64,000 bases of DNA, taken from positions 224,001 through 288,000 of the forward strand of contig CAVXXK010000003.1 of NCBI GenBank assembly GCA_963765675.1. Direction: 5' to 3'. This DNA comes from an uncultured delta proteobacterium (GTDB taxonomy: Bacteria; Desulfobacterota; Binatia; Binatales; Binataceae). Shown here one piece after another: positions 1 through 64,000 of the stretch. A program made the position numbers and the translations under genes. Position 1 is the stretch's first letter; every line of letters begins with the position of its first letter. Below the pieces are notes generated by a model that saw only the letters and a list, made by a program, of their open reading frames with translations, did no database searches and was not told the DNA's origin.

Positions 1-1141
1 AATCGAAGCGGCGGCCGCCGCCCTCGCCCAGCCGGTATCCGCTGGCCCGTGGAAATTTCGCGTCCGTTCCAAGAGGGCCCAGTTTCTCCGCGCGGGCTTC
101 GTCGGTTTCGAGGCGATGCGAATCGTAGATCGTCGAGAGCAATCCGACGATACGGCCATCGCGGATCAGATCGACGCGACGCGCGGGCAATCCCTCGCAG
201 GTGATGCGCCTGCGCAGGGCTCCGGTGCGGGATTGTGGGTCATCGAAGAGCGTCAGCCGCTCGTCCATCACGCGCTCGCCGAAACGTCCGTGATACGCGG
301 AACTCGAAGCGTGAAACGATCCAGCGGTCAGCGAACCCATCACCATGTAGTTGAGAATCTCCGCGACCGGCTGCGGTCCGAGGATAACGCGGTAGCTTCC
401 GGAGGGCGGACGCACGCCGCGGCCAAGCGCGAGTGCGCGGCTGACCGCGTCACGCCCAAGCCGCGCCGACTCTGTGCGCATCGCGGCGATCGACGCGCCT
501 AGCGCGCCGGCGGTTCCCTTGGCGTCGAGCGACTCGACCAGCGCGGTGACCGAGGAGCTGAAATGCGCGCTCTCGTCGGTGCGCAGATCGGGGAAGTTCG
601 AATTCGCGATCGCGATCCGATCGCGGATGATCGAAATATCGCCGCCCAGCACCAGTCCCGGATTCTTCGCGCGCGCCGCCTCGCTCTTTTGAAACACAGC
701 AAGCGCTCCGCCGATTATCCGCCACGCACTGGCGGCGAGCGCCGCGTCGCTCGAGCGCGACAGATCGCTGTGCGAGCTCGGCACGGGCACCGGCTTTGGA
801 ACCGCGACCGAAAGTCCCGGAAAATGCGGATCGACTATGGTCGCGCGCCGCGCGCTCGCCACGGCGGCGCTGAGCGCCGGCAGGCTCAGGTCGCCCGCTT
901 CGTACGCAGTGCCGATTTCGTGCGCGTCACGGCGCATTACGATTCGGACCTGGAAGCCGTCAGCGTGGAGGGTCTTGAACTCCTCGACGCCGCGGCAGGG
1001 AATGTCAGAGGTGTAACAGAGGCGCGCAATCCGGTTCTCCGCGGACGCGGCGTAGATTTCGAACGCGGCGATATCGCGCTCGCGCGAGAGCGCTCGAGCC
1101 GCGGCGCGTGCGAAGTCTTTCAGTTCAGCGGAGGTAAGCAT
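1..1141 (-). CDS. TldE/PmbA-family metalloprotease subunit (3' end runs off window)
   Basis: Not in the ORF track; my translation from ATG 1141 reads MLTSAELKDFARAAA...GSYRVILGPQPVAEIL...LTLFDDP...CEGLPARRVDLIRDGRIVGLL. The start overlaps the tldD stop (TAATG). Confidence 0.8.
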   Translation of the reverse strand, partial: MLTSAELKDFARAAARALSRERDIAAFEIYAASAENRIARLCYTSDIPCRGVEEFKTLHADGFQVRIVMRRDAHEIGTAYEAGDLSLPALSAAVASARRATIVDPHFPGLSVAVPKPVPVPSSHSDLSRSSDAALAASAWRIIGGALAVFQKSEAARAKNPGLVLGGDISIIRDRIAIANSNFPDLRTDESAHFSSSVTALVESLDAKGTAGALGASIAAMRTESARLGRDAVSRALALGRGVRPPSGSYRVILGPQPVAEILNYMVMGSLTAGSFHASSSAYHGRFGERVMDERLTLFDDPQSRTGALRRRITCEGLPARRVDLIRDGRIVGLLSTIYDSHRLETDEARAEKLGPLGTDAKFPRASGYRLGEGGGRRFD

Positions 1142-2724
1142 TATCCGCCACCGAGGCGCGCGCGCGAGCGCAGCGTGGGTCCGCCGTTGGACATCCGCTT
1201 TACCTGCATCGGCTGGCCTTTGCCGCAATTTGGAATCGCGATCAGGCGCAGATCGTCGCCGACCGCGTCGACGTTCATGAAGAAGCGGCGCGAGTCGGCG
1301 ATCACGCTGCCCGAGCGATAGAGTCGACCGATCTGCCCGTGATCGATTTCGTAAACCCGGCGCGCCGAGATGCGGAAGTTCTCGCGCGATTCGGCGATCG
1401 AGGGAATCTGATGGCCGCAAACGTAGTAGCCGTGCTCGACCTCGGCGATGATCTTTTCCGGCGGCGTCTCGCCCGGCATGAAAAAAGTGTTCGACATCCT
1501 GATCAGCGGCGCGTGCCATCCTTCGCTCGCGCGCGCCGATCCGTTTGGCTCGGCGCCGAGGATCGCGGCGGTTGCGCGCGAGTTCAGAAACTCGCCGAAG
1601 CGCCCGCGCTCGAAGTGCATTACGCGGCGGCCGGGCGTGCCCTCGTGGTCGTAGCGATAGTGGCCGTAGCCGTCGAGCGAAGGGTCCGAGCACGCGGACA
1701 GCAGAGGAGACGCGACCATCTTTCCAATCTCGTTGTCTTCGAGCGAGCGCAGAAACCAGCTCCGGCCGGCGTAGGCCGCTTCCATCTTGAGCGCGCGATC
1801 GGCTTCGCTCGGATGGCCAACGATTTCGTGAGCGACCAGCGCGTTGAAATGCGGATCGGTGACGACTACGACTTCGCCATCGGGCGGCTTGAGGACCGGC
1901 GCCGCCGCGAGCTCGCGCGCCTCGGATGCGAGCGTGACGGCGAAGGTTTGCAGGTCGGGATTCGGCATCAGCTCGCCGCGCCATCCTTCCTCGAGACATT
2001 CGAAGCCGCGCTGCTGGCCGATAGTGTCGTAGTTTTCCTGATGGCCGCCGGCCGATTGCGCGACGACGTACGAATCGCCTTGCGAGAATGCGAACGCCTG
2101 CGAGATCAGGCTGCCCGTGGTGTTGGCGAAAAGCTCGTGGCGCAGCTCGGTCATCGCGGAGACCACGTTGAAGGCGATCTCGGCGCCGAGCGCGCTGACG
2201 GCTCGTGAAGAGTCGAGCGCGAGCCGCTTGAGCTCGTCGATTGAGATCGCGCGAGGATCGCGCCGGAACACCGCGGCGATATCGGTGCGAATCGGCCCCG
2301 CCGCGGGTATCGCCCGGGTCTGGAGCGCGCGCGCCGCCGCACTCGCGCCGATGGTTTTGAGAATCGCGCCCTTCTCGCGCGCACTCGCGCGGGCGCGAAC
2401 GTATGCCTCGTCCAGAACGGCACGAAGGACCGCCCGCAGCTTGGCGGGCCGGGCGGCGAGCGCTCCCGCCTCGGCACCAGTCTGTCCATGGCCGATCGCG
2501 CCCGAGCGATCGCGCACGTGCACCGCGACCGAGAACGAGGCGCTCTCGCTCTCGATACTGTCGCGCGGCTCGCCGTCGGTCGCGGCGCCCGAACGCAGCG
2601 CCACCGCCTCGAACCGCAGTTCGGCGTAAACGGCGTCCCTGTGGCTGCGCGTGAAGCGGCGCAGCAAATCTTCCGCGTCGCGCTTGAACTCATCCGCCGC
2701 GTCGAAAATGTCCGCTGCCGCCAT
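1141..2724 (-). CDS. tldD: TldD-family metalloprotease
   Basis: HExxGH motif (AHEIVGHPSEADR), RMSNTF, and C-terminal CGKGQP. Confidence 0.9.
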   Translation of the reverse strand: MAAADIFDAADEFKRDAEDLLRRFTRSHRDAVYAELRFEAVALRSGAATDGEPRDSIESESASFSVAVHVRDRSGAIGHGQTGAEAGALAARPAKLRAVLRAVLDEAYVRARASAREKGAILKTIGASAAARALQTRAIPAAGPIRTDIAAVFRRDPRAISIDELKRLALDSSRAVSALGAEIAFNVVSAMTELRHELFANTTGSLISQAFAFSQGDSYVVAQSAGGHQENYDTIGQQRGFECLEEGWRGELMPNPDLQTFAVTLASEARELAAAPVLKPPDGEVVVVTDPHFNALVAHEIVGHPSEADRALKMEAAYAGRSWFLRSLEDNEIGKMVASPLLSACSDPSLDGYGHYRYDHEGTPGRRVMHFERGRFGEFLNSRATAAILGAEPNGSARASEGWHAPLIRMSNTFFMPGETPPEKIIAEVEHGYYVCGHQIPSIAESRENFRISARRVYEIDHGQIGRLYRSGSVIADSRRFFMNVDAVGDDLRLIAIPNCGKGQPMQVKRMSNGGPTLRSRARLGGG

Positions 2725-2751
2725 AGCAATGTCCCGTCGCGCCGCGCGTAG

Positions 2752-3501
2752 CTATTGGACGCTGATCGGAATCCGCACGTCGAACTCCGAATCAATCGCG
2801 ACTCCGTCTTTCATCCCGGGAAAAAACTTCCACTGCTGCAAGTCGTTCAGCAGAATCTGGTTGAGGCGCGGATTGGAAGTTGGCGTGGTCAGCGTCACCG
2901 TCACGGTTCCATCATATGCAACTCTGAAGTGCGCGACCGCAACCTCCTGGAACACGTCCTGGCGCAGGTCGTCGGGAATCTGAGGCGTGGGCGCATAGAG
3001 AGCGCGAGCGCCGAGCGTGTTGGTTCCGATTCCGCCGCCTGAACCCGCGCCGCCCCCGCCTCCGCCGCCTCCCGTGGCTGAAGCGCCGCTGACGCCGCCC
3101 GTCGAGCCAGCGGTCGCCGAAGAGGTACCGGCAGGAGCGGCTTCGCTGTTGCTGCTCTTGAGAGTTCCTTCGGGCGAGACCGGGATCGGCGGCGCGGGAG
3201 TCTCAATCTTTTTGTGATGCACAGGATGCGGTTTCGGAGCGACGTGCGGCACTACTTTGGCGATTGGAGCGGGAGCAGGACCGGCGCCGCCGCCTCCGGC
3301 CAGGCCGCCGATCGGAATCTCGACGATGCGCGCCTCGACAGCGTTTTCGGGCGGCGCGGTCGGCGGAGTCTGCTCCAGCACCCGCGAGAACGCGAACAGC
3401 AGGAGCAGCCACGCCGCAATCGCGGCCGGAACGATCCACGGCAGCCGCCGCCACGGATCGTCGAGCGGCGGCATCCGCCCAATCTGAACCGCCGGGTTCA
3501 T
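2752..3501 (-). CDS. tonB: TonB-family energy transducer
   Basis: N-terminal TM helix, Pro/Gly-rich linker, TonB C-domain (LQQWKFFPG); follows exbD. Confidence 0.85.
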   Translation of the reverse strand: MNPAVQIGRMPPLDDPWRRLPWIVPAAIAAWLLLLFAFSRVLEQTPPTAPPENAVEARIVEIPIGGLAGGGGAGPAPAPIAKVVPHVAPKPHPVHHKKIETPAPPIPVSPEGTLKSSNSEAAPAGTSSATAGSTGGVSGASATGGGGGGGGAGSGGGIGTNTLGARALYAPTPQIPDDLRQDVFQEVAVAHFRVAYDGTVTVTLTTPTSNPRLNQILLNDLQQWKFFPGMKDGVAIDSEFDVRIPISVQ

Positions 3502-3896
3502 TCGCGCTTGACCGCGATCATGAAATGCTCGACGCCGGCGCGCCGCGCCTGCAGCATCGATTGCACCACGATTCCCTCGGGCGCGGCGCTGTCGGCATTG
3601 ACCACGACGCCCGACTCACCCGCGAGCATCGGCTTGAGCGCGAACGCCAGCGACTCGAGCGTGGTCGGCGTCTTGTCGAGAAAAATCTTGCTGTCCTTGG
3701 TGATCGTGAGGGTGACGGGCTCCTTGTGATTCAGATTCTCGGCATTGCCTTGCGGAAGATTTACCGTGATCGAGTTGAGGCTCTGCATCGAGAGCGACGC
3801 GAGCATGAACGTGACCAGCAGAAAGAACATCACGTCGATCATTGGGATGATCTCGATCCGGCCGTGACGGAACTCGCGCGCGCGCTTGAGCTTCAT
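3498..3896 (-). CDS. exbD: ExbD/TolR biopolymer transport protein
   Basis: IEIIPMIDVMFFLLVTFM signature. Confidence 0.93.
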   Translation of the reverse strand: MKLKRAREFRHGRIEIIPMIDVMFFLLVTFMLASLSMQSLNSITVNLPQGNAENLNHKEPVTLTITKDSKIFLDKTPTTLESLAFALKPMLAGESGVVVNADSAAPEGIVVQSMLQARRAGVEHFMIAVKRE

Positions 3897-4600
3897 CGCA
3901 CGGCCTCCGCCACTCGGGGACCGCGTCCGGGCCGCTCGGCCGGCTCGTGAGGGCTGGGAGCGTCGATGCCGCCGTTCTCGCGATCGAGCCGGATGTGGTC
4001 AACCAGGCGCGAGCCGAGCCGCTCCATGTGATCGAGCGACCGCGATTGCATCCGCGAGAAAAAGTTGAAAGCAAACAGCGCGAACAGGGCGATGAGCAAT
4101 CCCAATGCGGTCGAAATCAGCGCCTGCGCGACGCCCGAGGTAACCTTGGCGGGAGCCACGAGGCCCGCGCCGCCGATTATCTGAAACGCGTCCATCATGC
4201 CGGTGATCGTCCCGAGGAGCCCCATCAGCGGCGCCGCGGTGACGACGGTCTCGAGCACCCAGAGTCCGCGGCCGAGCGACTTTTCAATCTCGCCGGCTTC
4301 ATCGCCTGCGCGCGACTCGACCCACCACGCCGGCTTGCTGCGACTCTCCAGGATGACGCGGATGAATCGGGCATACGCGTTGCGCGGGCCGAGCGTGTCA
4401 ACCTGTCGCGCCAAGGCGTCCCACGAGAAGCCGAAGGTTTCGATCAAATCGGCGGTTTGGACCGGCAGCCGCAGGCATCGCGAGTACATCACGGCGCGAT
4501 CAAAGATTATGATCAGTGCGATCACTCCCAACAGGAGCAGCGGATAGACCATCGCGCCGCCGAATTGGAGCGCCACCCATGCCGCGTTTATTTCACTCAT
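3893..4600 (-). CDS. exbB: ExbB/MotA/TolQ proton channel
   Basis: APLMGLLGTITGMM and GVAQALISTALGL motifs. Confidence 0.93.
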   Translation of the reverse strand: MSEINAAWVALQFGGAMVYPLLLLGVIALIIIFDRAVMYSRCLRLPVQTADLIETFGFSWDALARQVDTLGPRNAYARFIRVILESRSKPAWWVESRAGDEAGEIEKSLGRGLWVLETVVTAAPLMGLLGTITGMMDAFQIIGGAGLVAPAKVTSGVAQALISTALGLLIALFALFAFNFFSRMQSRSLDHMERLGSRLVDHIRLDRENGGIDAPSPHEPAERPGRGPRVAEAVR

Positions 4601-4642
4601 AAGCTGGCCTCGGCCGGAATTGTTCCAGGTACTTCGTCATAT

Positions 4643-4657
4643 TGAAACTGATTCTCA
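4643..4657 (-). promoter_or_regulatory. Fur-box-like 7-1-7 site upstream of exbB
   Basis: Minus strand TGAGAAT-C-AGTTTCA matches 11 of 14 positions of TGATAAT-N-ATTATCA, ~43 bp before the exbB start. Confidence 0.55.
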
Positions 4658-4713
4658 CTTTCGCTTAAGCTTGCTACACGCCTTGTCTTCGATCAAGCCA
4701 CAGATCATCGGCC

Positions 4714-7104
4714 TCAGGGCGTCAGTGCTGCGGCTTTCAGGGTTGGAAATTCCCACTTCACTCCGCCGTAAATCGCGCGCCGCGGACCGTATTGGGCAGC
4801 GAACACGCCGACTCCACTGCCGTTGCGAATCTGGTAGATGTCGTCGCCCATATTCACGATCGCAGCGCGCAGAACCATCGCGCCGCGGCTGGCCAACTCG
4901 ATGCGTTTGGCGATCGCTGCATCGACCTGGATATAAAACGGCAGGTTGCCGGTGTTCGCGAATCCCCGGCGCAGCCCGCTCTCGTAGTTTCCAGCAATGC
5001 TGAACATGTACCCCTTCCAGTTGTACACCGCGCCCACCGAAGAGGTGAATGTCTGATCGTGATCGAGGAATATGTAATGGCTATTGATATATTTCAGCTC
5101 AGTGGGCGTGAAGTTGAACTGCCCCGATTCGACCTGCGTACCCTGCGCTACGCTGTATGCGAAATTCGCGTAGGTATAGAGATTGTTGTAGGTATAGGAA
5201 CTGGTAAACTCAGTACCGTACACGCGACCCTTCGCGTAGTTGAAGGTTTCGAAGATCAGCGCGGGGCCGAACTGGCCTTCGTCAATTAAATCGGCGGCCT
5301 TTTTGTAGTAGGAATCGATCCCGACGTTGAGCCCCGGAATCACCTGCTGGATCACACCCGCGTCAAACAGATGGTCACGTTCGACGGTCGGGGTCCCATT
5401 GCCGGTCGAAGGCGGTGCTCCTGTGGTGCCACGCAATTCCTTGATCGAAGAGACCTGCACCAACTCGGTAACCGGCGGCGTAAACTGGCGTGCGTAGGCC
5501 GCGTGGAGGGTGGTGTTTTTGAACGGCTTGTAATTGATCCCGACGCGCGGGCTCGCCTGATCAGCCCGCACCAGCCCGTCGTACAAGTCGAACCGCACAC
5601 CCACGTTGATCGTCAGCGGCTCGACGGGCTTCCATTCGTCCTGCGCATAGACACTATAAGTCCATGCCGTGAGCGCGACGTCGTTCACCAGCGAAAAGGG
5701 CACGTCACTGGTCTGCTTGCCGGTCGCGGGGTCGGCGGGAAACACTGACTCGTGATTGTCTATTTCGGCGCGTTCGCCGTCGAAGTAGGCGCCGATCCGG
5801 ATGGTGTGGTGATTGAAGCCGCGGTATGCCGTGTCGGCCTGGATTCCACCGGCCCAATCGCTGCGAAACACCCGTGACGCGGCGCCGTTAAATATAAGGT
5901 CGCCGACCGGGTCGGGATTGAACGAGACTGTCGAATACCGGCTGAATGGAGCGATTTGATAATCGAAGTTCGAACCGATCTCGCCCTGCAGAGCCAGAAC
6001 TCCGAAATAATTTTCCTCGAATTGAGTTTCCGCGAGGTCCGCCGACGGATAGGTCGGAACTCCCCTCAATGCAAAGATTTGCGGCTGATCGGGATTCGCC
6101 GGAATCTCGAAGTGGTTGACCGAAGTTCCCGTGATCAGGCTGAGCCGCGTGGTCGGATTGAGAAAGTAGGAGAAATAGCCAAATCCCGACCCCTGATGCG
6201 CCGTGTCGTGGATCGGCGTCGGCCCGGGCGTTGGAGGTTCCAGGCCGCGATCGGTGTGCTCATATTGCGCGGTTACGAAGTAGCTGAAATCGCCCTTCGA
6301 GCCGCCGTATTCGAAGCTCGGCTGCTCGGTTCCGCGCTGGCCGCCGTAAAACTCGACGTCGCCGCCATTGTCGAGGAGTCCATCCTTGGTCTTGATGTCG
6401 ATCACTCCGGCGGTCCGCAAGCCGAACTCGGCCGGCAGCGCTCCGTCGAGCAGGCTGATGCTCTGCGCGAAGCGCGGGCTGAGCACCTGGCCAAATCCGG
6501 TGATGCCCTCGGGAAGCTGGACGCCGTTAATTCGGTACTGGAGATTCGCGTGATCGCCCCGAACGTGGATTTGGCCGTAAGAGTCCTGCGCGACTCCCGG
6601 AGCCTGCAGCAGCACCTGGTTGAGCGGGGTATTGTTGCCTTGCGGCAACTCCTGAATCGCCTTTTTGCTGAAGGTATATACGCTGCCCCCGGTTTGCGGC
6701 GACAGCGCGTTGCGTGCCTGGTTGAGCCTCTTTGCGGCCACCGTCATGCTGAGCGCGGCCTGCGAAGCCAGCGCGACGACGACGGGTTTCGCGCCGGCGC
6801 GAGTGACCGTGACAATCTGCGTGCCGGTTTTGAAACCGGATTTTTTAACGATGATTGCGTAAACCCCGGGCTCCGGCGCGCGAAGCGAAAAATTTCCGCC
6901 CTGACCCGATTCGGCTTTTGCAACCGGCTTTCCCGTGTTGTCCTGTAACTCAGTTGATGCGCCCGCGATCGGACGCCCGAGCGCGTCTTTGATCGTGCCG
7001 GTGATTTTCTCCGCGGCGAACTTCGGAGTTGTCTGCGCCGATGCCGCGGTGCCGATAGCCGTAATCATGGCTATCCAAATAGCCATTAGTGTGAACCGTC
7101 TCAT
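4714..7104 (-). CDS. TonB-dependent outer membrane receptor with N-terminal carboxypeptidase-regulatory-like domain
   Basis: Signal peptide (MRRFTLM), plug region (LLQAPGV...IHVRG...YRINGV), beta-barrel ending YGGVKWEF; ATG 7104 has an RBS. Confidence 0.9.
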   Translation of the reverse strand: MRRFTLMAIWIAMITAIGTAASAQTTPKFAAEKITGTIKDALGRPIAGASTELQDNTGKPVAKAESGQGGNFSLRAPEPGVYAIIVKKSGFKTGTQIVTVTRAGAKPVVVALASQAALSMTVAAKRLNQARNALSPQTGGSVYTFSKKAIQELPQGNNTPLNQVLLQAPGVAQDSYGQIHVRGDHANLQYRINGVQLPEGITGFGQVLSPRFAQSISLLDGALPAEFGLRTAGVIDIKTKDGLLDNGGDVEFYGGQRGTEQPSFEYGGSKGDFSYFVTAQYEHTDRGLEPPTPGPTPIHDTAHQGSGFGYFSYFLNPTTRLSLITGTSVNHFEIPANPDQPQIFALRGVPTYPSADLAETQFEENYFGVLALQGEIGSNFDYQIAPFSRYSTVSFNPDPVGDLIFNGAASRVFRSDWAGGIQADTAYRGFNHHTIRIGAYFDGERAEIDNHESVFPADPATGKQTSDVPFSLVNDVALTAWTYSVYAQDEWKPVEPLTINVGVRFDLYDGLVRADQASPRVGINYKPFKNTTLHAAYARQFTPPVTELVQVSSIKELRGTTGAPPSTGNGTPTVERDHLFDAGVIQQVIPGLNVGIDSYYKKAADLIDEGQFGPALIFETFNYAKGRVYGTEFTSSYTYNNLYTYANFAYSVAQGTQVESGQFNFTPTELKYINSHYIFLDHDQTFTSSVGAVYNWKGYMFSIAGNYESGLRRGFANTGNLPFYIQVDAAIAKRIELASRGAMVLRAAIVNMGDDIYQIRNGSGVGVFAAQYGPRRAIYGGVKWEFPTLKAAALTP

Positions 7105-7217
7105 CTGATACTCCCATGCATCGATCCTCCCGGCGCCGCGCGACGCGCGATCACCGGGTTCGCACGGCGCCAGCAGGCGCGCGCGAACCATTTCGATCAC
7201 TCAAACAGGGAAAGAGA

Positions 7218-7553
7218 TCAGATAAGAGCGGGCGGAGCCCGGCCGAACAGGAGCGAGTCAAACTCAAACGGTATCAGCAGCCGCGCCGCGTTTGACCGAG
7301 CCTCTACGATCGCGAGCGGATACCCGAACGCGGGCGTCGCCGCGAGCGCGGAAGGGGTGTGGCAATGATGCAGACAGATCGGACAGAGATCGGGCTCGAC
7401 AGCGCTCGAGGAGCTCTGCGCAGTAGCCTTCGCTCCGACCGGCGGATGAAAGTGCGCGGCGCCGAGCAACTGCACGAGGACCAGCAGCGCCAGCGCGAAC
7501 CAGCTAACGCCGCGCATCGTCGCGCCGCGATATTTTCCGCGCCCTTCCATCAA
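7218..7553 (-). CDS. Small His/Cys-rich membrane or periplasmic metal-binding protein (DUF2946-like)
   Basis: TM helix, AHFH, CPICLHHCH and C-terminal RAPP motif; upstream of the TBDR. Confidence 0.7.
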   Translation of the reverse strand: MMEGRGKYRGATMRGVSWFALALLVLVQLLGAAHFHPPVGAKATAQSSSSAVEPDLCPICLHHCHTPSALAATPAFGYPLAIVEARSNAARLLIPFEFDSLLFGRAPPALI

Positions 7554-7656
7554 CCTATGTCCGCCACTGGGTTCACGATTCTCGAAACGCCGGCGCGACA
7601 GCGCCGACCGGCCCTAGATTATGCCCGCCTGTGGCGGCGACTCAACCCCTCAGGAA

Positions 7657-7915
7657 CTATCGGTATGCTTCCCGGCGATGGGCGATACGGACAATCAGCA
7701 CGACGAGAATCCGGTCGTGAATCTCGTAGACAACTCTGTAGTCGCCAACGCGAATGCGCCACAGATCCTCCCGTCCGGCAAGTTTCTTCGCACCTGGGGG
7801 ACGCGGATTAGTTTCGAGGCTTTATGAGTGCGCGGAGGATACGTTCGCGCGTGAGAGAATCGAGCCCGCGAAATTCGCGTCGCACCGCCGGCAACAACTC
7901 GACCCGATAGGCCAT
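7657..7915 (-). CDS. RelE/ParE-family toxin (one frameshift near 7820)
   Basis: MAYRVELLPAVRREFRGLD...RALIK then, in another frame, LETNPRPPGAKKLAGREDLWRIRVGDYRVVYEI...IAHRREAYR*; 259 nt = 3n+1. Confidence 0.8.
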
Positions 7916-7924
7916 CGATCGCCC

Positions 7925-8209
7925 TTATCGTCTGACGCCAAACTCCTTGAGTACGTCATCGAGAGGGATCGTTCCCGTGCGTTTGATTTGGCGCAGCGCG
8001 GCGCGGGCGGCCCTCAGGTCCTCGCGATCCTCGATCTGCTCGAGCAGCGCGATGTCCTCGAAGGGAACGACCGCCGCGAGCGGGCGGTTGCGCCGCGTCA
8101 GCACGACCCGATCCTTACCGTAGGCGACTCGATTGATCAGATCGGAGAAGTGCTGGCGGGCCGCGACCGTGCTGATCGCTTCGCCACCGATTTTTTTTCT
8201 GATTGCCAT
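7925..8209 (-). CDS. Phd/YefM-family antitoxin
   Basis: ARQHFSDLINRV...RVVLTRRNRPLAAVVP; directly upstream of the RelE gene. Confidence 0.88.
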   Translation of the reverse strand: MAIRKKIGGEAISTVAARQHFSDLINRVAYGKDRVVLTRRNRPLAAVVPFEDIALLEQIEDREDLRAARAALRQIKRTGTIPLDDVLKEFGVRR

Positions 8210-8243
8210 AGCGCGCTCCTTCGGATCTGGAAACTGGCGTGAT

Positions 8244-8267
8244 TGTACATCTCGGCAGTTATGTACA
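8244..8267. promoter_or_regulatory. Antitoxin operator: two TGTACA palindromes
   Basis: TGTACA at 8244 and 8262, upstream of the antitoxin; same core as known Phd/YefM operators. Confidence 0.6.
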
Positions 8268-8288
8268 CCAGTATCGGAGCGCGCCGAA

Positions 8289-9482
8289 TCAGATCACGCC
8301 TTCACCCTTTAGCGACTCGAGCTTTGCCGCGTCGAGGCCGAGCAGCTCGCGGTAGACCTCGGCGTTATGCTGCCCGAGCAGCGGCGCGGGCTTGACCTCG
8401 ACCGGCGAGTCTTCCAGCCGCACCGGGCATCCGGGCATCGTGAAGTCGCCGCGCTGCGGATGCTTTATCGTCACGATCATGCCGCGCTCGCGCATATGCG
8501 GATCGTTCAGCAGCTCGAGGCTGTCGAGGACCTTGCCGCACGGCACGCCCGCCGCGCCAAGGATCTGCATCACCTCGTGCTTGGTGCGGTGCGAGGTCCA
8601 TTCGGTGATGATCGCGCTGAGCGCGTCGAGATTTTTAAATCGCGAGCGCGCGTCCTTGAAGCGCTCGTCGGTTGCGATCCCGAGCTGCCCGATCGCCGCG
8701 CACAGGCTGTTCCACATCTCGGGCGTGGTGCAGAAGATGTAGCAGTAGTCATTGGGACCGCCGGGCGCGCACTTGAAAATATCGCCCGGCGCGCCGAGCC
8801 GGTTGCCGTTGCGTCCGGCGGGCTTGCCCGAGGTGTACATCCCCATGATCGCGACGCGGCAGAAATTCAGCACCGCTTCCTGCATCGCGACTTCCACTTT
8901 CTGGCCCTTGCCGGTCTTCTCGCGCTGGATATACGCGGCCAGCACTCCGATCGCGGCGTGCATCCCGGTGCCGGTGTCGCCGATTGTCGGGCCCGGCTTG
9001 AGCGGCGGCGTCTCCGAAGTTCCGGTCACCGACATCGCGCCGCCGGCGGCCTGCGCGATCATGTCGAAGCTCTTGTACGCGCTGTACGGGCCCGAGGTGC
9101 CGAAGCCCTTGATCGTCAGGTAGATCAGGCGCGGATTGATTTTGCGAAGCTGCTCGTAGCCGAGGTCGAGCCCCTCGAGCGTGCCGAGCGAATAATTTTC
9201 GGTCAGGATATCGACCTTCTTGACCATCTCGAGAAACATCGCGCGGCCGGCGGGGCTCTTGAGGTTGAGCGTGATGCCACGTTTGTTGGCGTTGAGCAGC
9301 ATGAAGTAATACGAATCGAAGCCGGGTTTGTCCGCCAGCGACCAGCGTCCCTGTTCGCCCATCTTCGGCGACTCGACTTTGATCACGTCGGCGCCGAGCC
9401 ACGCCAGCATCTCGGTGCACGACGTACCGGCCTCGAACTGGGTGAGATCCAGCACCTTGACGCCCGCCAATGCTTTTTCCAT
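8289..9482 (-). CDS. Class III CoA-transferase (CaiB/BaiF, formyl-CoA transferase-like)
   Basis: LAGVKVLDLTQFEAGTSCTEMLAWLGADVIKVE, NANKRGITLNLK, PAPLLGQHN. Confidence 0.92.
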   Translation of the reverse strand: MEKALAGVKVLDLTQFEAGTSCTEMLAWLGADVIKVESPKMGEQGRWSLADKPGFDSYYFMLLNANKRGITLNLKSPAGRAMFLEMVKKVDILTENYSLGTLEGLDLGYEQLRKINPRLIYLTIKGFGTSGPYSAYKSFDMIAQAAGGAMSVTGTSETPPLKPGPTIGDTGTGMHAAIGVLAAYIQREKTGKGQKVEVAMQEAVLNFCRVAIMGMYTSGKPAGRNGNRLGAPGDIFKCAPGGPNDYCYIFCTTPEMWNSLCAAIGQLGIATDERFKDARSRFKNLDALSAIITEWTSHRTKHEVMQILGAAGVPCGKVLDSLELLNDPHMRERGMIVTIKHPQRGDFTMPGCPVRLEDSPVEVKPAPLLGQHNAEVYRELLGLDAAKLESLKGEGVI

Positions 9483-9657
9483 CGATGCTCTCCTCTTTAT
9501 TATTGGACGCGCGCGCAGCGATGCGACTTCGGCCGCGCCTGATGGACCTTTGTAGCGCCCCGCAAGCGCAATCGGCAAGCCACGCGCGCCGGCAACGCCA
9601 ATCCTGGTTGGCCGCGCTATTGGTTCAAGGCCGCCGTCTGATAAATCTGATGAGAGC

Positions 9658-10797
9658 ATGACGATGACTCCCACCGCGCACACAAAGCTGGCCGCGATTC
9701 GCGAGGAGCTTAACCGGATGTTCCTCGAACGCGGCGATTTGATCGACGGCGCGCTAGTTGCGCTGCTGTCGCACAGCCATGTGCTCTTGATCGGCCCTCC
9801 AGGCACCGCCAAGTCGATGCTGGCCGAGGAGCTGTGTACGCGGATCGAAGGCGCGAACTATTTCCAGTGGCTGCTCACGCGCTTCAGCACGCCCGAGGAG
9901 ATTTTCGGCGCGGTCAGCCTGCGCGGCCTCGAGAACGACGACTATCGCCGCGTCACCGCACACAAGCTGCCCGAGGCGCATATCGCGTTCCTGGATGAAA
10001 TCTTCAAGGCGAATTCGTCGATCCTGAACGCGCTGCTGACGGTCGTTAACGAACGCATCTTTCACAACGGCCGCGAACGAATCAGCGTGCCGCTGGTCAC
10101 GATGTTCGGCGCGTCGAATGAATTGCCGGACGAAGAAGAGCTGACCGCTCTTTACGACCGCTTCATGCTGCGCTTCATGGCGGACTATATCGTCGAAGAA
10201 TTCCGCTTCCTCAAGATGCTCGAAGGCTCCGCTCCCGCCGAGCGGACGCGGCTCAACTTCGCCGAGTTGAACGAGCTCGGCGCGGCCGTGCGCGAGGTCG
10301 CGATTCCCGGCGCGATCCTGCGCTCGATCGCCGAGCTTCGGCGCGCCCTCGCCCATGAGCAGATCATCGTGTCAGACCGGCGCTGGAAGAATTCCCTCGC
10401 CGTGATGCGTGCGCATGCGATCCTGCTTTCGCGCGCCGCAGTGACCGAAGACGATCTGATGTTCCTCGAGCATGTCCTGTGGAAAGATCCCGAGGAGCGG
10501 CCCAAGGTGACCGAGGCGCTGCGCCGGATCGTGCGCGGATTCGAAGAGGAAGCGCGCGAGTTGCTGATCCAGAGCCAGGAGCTGCGCGAGTATGCCGAGC
10601 GCCGATGGGATAGCGAAGAGCTGCGCCAGCGCGCAATCGTCGAAGCGCACGCCAAGCTCGCGAACATCCTGGTGAAGTTCGACAACCTGCTGCGCGAGGC
10701 AGCCGAAGACGGCCGCACGATCGCCGGCGCCGACGCGATGCGCTCAGAAGTCCGCGAGATTCAGCAGGCGATGCTGCGGCGCACGCTGGACGCCTGA
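9658..10797 (+). CDS. MoxR/RavA-type AAA+ ATPase
   Basis: Walker A GPPGTAKS, Walker B FLDEIFKANS, ASNELP, LYDRF, SDRRW. Confidence 0.88.
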   Translation: MTMTPTAHTKLAAIREELNRMFLERGDLIDGALVALLSHSHVLLIGPPGTAKSMLAEELCTRIEGANYFQWLLTRFSTPEEIFGAVSLRGLENDDYRRVTAHKLPEAHIAFLDEIFKANSSILNALLTVVNERIFHNGRERISVPLVTMFGASNELPDEEELTALYDRFMLRFMADYIVEEFRFLKMLEGSAPAERTRLNFAELNELGAAVREVAIPGAILRSIAELRRALAHEQIIVSDRRWKNSLAVMRAHAILLSRAAVTEDDLMFLEHVLWKDPEERPKVTEALRRIVRGFEEEARELLIQSQELREYAERRWDSEELRQRAIVEAHAKLANILVKFDNLLREAAEDGRTIAGADAMRSEVREIQQAMLRRTLDA

Positions 10798-10805
10798 CCC
10801 GCGCT

Positions 10806-13065
<2,260 letters not shown>

Positions 13066-13073
13066 CGGGCTTC

Positions 13074-14179
13074 TCAGAGATGCGCGGTGACTGCTCCCAT
13101 CTCGTGGGTGTCGTAGCCGCACAGCCCCGCGACCTCGCTCGCGAAGCGTGACGAGTTCATCGCTTCGAGCATCGCGCGCACCGGCATCGACGACATCTCG
13201 CCCGCGGGCACCGCAAGATCGTAACGCTCCTCGCGAATCGGCACGAAGCCGAGTCCATAAGCCTCGGCCGCGACGCGAATCGTAACGCCAAGGTCGCCGT
13301 GCCCCGCCGCGATCGCGAGCGCCACTTCGAGATGACCACTGACCTCGCGATCATAGCCCGCGATCGCCGACGGCTTCAGCTTGAGCGTGGCAATCGCGTC
13401 GTCCAGCGCGAATCGCGCGCCCGCGCCTCGCTCGCGATTTACCAGTCTCAGGCGTGGCCGTCTCAAATCTTCGTAGCCGCTGATTCCAAGCGGATTACCC
13501 GGCGCAGTCGCGAGGCCAAGCTCCCAGCTCCCAAAGCGAATGATCGCGGTGTGCCGATTCTTGAGCGCGCGGCGCACCGGACCCAGGTTGTACTCGCCGC
13601 TTTTGGTGTCGCGCAGATGGACTCCCGCAACGTGCGCGCGTCCACCGAGAAGCGCGTCGAGCGCGCCCATGCTCCCGCGCGCGAGCGCTACGATCCTGAC
13701 CGGAGCGTGGCGCCGCGCAACCCAATCGGCCAGGAGCGACACGGCCGGATCGCATCCGGCGACAATCAGCGTCGCATCGATCTCAGCCGCAGACACATAC
13801 GCTGCGACTGACGCGCGGCGGCCCGCGACCCGCTAACGATTCCGTCGGCCGCCATCAGATGATGCTGCACTGCGGCAGCCGGCACCGCGACCACGCGGCC
13901 GCCCACTCGCGCAAGGGCTACATGCGCCCCGGCCGCAAGCTTCACCGATGCGGGAACAGCAACGGCGATATCGTCGGGCGACTCGGCGCCGAACAGCGCT
14001 TCGACGGTCGCGCCGAGCTCGCGCGCCAGCGCGATCGCGACGCTGACGCCGGGCTGGTACTGCCCCGCCTCGATCGCACCGAGCGCCTGTCGTGAGATAC
14101 CCGCGCGCCGCGCGAGTTCGTTCTGGCTGAATCCGTGAGCGGCGCGGGCGCGCCGGATTTGCTCATGAGAGGAAGCCAT
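13074..14179 (-). CDS. XRE-HTH plus molybdate-type periplasmic-binding-domain regulator (frameshift near 13830)
   Basis: N-part SQNELARRAGISRQALGAIEAGQYQP; C-part AGCDPA...AGVHL...NRERGAGAR...ERYDL, in a different frame. Confidence 0.8.
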
Positions 14180-14222
14180 AATCCTTGCCTTCTCGCCATA
14201 ATACTGGCATAACACCACCGCA

Positions 14223-15230
14223 ATGAAAATGCCGGCGCGATTTCTTTTACTCGCGATGCTCGCCGCATCGATAGCCTCGACCGCATTCGCCGCGCCCGCC
14301 AGCGCGCAGTCCGCGGCGCCCTCCGCGGCAGCTTCGCCGGCCGCCGCTTCGCAGCCGCCACCCAACCCGGGAGTCGGCGGTGTGCTTCGCTACGTCATCC
14401 CGAGCCTCGCGGCTCCCCCGGCGCCTCCCCCACCGGAAGAGCCGGCGGAAGCGGGATTCAGCGGCGCACTGATGGGCTTCGTCAATGGCTGGCTCAACAT
14501 GGTCTCGCGGACCCAGGCCGAACAGCCCCACTGGATCACACCGCTGGTGACCGTGACTCCGCGCCTCGAGCAAGAGTATCGCTACGATCAATTTTTCCAG
14601 TCCGCTCGCAACGGCGTCGCGACCGACAACTTCGGCGGCAGCAAAGGCCTCGAGGTGATCCCGCAGGAAAATATCGAGACCATCATCGGCGTGCCCGGAT
14701 TTCTCAAACGCAACATCCCGCGCAACACCGACGGCTTTGCCGATTGGCCATTCCTGGTCAAGCTGCGGCTGATTTCGGCCGACGAGGAGCACGGCAACTA
14801 TATCGTGACCGCGTTCATGGGCTTCAGCGTGCCGACCGGATCCAACGTCAACGGTAACGGCCACGGTGAGTTCACGCCGACGCTCGCGTTCGGCAAGGGC
14901 CTCGGCGATTTCGATTTTCAATCGACGGTCGGGGTGACGTTTCCTGCCGGCGGCCTGGATCGGCTGGGGATGCCGCTGGCGTGGAACACCGCGTTTCAGT
15001 ATCGCATCGCGAAATACTTCTGGCCCGAGTTCGAGACCAACTACACCTGGCAGTCTTACGGATCAGATAACGGCCACAACACGTTGTACCTGACTCCGGG
15101 AGTCCTGATCGGGAGGATCCCGATTCACAACCGCGTCGGACTTACCTTCGGCGCTGGCTATCAGGTCGCGGTGACCAAATATCACAACTACAACCACAAC
15201 GTAGTCTTGACCGCGCGCATTCCGTTCTGA
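14223..15230 (+). CDS. Putative outer-membrane beta-barrel transporter
   Basis: Signal peptide, Pro-rich linker, WITPLVTVTPRLEQEYRYD, amphipathic strands, C-terminal Phe. Confidence 0.65.
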   Translation: MKMPARFLLLAMLAASIASTAFAAPASAQSAAPSAAASPAAASQPPPNPGVGGVLRYVIPSLAAPPAPPPPEEPAEAGFSGALMGFVNGWLNMVSRTQAEQPHWITPLVTVTPRLEQEYRYDQFFQSARNGVATDNFGGSKGLEVIPQENIETIIGVPGFLKRNIPRNTDGFADWPFLVKLRLISADEEHGNYIVTAFMGFSVPTGSNVNGNGHGEFTPTLAFGKGLGDFDFQSTVGVTFPAGGLDRLGMPLAWNTAFQYRIAKYFWPEFETNYTWQSYGSDNGHNTLYLTPGVLIGRIPIHNRVGLTFGAGYQVAVTKYHNYNHNVVLTARIPF

Positions 15231-15244
15231 TCGGGGAACTATCG

Positions 15245-16244
15245 ATGCGCACCTTACGTTTTGAGAATCTCCGCCGCGCGCCACTGGTGGCGATCGCGAT
15301 CGTTATCGCGCTGTGCGCAATCACGATTCGGAGCCTCGCGCACGCCGCCGAGTCCGATCACGCCGCGGTCACGATCTTCCACGCCGACAGCCTCAACGCT
15401 TATGTCGCGGCGATCGCGAAGGTCTACAAGGCAGCTCATCCCGGCGCGCAGGTGCAGACCGAGAGCAGTGGCAGCCTCGATGCGATCCGCAAAATCACCG
15501 ACCTGCATCTGCCGTGCGATATTCTGATCACCGCCGATTGGCGGCTGCTGCAGACTCCGCGCGCCGGAATCGACAAATGGGCGGCGCTCTTCGCCGGCAA
15601 CTCGATGGGCATCGTGTATACCGCGCACTCGAAGTTCGCGTCGGAGATAAACGCCGCTAACTGGCGCGAAGTGCTCGCGCGGCCGGGCGTGCGCTACGGA
15701 CATTCGAATCCCGAGCGCGACCCAGCGGGTTACTGGACCCTGGTCGTATGGCAACTTGCCGCGCGCCTTTACCATGAGCCGAAACTCCCGGAGCAGCTCG
15801 CGGCCGGATGCCCCCGCGCAAACATCCGTCCGCACAACATCGATCTGATCGCGCTGCTGCAAAGCGGCGAGCTCGATTACTATTTCGGCTACGCGTCTGA
15901 CGCGCGGCTGGGCGACCTCAAATTCCTTGAGTTGCCGCCGCAGATCAATTTGAGCGACATCAAGCTCGCATCGGATTACGCGAAAGCCAGCATCGAGGTT
16001 GGAAGCGGACCGAATCGCAAGAGCTATCACGGGCTCTCCGGTCGCGTACGCGGCGACGCTGACGACGAATCCCCCCAATCGCGAAGGTGCGCTCGATTTC
16101 ATGCGCCTGATGCTGGGGGACGAGGGCCGCAAAGCGGCGCAGGACGCGGGACTTATCGCGTATCCGTCCGGACTCGCGTGGAATCCCTCGCACCAGATGC
16201 CGCCGGAGGTGCGATCGATGACGAAGCCGCTTGAAACGAACTAG
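15245..16244 (+). CDS. Tungstate/molybdate substrate-binding protein (WtpA/ModA-like; frameshift near 16030)
   Basis: FHADSL, SGSLDAIRKITDL..CDILITAD, SNPERDPAGY, LDYYFGY; C-terminus (ITGSPVAYAATL...ALDFMRLM) in another frame. Confidence 0.8.
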
Positions 16245-16849
16245 GCGCCCGCTTCGCGCGCGGCCTCGTCTTGCGCACCGCCGATCACCGTGGGCGGCGC
16301 GAAGCGTCCGGCGTCGTGCTCGATCACGATAATTCCGCAGTTCGCCGGAATGTGCGCTCCCTCCCATCCTCCGGTCACATGCGCCCATAGCGCGCGCATC
16401 ACGCCGCCATGGCTGACGATCACGACCTCGCCGTCGGAATAGTCGCGCGCGATTCGATCGAGCACCGGAGCGCTGCGCTGGCGGACGTCGAGATGGCTCT
16501 CGCCGCCGGGCGGACGCCACTGCCAGGAATGGGCGGGGTCGAAGCTCGGATCCTCGCGTACGACTTCGTACGGCTTGCCCGCGACGGCACCCAGATTCTG
16601 CTCGCGGAACTCCGGCTCGATCTCGACCGGCAGATCGAATTGCTCGGCGATGATCCGCGCGGTCTCGCGGGTCCTGAAGTACGGGCTCGCAATTACCTTG
16701 CGCGGATGAAAACTGGTTTTGATCCTGCGCGCCGCTTCGCGCGCTTGCTGGCGGCCGAGCTCGGTAATCGCCGCGTCGGGCGAGCTCGTGAAATGGCGAA
16801 TGCGGTTGCCTTCGCTCTCACCGTGGCGAACCAGAATTAGTTTGCCCAT
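16241..16849 (-). CDS. Histidine phosphatase family protein
   Basis: LILVRHGESEGN, SPYFRTRETA, VSHGG. Confidence 0.9.
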   Translation of the reverse strand: MGKLILVRHGESEGNRIRHFTSSPDAAITELGRQQAREAARRIKTSFHPRKVIASPYFRTRETARIIAEQFDLPVEIEPEFREQNLGAVAGKPYEVVREDPSFDPAHSWQWRPPGGESHLDVRQRSAPVLDRIARDYSDGEVVIVSHGGVMRALWAHVTGGWEGAHIPANCGIIVIEHDAGRFAPPTVIGGAQDEAAREAGA

Positions 16850-16915
16850 ATGACTGAGAGCCTCCCGGCGTTCTTTGTAGCTCAGGCCGGAAGTTATGTC
16901 ATGCTCCGCCCTAAC

Positions 16916-17713
16916 CTACGGCTTCGGAGCACCTTCGCCAATCGCGTCGGGCGCCGGCGCGGCGGACGGACGGGTCATCGCGCGGAACGCTTCGAGCAGA
17001 TCGATCGGGAGCGGGAAGATCGTGGTCGAGTTGTGATCGGTCGCGACCTCCTTGAGCGTCTGCAGATAGCGCAGTTGCAGCGTGATCGGACTCTTGCTCA
17101 TGACTATCGCCGCGTCCGCGAGCTTCTGCGAGGCCTGGAACTCGCCTTCCGCCGCGATCACTTTCGCGCGCCGCTCGCGCTCGGCTTCGGCCTGCGCGGC
17201 GATCGCGCGCTGCATGTCCTGCGGCAGATCGATATTCTTGAGCTCGACCAGCGTGACCTTCACGCCCCACGGCTCGGTCTGCGAATCGACCACTTCCTGG
17301 ATGCGCGCGTTGAGCTTGTCGCGCTGGCTCAAGAGCTCGTCGAGCTCGGTCTGTCCGCCGACGGAGCGCAGCGTGGTCTGCGCAAGCTGCATCGTGGCGA
17401 ACAAGTAGTTGGCGACCTCGGTCACCGCGCGCGACGGATCGACTACGCGGAAATACAACACGGCGCTCACCTTGACCGAGACGTTGTCCTTGGTGATCAC
17501 GTCCTGCGGCGGAATATCCAGGGTGACGGTGCGCAGATCGATTCGCACCATCCGCTCGAGGATCGGGATAACGAAGATCACGCCCGGACCGCGAAACGGA
17601 GTCAGCCGCCCGAGCCGAAAGATCACGGCGCGCTCGTATTCGTTCAGGACCTTGAGTCCGGAGAGGAAAATTATCACGACGATGAAAACGATTACGCCGA
17701 AACCTGTCGCCAT
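16916..17713 (-). CDS. SPFH/stomatin (slipin) protein
   Basis: [37 protein letters not shown]. Confidence 0.93.
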
Positions 17714-17740
17714 CGGATTCTCCTTATCGTAATTAGCGCT

Positions 17741-19072
17741 TCAGGACGCCCGCCGCACTTCGACCTCGAGGCCGTTGACGGCGGTGACGCGCGCACGGGT
17801 GCCGGGCGCGAGCGCCTCGGGACTGCGCGCGCGCCAAATCTCGCCGTGAACAAAAATCTTTCCCGGCACGCCGGCCTCGATCGCCTCGCGCACCTCGCCA
17901 ATTTCACCGACCATGCCTTCCGCTCCGGTCTTGGCGACGCGCCGCCGCTCGCTCGCCACGATATAGCCGAGTCCGAGGATAATCACGGTCAGTGCAACCG
18001 CCGCGCCGTAAATTATGTCGCGGTTGACTTCGAGATTGGTCTTCGACGTATCGATCAAAAACAGCGATCCAATCACGAAGGCCGCGACTCCGCCGAGTCC
18101 CAAAATCCCGTAGCTGGTGACGAACGCCTCCGCGACCAGCATCCCTACGCCAAGGAAGATCAGCAGCAGCCCGGTCACGTTGACCGGCAGCACCTGGAAC
18201 GATGCGAAAAACAACAGCAGGCAGATCGCGCCCGCGACACCGGGAAGAAAAACTCCCGGATGCGCGAACTCGAAATAAAGTCCCAGCAGCCCCGCCATCA
18301 ACAGCAGGTAGACGATATTCGGATCCGATAGCGTGTTCAGGACGAGTTGGCCGATAGTCATCGCGCCGCGGCGGACGGTCGCATCGGCGAGATTGAGCGT
18401 GATCTCCTTGCCGCCCGCCTGCACTTTGCGGCCCGAGGCTTGAACGAGCAGGCTGCGCAGGTCGGGCGCGACAATATCGATCACTTTTTTCTGCAGCGCC
18501 TCGCGCTCGCCGATCGCGACGCTGTGGCGGACCGCCTGCTCGACCCAGTCTTCATTTCGTCCCCGCTGTTGCGCGATACTGCGCGCGAAGGTCGCGGTGA
18601 AGTTCTCGATCTTCTCGCCCATGACTCCTTTGATATCCGAGCCGCCTTCTTCGACCGGATGTGCCGCGCCGATCGTCGTTCCGGGCGCCATCGCCGCTAT
18701 ATTTGCCGCCTCGGTGATAAACGTTCCTGCCGATGCGGCGCTCGCGCCCGACGGGGCCACGTAAACGATCACCGGAAGCGGAGCGGCAAGGAGGCTCTTC
18801 ACGATATGCTGCGCGGAGCTGAGGAGTCCGCCTGGAGTATCGAGCTCGATCACCAGGGCGCCGGCGCCCTCGCGCGAAGCCGAATCGATCGAGTCGTCGA
18901 TGAAACTCGCCACCGCGGGATTGATCGAGCCGTCGATCGTGATCAACTCGACCCAGGTCTGCGCTGGATGGCTATCGGCGCGCGCACGCATCGCGAGCGT
19001 CGCGATAATTCCCGCCGCGCCGAGCGTGAAAAGGATCGCCGTGATCGCGCGGAGATGGCGGCGGCGGGTCAT
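17741..19072 (-). CDS. nfeD: NfeD membrane-bound serine protease
   Basis: LDTPGG, AASAGTFI, IGAAHPV, C-terminal VHGEIWRA OB domain; paired with stomatin. Confidence 0.9.
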   Translation of the reverse strand: MTRRRHLRAITAILFTLGAAGIIATLAMRARADSHPAQTWVELITIDGSINPAVASFIDDSIDSASREGAGALVIELDTPGGLLSSAQHIVKSLLAAPLPVIVYVAPSGASAASAGTFITEAANIAAMAPGTTIGAAHPVEEGGSDIKGVMGEKIENFTATFARSIAQQRGRNEDWVEQAVRHSVAIGEREALQKKVIDIVAPDLRSLLVQASGRKVQAGGKEITLNLADATVRRGAMTIGQLVLNTLSDPNIVYLLLMAGLLGLYFEFAHPGVFLPGVAGAICLLLFFASFQVLPVNVTGLLLIFLGVGMLVAEAFVTSYGILGLGGVAAFVIGSLFLIDTSKTNLEVNRDIIYGAAVALTVIILGLGYIVASERRRVAKTGAEGMVGEIGEVREAIEAGVPGKIFVHGEIWRARSPEALAPGTRARVTAVNGLEVEVRRAS

Positions 19073-19863
19073 GCGCCGGCGCGCCCCGGAATCGGCCGCC
19101 CGAGTTCCTTCAGAACCTGCTGGACGTCTTGCCATACCAGCCGCTTGTCGCTCGGGTTGCGCAGCAGATAGGCGGGATGAAACGTCGGCATCATCCGGAC
19201 GCCGCGCACGTCATGCCAATTCCCGCGCAACCGGCTGATGGGAGTCTTGACCTTGAGCACGGCCTGCACCGCGAAGGTGCCGAGGCCGACGATCACGCGC
19301 GGCTTGACCAGCTCGATCTGGCGCATCATGAACGGCTCGCACGAGGCGACCTCGTCGGGCTCGGGATTGCGATTATCGGGCGGGCGGCACTTGATCACGT
19401 TGCAGATATAAACCTCGGCGCGCTTCATGCCCATCCCGCGCTCGATGATGTCAGTCAGCAACTGGCCCGCGCGACCGACGAATGGCTCGCCGCGCGCATC
19501 TTCTTCGGCACCCGGACCCTCGCCAATAAACATCAGCTCGGCGTTCGGATTGCCGACTCCGAAGACCAGGTTCTTGCGCAGCCCCCACAGCTTGCAGCGG
19601 CGGCAATCGCCGATAAATTCGCGCAGCCCTTCGAGCGATTCGGTTTTTTCGAGCCCGGGATATTTCGAGAACATCTCGCGCGACGGCGCCACGGCCGCGG
19701 GTACGACTCGCTCCGGCGGGCGCGCGCTTTCCGGCGCGGCCTGCGCGGGCGACCGCTCGGAGGCGGGCAGACCGTCCAATCCTTCCTCGCGGAGTTGCGC
19801 AACGTAGTCGGTGAGCGTCGCGATGATCGTCGCGCGGTCCGGATGCGGTTTGGGTTCACTCAT
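19069..19863 (-). CDS. Family-4 uracil-DNA glycosylase
   Basis: CRRC, GEGPG, PFVGRAGQLL, KCRPPDNR, TFHPAYLLR. Confidence 0.93.
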   Translation of the reverse strand: MSEPKPHPDRATIIATLTDYVAQLREEGLDGLPASERSPAQAAPESARPPERVVPAAVAPSREMFSKYPGLEKTESLEGLREFIGDCRRCKLWGLRKNLVFGVGNPNAELMFIGEGPGAEEDARGEPFVGRAGQLLTDIIERGMGMKRAEVYICNVIKCRPPDNRNPEPDEVASCEPFMMRQIELVKPRVIVGLGTFAVQAVLKVKTPISRLRGNWHDVRGVRMMPTFHPAYLLRNPSDKRLVWQDVQQVLKELGRPIPGRAGA

Positions 19864-19875
19864 AGTCGGCAGGCA

Positions 19876-20313
19876 TCACGCGAGCCGGTCCTGATGATAG
19901 CCAATATAGAGCGCCGTTCCGACCGATCCACCCACCGAGAGAATCAAGTAGACAATGATAAAGCCGACGGTAGGGTGGCCGTTGTCGTGGAGCGACCAGA
20001 ACAGCGTGAGATTCACCGGAACATAGAACGCGTACAGGACCGAGAGCGGCTTGAGCCATCGCTTCTGCGCAATCAATCCGTACGCGTAAATCGCCAGAAA
20101 GATTCCGAAGATCGGACCGCCGATTGCATTTTGACTGAACGTCGCAAGGCGATGCCCGAACACCACCAACCCGAGATGCGGGTCGTTGTGATGCTGAAAT
20201 GGCTTGGTGAAATCCGACAACGCGAGCACGGCGAACAGAATCGCCATTGCGGAAAGAAACCAGTCGCGGCGCGGACGCATTACGCCGGACGCGGGACTTC
20301 CGATCGTCGCCAT
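19876..20313 (-). CDS. Hypothetical four-TM membrane protein
   Basis: Four hydrophobic segments; lies between coaBC and UDG with an RBS. Confidence 0.65.
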   Translation of the reverse strand: MATIGSPASGVMRPRRDWFLSAMAILFAVLALSDFTKPFQHHNDPHLGLVVFGHRLATFSQNAIGGPIFGIFLAIYAYGLIAQKRWLKPLSVLYAFYVPVNLTLFWSLHDNGHPTVGFIIVYLILSVGGSVGTALYIGYHQDRLA

Positions 20314-20379
20314 CTGAATCCTCCCCTGAGACTGACAGGACCTGCTGTGGCATCGCGCGGGCATCACGCGCGGAGCCGG

Positions 20380-21606
20380 TTAGCGAACGACTCGAAGCCG
20401 CCGCGACTTCGCCGCGCGCATCGCGGCAAGGCGATCCAGGATCTTATCGGCGACCTCGTCTTTCGACAGTATCGGCAGACTCTCGACGCTGCCGTCGGCA
20501 CCGAAGAACGTGACGATATTGGTATCGACCGCAAAGCCGGCGCCCGACTGGGTGACGTCGTTGGCGACGATCAGATCGAGCCGCTTGCGCGCGAGCTTGC
20601 TCTTCGCGTTCGCCGCAAGGTCATCGGTCTCGGCGGCGAATCCGATCATCAGGCGCGAACCTTTCTTCGCCGCAATTCGCGGAAGCTCGTCGGCGATCGA
20701 AATCATCTTGAGCTCGATTCCCTTGGCGTTCTTCTTAAGCTTGCCGGCCGCCGGATGCGCGGGGCGGAAGTCCGCAACCGCCGCGGCCATCACGAGCGCG
20801 GAAGCCCACGAGAAATGGGTCGAAGTCGCCGCAAGCAACTGGGCCGCGCTTGCCGTATCGATCCGCTCGACACCATAGGGCGTCGGCAGCGCCGAGGGTC
20901 CCGCGACCAGCCGCACCTCCGCGCCGCGGCGGCGCGCAGCGGCCGCGATCGCGAAGCCCATCTTTCCTGAAGATCGATTCGAGACGAAGCGCACCGGATC
21001 GATCGCCTCTTGCGTGGGACCGGCGGTGACGAGGACGCGCTCACCCGCCAGATCGTTCGGCGAAAGAATCCGCTCGAGTTCGGCGGTGATGATCGCGGTG
21101 TCGGGCAGACGGCCCTTGCCCTCGTAGCCGCAAGCGAGCTCGCCCTCGGCGGGCTCGATGATCGTCGCACCGCGCGCGCGCAGCCTGCCAAGATTCTCGA
21201 CGACCGTGGGATGCGCGTACATGTGCACGTTCATCGCGGGCGCGAATGCGACCGGCGCCTGCGTGGCGAGCAAGACGGTGGTGACGATATCATCGGCGAT
21301 TCCCGCCGCGGCTTTCGCGATCACGTTGGCGGTTGCGGGCGCGATCAGAACCGCGTCAGCGGAATCAGCAAGCCGGATATGCCCAATCTCAGACTCCTGG
21401 GTGAGACTGAAAGTATCGGTAGCGACCGGGCTCTGCGCAAGCGTCTGGAGCGTGAGCGGCGTGATAAACTCCTGCGCGTTGCGTGTCATCATCACGCGGA
21501 CTCTCGCTCCTCGCTGCACCAAGGCGCGCACGATTTCGGCCGCCTTGTACGCGGCGATCCCGCCGCTAACGCCGAGCACGATCGTCTTATCGCGCAGGAT
21601 GCTCAT
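20380..21606 (-). CDS. coaBC: Phosphopantothenoylcysteine decarboxylase/ligase
   Basis: GGIAAYKA, APAMN, GPTQEAIDPVRFVSNRSSGKMG, GFAAET. Confidence 0.96.
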   Translation of the reverse strand: MSILRDKTIVLGVSGGIAAYKAAEIVRALVQRGARVRVMMTRNAQEFITPLTLQTLAQSPVATDTFSLTQESEIGHIRLADSADAVLIAPATANVIAKAAAGIADDIVTTVLLATQAPVAFAPAMNVHMYAHPTVVENLGRLRARGATIIEPAEGELACGYEGKGRLPDTAIITAELERILSPNDLAGERVLVTAGPTQEAIDPVRFVSNRSSGKMGFAIAAAARRRGAEVRLVAGPSALPTPYGVERIDTASAAQLLAATSTHFSWASALVMAAAVADFRPAHPAAGKLKKNAKGIELKMISIADELPRIAAKKGSRLMIGFAAETDDLAANAKSKLARKRLDLIVANDVTQSGAGFAVDTNIVTFFGADGSVESLPILSKDEVADKILDRLAAMRAAKSRRLRVVR

Positions 21607-21660
21607 CAGGGATCGATTCTATTGTGCACCGCCCTCCAGACGAAAGCCCCCCGCTATGCC

Positions 21661-22269
21661 TCACGACTCAGGACGCCAGCGATTCTCAGGGAGTAGCCGA
21701 TAAACACCGCCCGCCCTCGCGAGCATCCGATAACCCACCATCTCGCGGCGTAGGGTCGCGGCGTCTCCGTGATGGCGCTTCAGGATCGCGTTCACCTGCG
21801 CCTCGCTGTAGTCGATGCCTGCGGCGAACTTGCGCGCGAGCCATCTGAGCACCAGCCATCGTTTCTTGCGCGCGACCGGAATGGAGGTTAGGCGTTCGCC
21901 GTCGAGGAAATTCGCCAGCACCTCGCGCTCGCCGGCCTCGGCGGAAGTATCGGCAGCAATCTGGTCAAGGGAAGGGCGGCTCAGCAGCGCGCGGCTTCGG
22001 CGATGGAGCGCGTCCTCTTCGAGCCGGTACCATCGGGTGGTGCCCTCGGAGCGGACGCTCGCAAGGCCTACAGTCTTCAAGATCGCCAGATGGTGCGAGA
22101 CGGTGGGCTCGCGCAGCCCCAGCGCGCGAGCGAGTTCCTGCACGCTGTACTCGCGCGCGGCGAGCAATCCGACAATCCGCAGCCGGCTGCGGTCGGCGAG
22201 CGCGCGGAAAAACTCGAGCGGCTCGGACAAGAGAGCTTCGTTCATCACGCTTGATTTATCGACTAGCAT
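21661..22269 (-). CDS. ArsR-family regulator fused to DUF2087-like domain
   Basis: FRALADRSRLRIVGLL...EPTVSHHL; C-terminal IPVARKKR...YSEAQVN...DAATLRR. Confidence 0.85.
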   Translation of the reverse strand: MLVDKSSVMNEALLSEPLEFFRALADRSRLRIVGLLAAREYSVQELARALGLREPTVSHHLAILKTVGLASVRSEGTTRWYRLEEDALHRRSRALLSRPSLDQIAADTSAEAGEREVLANFLDGERLTSIPVARKKRWLVLRWLARKFAAGIDYSEAQVNAILKRHHGDAATLRREMVGYRMLARAGGVYRLLPENRWRPES

Positions 22270-22294
22270 CTAATTAGATATATATCTAATTAGA
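22269..22294. promoter_or_regulatory. Perfect 26-bp palindrome, probable ArsR auto-operator
   Basis: TCTAATTAGATATATATCTAATTAGA is its own reverse complement and abuts the start of the ArsR gene. Confidence 0.7.
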
Positions 22295-22399
22295 CCGCGA
22301 TCGACAAGAGCTTTAGGTTGCGGATCCCGACGGGTACGTTATCGAACTGAACGCTCAAGCAGTCCTGTTGGCGCGAAAGCGCCACGATAGCGGCGAGGC

Positions 22400-23720
22400 T
22401 CAATCGTAATATTCGAGCCCCAGATGCGTGATTAGTTCTTCGCCGCGCATCCAGCGCAGCGTGTTCTTCAGCTTCATCAACTGGATGAAGATGTCGTGCT
22501 CGGGATAGACGTTGGGCGCGTGCATCGGGGCCTTGAAGTAGAACGACAGCCATTCCTGGATTCCGCGCATCCCGGCGCGATGCGCCAGATCGAGAAACAG
22601 CACAAGGTCGAGGACCAGCGGAGCGGCCAGAATCGAGTCGCGGCACAGGAAGTTGATCTTGATCTGCATCGGATAGCCGAGCCATCCGAAGATATCGATA
22701 TTGTCCCATCCTTCCTTGGCGTCGCCGCGCGGTGGGTAATAGTTGATCTTCACCGAATGAAACAGCTTGCCGTAAAGCTGCGGATAAAGGTCGGCCTGAA
22801 GAATCTGATCGAGCACCGAAAGCTTGGTCTCTTCTTTTGATCGGAACGAGCCCGGATCGTCGAGCACCTCGCCGTCGCGATTGCCGAGAATATTGGTCGA
22901 AAACCATCCCGACATCCCGAGCATCCGCGCCTTCAGGCCCGGCGCGATGAGCGTCTTCATGAAAGTCTGCCCGGTTTTGTAGTCCTTGCCGCACACCGGG
23001 ACATTTTTGTCCCGCGCGAGCTCGAGCAGCGCGGGCGTGTCGGTGGTGAGATTCGGCGCGCCGTTAGCGTATGGGATTCCGAGCTTCAACGCGGCGTAGG
23101 CGTAGATCTGGCTCGGCGCGATTTCGGGATCGTTGTTCGCAAGGCCGGCCTCGAAAGCCTTTAAGCGATTGATGCACCGCTGCGGGACGATGAAAAACCT
23201 CGGTCGAGCCGCACCAGATCATCACCAGGCGCGCTGCGCCGGTGCGTTCCTTGAAGCGCCGGATGTCGTCGATCAGCATCTCGGCCTTGTCCATCTTGGT
23301 CCGCGCTTCTTTTACATTGGGGCCGCTGATCCGGCGGATGTAATCGGGATCGAACACGGCATCCATCGGACGAATTTTTTCCAGCGGCTCGCGCACCTGC
23401 TCGAGCATCGCCGGCTCGAGCACGGCCGCATTGCGCGCGGACTGGTACGCGTTGTCCTCGAAAATATCCCATCCGCCGAACTCGAGATCTTCGAGCCGGG
23501 CGAGCGGAACGAAATCCTTGATCAGCGGAGTGCGGCCCTCGCTGCGCTTGCCCAGGCGAACCGTCGCAAGCTGGGTGAGCGATCCGATGGGGACGCCGAG
23601 TCCGCGTTTGACGGCTTCGACTCCGGCGATAAACGTGGTGCTGACCGCTCCGAGTCCGGGCAGCAAAACTCCGAGCTTGCCGTCCGCGGGCGCGATTCGG
23701 ACCGGATCTTTGGTAATCAA
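22400..23720 (-). CDS. ino1: myo-Inositol-1-phosphate synthase (frameshift near 23160)
   Basis: PGLGAVSTT, FGGWDI, WCGSTE; then GKDYKTGQT, WFSTNILGNRDG, RDSILAAP in a second frame. Confidence 0.9.
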
Positions 23721-23721
23721 A

Positions 23722-24057
23722 CTATCCCTTCTTGAAGCGCGAAGGATAATCGGCGTTAAAGGTTTGCTCGGGATGCATCTTGCGCGCGCGTTCGATCAGG
23801 ACTTCCTCGGTCTCGGGAATATTCGGATCGGGAATACAGCAATCCACAGGGCAGACGGCCGCGCATTGCTCCTGGTCGAAGAAGCCGACGCATTCGGTGC
23901 ATTTTGAAGGAACGATATAGTAGATATCTTCCTTGATCGCCGGGCTCGACGCGCCGTCGAGCTCCCACTGCGCTCCGCCTTCGTAGATCGCGGTATTGGG
24001 GCATTCGGGCTCGCAGGCGCCGCAGTTGATGCATTCCTCAGTGATCAGTGTGGACAT
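23722..24057 (-). CDS. YfhL-type 2[4Fe-4S] ferredoxin
   Basis: [12 protein letters not shown] and CTECVG...[10 protein letters not shown]. Confidence 0.92.
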
Positions 24058-24164
24058 GATTCAGGCTCCCGGAACTCTCGCAGACCACGCGCGCTTGCGG
24101 GTCCGTTGTTTTCTTTATCGAACGGAAACAATATCGGCGCATCCGGACGCGGGCAAGGGCATCG

Positions 24165-25229
24165 TCACTGAACTACGGTTGGCGGCATCGCGGCGACCAC
24201 GCGCCGCGCGAGCTCGGTGAATGCGCGGCTCGCGGGATGATCAGGGCTTTTAATCACGAGCGGCATTCCGTCGTCGCCCGCACTGCGGAGGTCGGGATAA
24301 ATCGGAATCTGGCCGAGCACGCTTATCCCCTCTTCCGCCGCGATCTCCTCGCCGCCGCCGTGGCCGAAAAGCTCGTCGCGCTCGCCGCAATCGGGGCATG
24401 AGAAGTAGCTCATGTTTTCGACCACGCCCAAAAGCGGGCAATGCACCTGCCGGAACATCTTGACCGCGCGCATCGCGTCGAGCACGGCTACATCCTGCGG
24501 CGTGGTGACGATAATCACGCCGTCGATCGCGACCTGCTGTGCGAGCGTTAGTTGCGCGTCGCCGGTGCCGGGCGGCAGATCGACGATCAGGAAATCCTGC
24601 GTGCCCCACAGCGTGTCGCGCAGAAACTGCCGCACGGCGCCCATCACCATCGGGCCGCGCCAGATAACGGGCGCTTTCTCGCCCAGGAAAAAACCGATCG
24701 AGATCAGCTTCACGCCATACTTTTCGATCGGATAGAAATTCTGGCCGCCCGCCGACTTGGGATGCTCGTCGGTGGTGGCGAACATCATCGGGATCGACGG
24801 CCCGTAGATATCGGCGTCGAGCAGGCCGACGCTCAGGCCCAGTTGCGCCAGCGCGCAGGCGAGATTGGCGGCGACGGTGGATTTGCCCACGCCGCCCTTT
24901 CCGCTCGCGACGGCAACGATGTACTTGGTGCCCTCGAGACGGACGCGGCCGGTCTTCTCGCCGAGCTCGGGCTCGACGCGGCGCACGCGCAACTCGACTT
25001 TGGCGACGCCAAGATCGTGCGCGAGCGCATGATGCACCCGCTCGGCGACGCGCTGCATCACCTCGTCGCGCGAGGAGACCTGCCGAAGCGTGAGCGAGAA
25101 GCCGCTGCCGTCGGGGAGCGGCGTCACCTGCTCGACCAGGCCCAGCGTGGCGATATCGGCGGCGTAGCCCGGGTAGGCGACCCGGCCCAGAGCCTCGAGC
25201 ACGGCTTCGATTGAAACTTGTTGCGCCAC
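24165..25229 (-). CDS. apbC: Mrp/NBP35 (ApbC) Fe-S carrier ATPase
   Basis: SGKGGVGKST, DADIYGPS, WRGPMV, DLPPGTGD, ENMSYFSCPDC. Confidence 0.93.
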   Translation of the reverse strand: MAQQVSIEAVLEALGRVAYPGYAADIATLGLVEQVTPLPDGSGFSLTLRQVSSRDEVMQRVAERVHHALAHDLGVAKVELRVRRVEPELGEKTGRVRLEGTKYIVAVASGKGGVGKSTVAANLACALAQLGLSVGLLDADIYGPSIPMMFATTDEHPKSAGGQNFYPIEKYGVKLISIGFFLGEKAPVIWRGPMVMGAVRQFLRDTLWGTQDFLIVDLPPGTGDAQLTLAQQVAIDGVIIVTTPQDVAVLDAMRAVKMFRQVHCPLLGVVENMSYFSCPDCGERDELFGHGGGEEIAAEEGISVLGQIPIYPDLRSAGDDGMPLVIKSPDHPASRAFTELARRVVAAMPPTVVQ

Positions 25230-25535
25230 TTATATTATTGTCGCAGATACATTAGCGCTTTGAAAGTCATAGGTTCATTATCTGATATTTTCGCCATTTG
25301 CGAAACTTTCAGTTTATCGAGATAAAGTAAGGCTTAATTGCCTAAAATCAGTGGGTTCGTTTGGTCAGATTTTCCCTCGTTGAGCCGCATGGGCTTTTTG
25401 GGGCGAAAATAACAGCGCGGGATCTAAAAGCTCCGCGGCCACATCCTCCTCCGAAAGCTTGAAGCATCCGGTGCGCCAAAACAAGGCTGAACTGTTCAGC
25501 CTTCTAAAATCCGTGGATTAGTCTATAGGCGCGGA

Positions 25536-26546
25536 TCAAGTAGCCAGCGGCGCGAGGCGCGTCGCAATAACTGTGCGAGCTTCGTTGGCGATGCGGCGAA
25601 CAATCTCGCCGGCGGGCAGAACCTCGCGCACTTGGGTCACCGATTGCCCGGCGTACCACGCGAGTCCGCCGAGATCGCCATCCATCTCTTCGGACGGCGG
25701 CGAGACCGAGTAATTCGCAAGCGGCAGCTCGAGGCCCGGGCGCACGAGCTTTGCGCTCGACACACCTTCGCCCGGACGGCGGCCCGATTCCGGGCGGCCA
25801 GCGCGCTCCCATTCCTCGACCAGCGGAGTGCGCAGCGTGCGGTGCGTAGCGTCGGGCCATCCAACGTCGTAGAGCTTGGTATGAAAGGTCTCGGCGGCGT
25901 GCGCGGCGACGATGCGGCGCTTGTAGTCCGGATGCGCGGCGGATTCGTGCGAGGCGATGAAGCGCGTTCCGAAAACCGCGCCGTCGGCTCCCAGGGCCAG
26001 CGCGGCGGCGAGCCCGCGTCCGTCGGCGAGTCCTCCGGCCGCGAGCATCGGCAGGTCGCCGATCGCGTCGCGGACTTCGGGAACTAGCGCAAGCGTGGTA
26101 ACGATTCCGCGCACATGGCCGCCCGCCTCGAAGCCCTGCGCAATAATCGCGTCGGCGCCGGCGGCCTTCGCGCGGGCCGCCTCGTCGGCGGAACCGCACT
26201 GCCATACGACGGTCAGCCCAAGTCTTTTTGCCGCGGGAATCTGCTCGGCGGGATCGCCCCAGAAAAACGTGACAGCTTCGATCTTTTCGCGCGCGAGCAA
26301 TTCAAGCGACCCCGGTCGCATGAACGGAATCAGCAGATTCACGGCGATCGGCTTATTGGTGAGCGAACGCGCCAGCGAAATTTCAGACGCGATCGCTTCG
26401 AGATTGAATCCTGCCAGAGCAATGGTGCCGAGACCGCCCGCCTCAGAGACGGCGGCAGCGAGCCGCGCGTGCGCGACGGTGCCCATCCCGGCGGAGACGA
26501 TCGGGAGATCGATCTTGAACAGATCACAGATGCGGGTGTGAAGCAT
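25536..26546 (-). CDS. Nitronate monooxygenase/enoyl-ACP reductase II family protein
   Basis: PIVSAGM, QGFEAGGH, AAGGLADGRG, GTRF, AGQSV. Confidence 0.88.
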   Translation of the reverse strand: MLHTRICDLFKIDLPIVSAGMGTVAHARLAAAVSEAGGLGTIALAGFNLEAIASEISLARSLTNKPIAVNLLIPFMRPGSLELLAREKIEAVTFFWGDPAEQIPAAKRLGLTVVWQCGSADEAARAKAAGADAIIAQGFEAGGHVRGIVTTLALVPEVRDAIGDLPMLAAGGLADGRGLAAALALGADGAVFGTRFIASHESAAHPDYKRRIVAAHAAETFHTKLYDVGWPDATHRTLRTPLVEEWERAGRPESGRRPGEGVSSAKLVRPGLELPLANYSVSPPSEEMDGDLGGLAWYAGQSVTQVREVLPAGEIVRRIANEARTVIATRLAPLAT

Positions 26547-26976
26547 GCGCGTTCTTGTTGGACCTCGGTTTTCCGTTGCTTGACTGTGCGATTCTGGACG
26601 CTTTGTTTCGTCGTCCGGCAATTTCCTCGCGTGCGCGCCGGTTCGACTCAGCGGTTGCCGCGCGATCCGTCGCGAGATGACTGAACATGTATGACGTGAG
26701 GGCTTCGTTCATGAGCGTCTGATAGCCGCGTCCATGTGCCTTGAACCACCGCAACACATTGTGATCGATTCTGAGTGAAACAGGTACTTTTGGTCCCGGC
26801 AGAGAAATCACGGCGTCGCGCCAGACTCTCGCGGACATAATTGGTGGAGCGTCGGGATCGGCGGCCACCGCTTCCTCGATCTCGCGATCGGTCATCGAGT
26901 CGAGACGTTTGAAATCAGTCTTGCCTACCGCCCATCGGGACGTGCGGGTACGTCTGACGATACGTTCTGCGTTCAC
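26524..26976 (-). CDS. BrnA-family antitoxin
   Basis: ADPDAPP...KVPVSLRIDHNVLRWFKAHGRGYQTLMNEAL; probable GTG start at 26976. Confidence 0.82.
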   Translation of the reverse strand: MNAERIVRRTRTSRWAVGKTDFKRLDSMTDREIEEAVAADPDAPPIMSARVWRDAVISLPGPKVPVSLRIDHNVLRWFKAHGRGYQTLMNEALTSYMFSHLATDRAATAESNRRAREEIAGRRNKASRIAQSSNGKPRSNKNAHASHPHL

Positions 26977-27214
26977 TTCTGCTCGCCCTCCTGGCCGATA
27001 TAATCCGAAGATCGCCGCTGCGGAAGGTGAATGCAATGGTTATAAGCCGGCCCCCCACTTCGCCAACCATTAACATACGCGGTTCGCCATAATCACGTCG
27101 TAGATCGGGCCATTCCACGATGGGACCGTCAAATGCGCGAATCGCATAGTCGAAATCGATTCCATGCTTCTCGACGTTTGCGGCGTTCTTCGCAGGATCC
27201 CATTGGTAACCCAT
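26915..27214 (-). CDS. BrnT-family toxin
   Basis: YQWDPAKNAANVEKHGIDF...DYGEPR...RIISARRA. Confidence 0.9.
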   Translation of the reverse strand: MGYQWDPAKNAANVEKHGIDFDYAIRAFDGPIVEWPDLRRDYGEPRMLMVGEVGGRLITIAFTFRSGDLRIISARRASRSERRTYRQTYPHVPMGGRQD

Positions 27215-27235
27215 TTCGAGTGTATATACGTTATG

Positions 27236-28039
27236 TCAATACGTCAAGCGCTTGTGAGCCCTTATCGAGAGCGTCAGCGGGATCGGGTCGCCCTTGATGC
27301 GCCACCATCCGTCGGCGCCTTTGTGCATGAAGGGAAAGATCGAGAAGCAGCACACCGGATGCTCGTGCACGAATTCGATTTGCAGGCCCGCCTCGATCAG
27401 AGCCGTAACCACGCCGCCGGTGGTGTACATCCATTCGTGAGTGCCATGCGAGAGCGTGACGGAGTTGTCCGAGTAGTCCGGCCCCGGAGGAAAATTCTGC
27501 TGCGCGGTCTCGAAATATGAGATTCGCGATTTCAGTTCCGTGGGGTTGTCGGTGTCGAAGCACTGCGTCAACGGATGAAATTCCGAAATATAGAAAACGC
27601 CGCCAGGTTTGACGAAATGCGCCGCCACTTGCGCCCATCGCTTCAAATCCGGCAGCCAGCAGAGCGCGCCGTAAGAGGTGAACACGATATCAAACTGCTC
27701 CTTCAGCACTTTCGGCGCGTCGTAAACATCGGAGCAGACAAAAGTCGCGGGAATCTTGAGCTCGGCGCTTAACTTGCGCGCGGCGGCGATCGCCTGGTCC
27801 GAGAAATCCAGTCCGGTGACGGTCGCACCGAGCCGCGCCCAGGACATCGTATCCATCCCGAAGTGGCATTGCAGATGCAGCAGCGACTTGCCACGCACGT
27901 CGCCGACTTCCTCGCGCTCGATCGGATAGAGGTGAATCCCGCCCTTGCGGAAATCGTCCAGGCGATATCCCGCCGAGTTTACATGCACCGCGACTCTTTC
28001 GTTCCAGTTCGCGAGATTGATTTTCGTCCGATCATCCAT
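27236..28039 (-). CDS. Class I SAM-dependent methyltransferase
   Basis: LLHLQCHFGMDT, GLDFS, FDIVFTSYG; the track ORF's N-terminal extension comes from the upstream frameshifted gene. Confidence 0.87.
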   Translation of the reverse strand: MDDRTKINLANWNERVAVHVNSAGYRLDDFRKGGIHLYPIEREEVGDVRGKSLLHLQCHFGMDTMSWARLGATVTGLDFSDQAIAAARKLSAELKIPATFVCSDVYDAPKVLKEQFDIVFTSYGALCWLPDLKRWAQVAAHFVKPGGVFYISEFHPLTQCFDTDNPTELKSRISYFETAQQNFPPGPDYSDNSVTLSHGTHEWMYTTGGVVTALIEAGLQIEFVHEHPVCCFSIFPFMHKGADGWWRIKGDPIPLTLSIRAHKRLTY

Positions 28040-28053
28040 TGGCAAATGACTCG

Positions 28054-28474
28054 TTAAGGGCGTTCCGAGGAATAGTCCCACGAGATGACGCGGTCGGGCT
28101 TGAAACGCACGATCACGACCGGGCTGCCGCCCATCGCTTTGGCGTAGCGCTGGCCGGTTTTCGCGCCGAGATAATGCACCGCCATCCGCTTGAGGCGCGC
28201 GTCGTCTTTGGCTTCGGTCATCGTGACGCGGCCTTTCAGGATCACACATTTGTAGGGCGCCTTGCGCGTATCGACGACCAGCGTGATGCGCGGATCGTGC
28301 GCGAGGCATTTGTATTTGAACGCGCTCGCGGCGGTGTGAAACACGATCTTCTCCGGCGCGATATTCGTACCAGGTGGGCACCGCGTGCGGCGCACCGTCG
28401 GGCGCGGTCACGGCGACCACGGCGATTTGCGGCTCTTTCAGAAGCTTGTCGATTGCGCTTTTCTTCATCGGCAT
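28054..28474 (-). CDS. Pyridoxamine 5'-phosphate oxidase-like (PPOX class) protein (frameshift near 28355)
   Basis: IAVVAVTAPDGAPHAVPTWY, then KYKCLAHDPRITLVVD...ISWDY in another frame. Confidence 0.78.
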
Positions 28475-28617
28475 GGCGATAGATTCTCCTGTGTCTAAGG
28501 ATTGAGGGAGAATCCGCAGATTACGCGGATTCGCGTGATTAAGAAAATCGAGCGGCGCCGGCGTGTGATTCGTATTCCGTTGCTGTGCGTTCCACTGCCG
28601 CTGCGCGTTCTGCTGCC

Positions 28618-28748
28618 GTCATTCCCGCACCTGGCTGCCGCGCGAGGAATCTCGAATACTCGGCGAGCACTCCCACGCGGATGTTCTAAACCAGCGTTAG
28701 CGGAGTCCGGGATTCCTCACGCGCGGCAGCCACGCGCGCGGGAATGAC
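28618..28748. repeat. Inverted pair of GTCATTCC...GGAAT REP-like elements
   Basis: 28618-28653 is nearly the reverse complement of 28709-28748; relatives at ~30797 and 37292-37482. Confidence 0.65.
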
Positions 28749-28766
28749 ACCCTGAAAACGGCGTTG

Positions 28767-29567
28767 CTATTTTCCTTTGAAGACGGGTTTGCGTTTGGCG
28801 CGGAAGGCGCTGGTGCCCTCGCGGACGTCTTCCGACGGATTCGTGATCATCACGGAGAGCGCGGCGTCCTCGAGCGCGTTGGCGAGCGTCATCTCCTGCT
28901 GCTTGTACATCATGCGCTTCGCCATCCGGATCGCGAGCGGCGGTCCGTCGGCGAGCTGGCGCGCAAACTCCATCGTGCGCCTTTCGAGTTGCGCGTGTGG
29001 CACGACTTCGGTGACCAGACCCAGCTCGAGCGCGGTCTTGGCGTCGTAGACCTCGGCCAGCATCGTCATCTTGAGCGCCCGATCCATCCCCATAAAGCGC
29101 GGGAAGAAATATGCGCCGCCCTCGTCACACAGAAGTCCGAATTTGAGCGCGGTGTCGCCCAGGCGCGCCTGGTCGGACGCGATCCTGAAATCGCAACACA
29201 GCGCGAGCGTCAGGCCGCCCGCCACGGCAGCGCCGTTGACCGAAGCGATCACGGGTTTATCGAAGCGGTTGAGCGAGAGCACGAGTTGATGAAAGCCCTC
29301 GCGCATTTCCAGCAGATGGCCCATCGGATGGCCGTGGAAGCGCGAGCGGGTATCGGGCGAGCCGCTGATATCACCGCCGGCGCAAAAGGCGCGGCCGGTG
29401 CCGGTGATAACGAGCACGCGAACGGCATCGTCCTGGCGCGCGAGATCGATCGCGGCGAGGGTCTCCTTGACGAGCGGCTCGCTATAACCATTCATCCGCT
29501 CGGGCCGGTTCAGCGTGATCTTAGCGATCGCGTCGTGCGCGTCGTAGATGATTGTGTGGAAGTCCAT
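28767..29567 (-). CDS. Enoyl-CoA hydratase/isomerase
   Basis: ITLNRPERMN, AFCAGGDI, KPVIASVNGAAVAGG. Confidence 0.92.
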   Translation of the reverse strand: MDFHTIIYDAHDAIAKITLNRPERMNGYSEPLVKETLAAIDLARQDDAVRVLVITGTGRAFCAGGDISGSPDTRSRFHGHPMGHLLEMREGFHQLVLSLNRFDKPVIASVNGAAVAGGLTLALCCDFRIASDQARLGDTALKFGLLCDEGGAYFFPRFMGMDRALKMTMLAEVYDAKTALELGLVTEVVPHAQLERRTMEFARQLADGPPLAIRMAKRMMYKQQEMTLANALEDAALSVMITNPSEDVREGTSAFRAKRKPVFKGK

Positions 29568-29574
29568 TGGGCTA

Positions 29575-30189
29575 GTTTACCTCCGCCTGGCGGATCGTTT
29601 TGGTAAGCTCGAAATCAAAGCCTGCCGCAACCAGTCGCGGCAGTCTCTCGCGTTGATAGACGATCTTGCCGGCGCGCAGCTCCATCAGACGGATGGGCCG
29701 GAGGCGCGCGGACGAATTGTCGAGGAAGTGCGATTGGTCCGTTTTGAACCAGCCGCCTGTTTAAGATTCTGAAGGCTGCGCATGTACCTGCGGCGAATGT
29801 CCACTTCCGGCACATCGTGGCCACCCTTCGCCACGCGCACGCGGACGCGGCTTATCGCCAGTTCGAGGCTCCGAAGGCCGACGTAGATCAGCCCGATCCG
29901 GTAGTCGCGACTTTGGCGCGGATCCATGAGAGCAAGAATCGAATCGGCCAGCGAGAGCGTGGTTTCCCGCGCAAATTATCGGCCTGACGGACGAGCAACC
30001 GGGCTCGCGAGGATCGTCTCGATTCCCGGCGCGCTCGCTGCGTATCCCGACTGCGTAGCTCTGCCCAAGCCGAGCGGCGACCTCGTCAGGATTGAGCAGA
30101 TCCTCATTCCGAAGCCCGCCAACAACTCCCGCGCCGGTGGTGCTCTTGCCCGCGCCGTTTGGCCCGGCGATGAGCCACATCCACGGCAC
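29575..30189 (-). pseudogene. Zeta-toxin-like/predicted ABC-type ATPase, broken by several frameshifts
   Basis: IAGPNGAGKST and RVRVRVAKGGHDVPEVDIRRRY lie in different frames; 3' end approximate. Confidence 0.7.
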
Positions 30190-30199
30190 CTCTCCTCAT

Positions 30200-30800
30200 C
30201 GTGAGCATCTTCCACGCTGAGTTCTCATCGCGGATTGCGACTTTTAGCGGCAAATTCGATCCGATCGCCAGATCATGGAAACGGTCTGAGGGCGACTCCA
30301 AGTCGACGAACGGAAGCGTCGGCATCTCGCCGTCAACGTCGTAAACGCACATCGAGCGAGATGACCACCGATACCTTACCGAGCAATGGATTCTCGGGCC
30401 TGCGCGCGCGGATCCACTGTTTGGCGAGCGCCGGAATTCGCGACAACCCTGCGATTTACGTCGGGCAGAGGAGCGTCTTAGATCAGAAGATCATACCGTG
30501 ACGGGCTGCGGAGAGATGATGTCTCAGCTTCGGCAGCTTCTTGATGATCGCGTCCTCGAACCGAGCAACCCATATGCCGCTCGACCGCACCGTTGTTGGA
30601 TCCACCCGCGATCCGGAAAGCAAGAATGCGTAACCGTCGGGATGTTTCGCTCGGATCGTGGTCTTCTCTTGCTGAAATTCGGGACGTGGTGGCGCTTGTA
30701 ACCCCGATGCCGAATCGCTTCTCCTCTGCGTCGAACATAAAGTCTGGCGACTGATATTCGCTAATCTCCTCAATCGCGAACGAGGAAAAGGATTCGGTCA
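30200..30800 (-). pseudogene. Fragmented hypothetical gene (possible nuclease-like remnant)
   Basis: Overlapping ORF fragments including SPDFMF...FGIGVT; boundaries approximate. Confidence 0.3.
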
Positions 30801-30968
30801 TTCCCCGCAGCGCGACCAAAAAAAGGCCCAAGCAATAGCGCTTTTCCTGGCGTTTGCTGCGGCGGGTGCGCGGGGGGACGTTGCAGACGGCGCGCCAGAA
30901 TTTCTCGACGTCGGCTCGCGGGACCTGAAAGTGATGGATCTATCGTTTTCTTGCTAGGCACTTTGTCG

Positions 30969-31784
30969 TTACCGCCCCTTGAAAGTGGGTTCGCGCTTTT
31001 CGAGGAACGCTTTTACCGCTTCGCGATGGTCTTCCGTGCGGCCGGTCATGGTTTGGCCCCAGGCTTCGCGATCGAGCAGTTGGCGGAAGTCGTGACCAAT
31101 CGCTTCGTTCAGGTTCGCCTTCATGTATCCATACGCAACCGAGGGGCCGTTGCCGATTTTCTTCGCGAGCTTGGTCACCTCGTCGCGGAATGACGCCGCG
31201 GGAACGACGCGATTTACCAGACCGATCCGCAGCGCCTCGGCGGCGTCGATAATATCTGCCGTGAAATAGAGCTCGCGCGCCTTCGCCGAGCCGACCAGCC
31301 GCGTGAGCGACCAGGTGCCGCCGTAGTCGCCCGAGAAACCGACCTTCGCGAACGCAGTGCCAAGGCGAGCGTTGTCGGCCGCGATACGGATATCGCACGC
31401 CATCGCGAGGCTGAGTCCCGCGCCCGCTGCCGGTCCGTTGATCGCGGCGATCGTGGGCTTTGGCATCTCGTGCAGCATCAGCGAGGCTTCCTCGCCGTGG
31501 CGCAGTCCGGAGACACGATCCTCGATCGTCGGCGCGGGGCCGGTCGATTCGTTGCGCTCGCGCATCCCGCCAATATCGCCGCCCGCACAGAAGCCGCGGC
31601 CGGCGCCGGTCAGCACGACGCATCCGACGTTCGAGTCGTGCGCGGCCTTCCCAAGATGTTCGACCAGTGCGGACATCATCTCGCCGCTCATCGCGTTGAG
31701 TTTGTCGGGGCGGTTGAGCGTCAGGTAGAGCACGCGATCTTTCAATTCAGACAGAAGATGATCAGTAGCCATCGTAGCCTCCAA
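30969..31784 (-). CDS. Enoyl-CoA hydratase/isomerase (PaaG-like)
   Basis: LTLNRPDKLNA, GFCAGGDI, PKPTIAAINGPAAGAG, DYGG. Confidence 0.92.
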   Translation of the reverse strand: MEATMATDHLLSELKDRVLYLTLNRPDKLNAMSGEMMSALVEHLGKAAHDSNVGCVVLTGAGRGFCAGGDIGGMRERNESTGPAPTIEDRVSGLRHGEEASLMLHEMPKPTIAAINGPAAGAGLSLAMACDIRIAADNARLGTAFAKVGFSGDYGGTWSLTRLVGSAKARELYFTADIIDAAEALRIGLVNRVVPAASFRDEVTKLAKKIGNGPSVAYGYMKANLNEAIGHDFRQLLDREAWGQTMTGRTEDHREAVKAFLEKREPTFKGR

Positions 31785-31825
31785 ACCGATGCGGTTGTTT
31801 ATGCTTTCGTGGTGATGAATTCGTA

Positions 31826-32692
31826 CTACTTCAAGGCGGCGATAGTGTCGAGTGCAGCGGCGAGCGCCTGGGTGCCGTCGAGATCATGGCCCATCGCGGC
31901 GGCGGTGTTGAACATCGAGGCCGCAAGCCGAAGGCCCGGCAGCGCGATACCCGCGTCGCGCGCTGCCTCGGCAACCAGGCGCAGGTCCTTGCGCACCAAC
32001 TTGATGAAGAATCCCGGCGTCCAGTCGCGTGCGATGATCTTCGGTCCGAGCGCCTTGAGCTGCCATGAGGCCGCGGCACCCGCGCCGATCGCTTCGAGCA
32101 CGCGCGCGGGATCGAGTCCGCCCGCGCTCGCGAGGCATAGCGCCTCGGCGGCGGCCTCGAGCGTGACGGCGACCGCGACTTGATTGCATAGCTTGGTCAT
32201 CTGTCCTGCGCCCGACGGTCCCATCAGGGTCACGCGATGCCCCAGATGCTCGAGGATCGGGCGCACGCGCGCGAAGGCCTCCGCGTCTCCGCCGGCCATG
32301 ATTGTCAGCGTGCCGTCGCGCGCGCCGACGTCGCCGCCGGAGACAGGAGCGTCAATGTAATCGGTGCCGCGCGCACGCAGACGCGCCGAGATCGCGCGCT
32401 CGGCGGCGGGCGCGATCGTGCTCATGTCGACAACAATCTGCCCGGACGCAAGCACTGGCTCTATCTTGGCGACAACGGCTTCGACGTCGGGCGTGTCGGG
32501 CACCATGATGAAAACGATCCCAGCGCCGGTCGCGGCCAGCTCGGGATCGGCGGCGACGATCGCACCGTCAGCAGCGAGCGCGCGCGCTTTTTCGGGCGAG
32601 CGATTGAAGACCCGCACGCGATGCCCCGCCGCGATAAGTCGCCGCGCCATCGGCGCGCCCATGATTCCAGTTCCAATCCACGCGATTTCCAT
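31826..32692 (-). CDS. 3-hydroxyisobutyrate/tartronate semialdehyde dehydrogenase family
   Basis: WIGTGIMGAPMA, DAPVSGG, GAGQMTKLCNQ. Confidence 0.92.
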   Translation of the reverse strand: MEIAWIGTGIMGAPMARRLIAAGHRVRVFNRSPEKARALAADGAIVAADPELAATGAGIVFIMVPDTPDVEAVVAKIEPVLASGQIVVDMSTIAPAAERAISARLRARGTDYIDAPVSGGDVGARDGTLTIMAGGDAEAFARVRPILEHLGHRVTLMGPSGAGQMTKLCNQVAVAVTLEAAAEALCLASAGGLDPARVLEAIGAGAAASWQLKALGPKIIARDWTPGFFIKLVRKDLRLVAEAARDAGIALPGLRLAASMFNTAAAMGHDLDGTQALAAALDTIAALK

Positions 32693-32758
32693 GAAGCGAT
32701 TGTAGATCAGAATCAGCTCGGATCAGGAATCCATAATTTCTGCCCTGTCCGGATTTGT

Positions 32759-33013
32759 CCCTCTCCCTACAGGATTGGGAGAGGGCAGCGCGGCGCGGCG
32801 ATTGCTCCTTTCAGCAATCGCCGCGCCGCGCGGGTGAGGGGCCGACGGAATTAAATTCCTGGATTACTGAACATCCGGCCGACGGATGAATCGCAGTAAG
32901 GGTTCTGCTTGGCGCTCCATCGTGGCGACGACTCGCGAGCAAAGATTCCTTGCTGTCGGTCCCTCACCCGTCGCGCTGCGCGCGACACCCTCTCCCAATC
33001 TTTTGGGAGAGGG
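32759..33013. repeat. Two oppositely oriented CCCTCACCC...CCCTCTCCC-GGGAGAGGG palindromic elements
   Basis: Copies at 32759-32841 (-) and 32961-33013 (+), each with internal hairpins. Confidence 0.75.
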
Positions 33014-33042
33014 AATCTTTCTGGAGAGGGAATTTCAGGCGG

Positions 33043-33429
33043 TCACTGCGATTTTTCCGCGGATGCGGGCGACGTGGGAGAGGTCGTGCTCAGGAAGGCG
33101 AGCGGAGCCCATAGCGTGAAGACGACTCCCAGCGCCGGGCGATGCCACATCCAGATGAGGCCGTACAAAATGAAGATTGCCGCGAGCGCCGCATCGAGCG
33201 TCGTGTTGCTCGCGCCGATATCGTTGCCAGTGCGCCCGAGCGTCCGCGCGGCCAGCATTGCAACGAGCAGGACAATCCCGACGATCACGTAGCTCGCGCC
33301 GTGCGGCCATGCGATCGCGAGAAACAGGACCGTGAAAAGAATCAGGCCGCCGATTCCTACAATCTGGAAGCTTCGGCGCGTTTGAAGAAGATAGACGAAA
33401 GGCTCGAAAGGCCCCGGGTTGATTCGCAT
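33043..33429 (-). CDS. Hypothetical membrane protein
   Basis: 128 aa, four hydrophobic segments. Confidence 0.55.
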   Translation of the reverse strand: MRINPGPFEPFVYLLQTRRSFQIVGIGGLILFTVLFLAIAWPHGASYVIVGIVLLVAMLAARTLGRTGNDIGASNTTLDAALAAIFILYGLIWMWHRPALGVVFTLWAPLAFLSTTSPTSPASAEKSQ

Positions 33430-33487
33430 CGCCGCCCTACTCTACTCGACGCGCGACCCGGCGCAACGTCGCGGACCTCCAGGTGTA

Positions 33488-34396
33488 TTACCGCTGTCCG
33501 GTCCAGGTGGGCGCGGCGACCGCGCGCCAGCGGGCGCGAATCGCTTCGTAGTCATCTGAGGATAGTGGACCGAGCGAAGCGGCGTGCGCGTTTTCTTCGA
33601 AACGGCCGAGCCTGGTCGTCCCGACTAGCGCGGCGGTTACACCTGGGACTGAGAGGGTGAAACGCAGAGCAGTCGCTGCCACCTCCTTGCGGGCGAGGAA
33701 GGGATAGTCGAGCTGGCCCAGCCGCTCGCGATACGGAGCCGCATAGGGGTCGCGGTTGTCGGCGCGCCACGCGGCGTTGGCGAGCGAGCGCTTTGCGATA
33801 ATTCCCATCGCGCGTGCGTGCGCTTTGGGAATAGTCAGATCGATCGCTTCCTGATCGGCGATACTGAGCGAGGTTTGCAGCGTGTCGAAGATGCCGAGCT
33901 CGACCGCTTTGAGCGCGCTTGCGCCGTCGGCGCTGAGCCCGACAAACCGCGTCTTGCCGGCGTCGCGCGCGCGGGTCAGCACCTCGAGCACGCGCGGATT
34001 TGCAAGCGCGGCAAGATCGGGGCTGTGAAACTGCATCACATCAACGTAATCGGTGCGCAGGAGCTTGAGACTTCGATCGATCGTCTCGGCCAGGATTTTT
34101 GGCGCGGCAAAGTGATCGCCCCACCCGCTTCCCGCGTGGCCGCACTTGGTCATCAGGATGATTTCCTTGCGCCGGCGGCCGAGGGCGCGGCCAAGTTGCT
34201 CCTCTCCGTCGCCGTAGCATTCGGCGGTGTCGATCAGGTTGAGGCCGGAATCGATCGCTAAGTTGAGAAGCTTCGCGAGCGCGCGCCAATCGGTGCCGCC
34301 ACGTCCGCTCTCGGAGCCGCCGAAGCCGACGGCGCTGACGCTTAAGCTCGTGCGCCCGAGTATCCGGCGCTCGATTGGAATAGAAGGAGAATTCAA
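33488..34396 (-). CDS. Aldo/keto reductase
   Basis: LGRTSLSVSAVGFG, IDTAECYG, TKCG, LRTDYVDVMQFH. Confidence 0.9.
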   Translation of the reverse strand: MNSPSIPIERRILGRTSLSVSAVGFGGSESGRGGTDWRALAKLLNLAIDSGLNLIDTAECYGDGEEQLGRALGRRRKEIILMTKCGHAGSGWGDHFAAPKILAETIDRSLKLLRTDYVDVMQFHSPDLAALANPRVLEVLTRARDAGKTRFVGLSADGASALKAVELGIFDTLQTSLSIADQEAIDLTIPKAHARAMGIIAKRSLANAAWRADNRDPYAAPYRERLGQLDYPFLARKEVAATALRFTLSVPGVTAALVGTTRLGRFEENAHAASLGPLSSDDYEAIRARWRAVAAPTWTGQR

Positions 34397-34443
34397 GATT
34401 TACTGATCTATACGGACTGAGCGGCGCGAGGCAAAGCGGAGAC

Positions 34444-34614
34444 GGGCGGCTCGCGAGCCGTCCCTACGAAGGCCGATTCAATTCGTAGGAGCGCGTCGCG
34501 ACGCGCCCGGCTTTGCAATTTGGCGATCTCAGAGCAGCACCCTCACCCACGCGTCACGGCGATTGCTAAAAAGAGCAATCGCCGCGCCGCGTCGCCCTCT
34601 CCGGGGGGAGAGGG
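34444..34614. repeat. Repeat cluster: GTAG-type REP pair plus a third CCCTCACCC element
   Basis: GGGCGGCTCGCGAGCCGTCCCTAC and GTAGGAGCGCGTCGCGACGCGCCC (34444-34508); 34540-34614 is a near reverse complement of 32759-32841. Confidence 0.72.
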
Positions 34615-34718
34615 TATTCAAATTCGGGGCTGCCAAAGAAAGTGGGCGCCGCTCTCGCGGCGCCCACTCGAGAAATCGTTCGGACAATCTGTGAGTATCC
34701 CTAAAACGCGATGCCGGC

Positions 34719-36998
34719 TTAGGCGGCCTGCTTTGCTCCTGCCGACTCCGCCGATTCTCCCGCGAGCGAGCCGCGCTTGGAGAATGCAACCGCGACCGCG
34801 AGCAACGCAATCGACACGACTACCACCACGACGCGCGTGACGGTTACGTTATTGATTGCCGTGGTACAGAACGGGGCCGCGAGAATCCCGACCAGGTTCA
34901 TAACCTTGATCATCGGATTGAGTGCCGGACCCGCAGTGTCTTTGAACGGGTCTCCCACCGTATCGCCAACGACGGTGGCCTTGTGAATATCGGTACCCTT
35001 GCCGCCCAGGAAGCCGTCTTCAACTTTCTTCTTGGCGTTGTCCCAGTTGGCGCCCGCGTTCGACATGAAGACCGCGAGTAACTGGCCGGTCAGAATCGTG
35101 CCGCCAAGGAATCCGCCGAGCGCGCCCGCGTCGAGTCCGAAGCCGACCAGCAACGGCGCGAAGACCGCCAGGATTCCCGGACCGAGCAGTTCTTTCTGCG
35201 CGGTCTCGGTGACGATATCCACGCACTTGGCGTAGTCGGGAAGCTCGGTGCCCTTCATGATTCCCGGATGCTCGCGCAACTGGCGGCGGACCTCGAACAC
35301 AACCTGGTAGGCCGCGCGGCTGACCGCTTTGATCGCGAACGAGCTGAACAGGAACGGAACCGCGCCGCCGATCATCAGGCCGACGAACACGGTCGGCATG
35401 TTGAGCTGCACGCCGATCGCGCCCAGATGGGCTTCATCGATAAACGAGCGGAACAGCGATACCGCCGCGATAACCGCGGTCGCAATCGCGAGTCCCTTCG
35501 TCAGAGCCTTGGTGGTGTTGCCGATCGCGTCCATCCAGGAGAGCGTGCGCGACGCCTCTTCCTGATGAATCCCCGCCATCTCGAAGATACCGTGCGCGTT
35601 GTCGGTGATCGGCCCGTAGGTGTCCATCGCGAGGATGAAGCCGGTCGTCGTCAGCAGTCCAAGCCCGGTCAGCGCGATCCCATAGAACTGCAACGCGAGC
35701 GACTCGTGGAACAGAAGCATCGCACCGATAATCGTGATCGCGATCACCACCAGCGCCCACACCGAGGACTCGAGTCCTTCGGCGAGACCCGACAGGATGA
35801 GCGTCGCCGGGCCGGTGCGCGCCGCGATCGCCGTCTCGGTGGTGGGACCCTTGTCGGGATGGGTGAAATAGTTGGTGAGCCACAGAGTCACGATCGCCAA
35901 AATGATCCCGAAGGTCGCGCAGCAGGCAAAGCGCCAATCGGTCGCTCCAGTGCGTGGATCCTGCATGTAAAGGTAGTTGACGACAAAAAATCCGACCACC
36001 GAAGCGAGCGCGGAGACCATGTAGCCGTTGTTGATCGGCTTCATCGGATCGCGCATCGCGGAACCAACCGGCACTTTGACCGCCATGATTCCGAGGATCG
36101 ACGAAAATACGCCGACACCACGCAGGATAAACGCGAACATGATCAGCTTCATCGCGAACATCCCGGAGAACGCGCCGTACGCGGCCTTGAAGTCGGGCTC
36201 ATTGACCGCGAATGCGGCCAAAATGATCGCGGCGACGAGAGTGACTTCGTAGGACTCGAAGATATCGGCCGCCATGCCGGCGCAGTCGCCGACGTTGTCG
36301 CCGACGTTGTCCGCGATCGTCGCGGCGTTGCGCGGATCGTCTTCGGGCAAATCCTGCTCGACCTTTCCCACCAGATCACCGCCGACGTCGGCCGCCTTGG
36401 TGTAGATACCGCCGCCGACGCGCATGAACAGCGCAGCCAGCGATCCGCCGAAGCCAAAGCCGATCAGCACCTTCATCGCATCCTGCTGATAGACCAGGAA
36501 GATGATCGTCGCGCCCAGCAGTCCAAGGCCGACGGTGAACATCCCGGAGACGCCGCCCGCTTTGAACGCGAGCTCCATCGAATCCTTGAATGAAGTCAGA
36601 GCGGCGTTTGCGCTGCGCACGTTGCCCTTCACCGCCAGCCACATCCCGACGAAGCCCGAGAAATAGGAGGCGCTGACCCCCATCAGGAAGGCAATCGCTA
36701 TTCCGAGCGAGAGCCACAGGTCGTGATAGACTCCGCGATACATGAAGAACAGGACCAGGAAAATCGCGATGACGAAAAAGATCATCGTCGAGACTTGCCG
36801 GCGCATGTACGCCATCGCGCCGGTCTGGATCGCGTCGGCGACGTCGGTCATCGACTTGGGTCCCGGATCGGCTTTCATCACGGTGCGGACCAGAACCAGG
36901 CCGTAGCCCAATCCGATGAAGGCTGAAATGAAAATCAGCCACAAAATCATCACCTGCCCGTTGGTAAGGGCCGGCAGTACGATATTCGCTTCACTCAT
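34719..36998 (-). CDS. hppA: Membrane ion-translocating pyrophosphatase, K+-independent H+-PPase type
   Basis: GGGIYTKAADVG.DLVGKVE, DNVGDNVGD, GDTVGDPFKD; GNTTKALTK carries the Lys/Thr marks of K+-independent enzymes. Confidence 0.93.
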   Translation of the reverse strand: MSEANIVLPALTNGQVMILWLIFISAFIGLGYGLVLVRTVMKADPGPKSMTDVADAIQTGAMAYMRRQVSTMIFFVIAIFLVLFFMYRGVYHDLWLSLGIAIAFLMGVSASYFSGFVGMWLAVKGNVRSANAALTSFKDSMELAFKAGGVSGMFTVGLGLLGATIIFLVYQQDAMKVLIGFGFGGSLAALFMRVGGGIYTKAADVGGDLVGKVEQDLPEDDPRNAATIADNVGDNVGDCAGMAADIFESYEVTLVAAIILAAFAVNEPDFKAAYGAFSGMFAMKLIMFAFILRGVGVFSSILGIMAVKVPVGSAMRDPMKPINNGYMVSALASVVGFFVVNYLYMQDPRTGATDWRFACCATFGIILAIVTLWLTNYFTHPDKGPTTETAIAARTGPATLILSGLAEGLESSVWALVVIAITIIGAMLLFHESLALQFYGIALTGLGLLTTTGFILAMDTYGPITDNAHGIFEMAGIHQEEASRTLSWMDAIGNTTKALTKGLAIATAVIAAVSLFRSFIDEAHLGAIGVQLNMPTVFVGLMIGGAVPFLFSSFAIKAVSRAAYQVVFEVRRQLREHPGIMKGTELPDYAKCVDIVTETAQKELLGPGILAVFAPLLVGFGLDAGALGGFLGGTILTGQLLAVFMSNAGANWDNAKKKVEDGFLGGKGTDIHKATVVGDTVGDPFKDTAGPALNPMIKVMNLVGILAAPFCTTAINNVTVTRVVVVVVSIALLAVAVAFSKRGSLAGESAESAGAKQAA

Positions 36999-37291
36999 CG
37001 TCCGTTTCGATCTCCCGAGATTTCAGGGTTTGGGTGCGGCCTGCGCGCTATCTCCTATTCGCTGCTTCATCGGTCGTAGATAGACGATCACGGCGAATTC
37101 AATCCGCAGAGCGCATCTGGCGCAGTTTAGGTTTTCTGCGAAACGATGTCCATAACCTAAGTGTCGCGACGGTCGGTAATTTTGACTGTACCGGTAATGC
37201 GGTTTGCGATGAGTCATTTGCGTGCGCGCGCGCAAGGGCTGCGGCGGCATAGGAGAGTCTCGCCATTTCCGCGGACACTGCACGCGCGCCC

Positions 37292-37482
37292 GGGATTTCT
37301 CCCTTCGGTCGAAATGACGATTGTGGGCTCTATGCCCTGATCATCGAGTCCTGTACAGGATCCACGGTCGTCATTTCGAGCGATCGGCGAGAAATCCCGA
37401 GACGTCCATGCGCCGGAGCCTCACCACATGCAGCGGCTCTTCGATCGGGATTTCTCGCGGAGCTTGCGCGGCGCGAAATTGA
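37292..37482. repeat. Three GGGATTTCTC.../GTCATTTCG... REP-like elements
   Basis: Copies at 37292, 37370 (inverted) and 37447 in the hppA-tig intergenic region. Confidence 0.6.
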
Positions 37483-37539
37483 TCCTTTACGGTTGAATCG
37501 CGGCGCTCGCGTGTGTTTATCTGTAAGGTTCAAGACGCC

Positions 37540-38943
37540 ATGCAAGTAAATATCGATACCCCTTCGGCGCTGCGGCGCAAACTCACCATCGAAGTCGAGC
37601 CCGACGAGATCAAGCGCGAACTCGACTCGGCCTACAATGAGCTAAAACGCGGCGTGGTGCTCAAGGGCTTTCGCCCCGGCCATGCTCCGCGGATGATGCT
37701 CGAGCGGTTTTTCGGCGACCAGGTTCGCGGCGAAGTGCTGCAGAAGCTGGTGCGCGAATACACCGAAAAAGCCCTCGAGGAAAACTCGCTCAAGCCGGTG
37801 GTCGCGCCGGAGATCGTCACCGAAGAGACCGACCTCGCCAAGTCGCTCAAGTTCAGCGCGACCTTCGATCTGCGTCCCGAGCTGACCGTCAAGGATTACG
37901 CGGGGCTTAAGATTCCCGAGTTCAAGATCGAGGTGAAGGAAGAAGAGATCGACAGCACGATCCAGGCGCTGCGCGAGCGCCAGGCTACGCTCAAGAAGAT
38001 CGAAGGCCGCACCACGGTTCAGGAAGGCGACTACGTTCTCGCCACGGTCGAAGGCTTCGAGGGCGACAAAGCGCTGTCGGGAGTTCCGGTGCAGGAGCGG
38101 ATACTGCAGGCGTCGAAGACCGCGATCGCGCATCAGATCGACGAAATCCTGATCGGCGCCGAGGTCGGCAAGACCGCGCGCGGCGTCAAGACCTACGGCC
38201 AGGACTACGCGGAAAAAGAGCTTGCGGGAAAGACCGTCGAATGGCGCGTCAACGCCAAGGAAATCTACGAGCGGATTCTGCCCAACCTCGACGACGAGTT
38301 CGCCAAAGACCAGGGCGATTGCAAAGACCTGGCCGCATTGCGTGTGCGCGTGCGCGAGGAACTCGAGAAGCACGCGCGCGACGAGGCTGACTCCCGCGCG
38401 CGGCAGGGACTTCTCGATCTCGTGATCGAGCGCAATCCGGTCGAGCTGCCGGAATCGCTGGTGGCTCGCGAGCAGCGCATGATGGAGCAGGAGCTGCACA
38501 ATACGCTCGAGGCGGGTGGCATCCCGCACGAGCAGGTCGAGGAACGCGTCAAGGCTTCCGCCGAAGAGCTGAAGCAGCGCGCCGAGAAGCGCGCACGGAC
38601 CTCGCTGGTGGTAGACGCTATCGCGGACCAGGAAAATATTGAGGTCAGCGATGAGGAGCTGGGCGACCGGGTGGCGCTGATCGTCACCCAATCGGGCCGC
38701 AATCGCGATCGCGCGGCCGAGTTTTATCGCGAGGAAGCCAACCGCGAGGGCCTGCGCGTCACGATGCGCCGTGAAAAGGCGCTGGACCTCGTCATGGCGC
38801 GCGCCCAGCGCGAGCAGGTCGAAGGCGAGCCGAGCGAGCCGGCTCTGACGCCGGCTCTGTGGATAAGGCGTGAGTCAAGTGGACAAACGCTTTTTGAAAA
38901 CCGCAGGACGTTGCCCAAGTATTGCGGAGTGGATACAATTTGA
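37540..38943 (+). CDS. tig: Trigger factor (true stop may be near 38848 if the tail is frameshifted)
   Basis: GFRPGHAP ribosome-binding motif, LDDEFAK; first gene of tig-clpP-clpX-lon-hup. Confidence 0.93.
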   Translation: MQVNIDTPSALRRKLTIEVEPDEIKRELDSAYNELKRGVVLKGFRPGHAPRMMLERFFGDQVRGEVLQKLVREYTEKALEENSLKPVVAPEIVTEETDLAKSLKFSATFDLRPELTVKDYAGLKIPEFKIEVKEEEIDSTIQALRERQATLKKIEGRTTVQEGDYVLATVEGFEGDKALSGVPVQERILQASKTAIAHQIDEILIGAEVGKTARGVKTYGQDYAEKELAGKTVEWRVNAKEIYERILPNLDDEFAKDQGDCKDLAALRVRVREELEKHARDEADSRARQGLLDLVIERNPVELPESLVAREQRMMEQELHNTLEAGGIPHEQVEERVKASAEELKQRAEKRARTSLVVDAIADQENIEVSDEELGDRVALIVTQSGRNRDRAAEFYREEANREGLRVTMRREKALDLVMARAQREQVEGEPSEPALTPALWIRRESSGQTLFENRRTLPKYCGVDTI

Positions 38944-39000
38944 TGGCGTCAGCGGCCTGTTAACCTCATGAGCGTTCCGGCTGCGACGCGGTTAGGGTTT

Positions 39001-39597
39001 ATGAGTAGCCTGGTACCGATCGTAGTCGAACAAACTGGCCGCGGTGAACGCGCCTACGACATCTATTCCCGCCTGTTGAAAGACCGGATCGTATTTCTCG
39101 GCACCGAGGTTAATGGCGACGTCGCCAACTTGATCACCGCGCAATTCCTGTTCCTCGAATCCGAAGATCCGGAGAAGGAAATCAGCTTCTATATCAACTC
39201 GCCGGGCGGAGAAGTGACCGCCGGGATGGCGATTTACGATACAATGCAGTTCATCAAGCCCGGAGTGTCGACGCTGTGCCTGGGCCAGGCCGCCAGCATG
39301 GCGGCGATTCTGCTCGCTGCGGGAGCGAAGGGACGGCGCTACGCCCTGCCCCACGCCCGAGTCCTGATGCATCAGCCGCACGGCGGCGCACAGGGCCAGA
39401 CCACCGACATCGATATCCAGGCGCGCGAGATGGTCCGCGCGCGCGAAGAAATGAACCTCATCCTGGCGCATCACACAGGCCAGAACGTCAAGAAAATCGA
39501 GAAGGATACGGACCGCGATTTCATCCTGTCTCCGGACCAGGCAGTTGAATACGGAGTCATTGATGAGGTAATCGTTAGCCGGAGGCCCTCCAAGTGA
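39001..39597 (+). CDS. clpP: ATP-dependent Clp protease proteolytic subunit
   Basis: [31 protein letters not shown]. Confidence 0.97.
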
Positions 39598-39613
39598 ACC
39601 GCGGGAGGCAGTA

Positions 39614-40864
39614 ATGGCCAAGCATGACGACCGTTCGGGCAATCTGGTGTGTTCGTTTTGCGGCAAGAGCCAGGACGAAGTACGCAAGCTGATCGCCGGA
39701 CCAACGGTTTATATCTGCGACGAATGTATCGATCTTTGTAACGACATAATCGCCGAAGAGACGGACAGCGAAGAGGCCTTCAGCCAGTCGTCGGCGGTTC
39801 CGAAACCCGCGGAAATCAAACGCGTTCTCGACCAGTACGTAATCGGCCAGGAACGCGCCAAGAAAATCCTCTCGGTCGCGGTCCATAACCATTACAAGCG
39901 AATCGACTCGCAGATGGTGACCGGCGACGTCGAGCTGCAGAAGTCCAATATCCTGCTGATCGGCCCGACCGGCGTGGGCAAGACGCTGCTGGCGCAGACA
40001 CTGGCGCGCTTCCTCCAGGTTCCGTTCACGATCGCCGATGCGACCTCGCTGACGGAAGCCGGCTACGTCGGCGAGGACGTCGAGAATATCATCCTGTCGC
40101 TCTTGCAGAACGCGGATTACGATATCGAGCGATGCCAGCGCGGAATCGTCTATATCGACGAGATCGACAAGATCGCGCGCAAGGGCGACAATCCCTCGAT
40201 CACGCGCGACGTTTCGGGCGAAGGCGTGCAGCAGGCGCTGCTCAAGATCATCGAAGGAACGATGGCGTCGGTGCCGCCCAAGGGCGGCCGCAAGCATCCG
40301 CAGCAGGAATTCCTGCAGGTCGATACGACCAATATCCTGTTCATCTGCGGCGGAGCGTTCGTCGGATTGGACGATATCATCCGGCGCAGAATCGCGGGCA
40401 AGACGATGGGCTTTCGCGCCGATCTGACCCATCGCGACCCCAAGACCGTCTCCGAGCTGCTGCTCGAAGTGCAGCCGGAAGACCTGCTCAAATTTGGTTT
40501 GATTCCTGAATTCGTCGGGCGCCTCCCGGTAATCGCGACCTTGGGCGAGTTGGACGAGGAAGCGCTGGTGCGCATTCTGAACGAACCCAAGAATGCGCTG
40601 GTGCGGCAGTACCAGAAGCTGTTCGACATGGAGAACGTGCATCTGAAGTTCACGCAGGGAGCGCTGCGCGCGATCTCGCGTGAGGCACTCAAGCGCAAAT
40701 CCGGAGCACGCGGACTGCGCGCCATCATGGAGAGCATCATGGTGGACCTGATGTACGACATACCGTCGCAGCCGAATATCAAGGAGGTTCTAATCTCAGA
40801 GGAAGTGGTGACGCAGAAGGAGCAGCCGCTTCTGGTCTATCAGAAGACCGCTGAAACCGCCTGA
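39614..40864 (+). CDS. clpX: ATP-dependent Clp protease ATP-binding subunit
   Basis: CSFCGK Zn finger, [28 protein letters not shown]. Confidence 0.98.
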
Positions 40865-40891
40865 CGCGAGGGAGACTCGGGATCCACACAG

Positions 40892-43373
40892 ATGCTGTTT
40901 CGTAACGACAAAAAAGATAATCGCGACGCACCCGGGAACGTGGTTCCGCTGTTCCCGCTGCGCGAATTGATCGTATTCCCCCACGCGGTGTACCCGATAT
41001 TCGCGGGCCGCCAGAAATCCATCAAAGCGCTCGAAGCCGCCGAGCAGCAGAAGAAGCCCATCCTGCTGGTGTCGCAGAAAGACGCCAAGATCGCCGAGCC
41101 GTCGCCTCAGGATCTCTACACTATCGGCACGCTCGCGATCGTGGTGCAGCTTCTGCGCCTGCCCGACGGGACGGTGAAGGTCCTGCTCGAAGGCAAGAAG
41201 CGCGCGCGAATCCTGCGCTACCTTCCCGACGAGGATTTCTACCAGGTCGAAGCCGAAGAAATCGAAGAGGCATACGAGCCTTCGCCCGAAGTCGAGGCGC
41301 TGATGCGCTCAGTCGTGTCGACCTTCGACAACTATGCGCGGCTCAACAAGAAGATTCCGCCGGAGATGGTGGCTTCGATTTCGGCGGTCGATGATCCCGG
41401 ATTCCTGTCCGACAAGATCGTCGAACACCTGGGAATCAAGCTCGAAGACAAGCAGGCGCTGCTCGAATCGACCAATCCGGCAGAGCGGCTCGAAAAGATT
41501 CTCGGCTACATGCGCTCCGAGCTGGAAATTCTCGAGGTCGAAAAGCGTATCCGCTCCCGGGTCAAGAAGCAGATGGAGAAGACCCAGAAGGAGTACTACC
41601 TGAACGAGCAGATGCGCGCGATCCAGAAAGAGCTCGGCGAGAAGGACGAATTCAAGAACGAGATCCAGGAGCTCGAAGAAAAGCTGCGCCAGAAGAAGAT
41701 GCCGACCGAGGCGCGCGAAAAGTGCGAGCGCGAAATCAAGAAGCTCAAGATGATGTCGCCGATGTCGGCCGAGGCGACCGTCGTGCGCAATTACCTCGAC
41801 TGGTTCCTGGCGCTGCCGTGGTTCGAGTACACCGAGGACAAGCTCGATATAAAGGAAGCCGAGCGTATCCTCGAGGAAGATCATTACGGCCTCGAGAAGG
41901 TCAAGCAGCGCATCCTCGAATATCTCGCGGTCGAAACGCTGGTCGGCCAGATGAAGGGACCGATCCTGTGCCTGGTCGGCCCTCCGGGAGTCGGCAAGAC
42001 TTCGCTGGGCAAATCGCTGGCGCGCGCGACCGGCAGAAAGTTCGTGCGTGTGTCGCTCGGCGGCGTGCGTGACGAGGCCGAGGTCCGGGGCCATCGCCGC
42101 ACGTATATCGGCGCCCTGCCCGGCAAGGTGATCCAGTCGATCCGCAAGGCCGGGATCGTCGAATCCGGTAATGCTGCTGGACGAGGTTGATAAGATGTCA
42201 ACCGATTTCCGCGGCGATCCGTCGTCGGCGTTGCTCGAAGTGCTCGATCCGGAGCAGAACTTCACCTTCAACGACCACTATCTGGATTGCGATTACGATC
42301 TGTCCAAGGTGATGTTCGTCACCACGGCGAACACCCTCGATCGTATCCCGCGTCCGCTCCAGGACCGGATGGAAGTGATCCGGATTCCCGGCTACACCGA
42401 AACCGAGAAGGCGCAGATCGCGAAGAAGTACCTGGTCACCAAGCAGATGGAGGCCAACGGCCTCAAGCCCGAGAATATCGAGTTCTCCGACAAGGCCTTG
42501 CTGGGAATTATCCGCCACTACACGCGCGAGGCGGGAGTCCGCAACCTCGAGCGCGAGGTCGCGTCAGTATGCCGCAAGGTCGCGGTCGAAGTGGTCAAGA
42601 CCGATCGCAACGCGCACGTCAAGATTTCATCCTCGAGCCTCGCGAAGTATCTCGGACCCGCGAAGTTCCGCTACGGAATAGCGGAGACCGAGCCGCAGGT
42701 CGGCGTCACGACCGGGCTTGCGGTAACCGAGCTTGGCGGCGAGCTGCTGAGCGTCGAGGTGACGATCGTCCCCGGGCGCGGCAAGCTCACGATCACCGGG
42801 CAGCTCGGCGACGTGATGCAGGAATCGGCGCAGGCGGCGTTGTCATACGTGCGCTCGCGCTCGGACATGCTGGGACTCGACACCAGCTTCTACCACAAGA
42901 TCGATATTCACATTCACGTTCCCGAAGGCGGGATTCCCAAGGACGGCCCGTCGGCCGGAATCACGCTGGCGACTGCGCTGGTCTCGGCGCTGACGCGCAC
43001 GCCGGTGCGTAACGACCTTGCGATGACGGGCGAGATCACGCTGCGCGGACGCGTGCTGCCGATCGGGGGACTCAAGGAAAAGGTGCTGGCAGCGCATCGC
43101 GGCGGAATCAAGACGATCCTGATGCCCAAGGAGAACGGCAAGGACATCAGCGAGATCGCGCCGGCGATACTCAAGGGGATCCAGCTCATCCAGGTCGAGC
43201 ACATGGACGAGGTGCTGCGGCACGCGCTGGTGCTGACGGATCCGGAGGCGTTTTTCAAGCCGCGGCCGCCGTCGGTCAATCCGGCTTTCCTGAACGATAC
43301 GGAGAGTAAGACGCCGATCGCCGCCGACGACGATGAAGACGCGGCGCCGTCGCCAACGAACCTCTCGCAATAA
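40892..43373 (+). CDS. lon: Lon protease (single frameshift near 42152)
   Basis: GPPGVGKTS and [11 protein letters not shown] in ORF1; LLDEVDK and PKDGPSAG in ORF2; removing one G restores [13 protein letters not shown]. Confidence 0.95.
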
Positions 43374-43465
43374 GCGGGGAGCGCGAGGAAACTGGGGCTC
43401 CGTGATTCCCGCACGATCGCGGGACGCGGCCTAACCGGCGGCCCAAGCCGCAATAGAGCAGAGCC

Positions 43466-43783
43466 ATGACCAAGGCCGAACTTATCGAAGCACTGTCGAA
43501 CAAGCTTCCACTTCCCAAGGCCGACGCCGAGCGTGCGGTGAATATCGTGCTCGACGATGTGATCGCGGCGCTGAAGACCGGCGATCGCGTGAACATCTCG
43601 GGCTTCGGAACATTCTCGGTCTCGACCCGCCAGGCGCGTGCCGGACGAAATCCGAAGACCGGCGAGACGATTCAGATCTCGGCGAGCCGCTCGGCCAAAT
43701 TCAAGCCGGGCAAGCAGCTAAAGGACTCACTCAACGAAGGACTGGAAGGAGCAGCCGGCGCGGCGCCCGGCACGGGGTCGTGA
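43466..43783 (+). CDS. hup: HU DNA-binding protein
   Basis: [29 protein letters not shown]. Confidence 0.95.
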
Positions 43784-43835
43784 TCCTCGCGGCGCGCACT
43801 CGCGGCTGCCAGTAATCATTCGAATTCAGTAAAAT

Positions 43836-43870
43836 AAAGCCCTGCCCCTGATGGGCAGGGCTTTTTCTTT
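43836..43870 (+). terminator. Rho-independent terminator after hup
   Basis: AAAGCCCTGCCC-CTGAT-GGGCAGGGCTTT followed by a T-run. Confidence 0.85.
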
Positions 43871-43879
43871 TCGCGATGG

Positions 43880-43954
43880 GGGCGGTTAGCTCAGTGGTAG
43901 AGCATCGGCCTTACAAGCCGAGGGTCGCAGGTTCGAAACCTGCACCGCCCACCA
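43880..43954 (+). tRNA. tRNA-Val (TAC)
   Basis: Acceptor stem GGGCGGT/ACCGCCC, D-loop AGTGGTA, anticodon arm TCGGC-CTTACAA-GCCGA, T-loop GTTCGAAAC, encoded CCA. Confidence 0.97.
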
Positions 43955-44022
43955 TATTTTCTTAAGCAATTGCTGTGTTTTTCGCGAGTCGCGGCGCGGC
44001 GTCAAACTGCGTTTCTAGCGTT

Positions 44023-44046
44023 TGACGACCAATGTGACGACCAATG
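44023..44046 (+). repeat. Tandem 12-bp TGACGACCAATG, putative integrase arm sites (left)
   Basis: Two exact copies; the same 12-mer recurs at 56502. Confidence 0.7.
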
Positions 44047-44192
44047 AGTATCGGAAGTGTGCGCTAGCTTGCGGTGCGGATGCGGCCGGCGCGGCGCGAA
44101 ATCGCGCCTGGCGCGGAGTTGCGAGCTATCGACGCACGCAAGGAATGGCGCGACTGGCTGGCCTTTACATAGAGAGTGATACTTATTTTTTA

Positions 44193-44292
44193 ATGATCAA
44201 TGTGATCAATATGATAGAGTAGGGTAAAAGGCCGCGTCTTTATTGGTTTTTTTCGCGGCCTGCCCTGATCATGTCCTGATCACATTGATCAT
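44193..44292. repeat. Left-end TGATCA array with 16-bp inverted repeat
   Basis: TGATCA at 44194, 44203, 44266, 44277, 44286; 44193-44208 is the reverse complement of 44277-44292. Confidence 0.8.
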
Positions 44293-44307
44293 ATTTCTCG
44301 GCGGGAA

Positions 44308-45441
44308 CTATCCCAAGATCGCGTCGATCCGCGCCGCGGTGTCGTCCAGCGTAGCAGGCGTGATGTGCGTATAGGTGTCCAGCGTTGTACCGACACGGCT
44401 ATGCCCGAGCAGCGCCTGAACCTGCTTGGCGCTGGCGCCCGTTCTCAAACAGCACCGTCGCGCCAGTATGGCGAATATCGTGAAACCGCACGATCGGCAG
44501 TCCTGCTTTGGCGAGCGCGGATTGGAACCGATGATACACGTTGCTTGGTTCAAGTGGCGTACCGCGCCGCGACGTGAATACAAGGCCATTTGCGTTTCCT
44601 TGCCAATCGGTACCAGCCGCGAGCCGTTCTTCGATCTGGTGGACGCGCTGGCGCTTGAGCGCGGCGATCGCGCGATCCGGTAGCGTAATCGTGCGGATCG
44701 AGCTTTTGGTTTTCAGCGGCAGAAGCTGCAACCGGCCGCCTACCGCTGTAGCGATTGCCGGACGTGTAGCTCGCGCCCGTCGAGGTTCACATCGTCCCAG
44801 CGCAAGCCGCAAACCTCGCCGCGCCGCATCGCCAACGTAAAGGCCAGCACGTATAGCGAGCCAAGCGCCGCGGTTTCCGTGCTCTTGAGGAACGCCCGCG
44901 CCGCGTCCGATGTCATCGGATGGATCTCCGTCCGTTCCACTCGCGGGCCTTTTGTCATAGCCGCGACGTTGCGGATCAGTAGATTCCAGCCGACGGCCTG
45001 CTTGAGCGCGAGCGCGAGCACCATACGAATATGGCGAACGCTTTGCGGACTCGCGCCAGCCTTGAGCTTGTCATTGAGCAGTAACTGCACAGCGTCCGGC
45101 GTCAGCTTTTCGAGTCGGAATTTCCCAAGGTCCGGAACGATATGAAGCCGCACGACGGACTCGAACTTCTCATACGTGCGCGGACGGATCGAATTGCGGA
45201 CGGTATCGAGCCATCGCGCCATAAATTGCTCGACTGTGGCACCGCGCGCTGGCAGGGCAATTCCGGCGTCGCGTTTGCCGAGCAGCGAGGTTAATTCCGT
45301 CGCCACGTCCTGCCGCGTGCGCCCGTAGATGGTTTTGCGCTGGCGCTTGCCGTCGCGCCAGCCGAGCGACACGATCGCGGACCAACGGCCGTCTTTGCGT
45401 TGCGTGATTGAACCCTCGCCACGTCCGCGGTGTTTTTTCAT
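44308..45441 (-). CDS. int: Tyrosine recombinase/integrase (frameshifts near 44740 and 44435)
   Basis: N-terminal RGRGEGSITQRKDGRW arm-binding domain; catalytic MRRGE, FHDIRH, LGHS, DTYTH spread over three frames. Confidence 0.92.
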
Positions 45442-45469
45442 CGGATTCTCCCTTTGCTTGGTTTTGAGT

Positions 45470-46416
45470 TTGTGGGGCTAGGGCTAGGGCTATCGACTTG
45501 CAGCTTTTTACGATCGCGAGCAGCCCGTGCAGCGTCGCGCGCTGGAACGCCGGCCGCTCGGCAGGTTGAGCAATAGATGCGCCTGCGCGGTTGCGTGTCC
45601 GATGGGTTCGCCTGGCGCCGGCTGGCTCGGAGACGCGAAAAACAGTCGCTCGCAGGCTGAGCATCGCGCGATTGCAGCCGCGCGAACCGTTGCGGCGACG
45701 AGCTCGAGCGCGATCAGGGCAAGGACTGATCCTGTATAGCGATTCGCGCTTAGTTGCGGACGGATGTTTCCGTCTTCGATGCCGACGCGAAAGCGCACGT
45801 CCGCGATGGCGAGCCAGCGATTCAGATTCTCCGCCAGCCGCGCGCGTGGATCCGAAAGATACTGAGCGATCGGATGCTCGGCCGCGTAGCCGTCGATTCC
45901 CTGCCATGTTTCCGCGGCAACCTTACCGCCGCGCTGCATCGTCGCCGCGGCGTCGAGCAGGCGGTTAGCGTTGACGGCGAGGGTCCGCCACTGGGCTACA
46001 GGCTCGGAAAAGAGCATCGGCCGCGTCCCAGCGCTGCGCGGCAGGCAAATCAGCGACGGGCCGGAAGCCGGATGCGGCGCGTCGGGAAACGCTGGTAACA
46101 CGTTGCAGCCCATCGTTTCGATTGGCTGATGGTAGGCGACGAAATTGTGCTGTTCGCAGAGCCACAGCGGCCCGTAGGCGCGCGCGAACTCGAGCACGTC
46201 CTGATTTCCGGGCGCGGGCGTTTCGAGTGCGAGGAAGCGCTCTAGGATTCGCCTGACCTCGATCTTGCGTGTCGTCGCTTTCGGACTCCAAACGATCCGC
46301 TCGCCAGCGAGCCTTAGCGTTTCAGGCGCCGATACGGTCGAGCCATCGATCGGGCCGCCAAGGCCGGCGCCCGTGTACAGGCTGGCGATCCGCAAAATTC
46401 CGGCTGGTTGCGTCAT
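45470..46416 (-). CDS. CGNR/ABATE-like Zn-finger protein (C-terminal frameshift; 3' end approximate)
   Basis: FARAYGPLWLC, RCSACERLFF; an alternative frame continues RRIYCSTCRAAG...RAARDRKK. Confidence 0.6.
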
Positions 46417-46563
46417 ACGAAAGTAATATGACTATTCCAAGCGCGTATGTCAAGCGGGCATACTTCGGGACGCACGGCGGCGGACGTTCTGCCGTCGAAA
46501 CGGAAACCAGTATGGCACGCGCGGACTGTGAAACATTCCGAGGCGATAAGGAGATGCACCTAT

Positions 46564-46755
46564 ATGGTTACGACGATTGATCCCAAAGCCGAGTTGCTGC
46601 GGCCCGCGAAATTCGCGCGTTTGATCGATGTATCGCGCTCAAAAGTTTACGAAATGTTGTCCGCCGGCGAGCTGCGCGGCGTGACGATCGGCGGCGTCCT
46701 GCGGATCCCGGTCGAGGAAGTCGAGCGGCTCAAGGCGCGCCCGGCGTCGGAGTAA
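46564..46755 (+). CDS. Excisionase/AlpA-like helix-turn-helix protein
   Basis: LLRPAKFARLIDVSRSKVYEMLSAGELRGVTIGGVLRIPVEEVERL; divergent from int. Confidence 0.85.
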   Translation: MVTTIDPKAELLRPAKFARLIDVSRSKVYEMLSAGELRGVTIGGVLRIPVEEVERLKARPASE

Positions 46756-46759
46756 GAGG

Positions 46760-48643
46760 GTGAGCGAACCGGACAGCCTTTCGCGCCGCGATGGCATGTA
46801 CGTCGCTATCGACGGCCGCATTTTCTCGATCAAGCGCACCGATGCGGGCGAAGAACAGTTAATCCCGTTGTGCAATTTCGACGCGCAAATCATCAGCGAC
46901 GTTTCTTGCGACGACGGCGCGGAAAAGTCGCGCGCATACGAGATTGAAGCAAACCTGAACGGGCGCACCGCGCGGTTTCGGGTCCCCGCGTCGAAGTTTG
47001 GATCGCTCGCCTGGATCGCGGAGCACGTCGGGCGCCGCGGCGTATGTCACCGCGGCGCAAGGCAGTGAGCGCAAGTTGCGCGAAGCGATCACGCGCCTGA
47101 GCGGCACAATCGCAGGGCGGACGGTTTATGCGCACACCGGCTGGACGCGCCGCGATGATGATTGGATCTTCCTTCACGCGGACGGCGCGATTGGCGCGGA
47201 TGGCGTGGTGCCTCAGATCGAAGTTGAGCTCCCGAGCGCGCTCGCGAATTTCAAACTACCTGCGCCAGCGGACGGCGAGGCTTTGCATGAAACGATCGCG
47301 GCCGCGATTGGGCTGCTTGAGCTCGCGCCTGATCGGATAACGGTACCGCTCTTCTGCGCGGCGTGGCGCGCGTCGCTCGGCCCGGTGGATTTCGCGCTCG
47401 CTCTGACGGGCAGGACGGGGAATTTCAAGACTGAGATGGCCGCACTCGCGATGCAGCACTATGGCGCGGGCTTCGATGCCCGTCACTTGCCCGCGAGCTG
47501 GTCGAGCACCGCGAATTTTCTGCGCTCGCTCGCGTTCGTTGCGAAAGATGCGCCGATCGTCGTCGATGATTTCGTGCCGACGGGAACGCGAGTTGATATC
47601 GCGCGACAGCACAAAGACGCTGCGGCGTTGCTTCGCGATTGCGGTAACGCAGCAGGGCGCGGGCGTTTAGCGTCGGACGCTTTCGATGCGCGCGATCAAG
47701 ATGCCGCGCGGACTCGTGATTTCAACCGGCGAAGAAAATTTTCGTGGTGAATCGCTACAAGGGCGATTGCTCACAATCGAAGTCACGAAGGGCGACGTTG
47801 CGGACCTGGACAAGCTGACAGATGCGCAGGATCGCGCCGCAACCGGACTGTACGTATGGGCGACGGCTGCTTACTTGCGATGGCTCGCGCCGCGGCTGGT
47901 GGATGTTCGCGCCGAACTCAAGAGCGCAATGCCTGATTTGCGCGCCAAGGCTCACAGCGCGGGAGATCATGGGCGCACGCCGGGAATTGTCGCGGACCTA
48001 TATTTCGCTGCGCAGGTATTTTTTCGATTCGCTGTCGAATGCGGCCGCGGTTCCGCAGTACCTAGCAGACACTTTTCTCGATCGAATTTGGAACGGACTG
48101 ATCGAGGCTTCAGTCGAGCACGGGAAGCACCTCCGCGACACAGAACCATGCGCGCGATTTCTGACATTGCTCCGCGCGGCGCTCGCGTCCGGCGCTGCGC
48201 ACCTGGCTGGGGTTGACGGCACGATCCCCGCCGATGCGATGGCGTGCGGGTGGCGTCTCGAGGAATTTCGCGCGCGCGAGCGCGGCGACGATCTTCGCTT
48301 GACCGGCCGTCTCCAGCCGCTTGGCGCGTGTGTCGGTTGGATCGATAACGACGAGCTTTTTCTGAACTGCGATGCCGCGCTCAAGGCAGCGAACAGCGTT
48401 GCGACGGATGGTACTCACCTAAGTATCCCCGGCGCGGTGCTGCGCAAACGACTGAAAGAAAAACGATTGCTCGCCAGCACCGGCGAAGATCGCGGCCGAT
48501 CGACAATCACTATTCTGAAAAGCATCGCCGGTGTGCGGATCGAAGTATTGCATTTCAGGCGCGAAACCATACTCCCCAGCGACGAAAAAACTTTACAGCC
48601 ACGCGAGGAAGCTAATGATCAGCGAAGCATCGCAAATTCTTGA
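46760..48643 (+). CDS. DUF927/Cch-like replicative ATPase-helicase (about three frameshifts)
   Basis: LCNFDAQI, VYAHTGW...FLHADGAIG, Walker A GRTGNFKT, Walker B IVVDDF, ISTGEE, SLQGR across four adjacent ORFs. Confidence 0.72.
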
Positions 48644-49056
48644 AACGATCCGCGCGCTCGGCGCGGATATCGTCGTCGATCTCAAAGTGCGGCCCGCGTT
48701 GCGCGTACCCGATGATCTGATCCATCGCGCAGCGGCGCACGCGGACGAAATCCGCGCCCTGCTTGCCGAACTCGCGGCGCCCGCAGCGGCCGTGCTGGCG
48801 CTGTGGTGCGGATCCAGAACCGCCGTCCATTGACGAGCAATTGGAAACACTGTTTTACGAACATAAGAAACGACCGGAGATTTTCCATCTGCGCGAAAGC
48901 GAAATCGCGCGGCTGAAAAGTCTGCTACAGCCCTGCGACTTAATAGCGATCACGGCGAATTTTCATCGCGTCAGCGATCCGATGTACGGCGGCATCGCGG
49001 TTCTGCGCGAAGGGAAAATCGTCGTGATCGATCGTCGCGAGTTGGCGGACGGATAA
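48615..49056 (+). CDS. Small satellite protein, probably one gene split by a frameshift
   Basis: MISEASQILETIRALGADIVV...EIRALL, then CWRC...; overlaps the helicase end. Confidence 0.45.
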
Positions 49057-49726
49057 CAAGGAAAGAAAACCGCCGGAGCGCGCTAACGCTACGGCGGCTG
49101 AGAGGAAAGGCAATGGATGTTCAAACCCTAACACACTCGCCGCGTGCCCATGCGGACGAACTCACGATCACAGATTTCGAGCTTCCGGCGCTCGCGGCGG
49201 CGGATCGGATCGAACAATACTTAGCAGAGAACTCGCTGTCGCAGTTGACGTTTCCAGCAAAGTTTATCGATTAGCGCATTGCAGTACGCAATCGAGAAAA
49301 ACAACTGGTATGCGAAATCTGGTCGCGAAATTCTGGCGACGCTTTTGAGTCGCGGGCGGTTTGACTGTGTGCAATGCCGACCAGCGCTGCGATGTCCATC
49401 GCTGATCTGATCGAATCAGAATACTCGATTGACGCGCCCGTCGGTTGCGATAATCAGTCGTACTCGCGACGATCTTCGACGCTTCGCGCACGCGACGCGA
49501 TTGGAAAGACGCGAGAACCCGATGCTCGGCGGGATTTCTGAGCATTTGGGGCTTACGCAAAGGCAAATTCTCGCGCAGATCAATCAGGCCGTCGCCGCTG
49601 AAGCTGTCGTGCTTTTCCGACGGATCGGAATCGCGAAGCGATGAAGGCGCCGAGCGAGCGGCGCTTGATCGCCGCAAGGCCCGGTACGAGCACAACGGGA
49701 TCGAGTTTCACGAAATCTACGTCCGG

Positions 49727-50992
49727 TTGCTTTTGCGATTTCCAGCGGCCGATGACGCTGTCGCGAAGCTGATCGCCGGCGCGGAAGCGTTTTTCGGCAA
49801 CCCCGAGACTCTGCTGCTACTCTCGCTGCTTCACCCGTCCGATAGCGGCGCGCTCGTCAACCAGCGCGGACGGTTCCTCGAGTCGAAGGCACTAGACTAT
49901 GTTTTGGAAATTCTTTCGCGTCACCTCAGTTGCGCCGAATTTTTTCACGCCCCGGTCGATCCTGGAGAGCGCAGCGAATTCGATACCGACGCTGACGTAT
50001 TTATCGCGCGCATCGATCGCGCGCTTGAGCAGGTGGGCGTCGAACAGATTCTTGATTGTGACGATCGCATCACATGGTGGCGAGAAGCGCCGTTACGCCG
50101 GCGATCGGGGATAGTCAGGAGCGCGACGCAAGTCGATAGGACTAGGCCCGCAAACTCCCAGCGCAGCCGCGCGGATATCGAAGAGATCCGCAACGCAATC
50201 TATGTTTTCGCGGAAGCAAATCGCCCGGTCACGGTCCGGCAGACATTCTACCATCTGATCGCGCTTTGGCTCATCGCGAAAGACGAGGCCGCGTATAAAA
50301 CCACCGTCTGCCGGCTAATGCTTGAGATGCGCCGGAGTGGCGAGCTGCCTTACGCCTGGGTCGCTGATAACACCCGCTGGATCAGAAAACCCGAGACGTT
50401 CGACTCCGTTGCCGACGCGCTTGCTGAGACCGCACGCCTATACCGTCGCGCTGTTTGGCGCGACCTGCCGGTTAATCTCGAAATTTGGGTCGAGAAGGAC
50501 AGCCTCGCCGGCGTCATCGCGGAAGAAACCGATCCCTACGACGTTCCGCTCATGGTCGCGCGGGGTTTTTCGAGCGATAGCTATTTGTGGCAAGTGTCCG
50601 AACAGATTCAGGCATCAACCAAGGCAACGCATATTTTCTACTTCGGAGACTGGGATCCGGCTGGAACGCGCGCAGATATCGGGCTCGAAGCGAAGCTACG
50701 CGGATTCTGCCCGATGTCCGATATTCACTTTGAGCGCGTCGCGCTGACGCCCGAACGGATCGAGGAATTCCATTTACCCACTCGGCCAACGAAAGGCCAG
50801 CATATGAATCGTGCGTTCAGGGGCGAATCCGTTGACCTGGATGCGCTCCCGCCTGCGGAGCTGCGCCGCCTCGTGCGAGACGTAATTGAACGCCATATTC
50901 CGGCCGGCCACATGGCCGCGATTGAAGCGGCCGAGCGGTCGGAGAAAGAAATTTTCACCAAGATTTGTGGGGTATCGGAAGCGCACAGATAA
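49727..50992 (+). CDS. Spo11/TopoVI-A-like TOPRIM protein
   Basis: PVTVRQTFYHL winged-helix-like motif, IWVEKD, ARGFSS, YFGDWDPAG, DLDAL; start uncertain. Confidence 0.72.
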   Translation: MLLRFPAADDAVAKLIAGAEAFFGNPETLLLLSLLHPSDSGALVNQRGRFLESKALDYVLEILSRHLSCAEFFHAPVDPGERSEFDTDADVFIARIDRALEQVGVEQILDCDDRITWWREAPLRRRSGIVRSATQVDRTRPANSQRSRADIEEIRNAIYVFAEANRPVTVRQTFYHLIALWLIAKDEAAYKTTVCRLMLEMRRSGELPYAWVADNTRWIRKPETFDSVADALAETARLYRRAVWRDLPVNLEIWVEKDSLAGVIAEETDPYDVPLMVARGFSSDSYLWQVSEQIQASTKATHIFYFGDWDPAGTRADIGLEAKLRGFCPMSDIHFERVALTPERIEEFHLPTRPTKGQHMNRAFRGESVDLDALPPAELRRLVRDVIERHIPAGHMAAIEAAERSEKEIFTKICGVSEAHR

Positions 50993-51082
50993 CGGCCAAG
51001 CGGGCATCAAATTGAAACGAAAAACGCTGATTATGGCTAGCGGGAGTTGTGTCACATTCTCGCGCGAAACGAGGAAAACGAA

Positions 51083-51799
51083 ATGGAAATCGAGACTGAA
51101 ACCAAGGAAATTGAATCATTGATTGACGGCGCCAAGGCCACCGTTGGTGGCGCGTGCATAGATCCGCGTCCGCGCCCGATGGCGGTGCTGGACAAAATCT
51201 GCGAACCGCTTCGACATGTGCCGGCGGATATCGCGCCGCGCCTGTACAAGGACGCGAAGATTCAAATGTTAGCAGAACGCATCCGCGATCTGATCGAACG
51301 TGGCGATTATGCAGCTATCGACTTAGCACTTAATGAAGGCCGGGCAAACGTGGCGAATGTGCTCGCATTCGAGCGGCGCGAAGGTTCCTTAAAGCCACCC
51401 AGCACCGCCGATGAGATAAAGAATCACGCGAACGCGTTTTTCGAGAACCGCTGGAACGGCAACGAAACCGGCGGCTGGCAGAAGATGCCGACTGTTCAGG
51501 AAAAGATTCAGGCCGGCCGCCACATTCGCAAGGTAACGCTTCGCTCAGTCGAGCTCGACGATGGCAGTATAGTCAGTCGTGCGGATGTTCACCGCTATGT
51601 ACTGTCGCAGCGTCCGAAATTCGGGGACACGATTTCAGATGATAAGTATCTGACGAAGTTTTTTGCGCCCGAGCGCGTTTTGATCGCAATTGAAAACGCG
51701 CGCGCAATACAAGAACAGGAACAGATCAGGAAACGGACTACCTACCAGTCAGGTCCCACATCACTCATTTCGACCCCGATTCCCGTGGAGCAGAGGTAA
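51083..51799 (+). CDS. Hypothetical protein
   Basis: GAGG RBS, 238 aa, co-oriented with neighbours; no motif recognised. Confidence 0.6.
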   Translation: MEIETETKEIESLIDGAKATVGGACIDPRPRPMAVLDKICEPLRHVPADIAPRLYKDAKIQMLAERIRDLIERGDYAAIDLALNEGRANVANVLAFERREGSLKPPSTADEIKNHANAFFENRWNGNETGGWQKMPTVQEKIQAGRHIRKVTLRSVELDDGSIVSRADVHRYVLSQRPKFGDTISDDKYLTKFFAPERVLIAIENARAIQEQEQIRKRTTYQSGPTSLISTPIPVEQR

Positions 51800-51803
51800 T
51801 TAA

Positions 51804-52214
51804 ATGACTATTCAAAATGTTTTTGTTGGCGCTCGCGACGGACTCAGCATCGCGATTTTTGATTCTGTCGGCCGAATGACGCGAAACGCGCGACTGGCAT
51901 CGAGTCGGCAAAGCATGGCGTCCTGCGTCCCCTCGCTACGGGAGATGAAGATCGGGCAAATGTGCGGGCTCACGTTCGCGCAGATCATGACCGCGAAGAA
52001 GCGCCGCGGCGGATTTCTTCAGCCGCAGGATGACTCCAAAACCGCGCTGAAAGTGCGATTCCCAGCGCCGGCCGATGCGCCCGACGACGACGATGATCCC
52101 GATGACGAGCCCGTGAACCTGGCCGCGAAGCCGATAATGCGCGTCAGATTTCCGAAAACTATCGTCGAACATCGGCCGGACGGTTTACTTCGCCGGCGCG
52201 AGGCTGACCTTTAG
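51804..52214 (+). CDS. Hypothetical protein with acidic tract
   Basis: 4 bp after the previous stop; DAPDDDDDPDDE flanked by two VRFP motifs. Confidence 0.5.
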   Translation: MTIQNVFVGARDGLSIAIFDSVGRMTRNARLASSRQSMASCVPSLREMKIGQMCGLTFAQIMTAKKRRGGFLQPQDDSKTALKVRFPAPADAPDDDDDPDDEPVNLAAKPIMRVRFPKTIVEHRPDGLLRRREADL

Positions 52215-52314
52215 TGATTATTGATATTGTCGGGGCAAGCGGTTGTAGAGAGCCGCGACCGGGCGTTCATCCTCGTGCGCGCCTGGTCAGCCCCGGCAAC
52301 CCTTTGAATGAGGT

Positions 52315-52692
52315 ATGATTTTGACTGAGAATCAAATAGCTACTTCGCCGCCGCGCGTCGTGACTCGCAAGAGGGACCAACAGGTGCGTCGGTTCGTCCG
52401 GCGCATACGCACGCTGGCGCCGCACCTCGATAACCCGATCTTTGCTCCGCAGCTTACCGGGTTCGCGCAGACTTCGCTCATGCTCGCGCAATCCTACTCG
52501 TTCGTCCGGGATCGTGGCGTAGTCGGCGAAGATGGCGAGCTACGCGCAAGTGTAGATGCGGTCCGGCGGCTGGCGGAAACGCAAGCGAGACTTGCGAAGG
52601 AACTCGGACTCACCCCGGCGACGCTACAAGCGATGGCGAAGGGCAAGCCGATCGATCTCGCCGCGCGCTTCGCTGATATTTCCGATGGCTGA
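52315..52692 (+). CDS. Terminase small subunit (P27-like)
   Basis: VRDRGVV...AKELGLTPAT motif; overlaps the terL start; GAGGT RBS. Confidence 0.75.
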   Translation: MILTENQIATSPPRVVTRKRDQQVRRFVRRIRTLAPHLDNPIFAPQLTGFAQTSLMLAQSYSFVRDRGVVGEDGELRASVDAVRRLAETQARLAKELGLTPATLQAMAKGKPIDLAARFADISDG

Positions 52693-54241
52693 TCGGCTTG
52701 AACTCTGGAAAAGAGATCCCGTTGCCTTCATCGAAGGCGGGCTGATCAACCCAGAGACAGGCCGGGCTTTTGAGCTCTACCCCGCCGAAATAGAATTTGT
52801 CCGACGTACATTCACCCTCACATCCGATGGGTGCCTTCCCTTCCCTGAAATGATTTACAGCGCGCCGAAGAAGTCCGGGAAGACCGGACTCGCGGCGATG
52901 CTCGCAATCTATGTCGCCGTCGTGATCGGCGGCCGATTCAGCGAAGTTTACTGCCTGAGCAACGGCTACGAACAATCAGAAGGACGCGTCTTCGAGGCGG
53001 CAAGGCGTATCATCGAAGCGTCGCCGCTGCTCAAGGCGAGCGCGAAGATCACGGCGGACCGAATCGAGTTTGTCAGTACCGGATGGTTCATTCAAGCATG
53101 TGCGAGTGACTATTCGGGCTTTGCTGGCGCGAACCCGTCCCTATGTATCTTCGATGAGCTTTGGGCTTACGTGTCGGAGCGAGCGCAACGGCTTTGGGAT
53201 GAAGCCGTTCCGAGCCCGACAAAGAGGGTATCCGGACGCCTGACGGTCAGCTATGCAGGTTTCGAGAGCGAATCGGAGCTCCTCGAGGGGCTGTACAAGC
53301 GCGGCCTGCAGGGCGAGGAAATCGCGCCGGCGCTTTATCGCCAAACCGGACTCTTGATGTTCTGGTCGCATGTTCCCGTCGCGCCCTGGCAGACGCCTGA
53401 ATGGCTATCTCAGATGCGGGTGCAGCTACGGCCGAATGCATACTTGCGCCTGATCGAAAATCGGTGGGTAACGAGCGAATCCAGTTTCGTGGATATGGAA
53501 TGGTTCGATGCGTGCGTCGATCACGACGCCCGTCCCGAACTTGCGGATCCGCGGCTCTCTGTGTGGTGCGGCGTTGATGCCAGCGTGAAGCGCGACTCGA
53601 CGGCAATCGTCGCATGTACGTACACCGCGAAAAAGGTTCGCCTGGTGTGGCACAAGATTTTTCAGCCGAGCGCGATCGAGCCGCTCGATTTCGAGGCGAC
53701 GATCGAGAGCACACTGATGGATCTCCGCCGGCGTTTCTATGTTCGCGAAGTGAGATATGACCCCTACCAGATGGTCGCTTCCGCGCAGCGCCTGACGGCC
53801 GCGGGGTTGCCCATGGTGGAGTTTCCGCAGAGCGTGCCGAATCTGACCGAAGCCTCAACCAATTTGTACCAAATCGTCAAGGGGCAAAATCTCACTTGCT
53901 ATCTTGACGCTGATATCCGACTAGCCATATCGCGAGCCGTCGCGATTGAGACTTCGCGCGGCTGGCGTATCTCCAAAGAAAAACAGAGCCATAAGATCGA
54001 TGTCATCGTCGCGCTCGCGCAAGCCGCACTCGGCGCCGTGCGAGGCCAGCACGCGCCTACCACCGAAAGCGATCGCAACTTCATGCGGCAGGCGGCCGCT
54101 ACGCTGCGCTTCGGCGGGGACGCGAAGCGCGGACGCGGCACTGTCGAAGCCATGGACGCGGCCGATGACGCTCGCGAGGCCGCGAATAGGCAGTCGCGAC
54201 GGCTCAACCGGTTCGTATTGACCGATCGGAAGACGTTTTGA
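52685..54241 (+). CDS. terL: Terminase large subunit
   Basis: LYPAE, Walker A APKKSGKT, Walker B CIFDELW, nuclease GVDASVKRDSTA, YDPYQ, KIDVIVALAQA; intact frame. Confidence 0.9.
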   Translation: MADRLELWKRDPVAFIEGGLINPETGRAFELYPAEIEFVRRTFTLTSDGCLPFPEMIYSAPKKSGKTGLAAMLAIYVAVVIGGRFSEVYCLSNGYEQSEGRVFEAARRIIEASPLLKASAKITADRIEFVSTGWFIQACASDYSGFAGANPSLCIFDELWAYVSERAQRLWDEAVPSPTKRVSGRLTVSYAGFESESELLEGLYKRGLQGEEIAPALYRQTGLLMFWSHVPVAPWQTPEWLSQMRVQLRPNAYLRLIENRWVTSESSFVDMEWFDACVDHDARPELADPRLSVWCGVDASVKRDSTAIVACTYTAKKVRLVWHKIFQPSAIEPLDFEATIESTLMDLRRRFYVREVRYDPYQMVASAQRLTAAGLPMVEFPQSVPNLTEASTNLYQIVKGQNLTCYLDADIRLAISRAVAIETSRGWRISKEKQSHKIDVIVALAQAALGAVRGQHAPTTESDRNFMRQAAATLRFGGDAKRGRGTVEAMDAADDAREAANRQSRRLNRFVLTDRKTF

Positions 54242-54426
54242 TGGCCTACAAGAAAAAACCGCCGCCGGGATCGCGGAGGCTGCGCAGAATCGCGTGCCCG
54301 GTTTGCCTCGCTGTGCGGCTCGATTCCGATTTTATCTGCGAAATTGAAATGTGCCCGCAGACGCAAGTGCCTATTGTCGCGACTCGCGCGCAATGGGAAG
54401 GGCGCGAGCCGGAGCACGCTAAGTGA
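54241..54426 (+). CDS. Small Cys-rich (Zn-finger-like) protein
   Basis: CPVC...CEIEMC; coupled to terL (TGATG) and to the next gene (GTGA). Confidence 0.5.
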   Translation: MAYKKKPPPGSRRLRRIACPVCLAVRLDSDFICEIEMCPQTQVPIVATRAQWEGREPEHAK

Positions 54427-54662
54427 CTACTCTCGAAATTGGAAATCTGCCCCTCACGATGACGGATTCGATGCTGTTGCAGATGTTCAGCCCGTTCGGC
54501 GCAACGACGGCGAGCATACAGATTTCGGCCAACGGGCATCCACCGCGTGCATGTGGGCTTGTCACTGTGCCAGATATTTTCCAAGCGCTCACAGCAGTCG
54601 CGACGCTCAGCAGAGCGCGAACTGCCGGTCAGGGGCCGCTGAGTGTGAGTATTAAAAATTAA
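54423..54662 (+). CDS. Degenerate RRM-fold protein (RRM-1)
   Basis: RNP2-like LEIGNL, LLQMFSPFG, RNP1-like RACGLVTV, final strand PLSVSI. Confidence 0.7.
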   Translation: MTTLEIGNLPLTMTDSMLLQMFSPFGATTASIQISANGHPPRACGLVTVPDIFQALTAVATLSRARTAGQGPLSVSIKN

Positions 54663-54675
54663 GGAAGGAAGTGAA

Positions 54676-54948
54676 ATGAAAACGCGACTATTTGTAGGAA
54701 ATTTTCCGTATCCGACGACCGAACGCGAATTGGAGGATCACTTCGCTGCGTACGGCGTCACCGATTTATTGATTTGCCGTGACCCCGGCGGCTTCAGCAA
54801 AGGCTTTGCGTTTTTGTTCGTCGAAGAGCTCGAGGGCGCACTCGCTGAGAATGAGAGGGGCTTCAACGGCCGCCGGCTTCGCGTGTCGATCGCTCGCGAT
54901 ACCTCGCGCGATTTGCGCCGTCGGGCTGCAGCGGGCGTGGTGTCGTAA
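54676..54948 (+). CDS. RRM RNA-binding protein (RRM-2)
   Basis: RNP2 LFVGNF, RNP1 KGFAFLFV, FNGRRLRVSIAR; strong AAGGAAGG RBS. Confidence 0.88.
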   Translation: MKTRLFVGNFPYPTTERELEDHFAAYGVTDLLICRDPGGFSKGFAFLFVEELEGALAENERGFNGRRLRVSIARDTSRDLRRRAAAGVVS

Positions 54949-55202
54949 TGCCAAGGCTTTTCGTCGGCGGTTTTCCTTACGCAACGGATGACGCGGAGCT
55001 ACTCGCGATCTTCAAGCGGTTCGGCGCAAGCGACGCCGAAGTCATTTACTATCGCGAGAACAGTAAACCCGCGGGCTATGGTTTCGTTTCGATAGGGAAT
55101 CCTGCGCAGGCCGCAGCCGCCATCAAGGCGCTGGACGGTACTGACTATTGCGGTCGGCGCCTGGGCGTCGAACTCGCGCGGCAGAAGCGACGAGCGGCGT
55201 GA
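54948..55202 (+). CDS. RRM RNA-binding protein (RRM-3)
   Basis: RNP2 LFVGGF, RNP1 AGYGFVSI, AIKALDG...GRRLGVELAR; TAATG overlap. Confidence 0.9.
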   Translation: MPRLFVGGFPYATDDAELLAIFKRFGASDAEVIYYRENSKPAGYGFVSIGNPAQAAAAIKALDGTDYCGRRLGVELARQKRRAA

Positions 55203-55206
55203 GCAA

Positions 55207-55449
55207 ATGGCAAAGCTTTACGTCGCCAACATCAACTACGAGCTCGACGAATCCAAACTGTTCGCCGTCTTCGCTTCATACGGCATTTCCTGGGCAAAGA
55301 TCGCGCGCGATGCTGTCGGGAGATCCCGCGGTTATGCGTTCATCGAGATTGAGGATGGGCTCACCATGCTCGCGATCGAACAGATGGATCAATCGCCGCT
55401 ATGCGGCCGGCGGCTCAAGGTTGCGGTGCCGAATGCGCGCGGAGCGTAG
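55207..55449 (+). CDS. RRM RNA-binding protein (RRM-4)
   Basis: RNP2 LYVANI, RNP1 RGYAFIEI, AIEQMD...GRRLKV. Confidence 0.9.
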   Translation: MAKLYVANINYELDESKLFAVFASYGISWAKIARDAVGRSRGYAFIEIEDGLTMLAIEQMDQSPLCGRRLKVAVPNARGA

Positions 55450-55452
55450 CCT

Positions 55453-55791
55453 CTAAGCTGCGACGCGGCGCCTGGTGCTGTGCTTCGACTCCGCGAACCG
55501 CTTGAGTATGGAGAACTCGTGATCGAGAGTGCCCACCCAGTCGCCGTCATCGCCGACGATCATTGGATCAAAGATATTGGCGAGAGCAAACACCGCGCGA
55601 AGGCGCCCGCGGTTCGGCAGGTCTCCGATAAAGTGAAATTGCTTTATTCGCCCGGCTTCCCACGCATTAAGAGCCGCGTTGGCGTCTTCCACCATCGTGC
55701 GCCGGTCAAAACCCATTTTCTCGCCTAACGTGACTGCCTCGACGCGAAGATCCTTGAGCGCGCTCGCCACCGTTTGTCCGAAACTCTTCAT
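55453..55791 (-). CDS. Hypothetical protein (element cargo)
   Basis: 112 aa with GAGGG RBS, convergent on the RRM array. Confidence 0.55.
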   Translation of the reverse strand: MKSFGQTVASALKDLRVEAVTLGEKMGFDRRTMVEDANAALNAWEAGRIKQFHFIGDLPNRGRLRAVFALANIFDPMIVGDDGDWVGTLDHEFSILKRFAESKHSTRRRVAA

Positions 55792-55919
55792 GTTTTGTCC
55801 CTCTGTTCTCATCCTGTATCACTGTAGCTAATTACCGTCAATATGCAGAGAATAGCTACTTTCTGGTACAGTATCTAGTACACTTTCTAGAATGTGATGG
55901 CGGCGTCACGCGACGATCT

Positions 55920-56321
55920 TTAACGACGTTGGCTATCATCGCGGCCGGCCGCGATAAAGACGGTCTCTTTCTCGGTGAGGCCGCTTAAGTCCAACCCTAC
56001 GGCGGTCGTCGGATCACCTTGACGGATCCCAAGGAACATTAGGCGTAACTCGCGAATTTTTTCCCAGCATTCCTCTAAGATGGTGTGAACGTCTGACTCC
56101 AACTTGTCGAGGCCGAAGCTTTCAAAGACGTGCCCTGTGCCCGCCTGGCGAATTTGCCCGTCCCGCGCTGGATGTACGCTGAGCCAGTCGGCGACGATCC
56201 ACTGATACCGCGGACCCGTTCCTCGCTGCGCGAAGTCAAGTAAGCGGTCCCGAGCGCGGATGAATTCATCCTTGCATTTCAGCCACTGCTCGCCTGTCGT
56301 TGGTCTTATGTCTCTGCCCAT
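55920..56321 (-). CDS. Hypothetical protein (element cargo)
   Basis: 133 aa with GGGGGTG RBS, just downstream of the right TGATCA array. Confidence 0.5.
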   Translation of the reverse strand: MGRDIRPTTGEQWLKCKDEFIRARDRLLDFAQRGTGPRYQWIVADWLSVHPARDGQIRQAGTGHVFESFGLDKLESDVHTILEECWEKIRELRLMFLGIRQGDPTTAVGLDLSGLTEKETVFIAAGRDDSQRR

Positions 56322-56332
56322 TTTCACCCCCC

Positions 56333-56453
56333 TGATCATATTTTATGATCAATTGATCATATAATTTTTACAACATGATCAGGCAAGCTACCTAAATTCT
56401 CTTTTGTTCTCTTGCGCTTTTTGAGCAAATGATCACATTGATCATAATGATCA
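56333..56453. repeat. Right-end TGATCA array
   Basis: TGATCA at 56333, 56346, 56354, 56376, 56430, 56439, 56448; 56430-56445 equals 44277-44292. Confidence 0.8.
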
Positions 56454-56489
56454 TGAAATGCGCACATACACCACCCTCTTGCGCGTTTC

Positions 56490-56574
56490 TGACGGCCAGC
56501 TTGACGACCAATGGAAGCAAAACGCACCTTTTATAACGCTGTTTATTTGCAGACGACCGAACTGACGGCCAGCC
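56490..56574 (+). repeat. Two tandem pairs of 12-bp arm-type repeats (right)
   Basis: TGACGGCCAGCT+TGACGACCAATG (56490-56513) and AGACGACCGAAC+TGACGGCCAGCC (56551-56574). Confidence 0.65.
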
Positions 56575-56675
56575 CACGCGGACGCCAGCGGACGGAAACG
56601 CGCGAATTTATTGAGCAAATTGAGCGAGCTATGGACGCGCGCGAACCACGGCGGAACCCAGCGGATGGCGTATCG

Positions 56676-56725
56676 TCGGCCTTACAAGCCGAGGGTCGCA
56701 GGTTCGAAACCTGCACCGCCCACCA
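56676..56725 (+). repeat. attR: 50-bp duplication of the tRNA-Val 3' part
   Basis: TCGGCCTTACAAGCCGAGGGTCGCAGGTTCGAAACCTGCACCGCCCACCA, identical to 43905-43954. Confidence 0.95.
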
Positions 56726-56749
56726 ATCGAACTAAGCCACCAAGCACCA

Positions 56750-57214
56750 CTATGGAGTAGTCGTCGTGGTCGTGGAGGTCTGAGACGGATTGTCTCCATT
56801 CCCGTTCCACGAAGTGGTGGTCTGCTTCTGTACCGAACCGTCGGCAGAGGTTGTCGTTCTCTTCTGCACCGTGGTTCCGTTTCCCCAATTCGAAGACGTA
56901 GTTGTTTCGACCGGTGCCGGCGCCATCATAACCGGGGCTACCTGCACGACGGGCGACGGAGCCATCATGACGGGCGCACCGGTTACCACCGTCGAGTAAC
57001 CGGGCGTGGTGCTCATCACGGTACCGTTGGGATATTGAGTCGTGGTCGTGGTGCTGCTGGTGGTTATGGGCGGCGGCGCGACGTACACGGGGGACGCAGT
57101 TGTGGAATATTCAGTGGTCGTCGTTGTGGGCGGCACCTCTTCGGCGCAAGCGCCGATAAAACCGACCGATATCGCGACTGCAGCCGCTAAGGCGACGTTT
57201 TTCAGAAGTTTCAT
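56750..57214 (-). CDS. Thr/Pro-rich predicted lipoprotein
   Basis: MKLLKNVALAAAVAISVGFIGAC lipobox, poly-Thr tracts, repeated APVMMAP and QKxTTTS. Confidence 0.75.
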   Translation of the reverse strand: MKLLKNVALAAAVAISVGFIGACAEEVPPTTTTTEYSTTASPVYVAPPPITTSSTTTTTQYPNGTVMSTTPGYSTVVTGAPVMMAPSPVVQVAPVMMAPAPVETTTSSNWGNGTTVQKRTTTSADGSVQKQTTTSWNGNGDNPSQTSTTTTTTP

Positions 57215-57573
57215 TGCTGGATTTCCTCCATTGGGGACTTCGCTCCGGCAGCAGGGAGCCAGAGCGCGGATGGTACACAAAAGCCTGCTGCGCGAGCCTT
57301 CGATCCGCGTGTTTTGAGGTTGGTCTAGCGGGAGGTGGTCAAGGCGAGCGCAACGCCCACCGTAGAGCCAAATCAGATTCGGACTCGATTCCTATATCGA
57401 TCCCTACTTACTCACTTTACATCGGATGTGATGCAAAAGCATCGCAAAGATTTTTTCATTTGGTTATGTAGGGGACGAAATCTCGGTTCGAAAGGCCGGC
57501 CCATAGCCTCGTCTGTAGGCATCTGCGGTTGGCTCCTCGCCGCTTACTCACCTTCCAGCGGGCTGACGGCGCC

Positions 57574-57615
57574 ACAAGCCGCGGGTCGCAGGTTCGAAAC
57601 CTTCACCGCCCGCCA
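57574..57615 (+). repeat. Degraded second copy of the tRNA-Val 3' end (old att scar)
   Basis: ACAAGCCGCGGGTCGCAGGTTCGAAACCTTCACCGCCCGCCA, three mismatches to the tRNA. Confidence 0.8.
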
Positions 57616-57696
57616 ATAGAATCAGGCATTTGACGGTACCTTCAGGCCTCCGAAATTACCCTGGTCCCGGCTCCGGTGGACTTCTTCAACGACCGC

Positions 57697-57740
57697 TTGA
57701 GGCTGCTCCTGGTATGGCCGTATAATCGGCTGGTATGGCC
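57697..57740 (+). promoter_or_regulatory. Sigma70-like promoter with operator-like direct repeat
   Basis: TTGAGG-18 bp-TATAAT; CTGGTATGGCC repeated at 57709 and 57730, the second overlapping the ATG. Confidence 0.55.
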
Positions 57741-58019
57741 CGAATATCAATCAAATCAACTTACGCTCTCGATGTTGAAACGGTCCGCAAACTTGACCGG
57801 ATGGCCGTCCGTTGGAAGGTCTCGAAATCGGAAGTCTTGCGCCGCGCGATTGATGTGGTAGCCCGCGATCAACCCGACGAAACACCGTCCCGATTGCAAG
57901 CGCTGGACGAATTGCAGAAGAGTGTGAAACTCACCACACAACGGACTGACAATTGGTCGCGCGAGGTTCGCGCCGAGCGCGAAAAGACCTCGGCTCGGCA
58001 CGAATGGCGCAAGCGATAA
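57735..58019 (+). CDS. CopG/ribbon-helix-helix antitoxin
   Basis: STYALDVETVRKLDRMA...VSKSEVLRRAI; overlaps the PIN gene. Confidence 0.82.
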   Translation: MARISIKSTYALDVETVRKLDRMAVRWKVSKSEVLRRAIDVVARDQPDETPSRLQALDELQKSVKLTTQRTDNWSREVRAEREKTSARHEWRKR

Positions 58020-58381
58020 TTCACCTCGATACGAGTTTTCTAATCCGGGCGTTGAGTCCGAATTCCAGCGAAGATAAGCAGTTGCGCCGCTGGATGGCGG
58101 AGGGGACCGCGCTCGGCATGAGTGCCATCGGATGGACCGAGTTTCTGTGCGGTCCTCTGAACCAGCGCCAACTTGCGCTGGCCGCGGCGATTGTCGGCGA
58201 TCCGGAGCCTTTCGTTGCGGAGGATTCGAGTAAGACTGCGGAGCTCTTCAACCTGTCGGGACGCCGCCGAGGCTCGCTTATCGATTGCATGATCGCCGCG
58301 ATCGCGATCAGGACGGGAGCGAGTCTCGCCACCGCGAATCGGAGCGATTTCCGGCGTTTCTCCGGCCTGCGCCTCGAGTAG
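58004..58381 (+). CDS. vapC: VapC-type PIN-domain toxin
   Basis: IHLDTSFLI, WTEF, DCMIAAIA, LATANRSDF. Confidence 0.88.
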   Translation: MAQAIIHLDTSFLIRALSPNSSEDKQLRRWMAEGTALGMSAIGWTEFLCGPLNQRQLALAAAIVGDPEPFVAEDSSKTAELFNLSGRRRGSLIDCMIAAIAIRTGASLATANRSDFRRFSGLRLE

Positions 58382-58539
58382 CGCTTGTACGGCGGCAGAG
58401 GCGACCCGCGTTGCCTATCGCGCGACGAAACAGTTCCCGATTTCTCCTGAACGTTACTTGAGGCACCTGTTTTCCGACGAGCCTGACGACGACGAGGACT
58501 CCCCATAGCACTGGATCGTTACCGAGAGTCGCGGCGACA

Positions 58540-59387
58540 ATGGCGAGGCGAGGTTTGCGAGTGAAGCGTTCGTTTACTTGTTCGTTTGCGGTAGTGATTC
58601 TGTGCGTTCTCTTTTTTTGTGCGGGCGCCTGGGCTGCGGGCGGCGTTATCCAGGTGCAGGGAGGACCTTGGATGCTTGCGGGACGCGCATTTGCGAGCGC
58701 GACGATCTCGGCGCATCCGCATCTGATCGTTGTGCTGCATGGCGATGCGCCCTGGCGCGAACCCCTCCTATCAATATGTGCTGGCGGAACGCGCGGCCGC
58801 GGCGATTGACGATGTCGTCGTCGTGGGATTGCTGCGGCCTGGATACAAGGACGGCAAAGGCGGCGAGAGCAAGGGGCGTCGCGGATGGGCGCTCGCTGAC
58901 AACTACACGCCGCAGGACATCGGCAGCGTCGCGAAGCGCGGCGAAGGCGTTAGTCGATCGCTATCACGCCGCAGATCTCACTCTGGTTGGCCATTCCGGC
59001 GGTTCGGCTATCGCCGCGGATATTCTCGCGCTCTATCCGCATCTGGCGCGCGGCGCTCTGCTCGTTTCATGCCCGTGCGATGTGCCCGCATTCCGCTGGA
59101 GCATGATGAAGCTGCAATGGAATCCGCTGTGGCTGATTCCGGTCAACGCCGTTTCGCCGCAGGCTCACGTTGCGCAAATCCCAAAGGACACGATCGTGCG
59201 CATGGTCGTCGGCAGCGCCGATCCCGTAGCACCTCCGCCGCTAACCTTCGCCTTCGCGGACGCGCTCAAGATGAATGGCGGCGATGTGCAAGTTGTAGTG
59301 CTCAAGAATCTCGGCCACGAGATATTTCTCGAACCTGCGGTGCTGGAACAAATACGCAGCCTGATGAATGCGGCGCCCACGCACTAA
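58540..59387 (+). CDS. Exported alpha/beta hydrolase (two frameshifts)
   Basis: Signal peptide, VVLHGD, LLRPGY, GHSGG, GSADPV, LGHE over three frames. Confidence 0.75.
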
Positions 59388-59433
59388 CGCCATTTGATCT
59401 AACTGAGTACTCGCCGGCGGGCGGGCTCCCAGA

Positions 59434-60417
59434 CTATTGCGTCGCTCTGTTCTCGACGGTGATCACGAGTCCTGGCATCACTCGCAGAATTCCGAATAGC
59501 GAGGGTAATCCTCGATTGACGAGATGAACGCCGTGCGCGGTCGCCAACCGATTTTCCTGGGAAGTTCCCTCGATCAGCGGCATCGGGACGAAGAACGACG
59601 CTGGAAGCGTTTCACGCTTCTCCTTCGGACGGGCTTGCGCCTGATCGGGCAAGCTGCCCAATTGAACGCGCTTCATTTCGTTGTCGAGTTCATGTCCCGT
59701 AATCTCCACTTCGGTTTTTTTGGCGTCCGCTTTTCCCCTCTCCGCATCTGTTCTTCCCCGCTCGCGATCGACTTTTGCTCTCTTGGCATCGATTCTGCCC
59801 TTTTCGGAACTTCGCTTGCGCCAATTCAGCGTCCGATCGATCGCGCCCGCGAGCGCCTCCGTTCCTGCTATGACAGGAGCAGAAATCACACCGGTCGCGC
59901 AGGTAGCGAGTAAACACAACCCGCTGACGATCAAGCCGGAACCCGTTGCGAAGAAATCCGCCGAGCCTGCGGCAACTCGTACCGTCGGCATGACCGCGTC
60001 TGCGCCGAAGGAGCGATTCGCCGCCAGAAGCGATGTAACGAGTTCGGTCAGCGCCAGTGAGGTCGCCGCGATCTCAGAAAGCGGCATCTTACCATCGGGA
60101 GCATGGCGCATCGCGGGGTGATTAAATCGGACGAGAAATTCTTCCGGCTCAAGCAGACTATGATCGAAAGGCAACAATCCGCTTTGAACGAGCTGGACCA
60201 TCTCCCGATCTGTGGGATCGATTCTTCTTAAGAGGTACGGGAGTATCCTGCCGCCGTGTTGAGTTGCCCAGGAATCGGCGTCCTCCACCGGTCCTTCCTC
60301 TTCCTCTCCACGCAAGAGCGCTGGCCGGTCGTCGCGTAACCCCGCTTCGCGTATGATCTCAAGCCGATCGGGTTCGGGGAGCTCAAGAATGAGCTCTCGC
60401 AATACTTCGCTGGACAT
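59434..60417 (-). CDS. Hypothetical protein with hydrophobic hairpin and charged heptad repeats
   Basis: Long ORF; repeats DAKRAKV-DRERGRT-DAERGKA-DAKKTEV. Confidence 0.5.
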   Translation of the reverse strand: MSSEVLRELILELPEPDRLEIIREAGLRDDRPALLRGEEEEGPVEDADSWATQHGGRILPYLLRRIDPTDREMVQLVQSGLLPFDHSLLEPEEFLVRFNHPAMRHAPDGKMPLSEIAATSLALTELVTSLLAANRSFGADAVMPTVRVAAGSADFFATGSGLIVSGLCLLATCATGVISAPVIAGTEALAGAIDRTLNWRKRSSEKGRIDAKRAKVDRERGRTDAERGKADAKKTEVEITGHELDNEMKRVQLGSLPDQAQARPKEKRETLPASFFVPMPLIEGTSQENRLATAHGVHLVNRGLPSLFGILRVMPGLVITVENRATQ

Positions 60418-60583
60418 GAGGAGGGAACCTCCGAGGCATGTTGCCCTGACGGCTTCGCGTCGAGGGTACCTTTGTTCATCTTCTATCCGGAAAAACAAAA
60501 AAGCCAAGCACATAAAGTGTGCCGGCTTGTCGAGACGGACAGTCGAGCCCCCGCGACGCAGGTGGCGGGCTCACACCTGTGGA

Positions 60584-61321
60584 TTACGAGAGGTCGCCAG
60601 AGAGACCTTCACGGCGCGACTCGACCAGAAAATCTCTCAACCTTTCGGGATCTACCACCAGCTGCCGGTCTTGCTGAAAGATCAGGTGCTTCTCCTTAAA
60701 ATCGCGCAAACGCTCTGTTACTCGAGGCCGAGTGGCGCCAACCAGCTCAGCCAGGTCGTCATGGCGCACTGAGACCGACAATCGTACTCCACCACCGGTG
60801 TTGGCGACGCCGAAGTCCTCGATAAGATCGAGCAAAACCAGCGCCAAGCGTTCCTCGAGCGTGCATCCTACCAAGTTAGAGCAGCGAAGATGCACCCGGT
60901 CCCAACGCCCCAAAAACCCGTCGGCCATCTGCTTAAAGGCTGCCGCTCCGATCCCCAGACAGATCTTCATGAAGCCATGCAATCCAATCGTTCCGATCTG
61001 GCAGCTCGTAACCGCTTCGCAGCGAAAGTTATAGCTAATCCCGGTTACTGCCGATGGAAACGCAGGAATCAGCCCAGGCGCCAACATGATCGCCGTCGTT
61101 CGCCGGCCTCTGCGATTGTCACAGGTAATGCGAGCAACCCCGGAGAGCAAGATATAAGCCGATTCGACCGGAGATTTGTCGGAGAAAATAGTGCTCCGCT
61201 TTTCGTGGCGGCTAGTCGTCAGTGCGCCGGCCAGCTTCTCCAACTGATCGGTCTTAAGCCAGGAAACACCCGCAAGCGCCTTGAGGCTTCGCACTTTCTG
61301 CGCACGCGTGGATCCCACCAT
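60584..61321 (-). CDS. Crp/Fnr-family transcriptional regulator
   Basis: YILLSGVARI, LEERLALVLLDL, HDDLAELVGATRPRVT helix-turn-helix; start uncertain. Confidence 0.88.
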   Translation of the reverse strand: MVGSTRAQKVRSLKALAGVSWLKTDQLEKLAGALTTSRHEKRSTIFSDKSPVESAYILLSGVARITCDNRRGRRTTAIMLAPGLIPAFPSAVTGISYNFRCEAVTSCQIGTIGLHGFMKICLGIGAAAFKQMADGFLGRWDRVHLRCSNLVGCTLEERLALVLLDLIEDFGVANTGGGVRLSVSVRHDDLAELVGATRPRVTERLRDFKEKHLIFQQDRQLVVDPERLRDFLVESRREGLSGDLS

Positions 61322-61562
61322 TACCCTGACAGTTACAACTCCATGCACGATGCGCCAGAGCATCGCGTTCCTTGGAGAACTAGGGATACACAATTTTAAG
61401 TGCCGATTTTCGAGCCCGCATGGAGAGCTCCGTTCGTCGAGCGCATTGGCCCGCGGAAACTAGCAGGAGCCAGAGTCCGTTCTAACCGGCAGCGGCGGTG
61501 TTCGGGGCCTGATGCTGAAGAGTCGGGCGGTGACGCTGTTAGCGTCGCGCTGGTACCTCCGA

Positions 61563-62690
61563 CTAACCCTTCGCGCCGTCGAATAGGTCGGTGAATCCGG
61601 CCGGCGCGTATGGTCCTATCACGACTTGCTCGAGTACTCCGATGCCGGACCGCTGGCCGTCGCTCGCACGAACCACCTGCTGGACGTGGATGTTTTCGGG
61701 CGCGAGCAGATTCAGTTGCCGCGGATCGAAAGACTCGTGGCCTAGCTCCAGTTCTCCCTTCCACCTGCCCTGGCCCCATTGAGGGTGATTGTAGCCGAGT
61801 CCTTTCATCTGGAATCTGAGAATCGGCTCCAGAGCGATAGTCCGAATGCCGCCGTCGAGATCGACCAGATCGATCTCGGCCGACTTGGCGAGCCGTGTGC
61901 CCGGTACGTACTTCACGCGATGACGCGCAGTCGCCATCCGCTGGTCTCGTCCATCCTCGACGCCGGGAACCTCCGCCTCGCTCGCATAGAGGGGAGCGAC
62001 GATTCCTTCGCGAATCAGAGCCTCGCCACGAGGACCGTCGAAGAAAATCGCGTGGGTTATGTGATCATCCCAGAAGAGCGGCGCCCAGAGAAAAAACGCG
62101 CCGCCGGGCCGACCAGGAGCACCGCCGGTTTCCGGCTCTCCAACGTTTCGCACGCCCCACGATCGGTCTTTGGTGCCACGGCAAATCTGATCGCTTACAA
62201 CGATCTCTCCGTCCGGGTGCCGGATACTACCGCTCCAGCGGCCGAATTGATCAAACCGCGTCGCATCCATTATTCGGCGCTCGCCGGACCAAAGTATCTG
62301 GCGCCCTTCTTTGATCGACGCCGTGCGCGCGGAATATGTCAGATCGCACGTTATACCGCTGGGATTCTTGTCCAGCACCACGCGAGTCCTGCGCATCGGC
62401 TCGATAACTTCGATGCGGAACGGCCCGGCCTGCATCTCGGTGCGCTCAGCCGGCGCGCGACGCGACGCGAAAAAGCAATGCTGGCGCGAATTAGGTTTCA
62501 CGACGCTGAATGCGCAATCGAGAATCCCGCGATGAGGATAGACCGCCATCCCAACGCCGAAATAATACGAGCCGTCCTGCGCGTAGCCGTTGAACCAGGT
62601 CCGGTCATAAACGTTGCGGTCGCTGGTCGCGGGATACGCCAGCGGCTCTGGAGTCTGATGGACAGGAAAATCGTCGAGCTTGTTGAGCAT
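61563..62690 (-). CDS. Conserved hypothetical beta-rich protein (DRSWGVR motif)
   Basis: DDFPVHQ, YDRTWFN, KDRSWGVR; divergent from the phosphotransferase. Confidence 0.65.
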   Translation of the reverse strand: MLNKLDDFPVHQTPEPLAYPATSDRNVYDRTWFNGYAQDGSYYFGVGMAVYPHRGILDCAFSVVKPNSRQHCFFASRRAPAERTEMQAGPFRIEVIEPMRRTRVVLDKNPSGITCDLTYSARTASIKEGRQILWSGERRIMDATRFDQFGRWSGSIRHPDGEIVVSDQICRGTKDRSWGVRNVGEPETGGAPGRPGGAFFLWAPLFWDDHITHAIFFDGPRGEALIREGIVAPLYASEAEVPGVEDGRDQRMATARHRVKYVPGTRLAKSAEIDLVDLDGGIRTIALEPILRFQMKGLGYNHPQWGQGRWKGELELGHESFDPRQLNLLAPENIHVQQVVRASDGQRSGIGVLEQVVIGPYAPAGFTDLFDGAKG

Positions 62691-62835
62691 GGTGATTCCT
62701 CGGTGCGGTCGGGTTAGATCCGTCAAAAGGCAACTTGAATCCTCCGCCGCCCCGGCCATTAGTGCAAATTACTTCCGGCGAGCGCAATTGCCGGGCGCGT
62801 TGAAAAAAAATTCAAACCGTGTTTAGAACTCCAGC

Positions 62836-63864
62836 ATGCCCGCGCTGGAAGATCTGCTCGCTTCGTATATCAAGCTGAAGCTGCCTCATGCCACTGAAGT
62901 CAGGGTCGATCAGCTCGAACAGATTTCGGGCGGAGCGTCCCGCCAAACCTATCGCTTCCGGCTCTCCTGCCGCGAGAATGGGGCCCCGCGCGCGCGGCGC
63001 TTGATCTTAAGACGCGACCCCTCGGACAGCCTCATCGACACCGATCGAAAAATCGAATTTGCCGCGTACCAGGCGTTTTACGGAACCGAGGTTCCGGTGC
63101 CCGAGGTTCTTTGGCTCGAAGATGATCCCGTCCATCTGGGCAGCCCGTTTTTTATCGGCGTGGAAATGACGGGACTTGAGACCGCGCCCGCGCGAATCAT
63201 GACCGAGCCGTATCTTTCGCATCACCAGAAGCTGGCCGAGCAGGAATGGTCGATCCTGGGCAAGATCGCATCGATCGATCCGCGCGCGATCGGCCTCGTC
63301 GGCACGATGGAATGGGTCGAGCCCGATGCGTGCTGGAAACGGGAACTCGACTACTGGGAGGGCGTGCTCGATTCCGACGAGTTGATCCCTCAACCGATTA
63401 TGCGCGCGGCGATCCGCTGGATGCGTCGTAACCCGCCACCGCCCGCCCAGAAAATCTGCGTCGTGCATGGCGACTATCGCACCGGAAATTTTTTATTCGA
63501 TGAAGAGGGACGCATCCACGGGATTCTCGACTGGGAAATGTCGCATCTGGGCGATCCACTTGAAGACCTGGCCTGGAGCTTCAATCGGACCTGGTGCTGG
63601 GGCCACGATGAGCGCCGCGGCGGTCTGATTGAGCGTGAAGGCGCAATCGCGATTTGGGAAAAGGCCAGCGGCCTCAAGGCCGACCTTGCCGCGCTGCATT
63701 GGTGGGAGCTATTCGCGAGCGTGAAGGGCCAGGGCATTTGGGTCTCGAGCGGGCACGCGTGGGAGACCGGCCAGAACAAAGATCCGATCCTGGTCCTTTG
63801 TTCGTGGGCGTTGATGAACAGCCAGGATCGTGCGGCGCTTGAACTGATGGGGCATCTCCGATGA
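62836..63864 (+). CDS. APH-like phosphotransferase (ACAD10/11 N-terminal type)
   Basis: GGASRQTY, VPVPEV, HGDYRTGN, LDWEMSHLGDPLEDL. Confidence 0.9.
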   Translation: MPALEDLLASYIKLKLPHATEVRVDQLEQISGGASRQTYRFRLSCRENGAPRARRLILRRDPSDSLIDTDRKIEFAAYQAFYGTEVPVPEVLWLEDDPVHLGSPFFIGVEMTGLETAPARIMTEPYLSHHQKLAEQEWSILGKIASIDPRAIGLVGTMEWVEPDACWKRELDYWEGVLDSDELIPQPIMRAAIRWMRRNPPPPAQKICVVHGDYRTGNFLFDEEGRIHGILDWEMSHLGDPLEDLAWSFNRTWCWGHDERRGGLIEREGAIAIWEKASGLKADLAALHWWELFASVKGQGIWVSSGHAWETGQNKDPILVLCSWALMNSQDRAALELMGHLR

Positions 63865-64000
63865 GGCCCCGTGTATCAGCGGTATTTCAGACGATGGCAG
63901 CGGACCTGGTTGAGCGTGTCGTCCCCGCGATCAGACCGCCGTACCATCAGGGAACGATCGGGATGATCGCATCCATGCTCTCCCTGGTCGGCGACGAATG
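63861..64000 (+). CDS. Hypothetical protein, 5' part only
   Basis: ATGA overlap with the phosphotransferase stop; open to the window end. Confidence 0.5.
   Translation, partial: MRPRVSAVFQTMAADLVERVVPAIRPPYHQGTIGMIASMLSLVGDE

What the first reader, a model, noticed from the sequence alone, without database searches (positions are those of the whole stretch)
54423..55449. Four tandem RRM RNA-binding protein genes coupled behind a terminase in a satellite-like element
Seen: four 79-90 aa ORFs with RNP2/RNP1 motifs (LEIGNL/RACGLVTV, LFVGNF/KGFAFLFV, LFVGGF/AGYGFVSI, LYVANI/RGYAFIEI). They are mutually divergent, and form a tight operon terS-terL-Cys-rich ORF-RRM1-4 with overlapping or near-adjacent stops and starts. 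Known: bacterial single-RRM proteins (cyanobacterial Rbp, Bacteroides Rbp) are typically chromosomal RNA chaperones, and the slot after terL normally holds portal/head genes. I know of no satellite with an RRM array there. Inference: the element deploys a late-expressed panel of RNA binders with different specificities. Possible roles are repressing or redirecting helper-phage late mRNAs, antitermination, or countering RNA-based host defence.
Basis: partly seen in the sequence, partly recalled or inferred. Interest (0 to 1): 0.92.

Follow-up and report, generated by a model that had tools for sequence, protein, structure and literature searches.

The report
RRM gene array behind satellite terminase
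A small mobile island in an uncultured soil bacterium carries four RNA-binding-type (RRM) genes and a tiny zinc-finger gene fused into its DNA-packaging operon, a combination that recurs in a few related islands, is under selection, and has not been described for phage-like elements.

Summary
Four adjacent ORFs (79, 90, 84 and 80 aa) all pass the Pfam RRM_1 cut-off. They lie in a translationally coupled string: terS, terL, a 4-Cys ORF ("ZnR"), then RRM1-4. The string is at the right end of a 12.8-kb tRNA-Val island flanked by a perfect 50-nt repeat. The island has an integrase, an AlpA-like HTH, a primase-like gene and terminase genes, but no capsid or portal gene.

The order terL, ZnR, RRM (1-4 copies) recurs at 9 distinct loci: 8 in 5 Binataceae genomes and 1 metagenome contig. 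It occurs behind two unrelated terL families. Three of the islands are att-bounded and 12-15 kb long.

- Island RRMs sit apart from the conserved host rbp genes in a tree (branch support 95/92).
- They evolve fast but under purifying selection (dN/dS 0.21-0.47).
- RRM2-4 keep the aromatic RNP residues. RRM1 and its only orthologue have lost all three, yet RRM1 still models as an RRM (pLDDT 90).

The module is rare:
- 3 of 48 assessable metagenome terL loci
- 0 of 25 assessable viral contigs
- about 14 ZnR relatives among 1.84 billion representative proteins

RRM genes are nearly absent from deposited phages (2 of 50,697 records). The function is untested. No helper phage was identified.

The parts
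43880..43954 (+). tRNA-Val(TAC). Its 3' 50 nt (43905-43954) form attL.
   Evidence: ARAGORN. Rfam tRNA, 77.3 bits. Repeat family D1.
44362..45441 (-). Tyrosine integrase, broken. The N-terminal 233-aa ORF is at 44740-45441. The catalytic half lies in another frame at 44916-44362.
   Evidence: Phage_int_SAM_3, 52 bits, plus the start of Phage_integrase. tblastn with the intact C2 integrase hits frame -2. This could be a true frameshift or an assembly indel; I cannot tell which.
45508..46416 (-). 302-aa ORF of unknown function.
   Evidence: Coding-like GC3. No significant Pfam, PHROG or PADLOC match.
46447..46755 (+). AlpA/excisionase-type HTH_17 regulator.
   Evidence: PF12728, 35 bits, above its cut-off of 27.
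46998..48643 (+). Primase/helicase-like region split over three overlapping ORFs (46998-47750, 47686-48216, 47822-48643).
   Evidence: Weak DUF927 match, 18 bits, below cut-off. Sister islands have clear primase-helicases at the same position.
49727..50992 (+). 421-aa phrog_6247 protein, annotated 'DNA topoisomerase' in PHROGs.
   Evidence: phrog_6247, E 7.4e-48. 69% identical homologue in the G004:C121 island.
51047..52214 (+). Two ORFs of unknown function, 250 aa (51047-51799) and 136 aa (51804-52214).
   Evidence: No family match. orf250 has 30-35% identical homologues in 4 of the 8 other module loci compared.
52315..52692 (+). Putative small terminase subunit (terS).
   Evidence: Terminase_4 match below cut-off, E 0.029. 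Sits directly upstream of and overlapping terL. 29-66% identical homologues upstream of terL in all 8 other module loci.
52556..54241 (+). Large terminase subunit (terL). The likely true start is near 52685 (MADRLELWKRDP...).
   Evidence: phrog_9, E 4.2e-54. Pfam TerL_ATPase and TerL_nuclease above cut-off.
54238..54426 (+). ZnR: a 61-62-aa 4-Cys protein with the pattern CPxC, 10-12 residues, C, 4 residues, CP, and an invariant Trp. Its ATG overlaps the terL stop.
   Evidence: Alignments A1 and A2, invariant C20 C23 C34 C39 P40 W53. No Pfam, PHROG, NCBIfam or PADLOC family. AF2 pLDDT 69, no PDB neighbour.
54423..54662 (+). RRM1: RRM fold with degenerate RNP motifs (LEIGNL / RACGLVTV, 0 of 3 aromatic residues).
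   Evidence: RRM_1, 31.8 bits. AF2 pLDDT 90.3 with beta-alpha-beta-beta-alpha-beta order. Best PDB match HuR RRM3, TM 0.83. The 75% identical orthologue P0012 keeps the degenerate motifs.
54676..54948 (+). RRM2: canonical RNP2/RNP1 (LFVGNF / KGFAFLFV), preceded by a strong Shine-Dalgarno.
   Evidence: RRM_1, 43.3 bits. 3 of 3 aromatic residues. Junction.
54948..55202 (+). RRM3: canonical RNP2/RNP1 (LFVGGF / AGYGFVSI).
   Evidence: RRM_1, 52.3 bits. 3 of 3 aromatic residues. Groups with the first ('A-type') RRMs of the G004 islands.
55207..55449 (+). RRM4: canonical RNP2/RNP1 (LYVANI / RGYAFIEI).
   Evidence: RRM_1, 36.0 bits. 3 of 3 aromatic residues. One 75% identical relative, P0010.
55453..56339 (-). 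Two convergent ORFs of unknown function, 119 aa (55453-55812) and 139 aa (55920-56339), between RRM4 and attR.
   Evidence: No family match. No homologue in the 8 other module loci compared, so they are variable cargo and not part of the module.
56676..56725 (+). attR: a perfect 50-nt copy of the tRNA-Val 3' end.
   Evidence: Repeat family D1, 100% identity. Rfam partial tRNA.

Best explanation
The four RRM genes are an expanded copy of a conserved accessory module: one small zinc-ribbon-like protein plus 1-4 single-RRM proteins. The module closes the packaging (terS-terL) operon of a family of 12-15-kb, tRNA-integrated islands in Binataceae. These islands carry terminase genes but no capsid genes, so they look like phage satellites.

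My reading of the mechanism: the module is co-transcribed and co-translated with the terminase when the island is induced. RRM2-4, which have intact RNP motifs, bind single-stranded RNA (or possibly ssDNA) and act post-transcriptionally on island, helper-phage or host transcripts. RRM1, with degenerate RNP motifs, acts as a protein-binding or adaptor subunit.

Shown here: the genes, the RRM family membership, the RRM1 fold, the coupling, the recurrence behind two terL families, the separate fast-evolving clade, purifying selection, and rarity.

Inferred only: nucleic-acid binding, timing of expression, the targets, and the satellite life style.
For: Family and fold:
- All four pass the RRM_1 cut-off.
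- RRM1 models as an RRM.
- RRM2-4 have 3 of 3 aromatic RNP residues.

Operon and island:
- Stops and starts overlap or nearly abut from terL to RRM4.
- No terminator-like site lies inside the operon.
- The island is bounded by tRNA-Val and a 50-nt repeat.
- No HK97-type capsid or Phage_portal match anywhere in the 95.6%-complete genome.
- Sister islands are att-bounded: 12.2 kb at tRNA-Ser and 14.8 kb at tRNA-Phe.

Recurrence:
- The order terL, ZnR, RRM occurs at 8 loci in 5 of 165 Binataceae genomes and at one further metagenome locus, L101.
- It follows two unrelated terL families: phrog_9-type and phrog_38-type.

Evolution:
- In the tree, 25 host RRMs lie on one side and 16 island RRMs on the other side of a branch with 95/92 support. 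Host tips are short and island tips are long.
- dN/dS is 0.21-0.33 for the RRMs and 0.33-0.47 for the ZnR among three G004 islands.
- L101 is mosaic, which suggests cassette shuffling.

Context: accessory genes after the packaging gene are typical of PICIs (PMC10085698, passages).
Against: - No RNA binding, expression or helper phage has been shown.
- The window's own element may be defective. Its integrase and primase-like genes are split across frames. The C2 copy has a fragmented terL and a frameshifted second RRM. These could also be long-read indel errors.
- RRM1 lacks the RNA-stacking residues.
- The module is rare even among close terL relatives: 3 of 48 assessable metagenome loci, two of which are the same contigs as G004. 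It is therefore not needed for the element type.
- The strict adjacency to terL would equally fit a packaging-related role.
Confidence: 0.45

Rival explanations
1. Host-beneficial cargo ('moron'). The RRM proteins are extra RNA chaperones, for cold or stress adaptation, carried in the island's accessory region for the host's benefit. They would have no role in the element's own cycle. Csp genes in E. coli cryptic prophages are an analogue (recalled from memory, not checked here).
For: - They lie in the variable region between the packaging genes and attR.
- Binataceae rely on several conserved Rbp paralogues, 4-6 per genome, including chromosomal tandem pairs.
- RRM 'RNA-binding protein' genes occur on 28 of 72,556 plasmids.
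Against: - They are translationally coupled to terL and ZnR, with no promoter-like site of their own.
- They form a clade apart from the host Rbps, lack the Gly-rich tails and evolve much faster.
- They always co-occur with the ZnR, at 9 of 9 loci.
- RRM1 is not RNA-binding competent by sequence.
Confidence: 0.2
2. Packaging accessory. ZnR and the RRM-fold proteins work with the terminase itself. They could bind ssDNA or pac-site DNA. Or they could act as adaptors, with RRM1 as a UHM-like peptide binder of Trp-containing basic tails on TerL or ZnR, to dock the island's terminase on a helper's portal. The UHM/ULM analogy is recalled from memory.
For: - The module always follows terL directly, behind two unrelated terL families.
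- DNA similarity between G004:C71 and G004:C121 starts about 75 nt before the terL stop. The terL tail (...RRSRWAGY) therefore travels with the ZnR-RRM block.
- The ZnR has an invariant Trp after a basic stretch.
- 7 of 74 distinct terL tails in this clade carry a fused CxxC...C/H ribbon.
- One ZnR-like ORF lies about 500 nt downstream of a 77% identical terL without any RRM.
- RRM1's degenerate RNP motifs are conserved in its orthologue.
Against: - 45 of 48 assessable close terL relatives manage without the module.
- The basic Trp tail also occurs in loci without the module: L104, L106, L112, L113.
- The fused ribbons are not detected by the ZnR profile.
- RRM2-4 keep canonical RNA-binding residues.
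Confidence: 0.15
3. Conflict cargo. The module is an anti-defence or defence device at the island's accessory hotspot. For example, it could sequester a host defence RNA or a helper transcript, as the first reader suggested for 'countering RNA-based host defence'.
For: - Its position matches a variable accessory region, as in satellites that carry defence genes (PMC10085698 abstract and passages).
- It shows fast evolution, copy-number variation from 1 to 4, and mosaic shuffling of RRM cassettes. These are typical of arms-race genes.
Against: - No PADLOC match for any module protein.
- dN/dS is well below 1.
- No target RNA family was found in the island.
- No known RRM-based defence or anti-defence system came up in my literature searches.
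Confidence: 0.12
4. Non-functional remnant. The ORFs are decaying leftovers in a dead island.
For: Frameshifted integrase and primase-like genes in the window, and a frameshifted second RRM on C2.
Against: - All four window ORFs are intact, pass RRM_1 and have coupled starts.
- There is purifying selection among sister islands.
- RRM1 and RRM4 each have a 75% identical intact relative elsewhere.
- RRM1 models with high confidence.
Confidence: 0.03

Closest known systems
Bacterial single-RRM Rbp proteins (cyanobacterial Rbp family, e.g. Rbp3; Bacteroides RRM-1 family; Acinetobacter AB-Elavl, PDB 7qzp)
   Same: One RRM_1 domain of about 80 aa. Canonical RNP2/RNP1 in RRM2-4. The fold matches, and 7qzp is among the PDB hits for RRM1. 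NCBIfam 'Rbp_regulator' is the best bacterial model hit.
   Different: Scores are 17-56 bits against a cut-off of 100 for NF058537. There is no Gly/Arg-rich tail. The island copies form a clade separate from the host's own Rbps. They are encoded in a terminase operon of a mobile island, in arrays, with a ZnR partner. I saw only the search listings and abstract starts of PMC12232666, PMC13370968 and PMC9313427.
PICI and cfPICI phage satellites
   Same: Integrase next to a tRNA att site, an AlpA-type regulator, a primase-replicase, terS, a size of 12-15 kb, and accessory genes after the packaging gene (PMC10085698, passages).
   Different: The island encodes terL, which is a cfPICI marker, but none of the cfPICI capsid, portal, protease or connector genes. 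No PICI capsid-morphogenesis gene was recognised. The host phylum is new. No helper is known. 'RNA-binding' occurs 0 times in that paper's main text. Its supplements were not seen.
RNA chaperone paralogues carried by mobile elements (FinO/ProQ family on plasmids and phages; phage LSm-like proteins; prophage csp genes)
   Same: The general theme is a mobile element encoding its own small RNA-binding protein.
   Different: The fold family is different. None of these sits in a terminase operon or in arrays. PMC9977716 and PMC12152347 were seen only as listings and abstract starts. The csp example is recalled from memory.
RRM proteins of viruses
   Same: RRM fold.
   Different: In BFVD, the matches to RRM1 at E <= 1e-3 (3 of them) are all from giant eukaryotic viruses. 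The best phage hit has E 0.019 and TM 0.50. Among 50,697 deposited phage records, only 2 match RRM3 at E <= 1e-3. Both are versions of one 220-kb Acinetobacter phage record.

Membership tests
Pfam RRM_1 (PF00076) | Profile score above the gathering cut-off (20.7 bits) | tested here: met
   31.8, 43.3, 52.3 and 36.0 bits for RRM1-4.
Pfam RRM_1 (PF00076) | beta1-alpha1-beta2-beta3-alpha2-beta4 fold | tested here: met
   Tested for RRM1 only, the weakest member. AF2 pLDDT 90.3 with the right order of elements. Top PDB matches are RRMs, TM up to 0.83. RRM2-4 were not modelled.
Pfam RRM_1 (PF00076) | Aromatic residues at RNP2 position 2 and RNP1 positions 3 and 5 (RNA stacking) | tested here: met
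   3 of 3 in RRM2, RRM3 and RRM4. Not met for RRM1 (0 of 3) or its orthologue P0012 (0 of 3).
Pfam RRM_1 (PF00076) | Binding of single-stranded RNA | not testable with these tools
   Needs EMSA, CLIP or RIP.
Bacterial Rbp regulators (NCBIfam NF058537) | Score above the curated cut-off (100 bits) | tested here: not met
   17.3, 30.2, 56.2 and 51.9 bits.
Bacterial Rbp regulators (NCBIfam NF058537) | Grouping with the host's own rbp genes | tested here: not met
   25 host RRMs and 16 island RRMs lie on opposite sides of a branch with 95/92 support. The root is unknown, so the island group may be a grade rather than a clade.
PICI-type phage satellite | Integrase and att site at a tRNA | tested here: met
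   tRNA-Val plus a 50-nt direct repeat. Integrase domains are present but split by a frame change.
PICI-type phage satellite | AlpA/MerR/Stl-type regulator and primase-replicase | tested here: inconclusive
   HTH_17 is above cut-off. The primase-like region is only a weak DUF927 match and is fragmented in the window. It is clear in sister islands.
PICI-type phage satellite | Small terminase subunit that redirects packaging | tested here: inconclusive
   Terminase_4 is below cut-off. The ORF is conserved upstream of terL in all 8 other module loci.
PICI-type phage satellite | Induction and packaging by a helper phage | not testable with these tools
   No helper was identified. No PF05065 or PF04860 match in the genome.
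cfPICI (capsid-forming PICI) | terL together with capsid, protease, portal and head-tail connector genes | tested here: not met
   terL is present. No capsid or portal family was found in the island ORFs tested or in the genome.
UHM (U2AF-homology motif) type of RRM, considered for RRM1 only | Degenerate RNP motifs, an Arg-X-Phe loop, and an acidic helix A that binds a basic Trp-containing peptide (features recalled from memory) | tested here: inconclusive
   Degenerate RNP motifs are met. No Arg-X-Phe motif is evident in the RRM1 sequence. Peptide binding was not tested.

The most novel reading that the evidence does not exclude
The ZnR-RRM module is a new kind of satellite weapon or tool that works at the RNA level. 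In this reading it is a terminase-coupled ribonucleoprotein system. The canonical RRMs capture helper-phage or host transcripts, or an RNA cofactor for packaging. The degenerate RRM1 and the ZnR tether them to the island's terminase. That would give satellites control over helper late-gene expression or packaging choice. It would be the first RRM-based mechanism in prokaryotic virus-satellite conflict.
Probability: 0.15. Interest if true: 0.85.

Novelty: new variant of a known kind. Interest (0 to 1): 0.57.

Why it matters
RRM proteins are the main RNA binders of eukaryotes. They are poorly understood in bacteria and almost unknown in phages: 2 of 50,697 deposited records matched. Here they form a conserved, selected, translationally coupled part of the packaging operon of a previously undescribed family of satellite-like islands in an uncultured phylum.

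If the module acts on RNA, post-transcriptional control by RRM proteins would join the repertoire of satellite-helper-host interactions. It would also supply a compact natural set of divergent bacterial RRMs, plus one conserved 'pseudo-RRM', for study.

It also defines a terS+terL-only island type that lies between PICI and cfPICI. Its terL is swapped between two families while the distal module is kept.

Tried and rejected
- **Defence-system models (PADLOC):** no match for any module protein or neighbour.
- **PHROGs:** no family for the RRMs or the ZnR.
- **Rfam on the island:** only the tRNA and its attR remnant. The other hits are below their gathering scores.
- **Promoter/terminator scan:** fewer sites than in shuffled sequence, so nothing usable.
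- **ZnR structure:** pLDDT 69, no PDB neighbour, best E 6.2. The zinc-ribbon label therefore rests on the Cys pattern alone.
- **Complex prediction, RRM1 with ZnR:** 'no answer', score 0.00, controls not run. This is neither support nor evidence against binding.
- **The look-up of sequencing runs:** no RNA holder listed. Four soil-metagenome DNA runs from one study held small shares, 0.11-0.15.
- **Read laying:** those contigs cover only 52303-53610 (terS and the 5' part of terL), at 90-99% likeness. Nothing lay on the RRM genes. This gives no information on the array, the frameshifts or expression.
- **Phylum-wide ZnR search:** 401 genomes gave only weak hits outside the own genome, best E 1.7e-3. 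Only 4 genomes of the own family were in that sample. I replaced it with the family-wide search.
- **The idea that the shared terL tail is specific to module loci:** rejected. Similar tails occur in L104, L106, L112 and L113.
- **The idea that P0014 (133 aa) is a ZnR-RRM fusion:** rejected after reading its sequence.
- **The convergent ORFs dn119 and dn139 as part of the module:** rejected. They have no homologue in the other 8 loci.
- **Paper supplements** were not consulted. Accessory-gene tables of PMC10085698 could hold RRM genes that I did not see.

The tallies include the unpublished genomes G027 (a terL match without RRM) and G465 (a weak ZnR-like hit without RRM). No specific claim rests on them.
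Full report
**What is there.** The window carries four adjacent plus-strand ORFs at 54423-54662, 54676-54948, 54948-55202 and 55207-55449, of 79, 90, 84 and 80 aa. All four match Pfam RRM_1 above its 20.7-bit cut-off, at 31.8, 43.3, 52.3 and 36.0 bits. They share only 21-37% identity with each other.

They close a tight string of genes. A putative terS (52315-52692) has only a below-cut-off Terminase_4 match. terL (52556-54241) matches phrog_9 at E 4.2e-54 and both Pfam TerL domains. A 61-62-aa four-cysteine ORF (54238-54426) follows, which I call ZnR. The junctions are TGATG (terL/ZnR), GTGA (ZnR/RRM1), a strong AAGGAAGG Shine-Dalgarno before RRM2, TAATG (RRM2/RRM3) and a 4-nt gap before RRM4.

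**The element.** tRNA-Val lies at 43880-43954. Its last 50 nt recur perfectly at 56676-56725, and a degenerate (86%) third copy lies at 57566-57615. Between attL and attR, 12.8 kb in all, I found:
- a tyrosine integrase whose catalytic half is in another frame;
- an HTH_17 (AlpA/excisionase-type) gene;
- a weak, fragmented DUF927 primase-like region;
- a phrog_6247 protein;
- several unknown ORFs;
- terS, terL, ZnR and RRM1-4;
- two convergent unknown ORFs.

No capsid, portal or tail family was found in the ORFs tested. The whole 95.6%-complete genome has no PF05065 or PF04860 match. The island is therefore satellite-like, but no helper is known. The frameshifts mean this copy may be defective, or the assembly may carry indels.

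**Recurrence.** terL relatives occur in 13 of the 60 related genomes searched. They are named Candidatus Binataceae in public records.
- In G004, a genome of the same genus, two loci repeat the order terS, terL, ZnR and two RRMs.
- The window's own genome holds a second element on contig C2. It has an intact integrase, a primase-helicase, a terL of another family in pieces, a ZnR and two RRMs, the second frameshifted.
- A ZnR profile searched over 165 Binataceae genomes matched 14 genomes at E <= 1e-3. RRM genes lie next to the ZnR at 8 loci in 5 of those genomes: G000 twice, G004 three times, G475, G481 and G461.
- Copy numbers are 4, 2, 2, 2, 2, 2, 1 and 1.
- In four of these loci the preceding terL is a 519-521-aa protein of a different family, phrog_38 at E 7.8e-118.
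- All loci share a terS homologue.
- Two sister islands are bounded by tRNA-derived repeats: 12.2 kb at tRNA-Ser and 14.8 kb at tRNA-Phe.

**Rarity.** A metagenome scan with a terL alignment found 402 relatives, of which 80 were kept. Of the 48 with at least 1 kb downstream, 3 carry ZnR plus two RRMs. Two of those three are the same contigs as the G004 loci. The third, L101, is a new mosaic.
- None of the 25 assessable IMG/VR contigs has the module.
- The ZnR family has 8 clusters among 5.8 billion, and 14 representatives at E <= 1e-3 among 1.84 billion in the exhaustive search.
- A sample of 401 genomes across the phylum gave no credible hit outside the own genome, but it held few Binataceae.

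**Nature of the RRMs.** Each Binataceae genome examined has 4-6 conserved host RRM genes that score 73-85 bits, some with Gly-rich tails and some in chromosomal tandem pairs. Island RRMs score 28-67 bits. In a maximum-likelihood tree of 41 RRM domains, the 25 host copies fall on one side of a branch with 95/92 support and have very short tips. All 16 island copies fall on the other side with long tips. Window RRM1 and RRM3 group with the first ('A-type') RRMs of G004 at 81/81 support. RRM2 and RRM4 are unresolved. The root is unknown, and the long branches make internal placements unsure.

Among the three G004 islands, dN/dS is 0.21-0.32 for RRM-A, 0.26-0.33 for RRM-B and 0.33-0.47 for the ZnR. 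That is purifying selection on fast-evolving genes.

RRM2-4 keep all three aromatic RNP residues. RRM1 has none. RRM1 still models with pLDDT 90.3 as a beta-alpha-beta-beta-alpha-beta domain, and its best PDB neighbours are RRMs such as HuR RRM3 at TM 0.83. Its only relative, P0012 (75% identical), keeps the same non-aromatic motifs. The degeneracy is therefore a maintained state. RRM4 likewise has one 75% identical relative, P0010. Their contigs could not be fetched.

**The slot after terL.**
- In distant viral relatives (27-42% identity) a 620-720-aa ORF follows terL directly. I did not verify that it is a portal.
- In close relatives the slot holds variable small genes and then an island end, marked by an integrase, a tRNA or an AlpA-like gene.
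- Some relatives carry a different small Cys-rich ORF there (L104, L162), or a CxxC...C/H ribbon fused to the terL C-terminus in 7 of 74 distinct tails. The ZnR profile does not detect these.
- ZnR-like ORFs with the same motif exist without RRMs. One lies about 500 nt downstream of a 77% identical terL.
- No island-type RRM was seen without a ZnR.
- The two terL families share a basic Trp-containing tail. DNA similarity between G004:C71 and G004:C121 begins about 75 nt before the terL stop. Similar tails also occur in loci without the module.

**Comparison with what is known.** PICIs are defined by integrase, a regulator, primase-replicase, capsid morphogenesis and terS, with accessory genes often after terS. 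cfPICIs add terL with capsid and connector genes (PMC10085698, passages read). The present islands have the PICI-like left half plus terS and terL but no capsid genes. They fit neither definition.

My searches for RRM proteins in prophages, phages or satellites found no description. 'RNA-binding' does not occur in the main text of PMC10085698; its supplements were not seen.

RRM genes are nearly absent from deposited phages: 2 of 50,697 records, both one jumbo phage. BFVD matches at E <= 1e-3 are all from giant eukaryotic viruses. RRM genes do occur on 28 of 72,556 plasmids. No defence-system model matches.

**Verdict.** The structural claim stands and is extended. The window holds an expanded, four-copy version of a conserved, selected, very rare 'ZnR plus RRM' module. 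The module ends the packaging operon of a new family of terminase-bearing, capsid-less islands in Binataceae.

The functional claim remains a hypothesis. I rate a post-transcriptional, nucleic-acid-binding role during the element's active phase as most likely (0.45). The rivals are host-beneficial chaperone cargo (0.2), a terminase/packaging accessory (0.15), conflict cargo (0.12) and a dead remnant (0.03).

The complex prediction and the sequencing-run look-ups gave no usable evidence. They are listed only under Tried and rejected.

Noticed in passing
window 56726-57615: A third, degenerate (86%) copy of the tRNA-Val 3' end lies at 57566-57615, 890 nt beyond attR. The segment between them holds a Thr/Pro-rich ORF with a signal-peptide-like start (56750-57280, minus strand). 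It looks like the scar of an earlier or tandem integration at the same tRNA.
   Followed up: partly
window 57735-58381: Just beyond the third att copy lie a 94-aa ORF and an overlapping 142-aa ORF. From their translations they look like a VapB/RHH-type antitoxin with a PIN-type toxin. I did not run them against any library.
   Followed up: no
L021/L070 (G004:C71) versus L067 (G004:C121): These are otherwise homologous islands in one genome, but they carry unrelated terL families (phrog_9-type and phrog_38-type). DNA similarity resumes about 75 nt before the terL stop. Both terL proteins therefore end in the same tail (...DDARADARR...RRSRWAGY) and are followed by the same ZnR-RRM block. This looks like terL replacement by recombination.
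   Followed up: partly
L102, L107/L108, L117, L119, L129, L163, L029 (terL 3' ends): 7 of 74 distinct C-terminal tails of this terL clade carry a fused CxxC...C/H zinc-ribbon-like motif. L104 and L162 have a separate small Cys-rich ORF directly after terL. Small zinc ribbons seem to be a recurrent accessory of this terminase clade.
   Followed up: partly
L065:12827-14617 (G481) and L066:13521-15314 (G461): These RRM-bearing islands encode a short (596-597 aa) tape-measure-like protein, phrog_28 at E 7.8e-30. No other tail gene was recognised.
   Followed up: no
G000:C1:1241647-1242525; G475:C35:496035-496735; G481:C8:14461-15159: The host chromosomes themselves carry a conserved tandem pair of RRM genes: an Rbp with a Gly-rich tail followed by a divergent paralogue. 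Tandem RRM genes are therefore also a chromosomal habit of this lineage.
   Followed up: partly
window 44362-45441 and 46998-48643; L035:12600-14000 and 14471-14731: Several island genes are split across frames. In the window these are the integrase and the primase-like gene. On contig C2 they are terL and the second RRM. This is either decay of both elements or indel errors of a long-read assembly. The reads needed to decide were not available.
   Followed up: partly
L101:1505-2489 (metagenome contig): This is a mosaic module. Its terL-ZnR is 86% identical in DNA to G004:C7, its first RRM resembles that of G004:C121, and its second RRM is a type seen nowhere else. This suggests cassette-like shuffling of the RRM genes.
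   Followed up: partly
L068:10230-10541 (G475:C14): A 12-nt-periodic repeat array, reported as 18 overlapping copies, of ACC/GCG/ACT-rich sequence lies about 2 kb upstream of that island's terL. Its frame and function were not examined.
   Followed up: no
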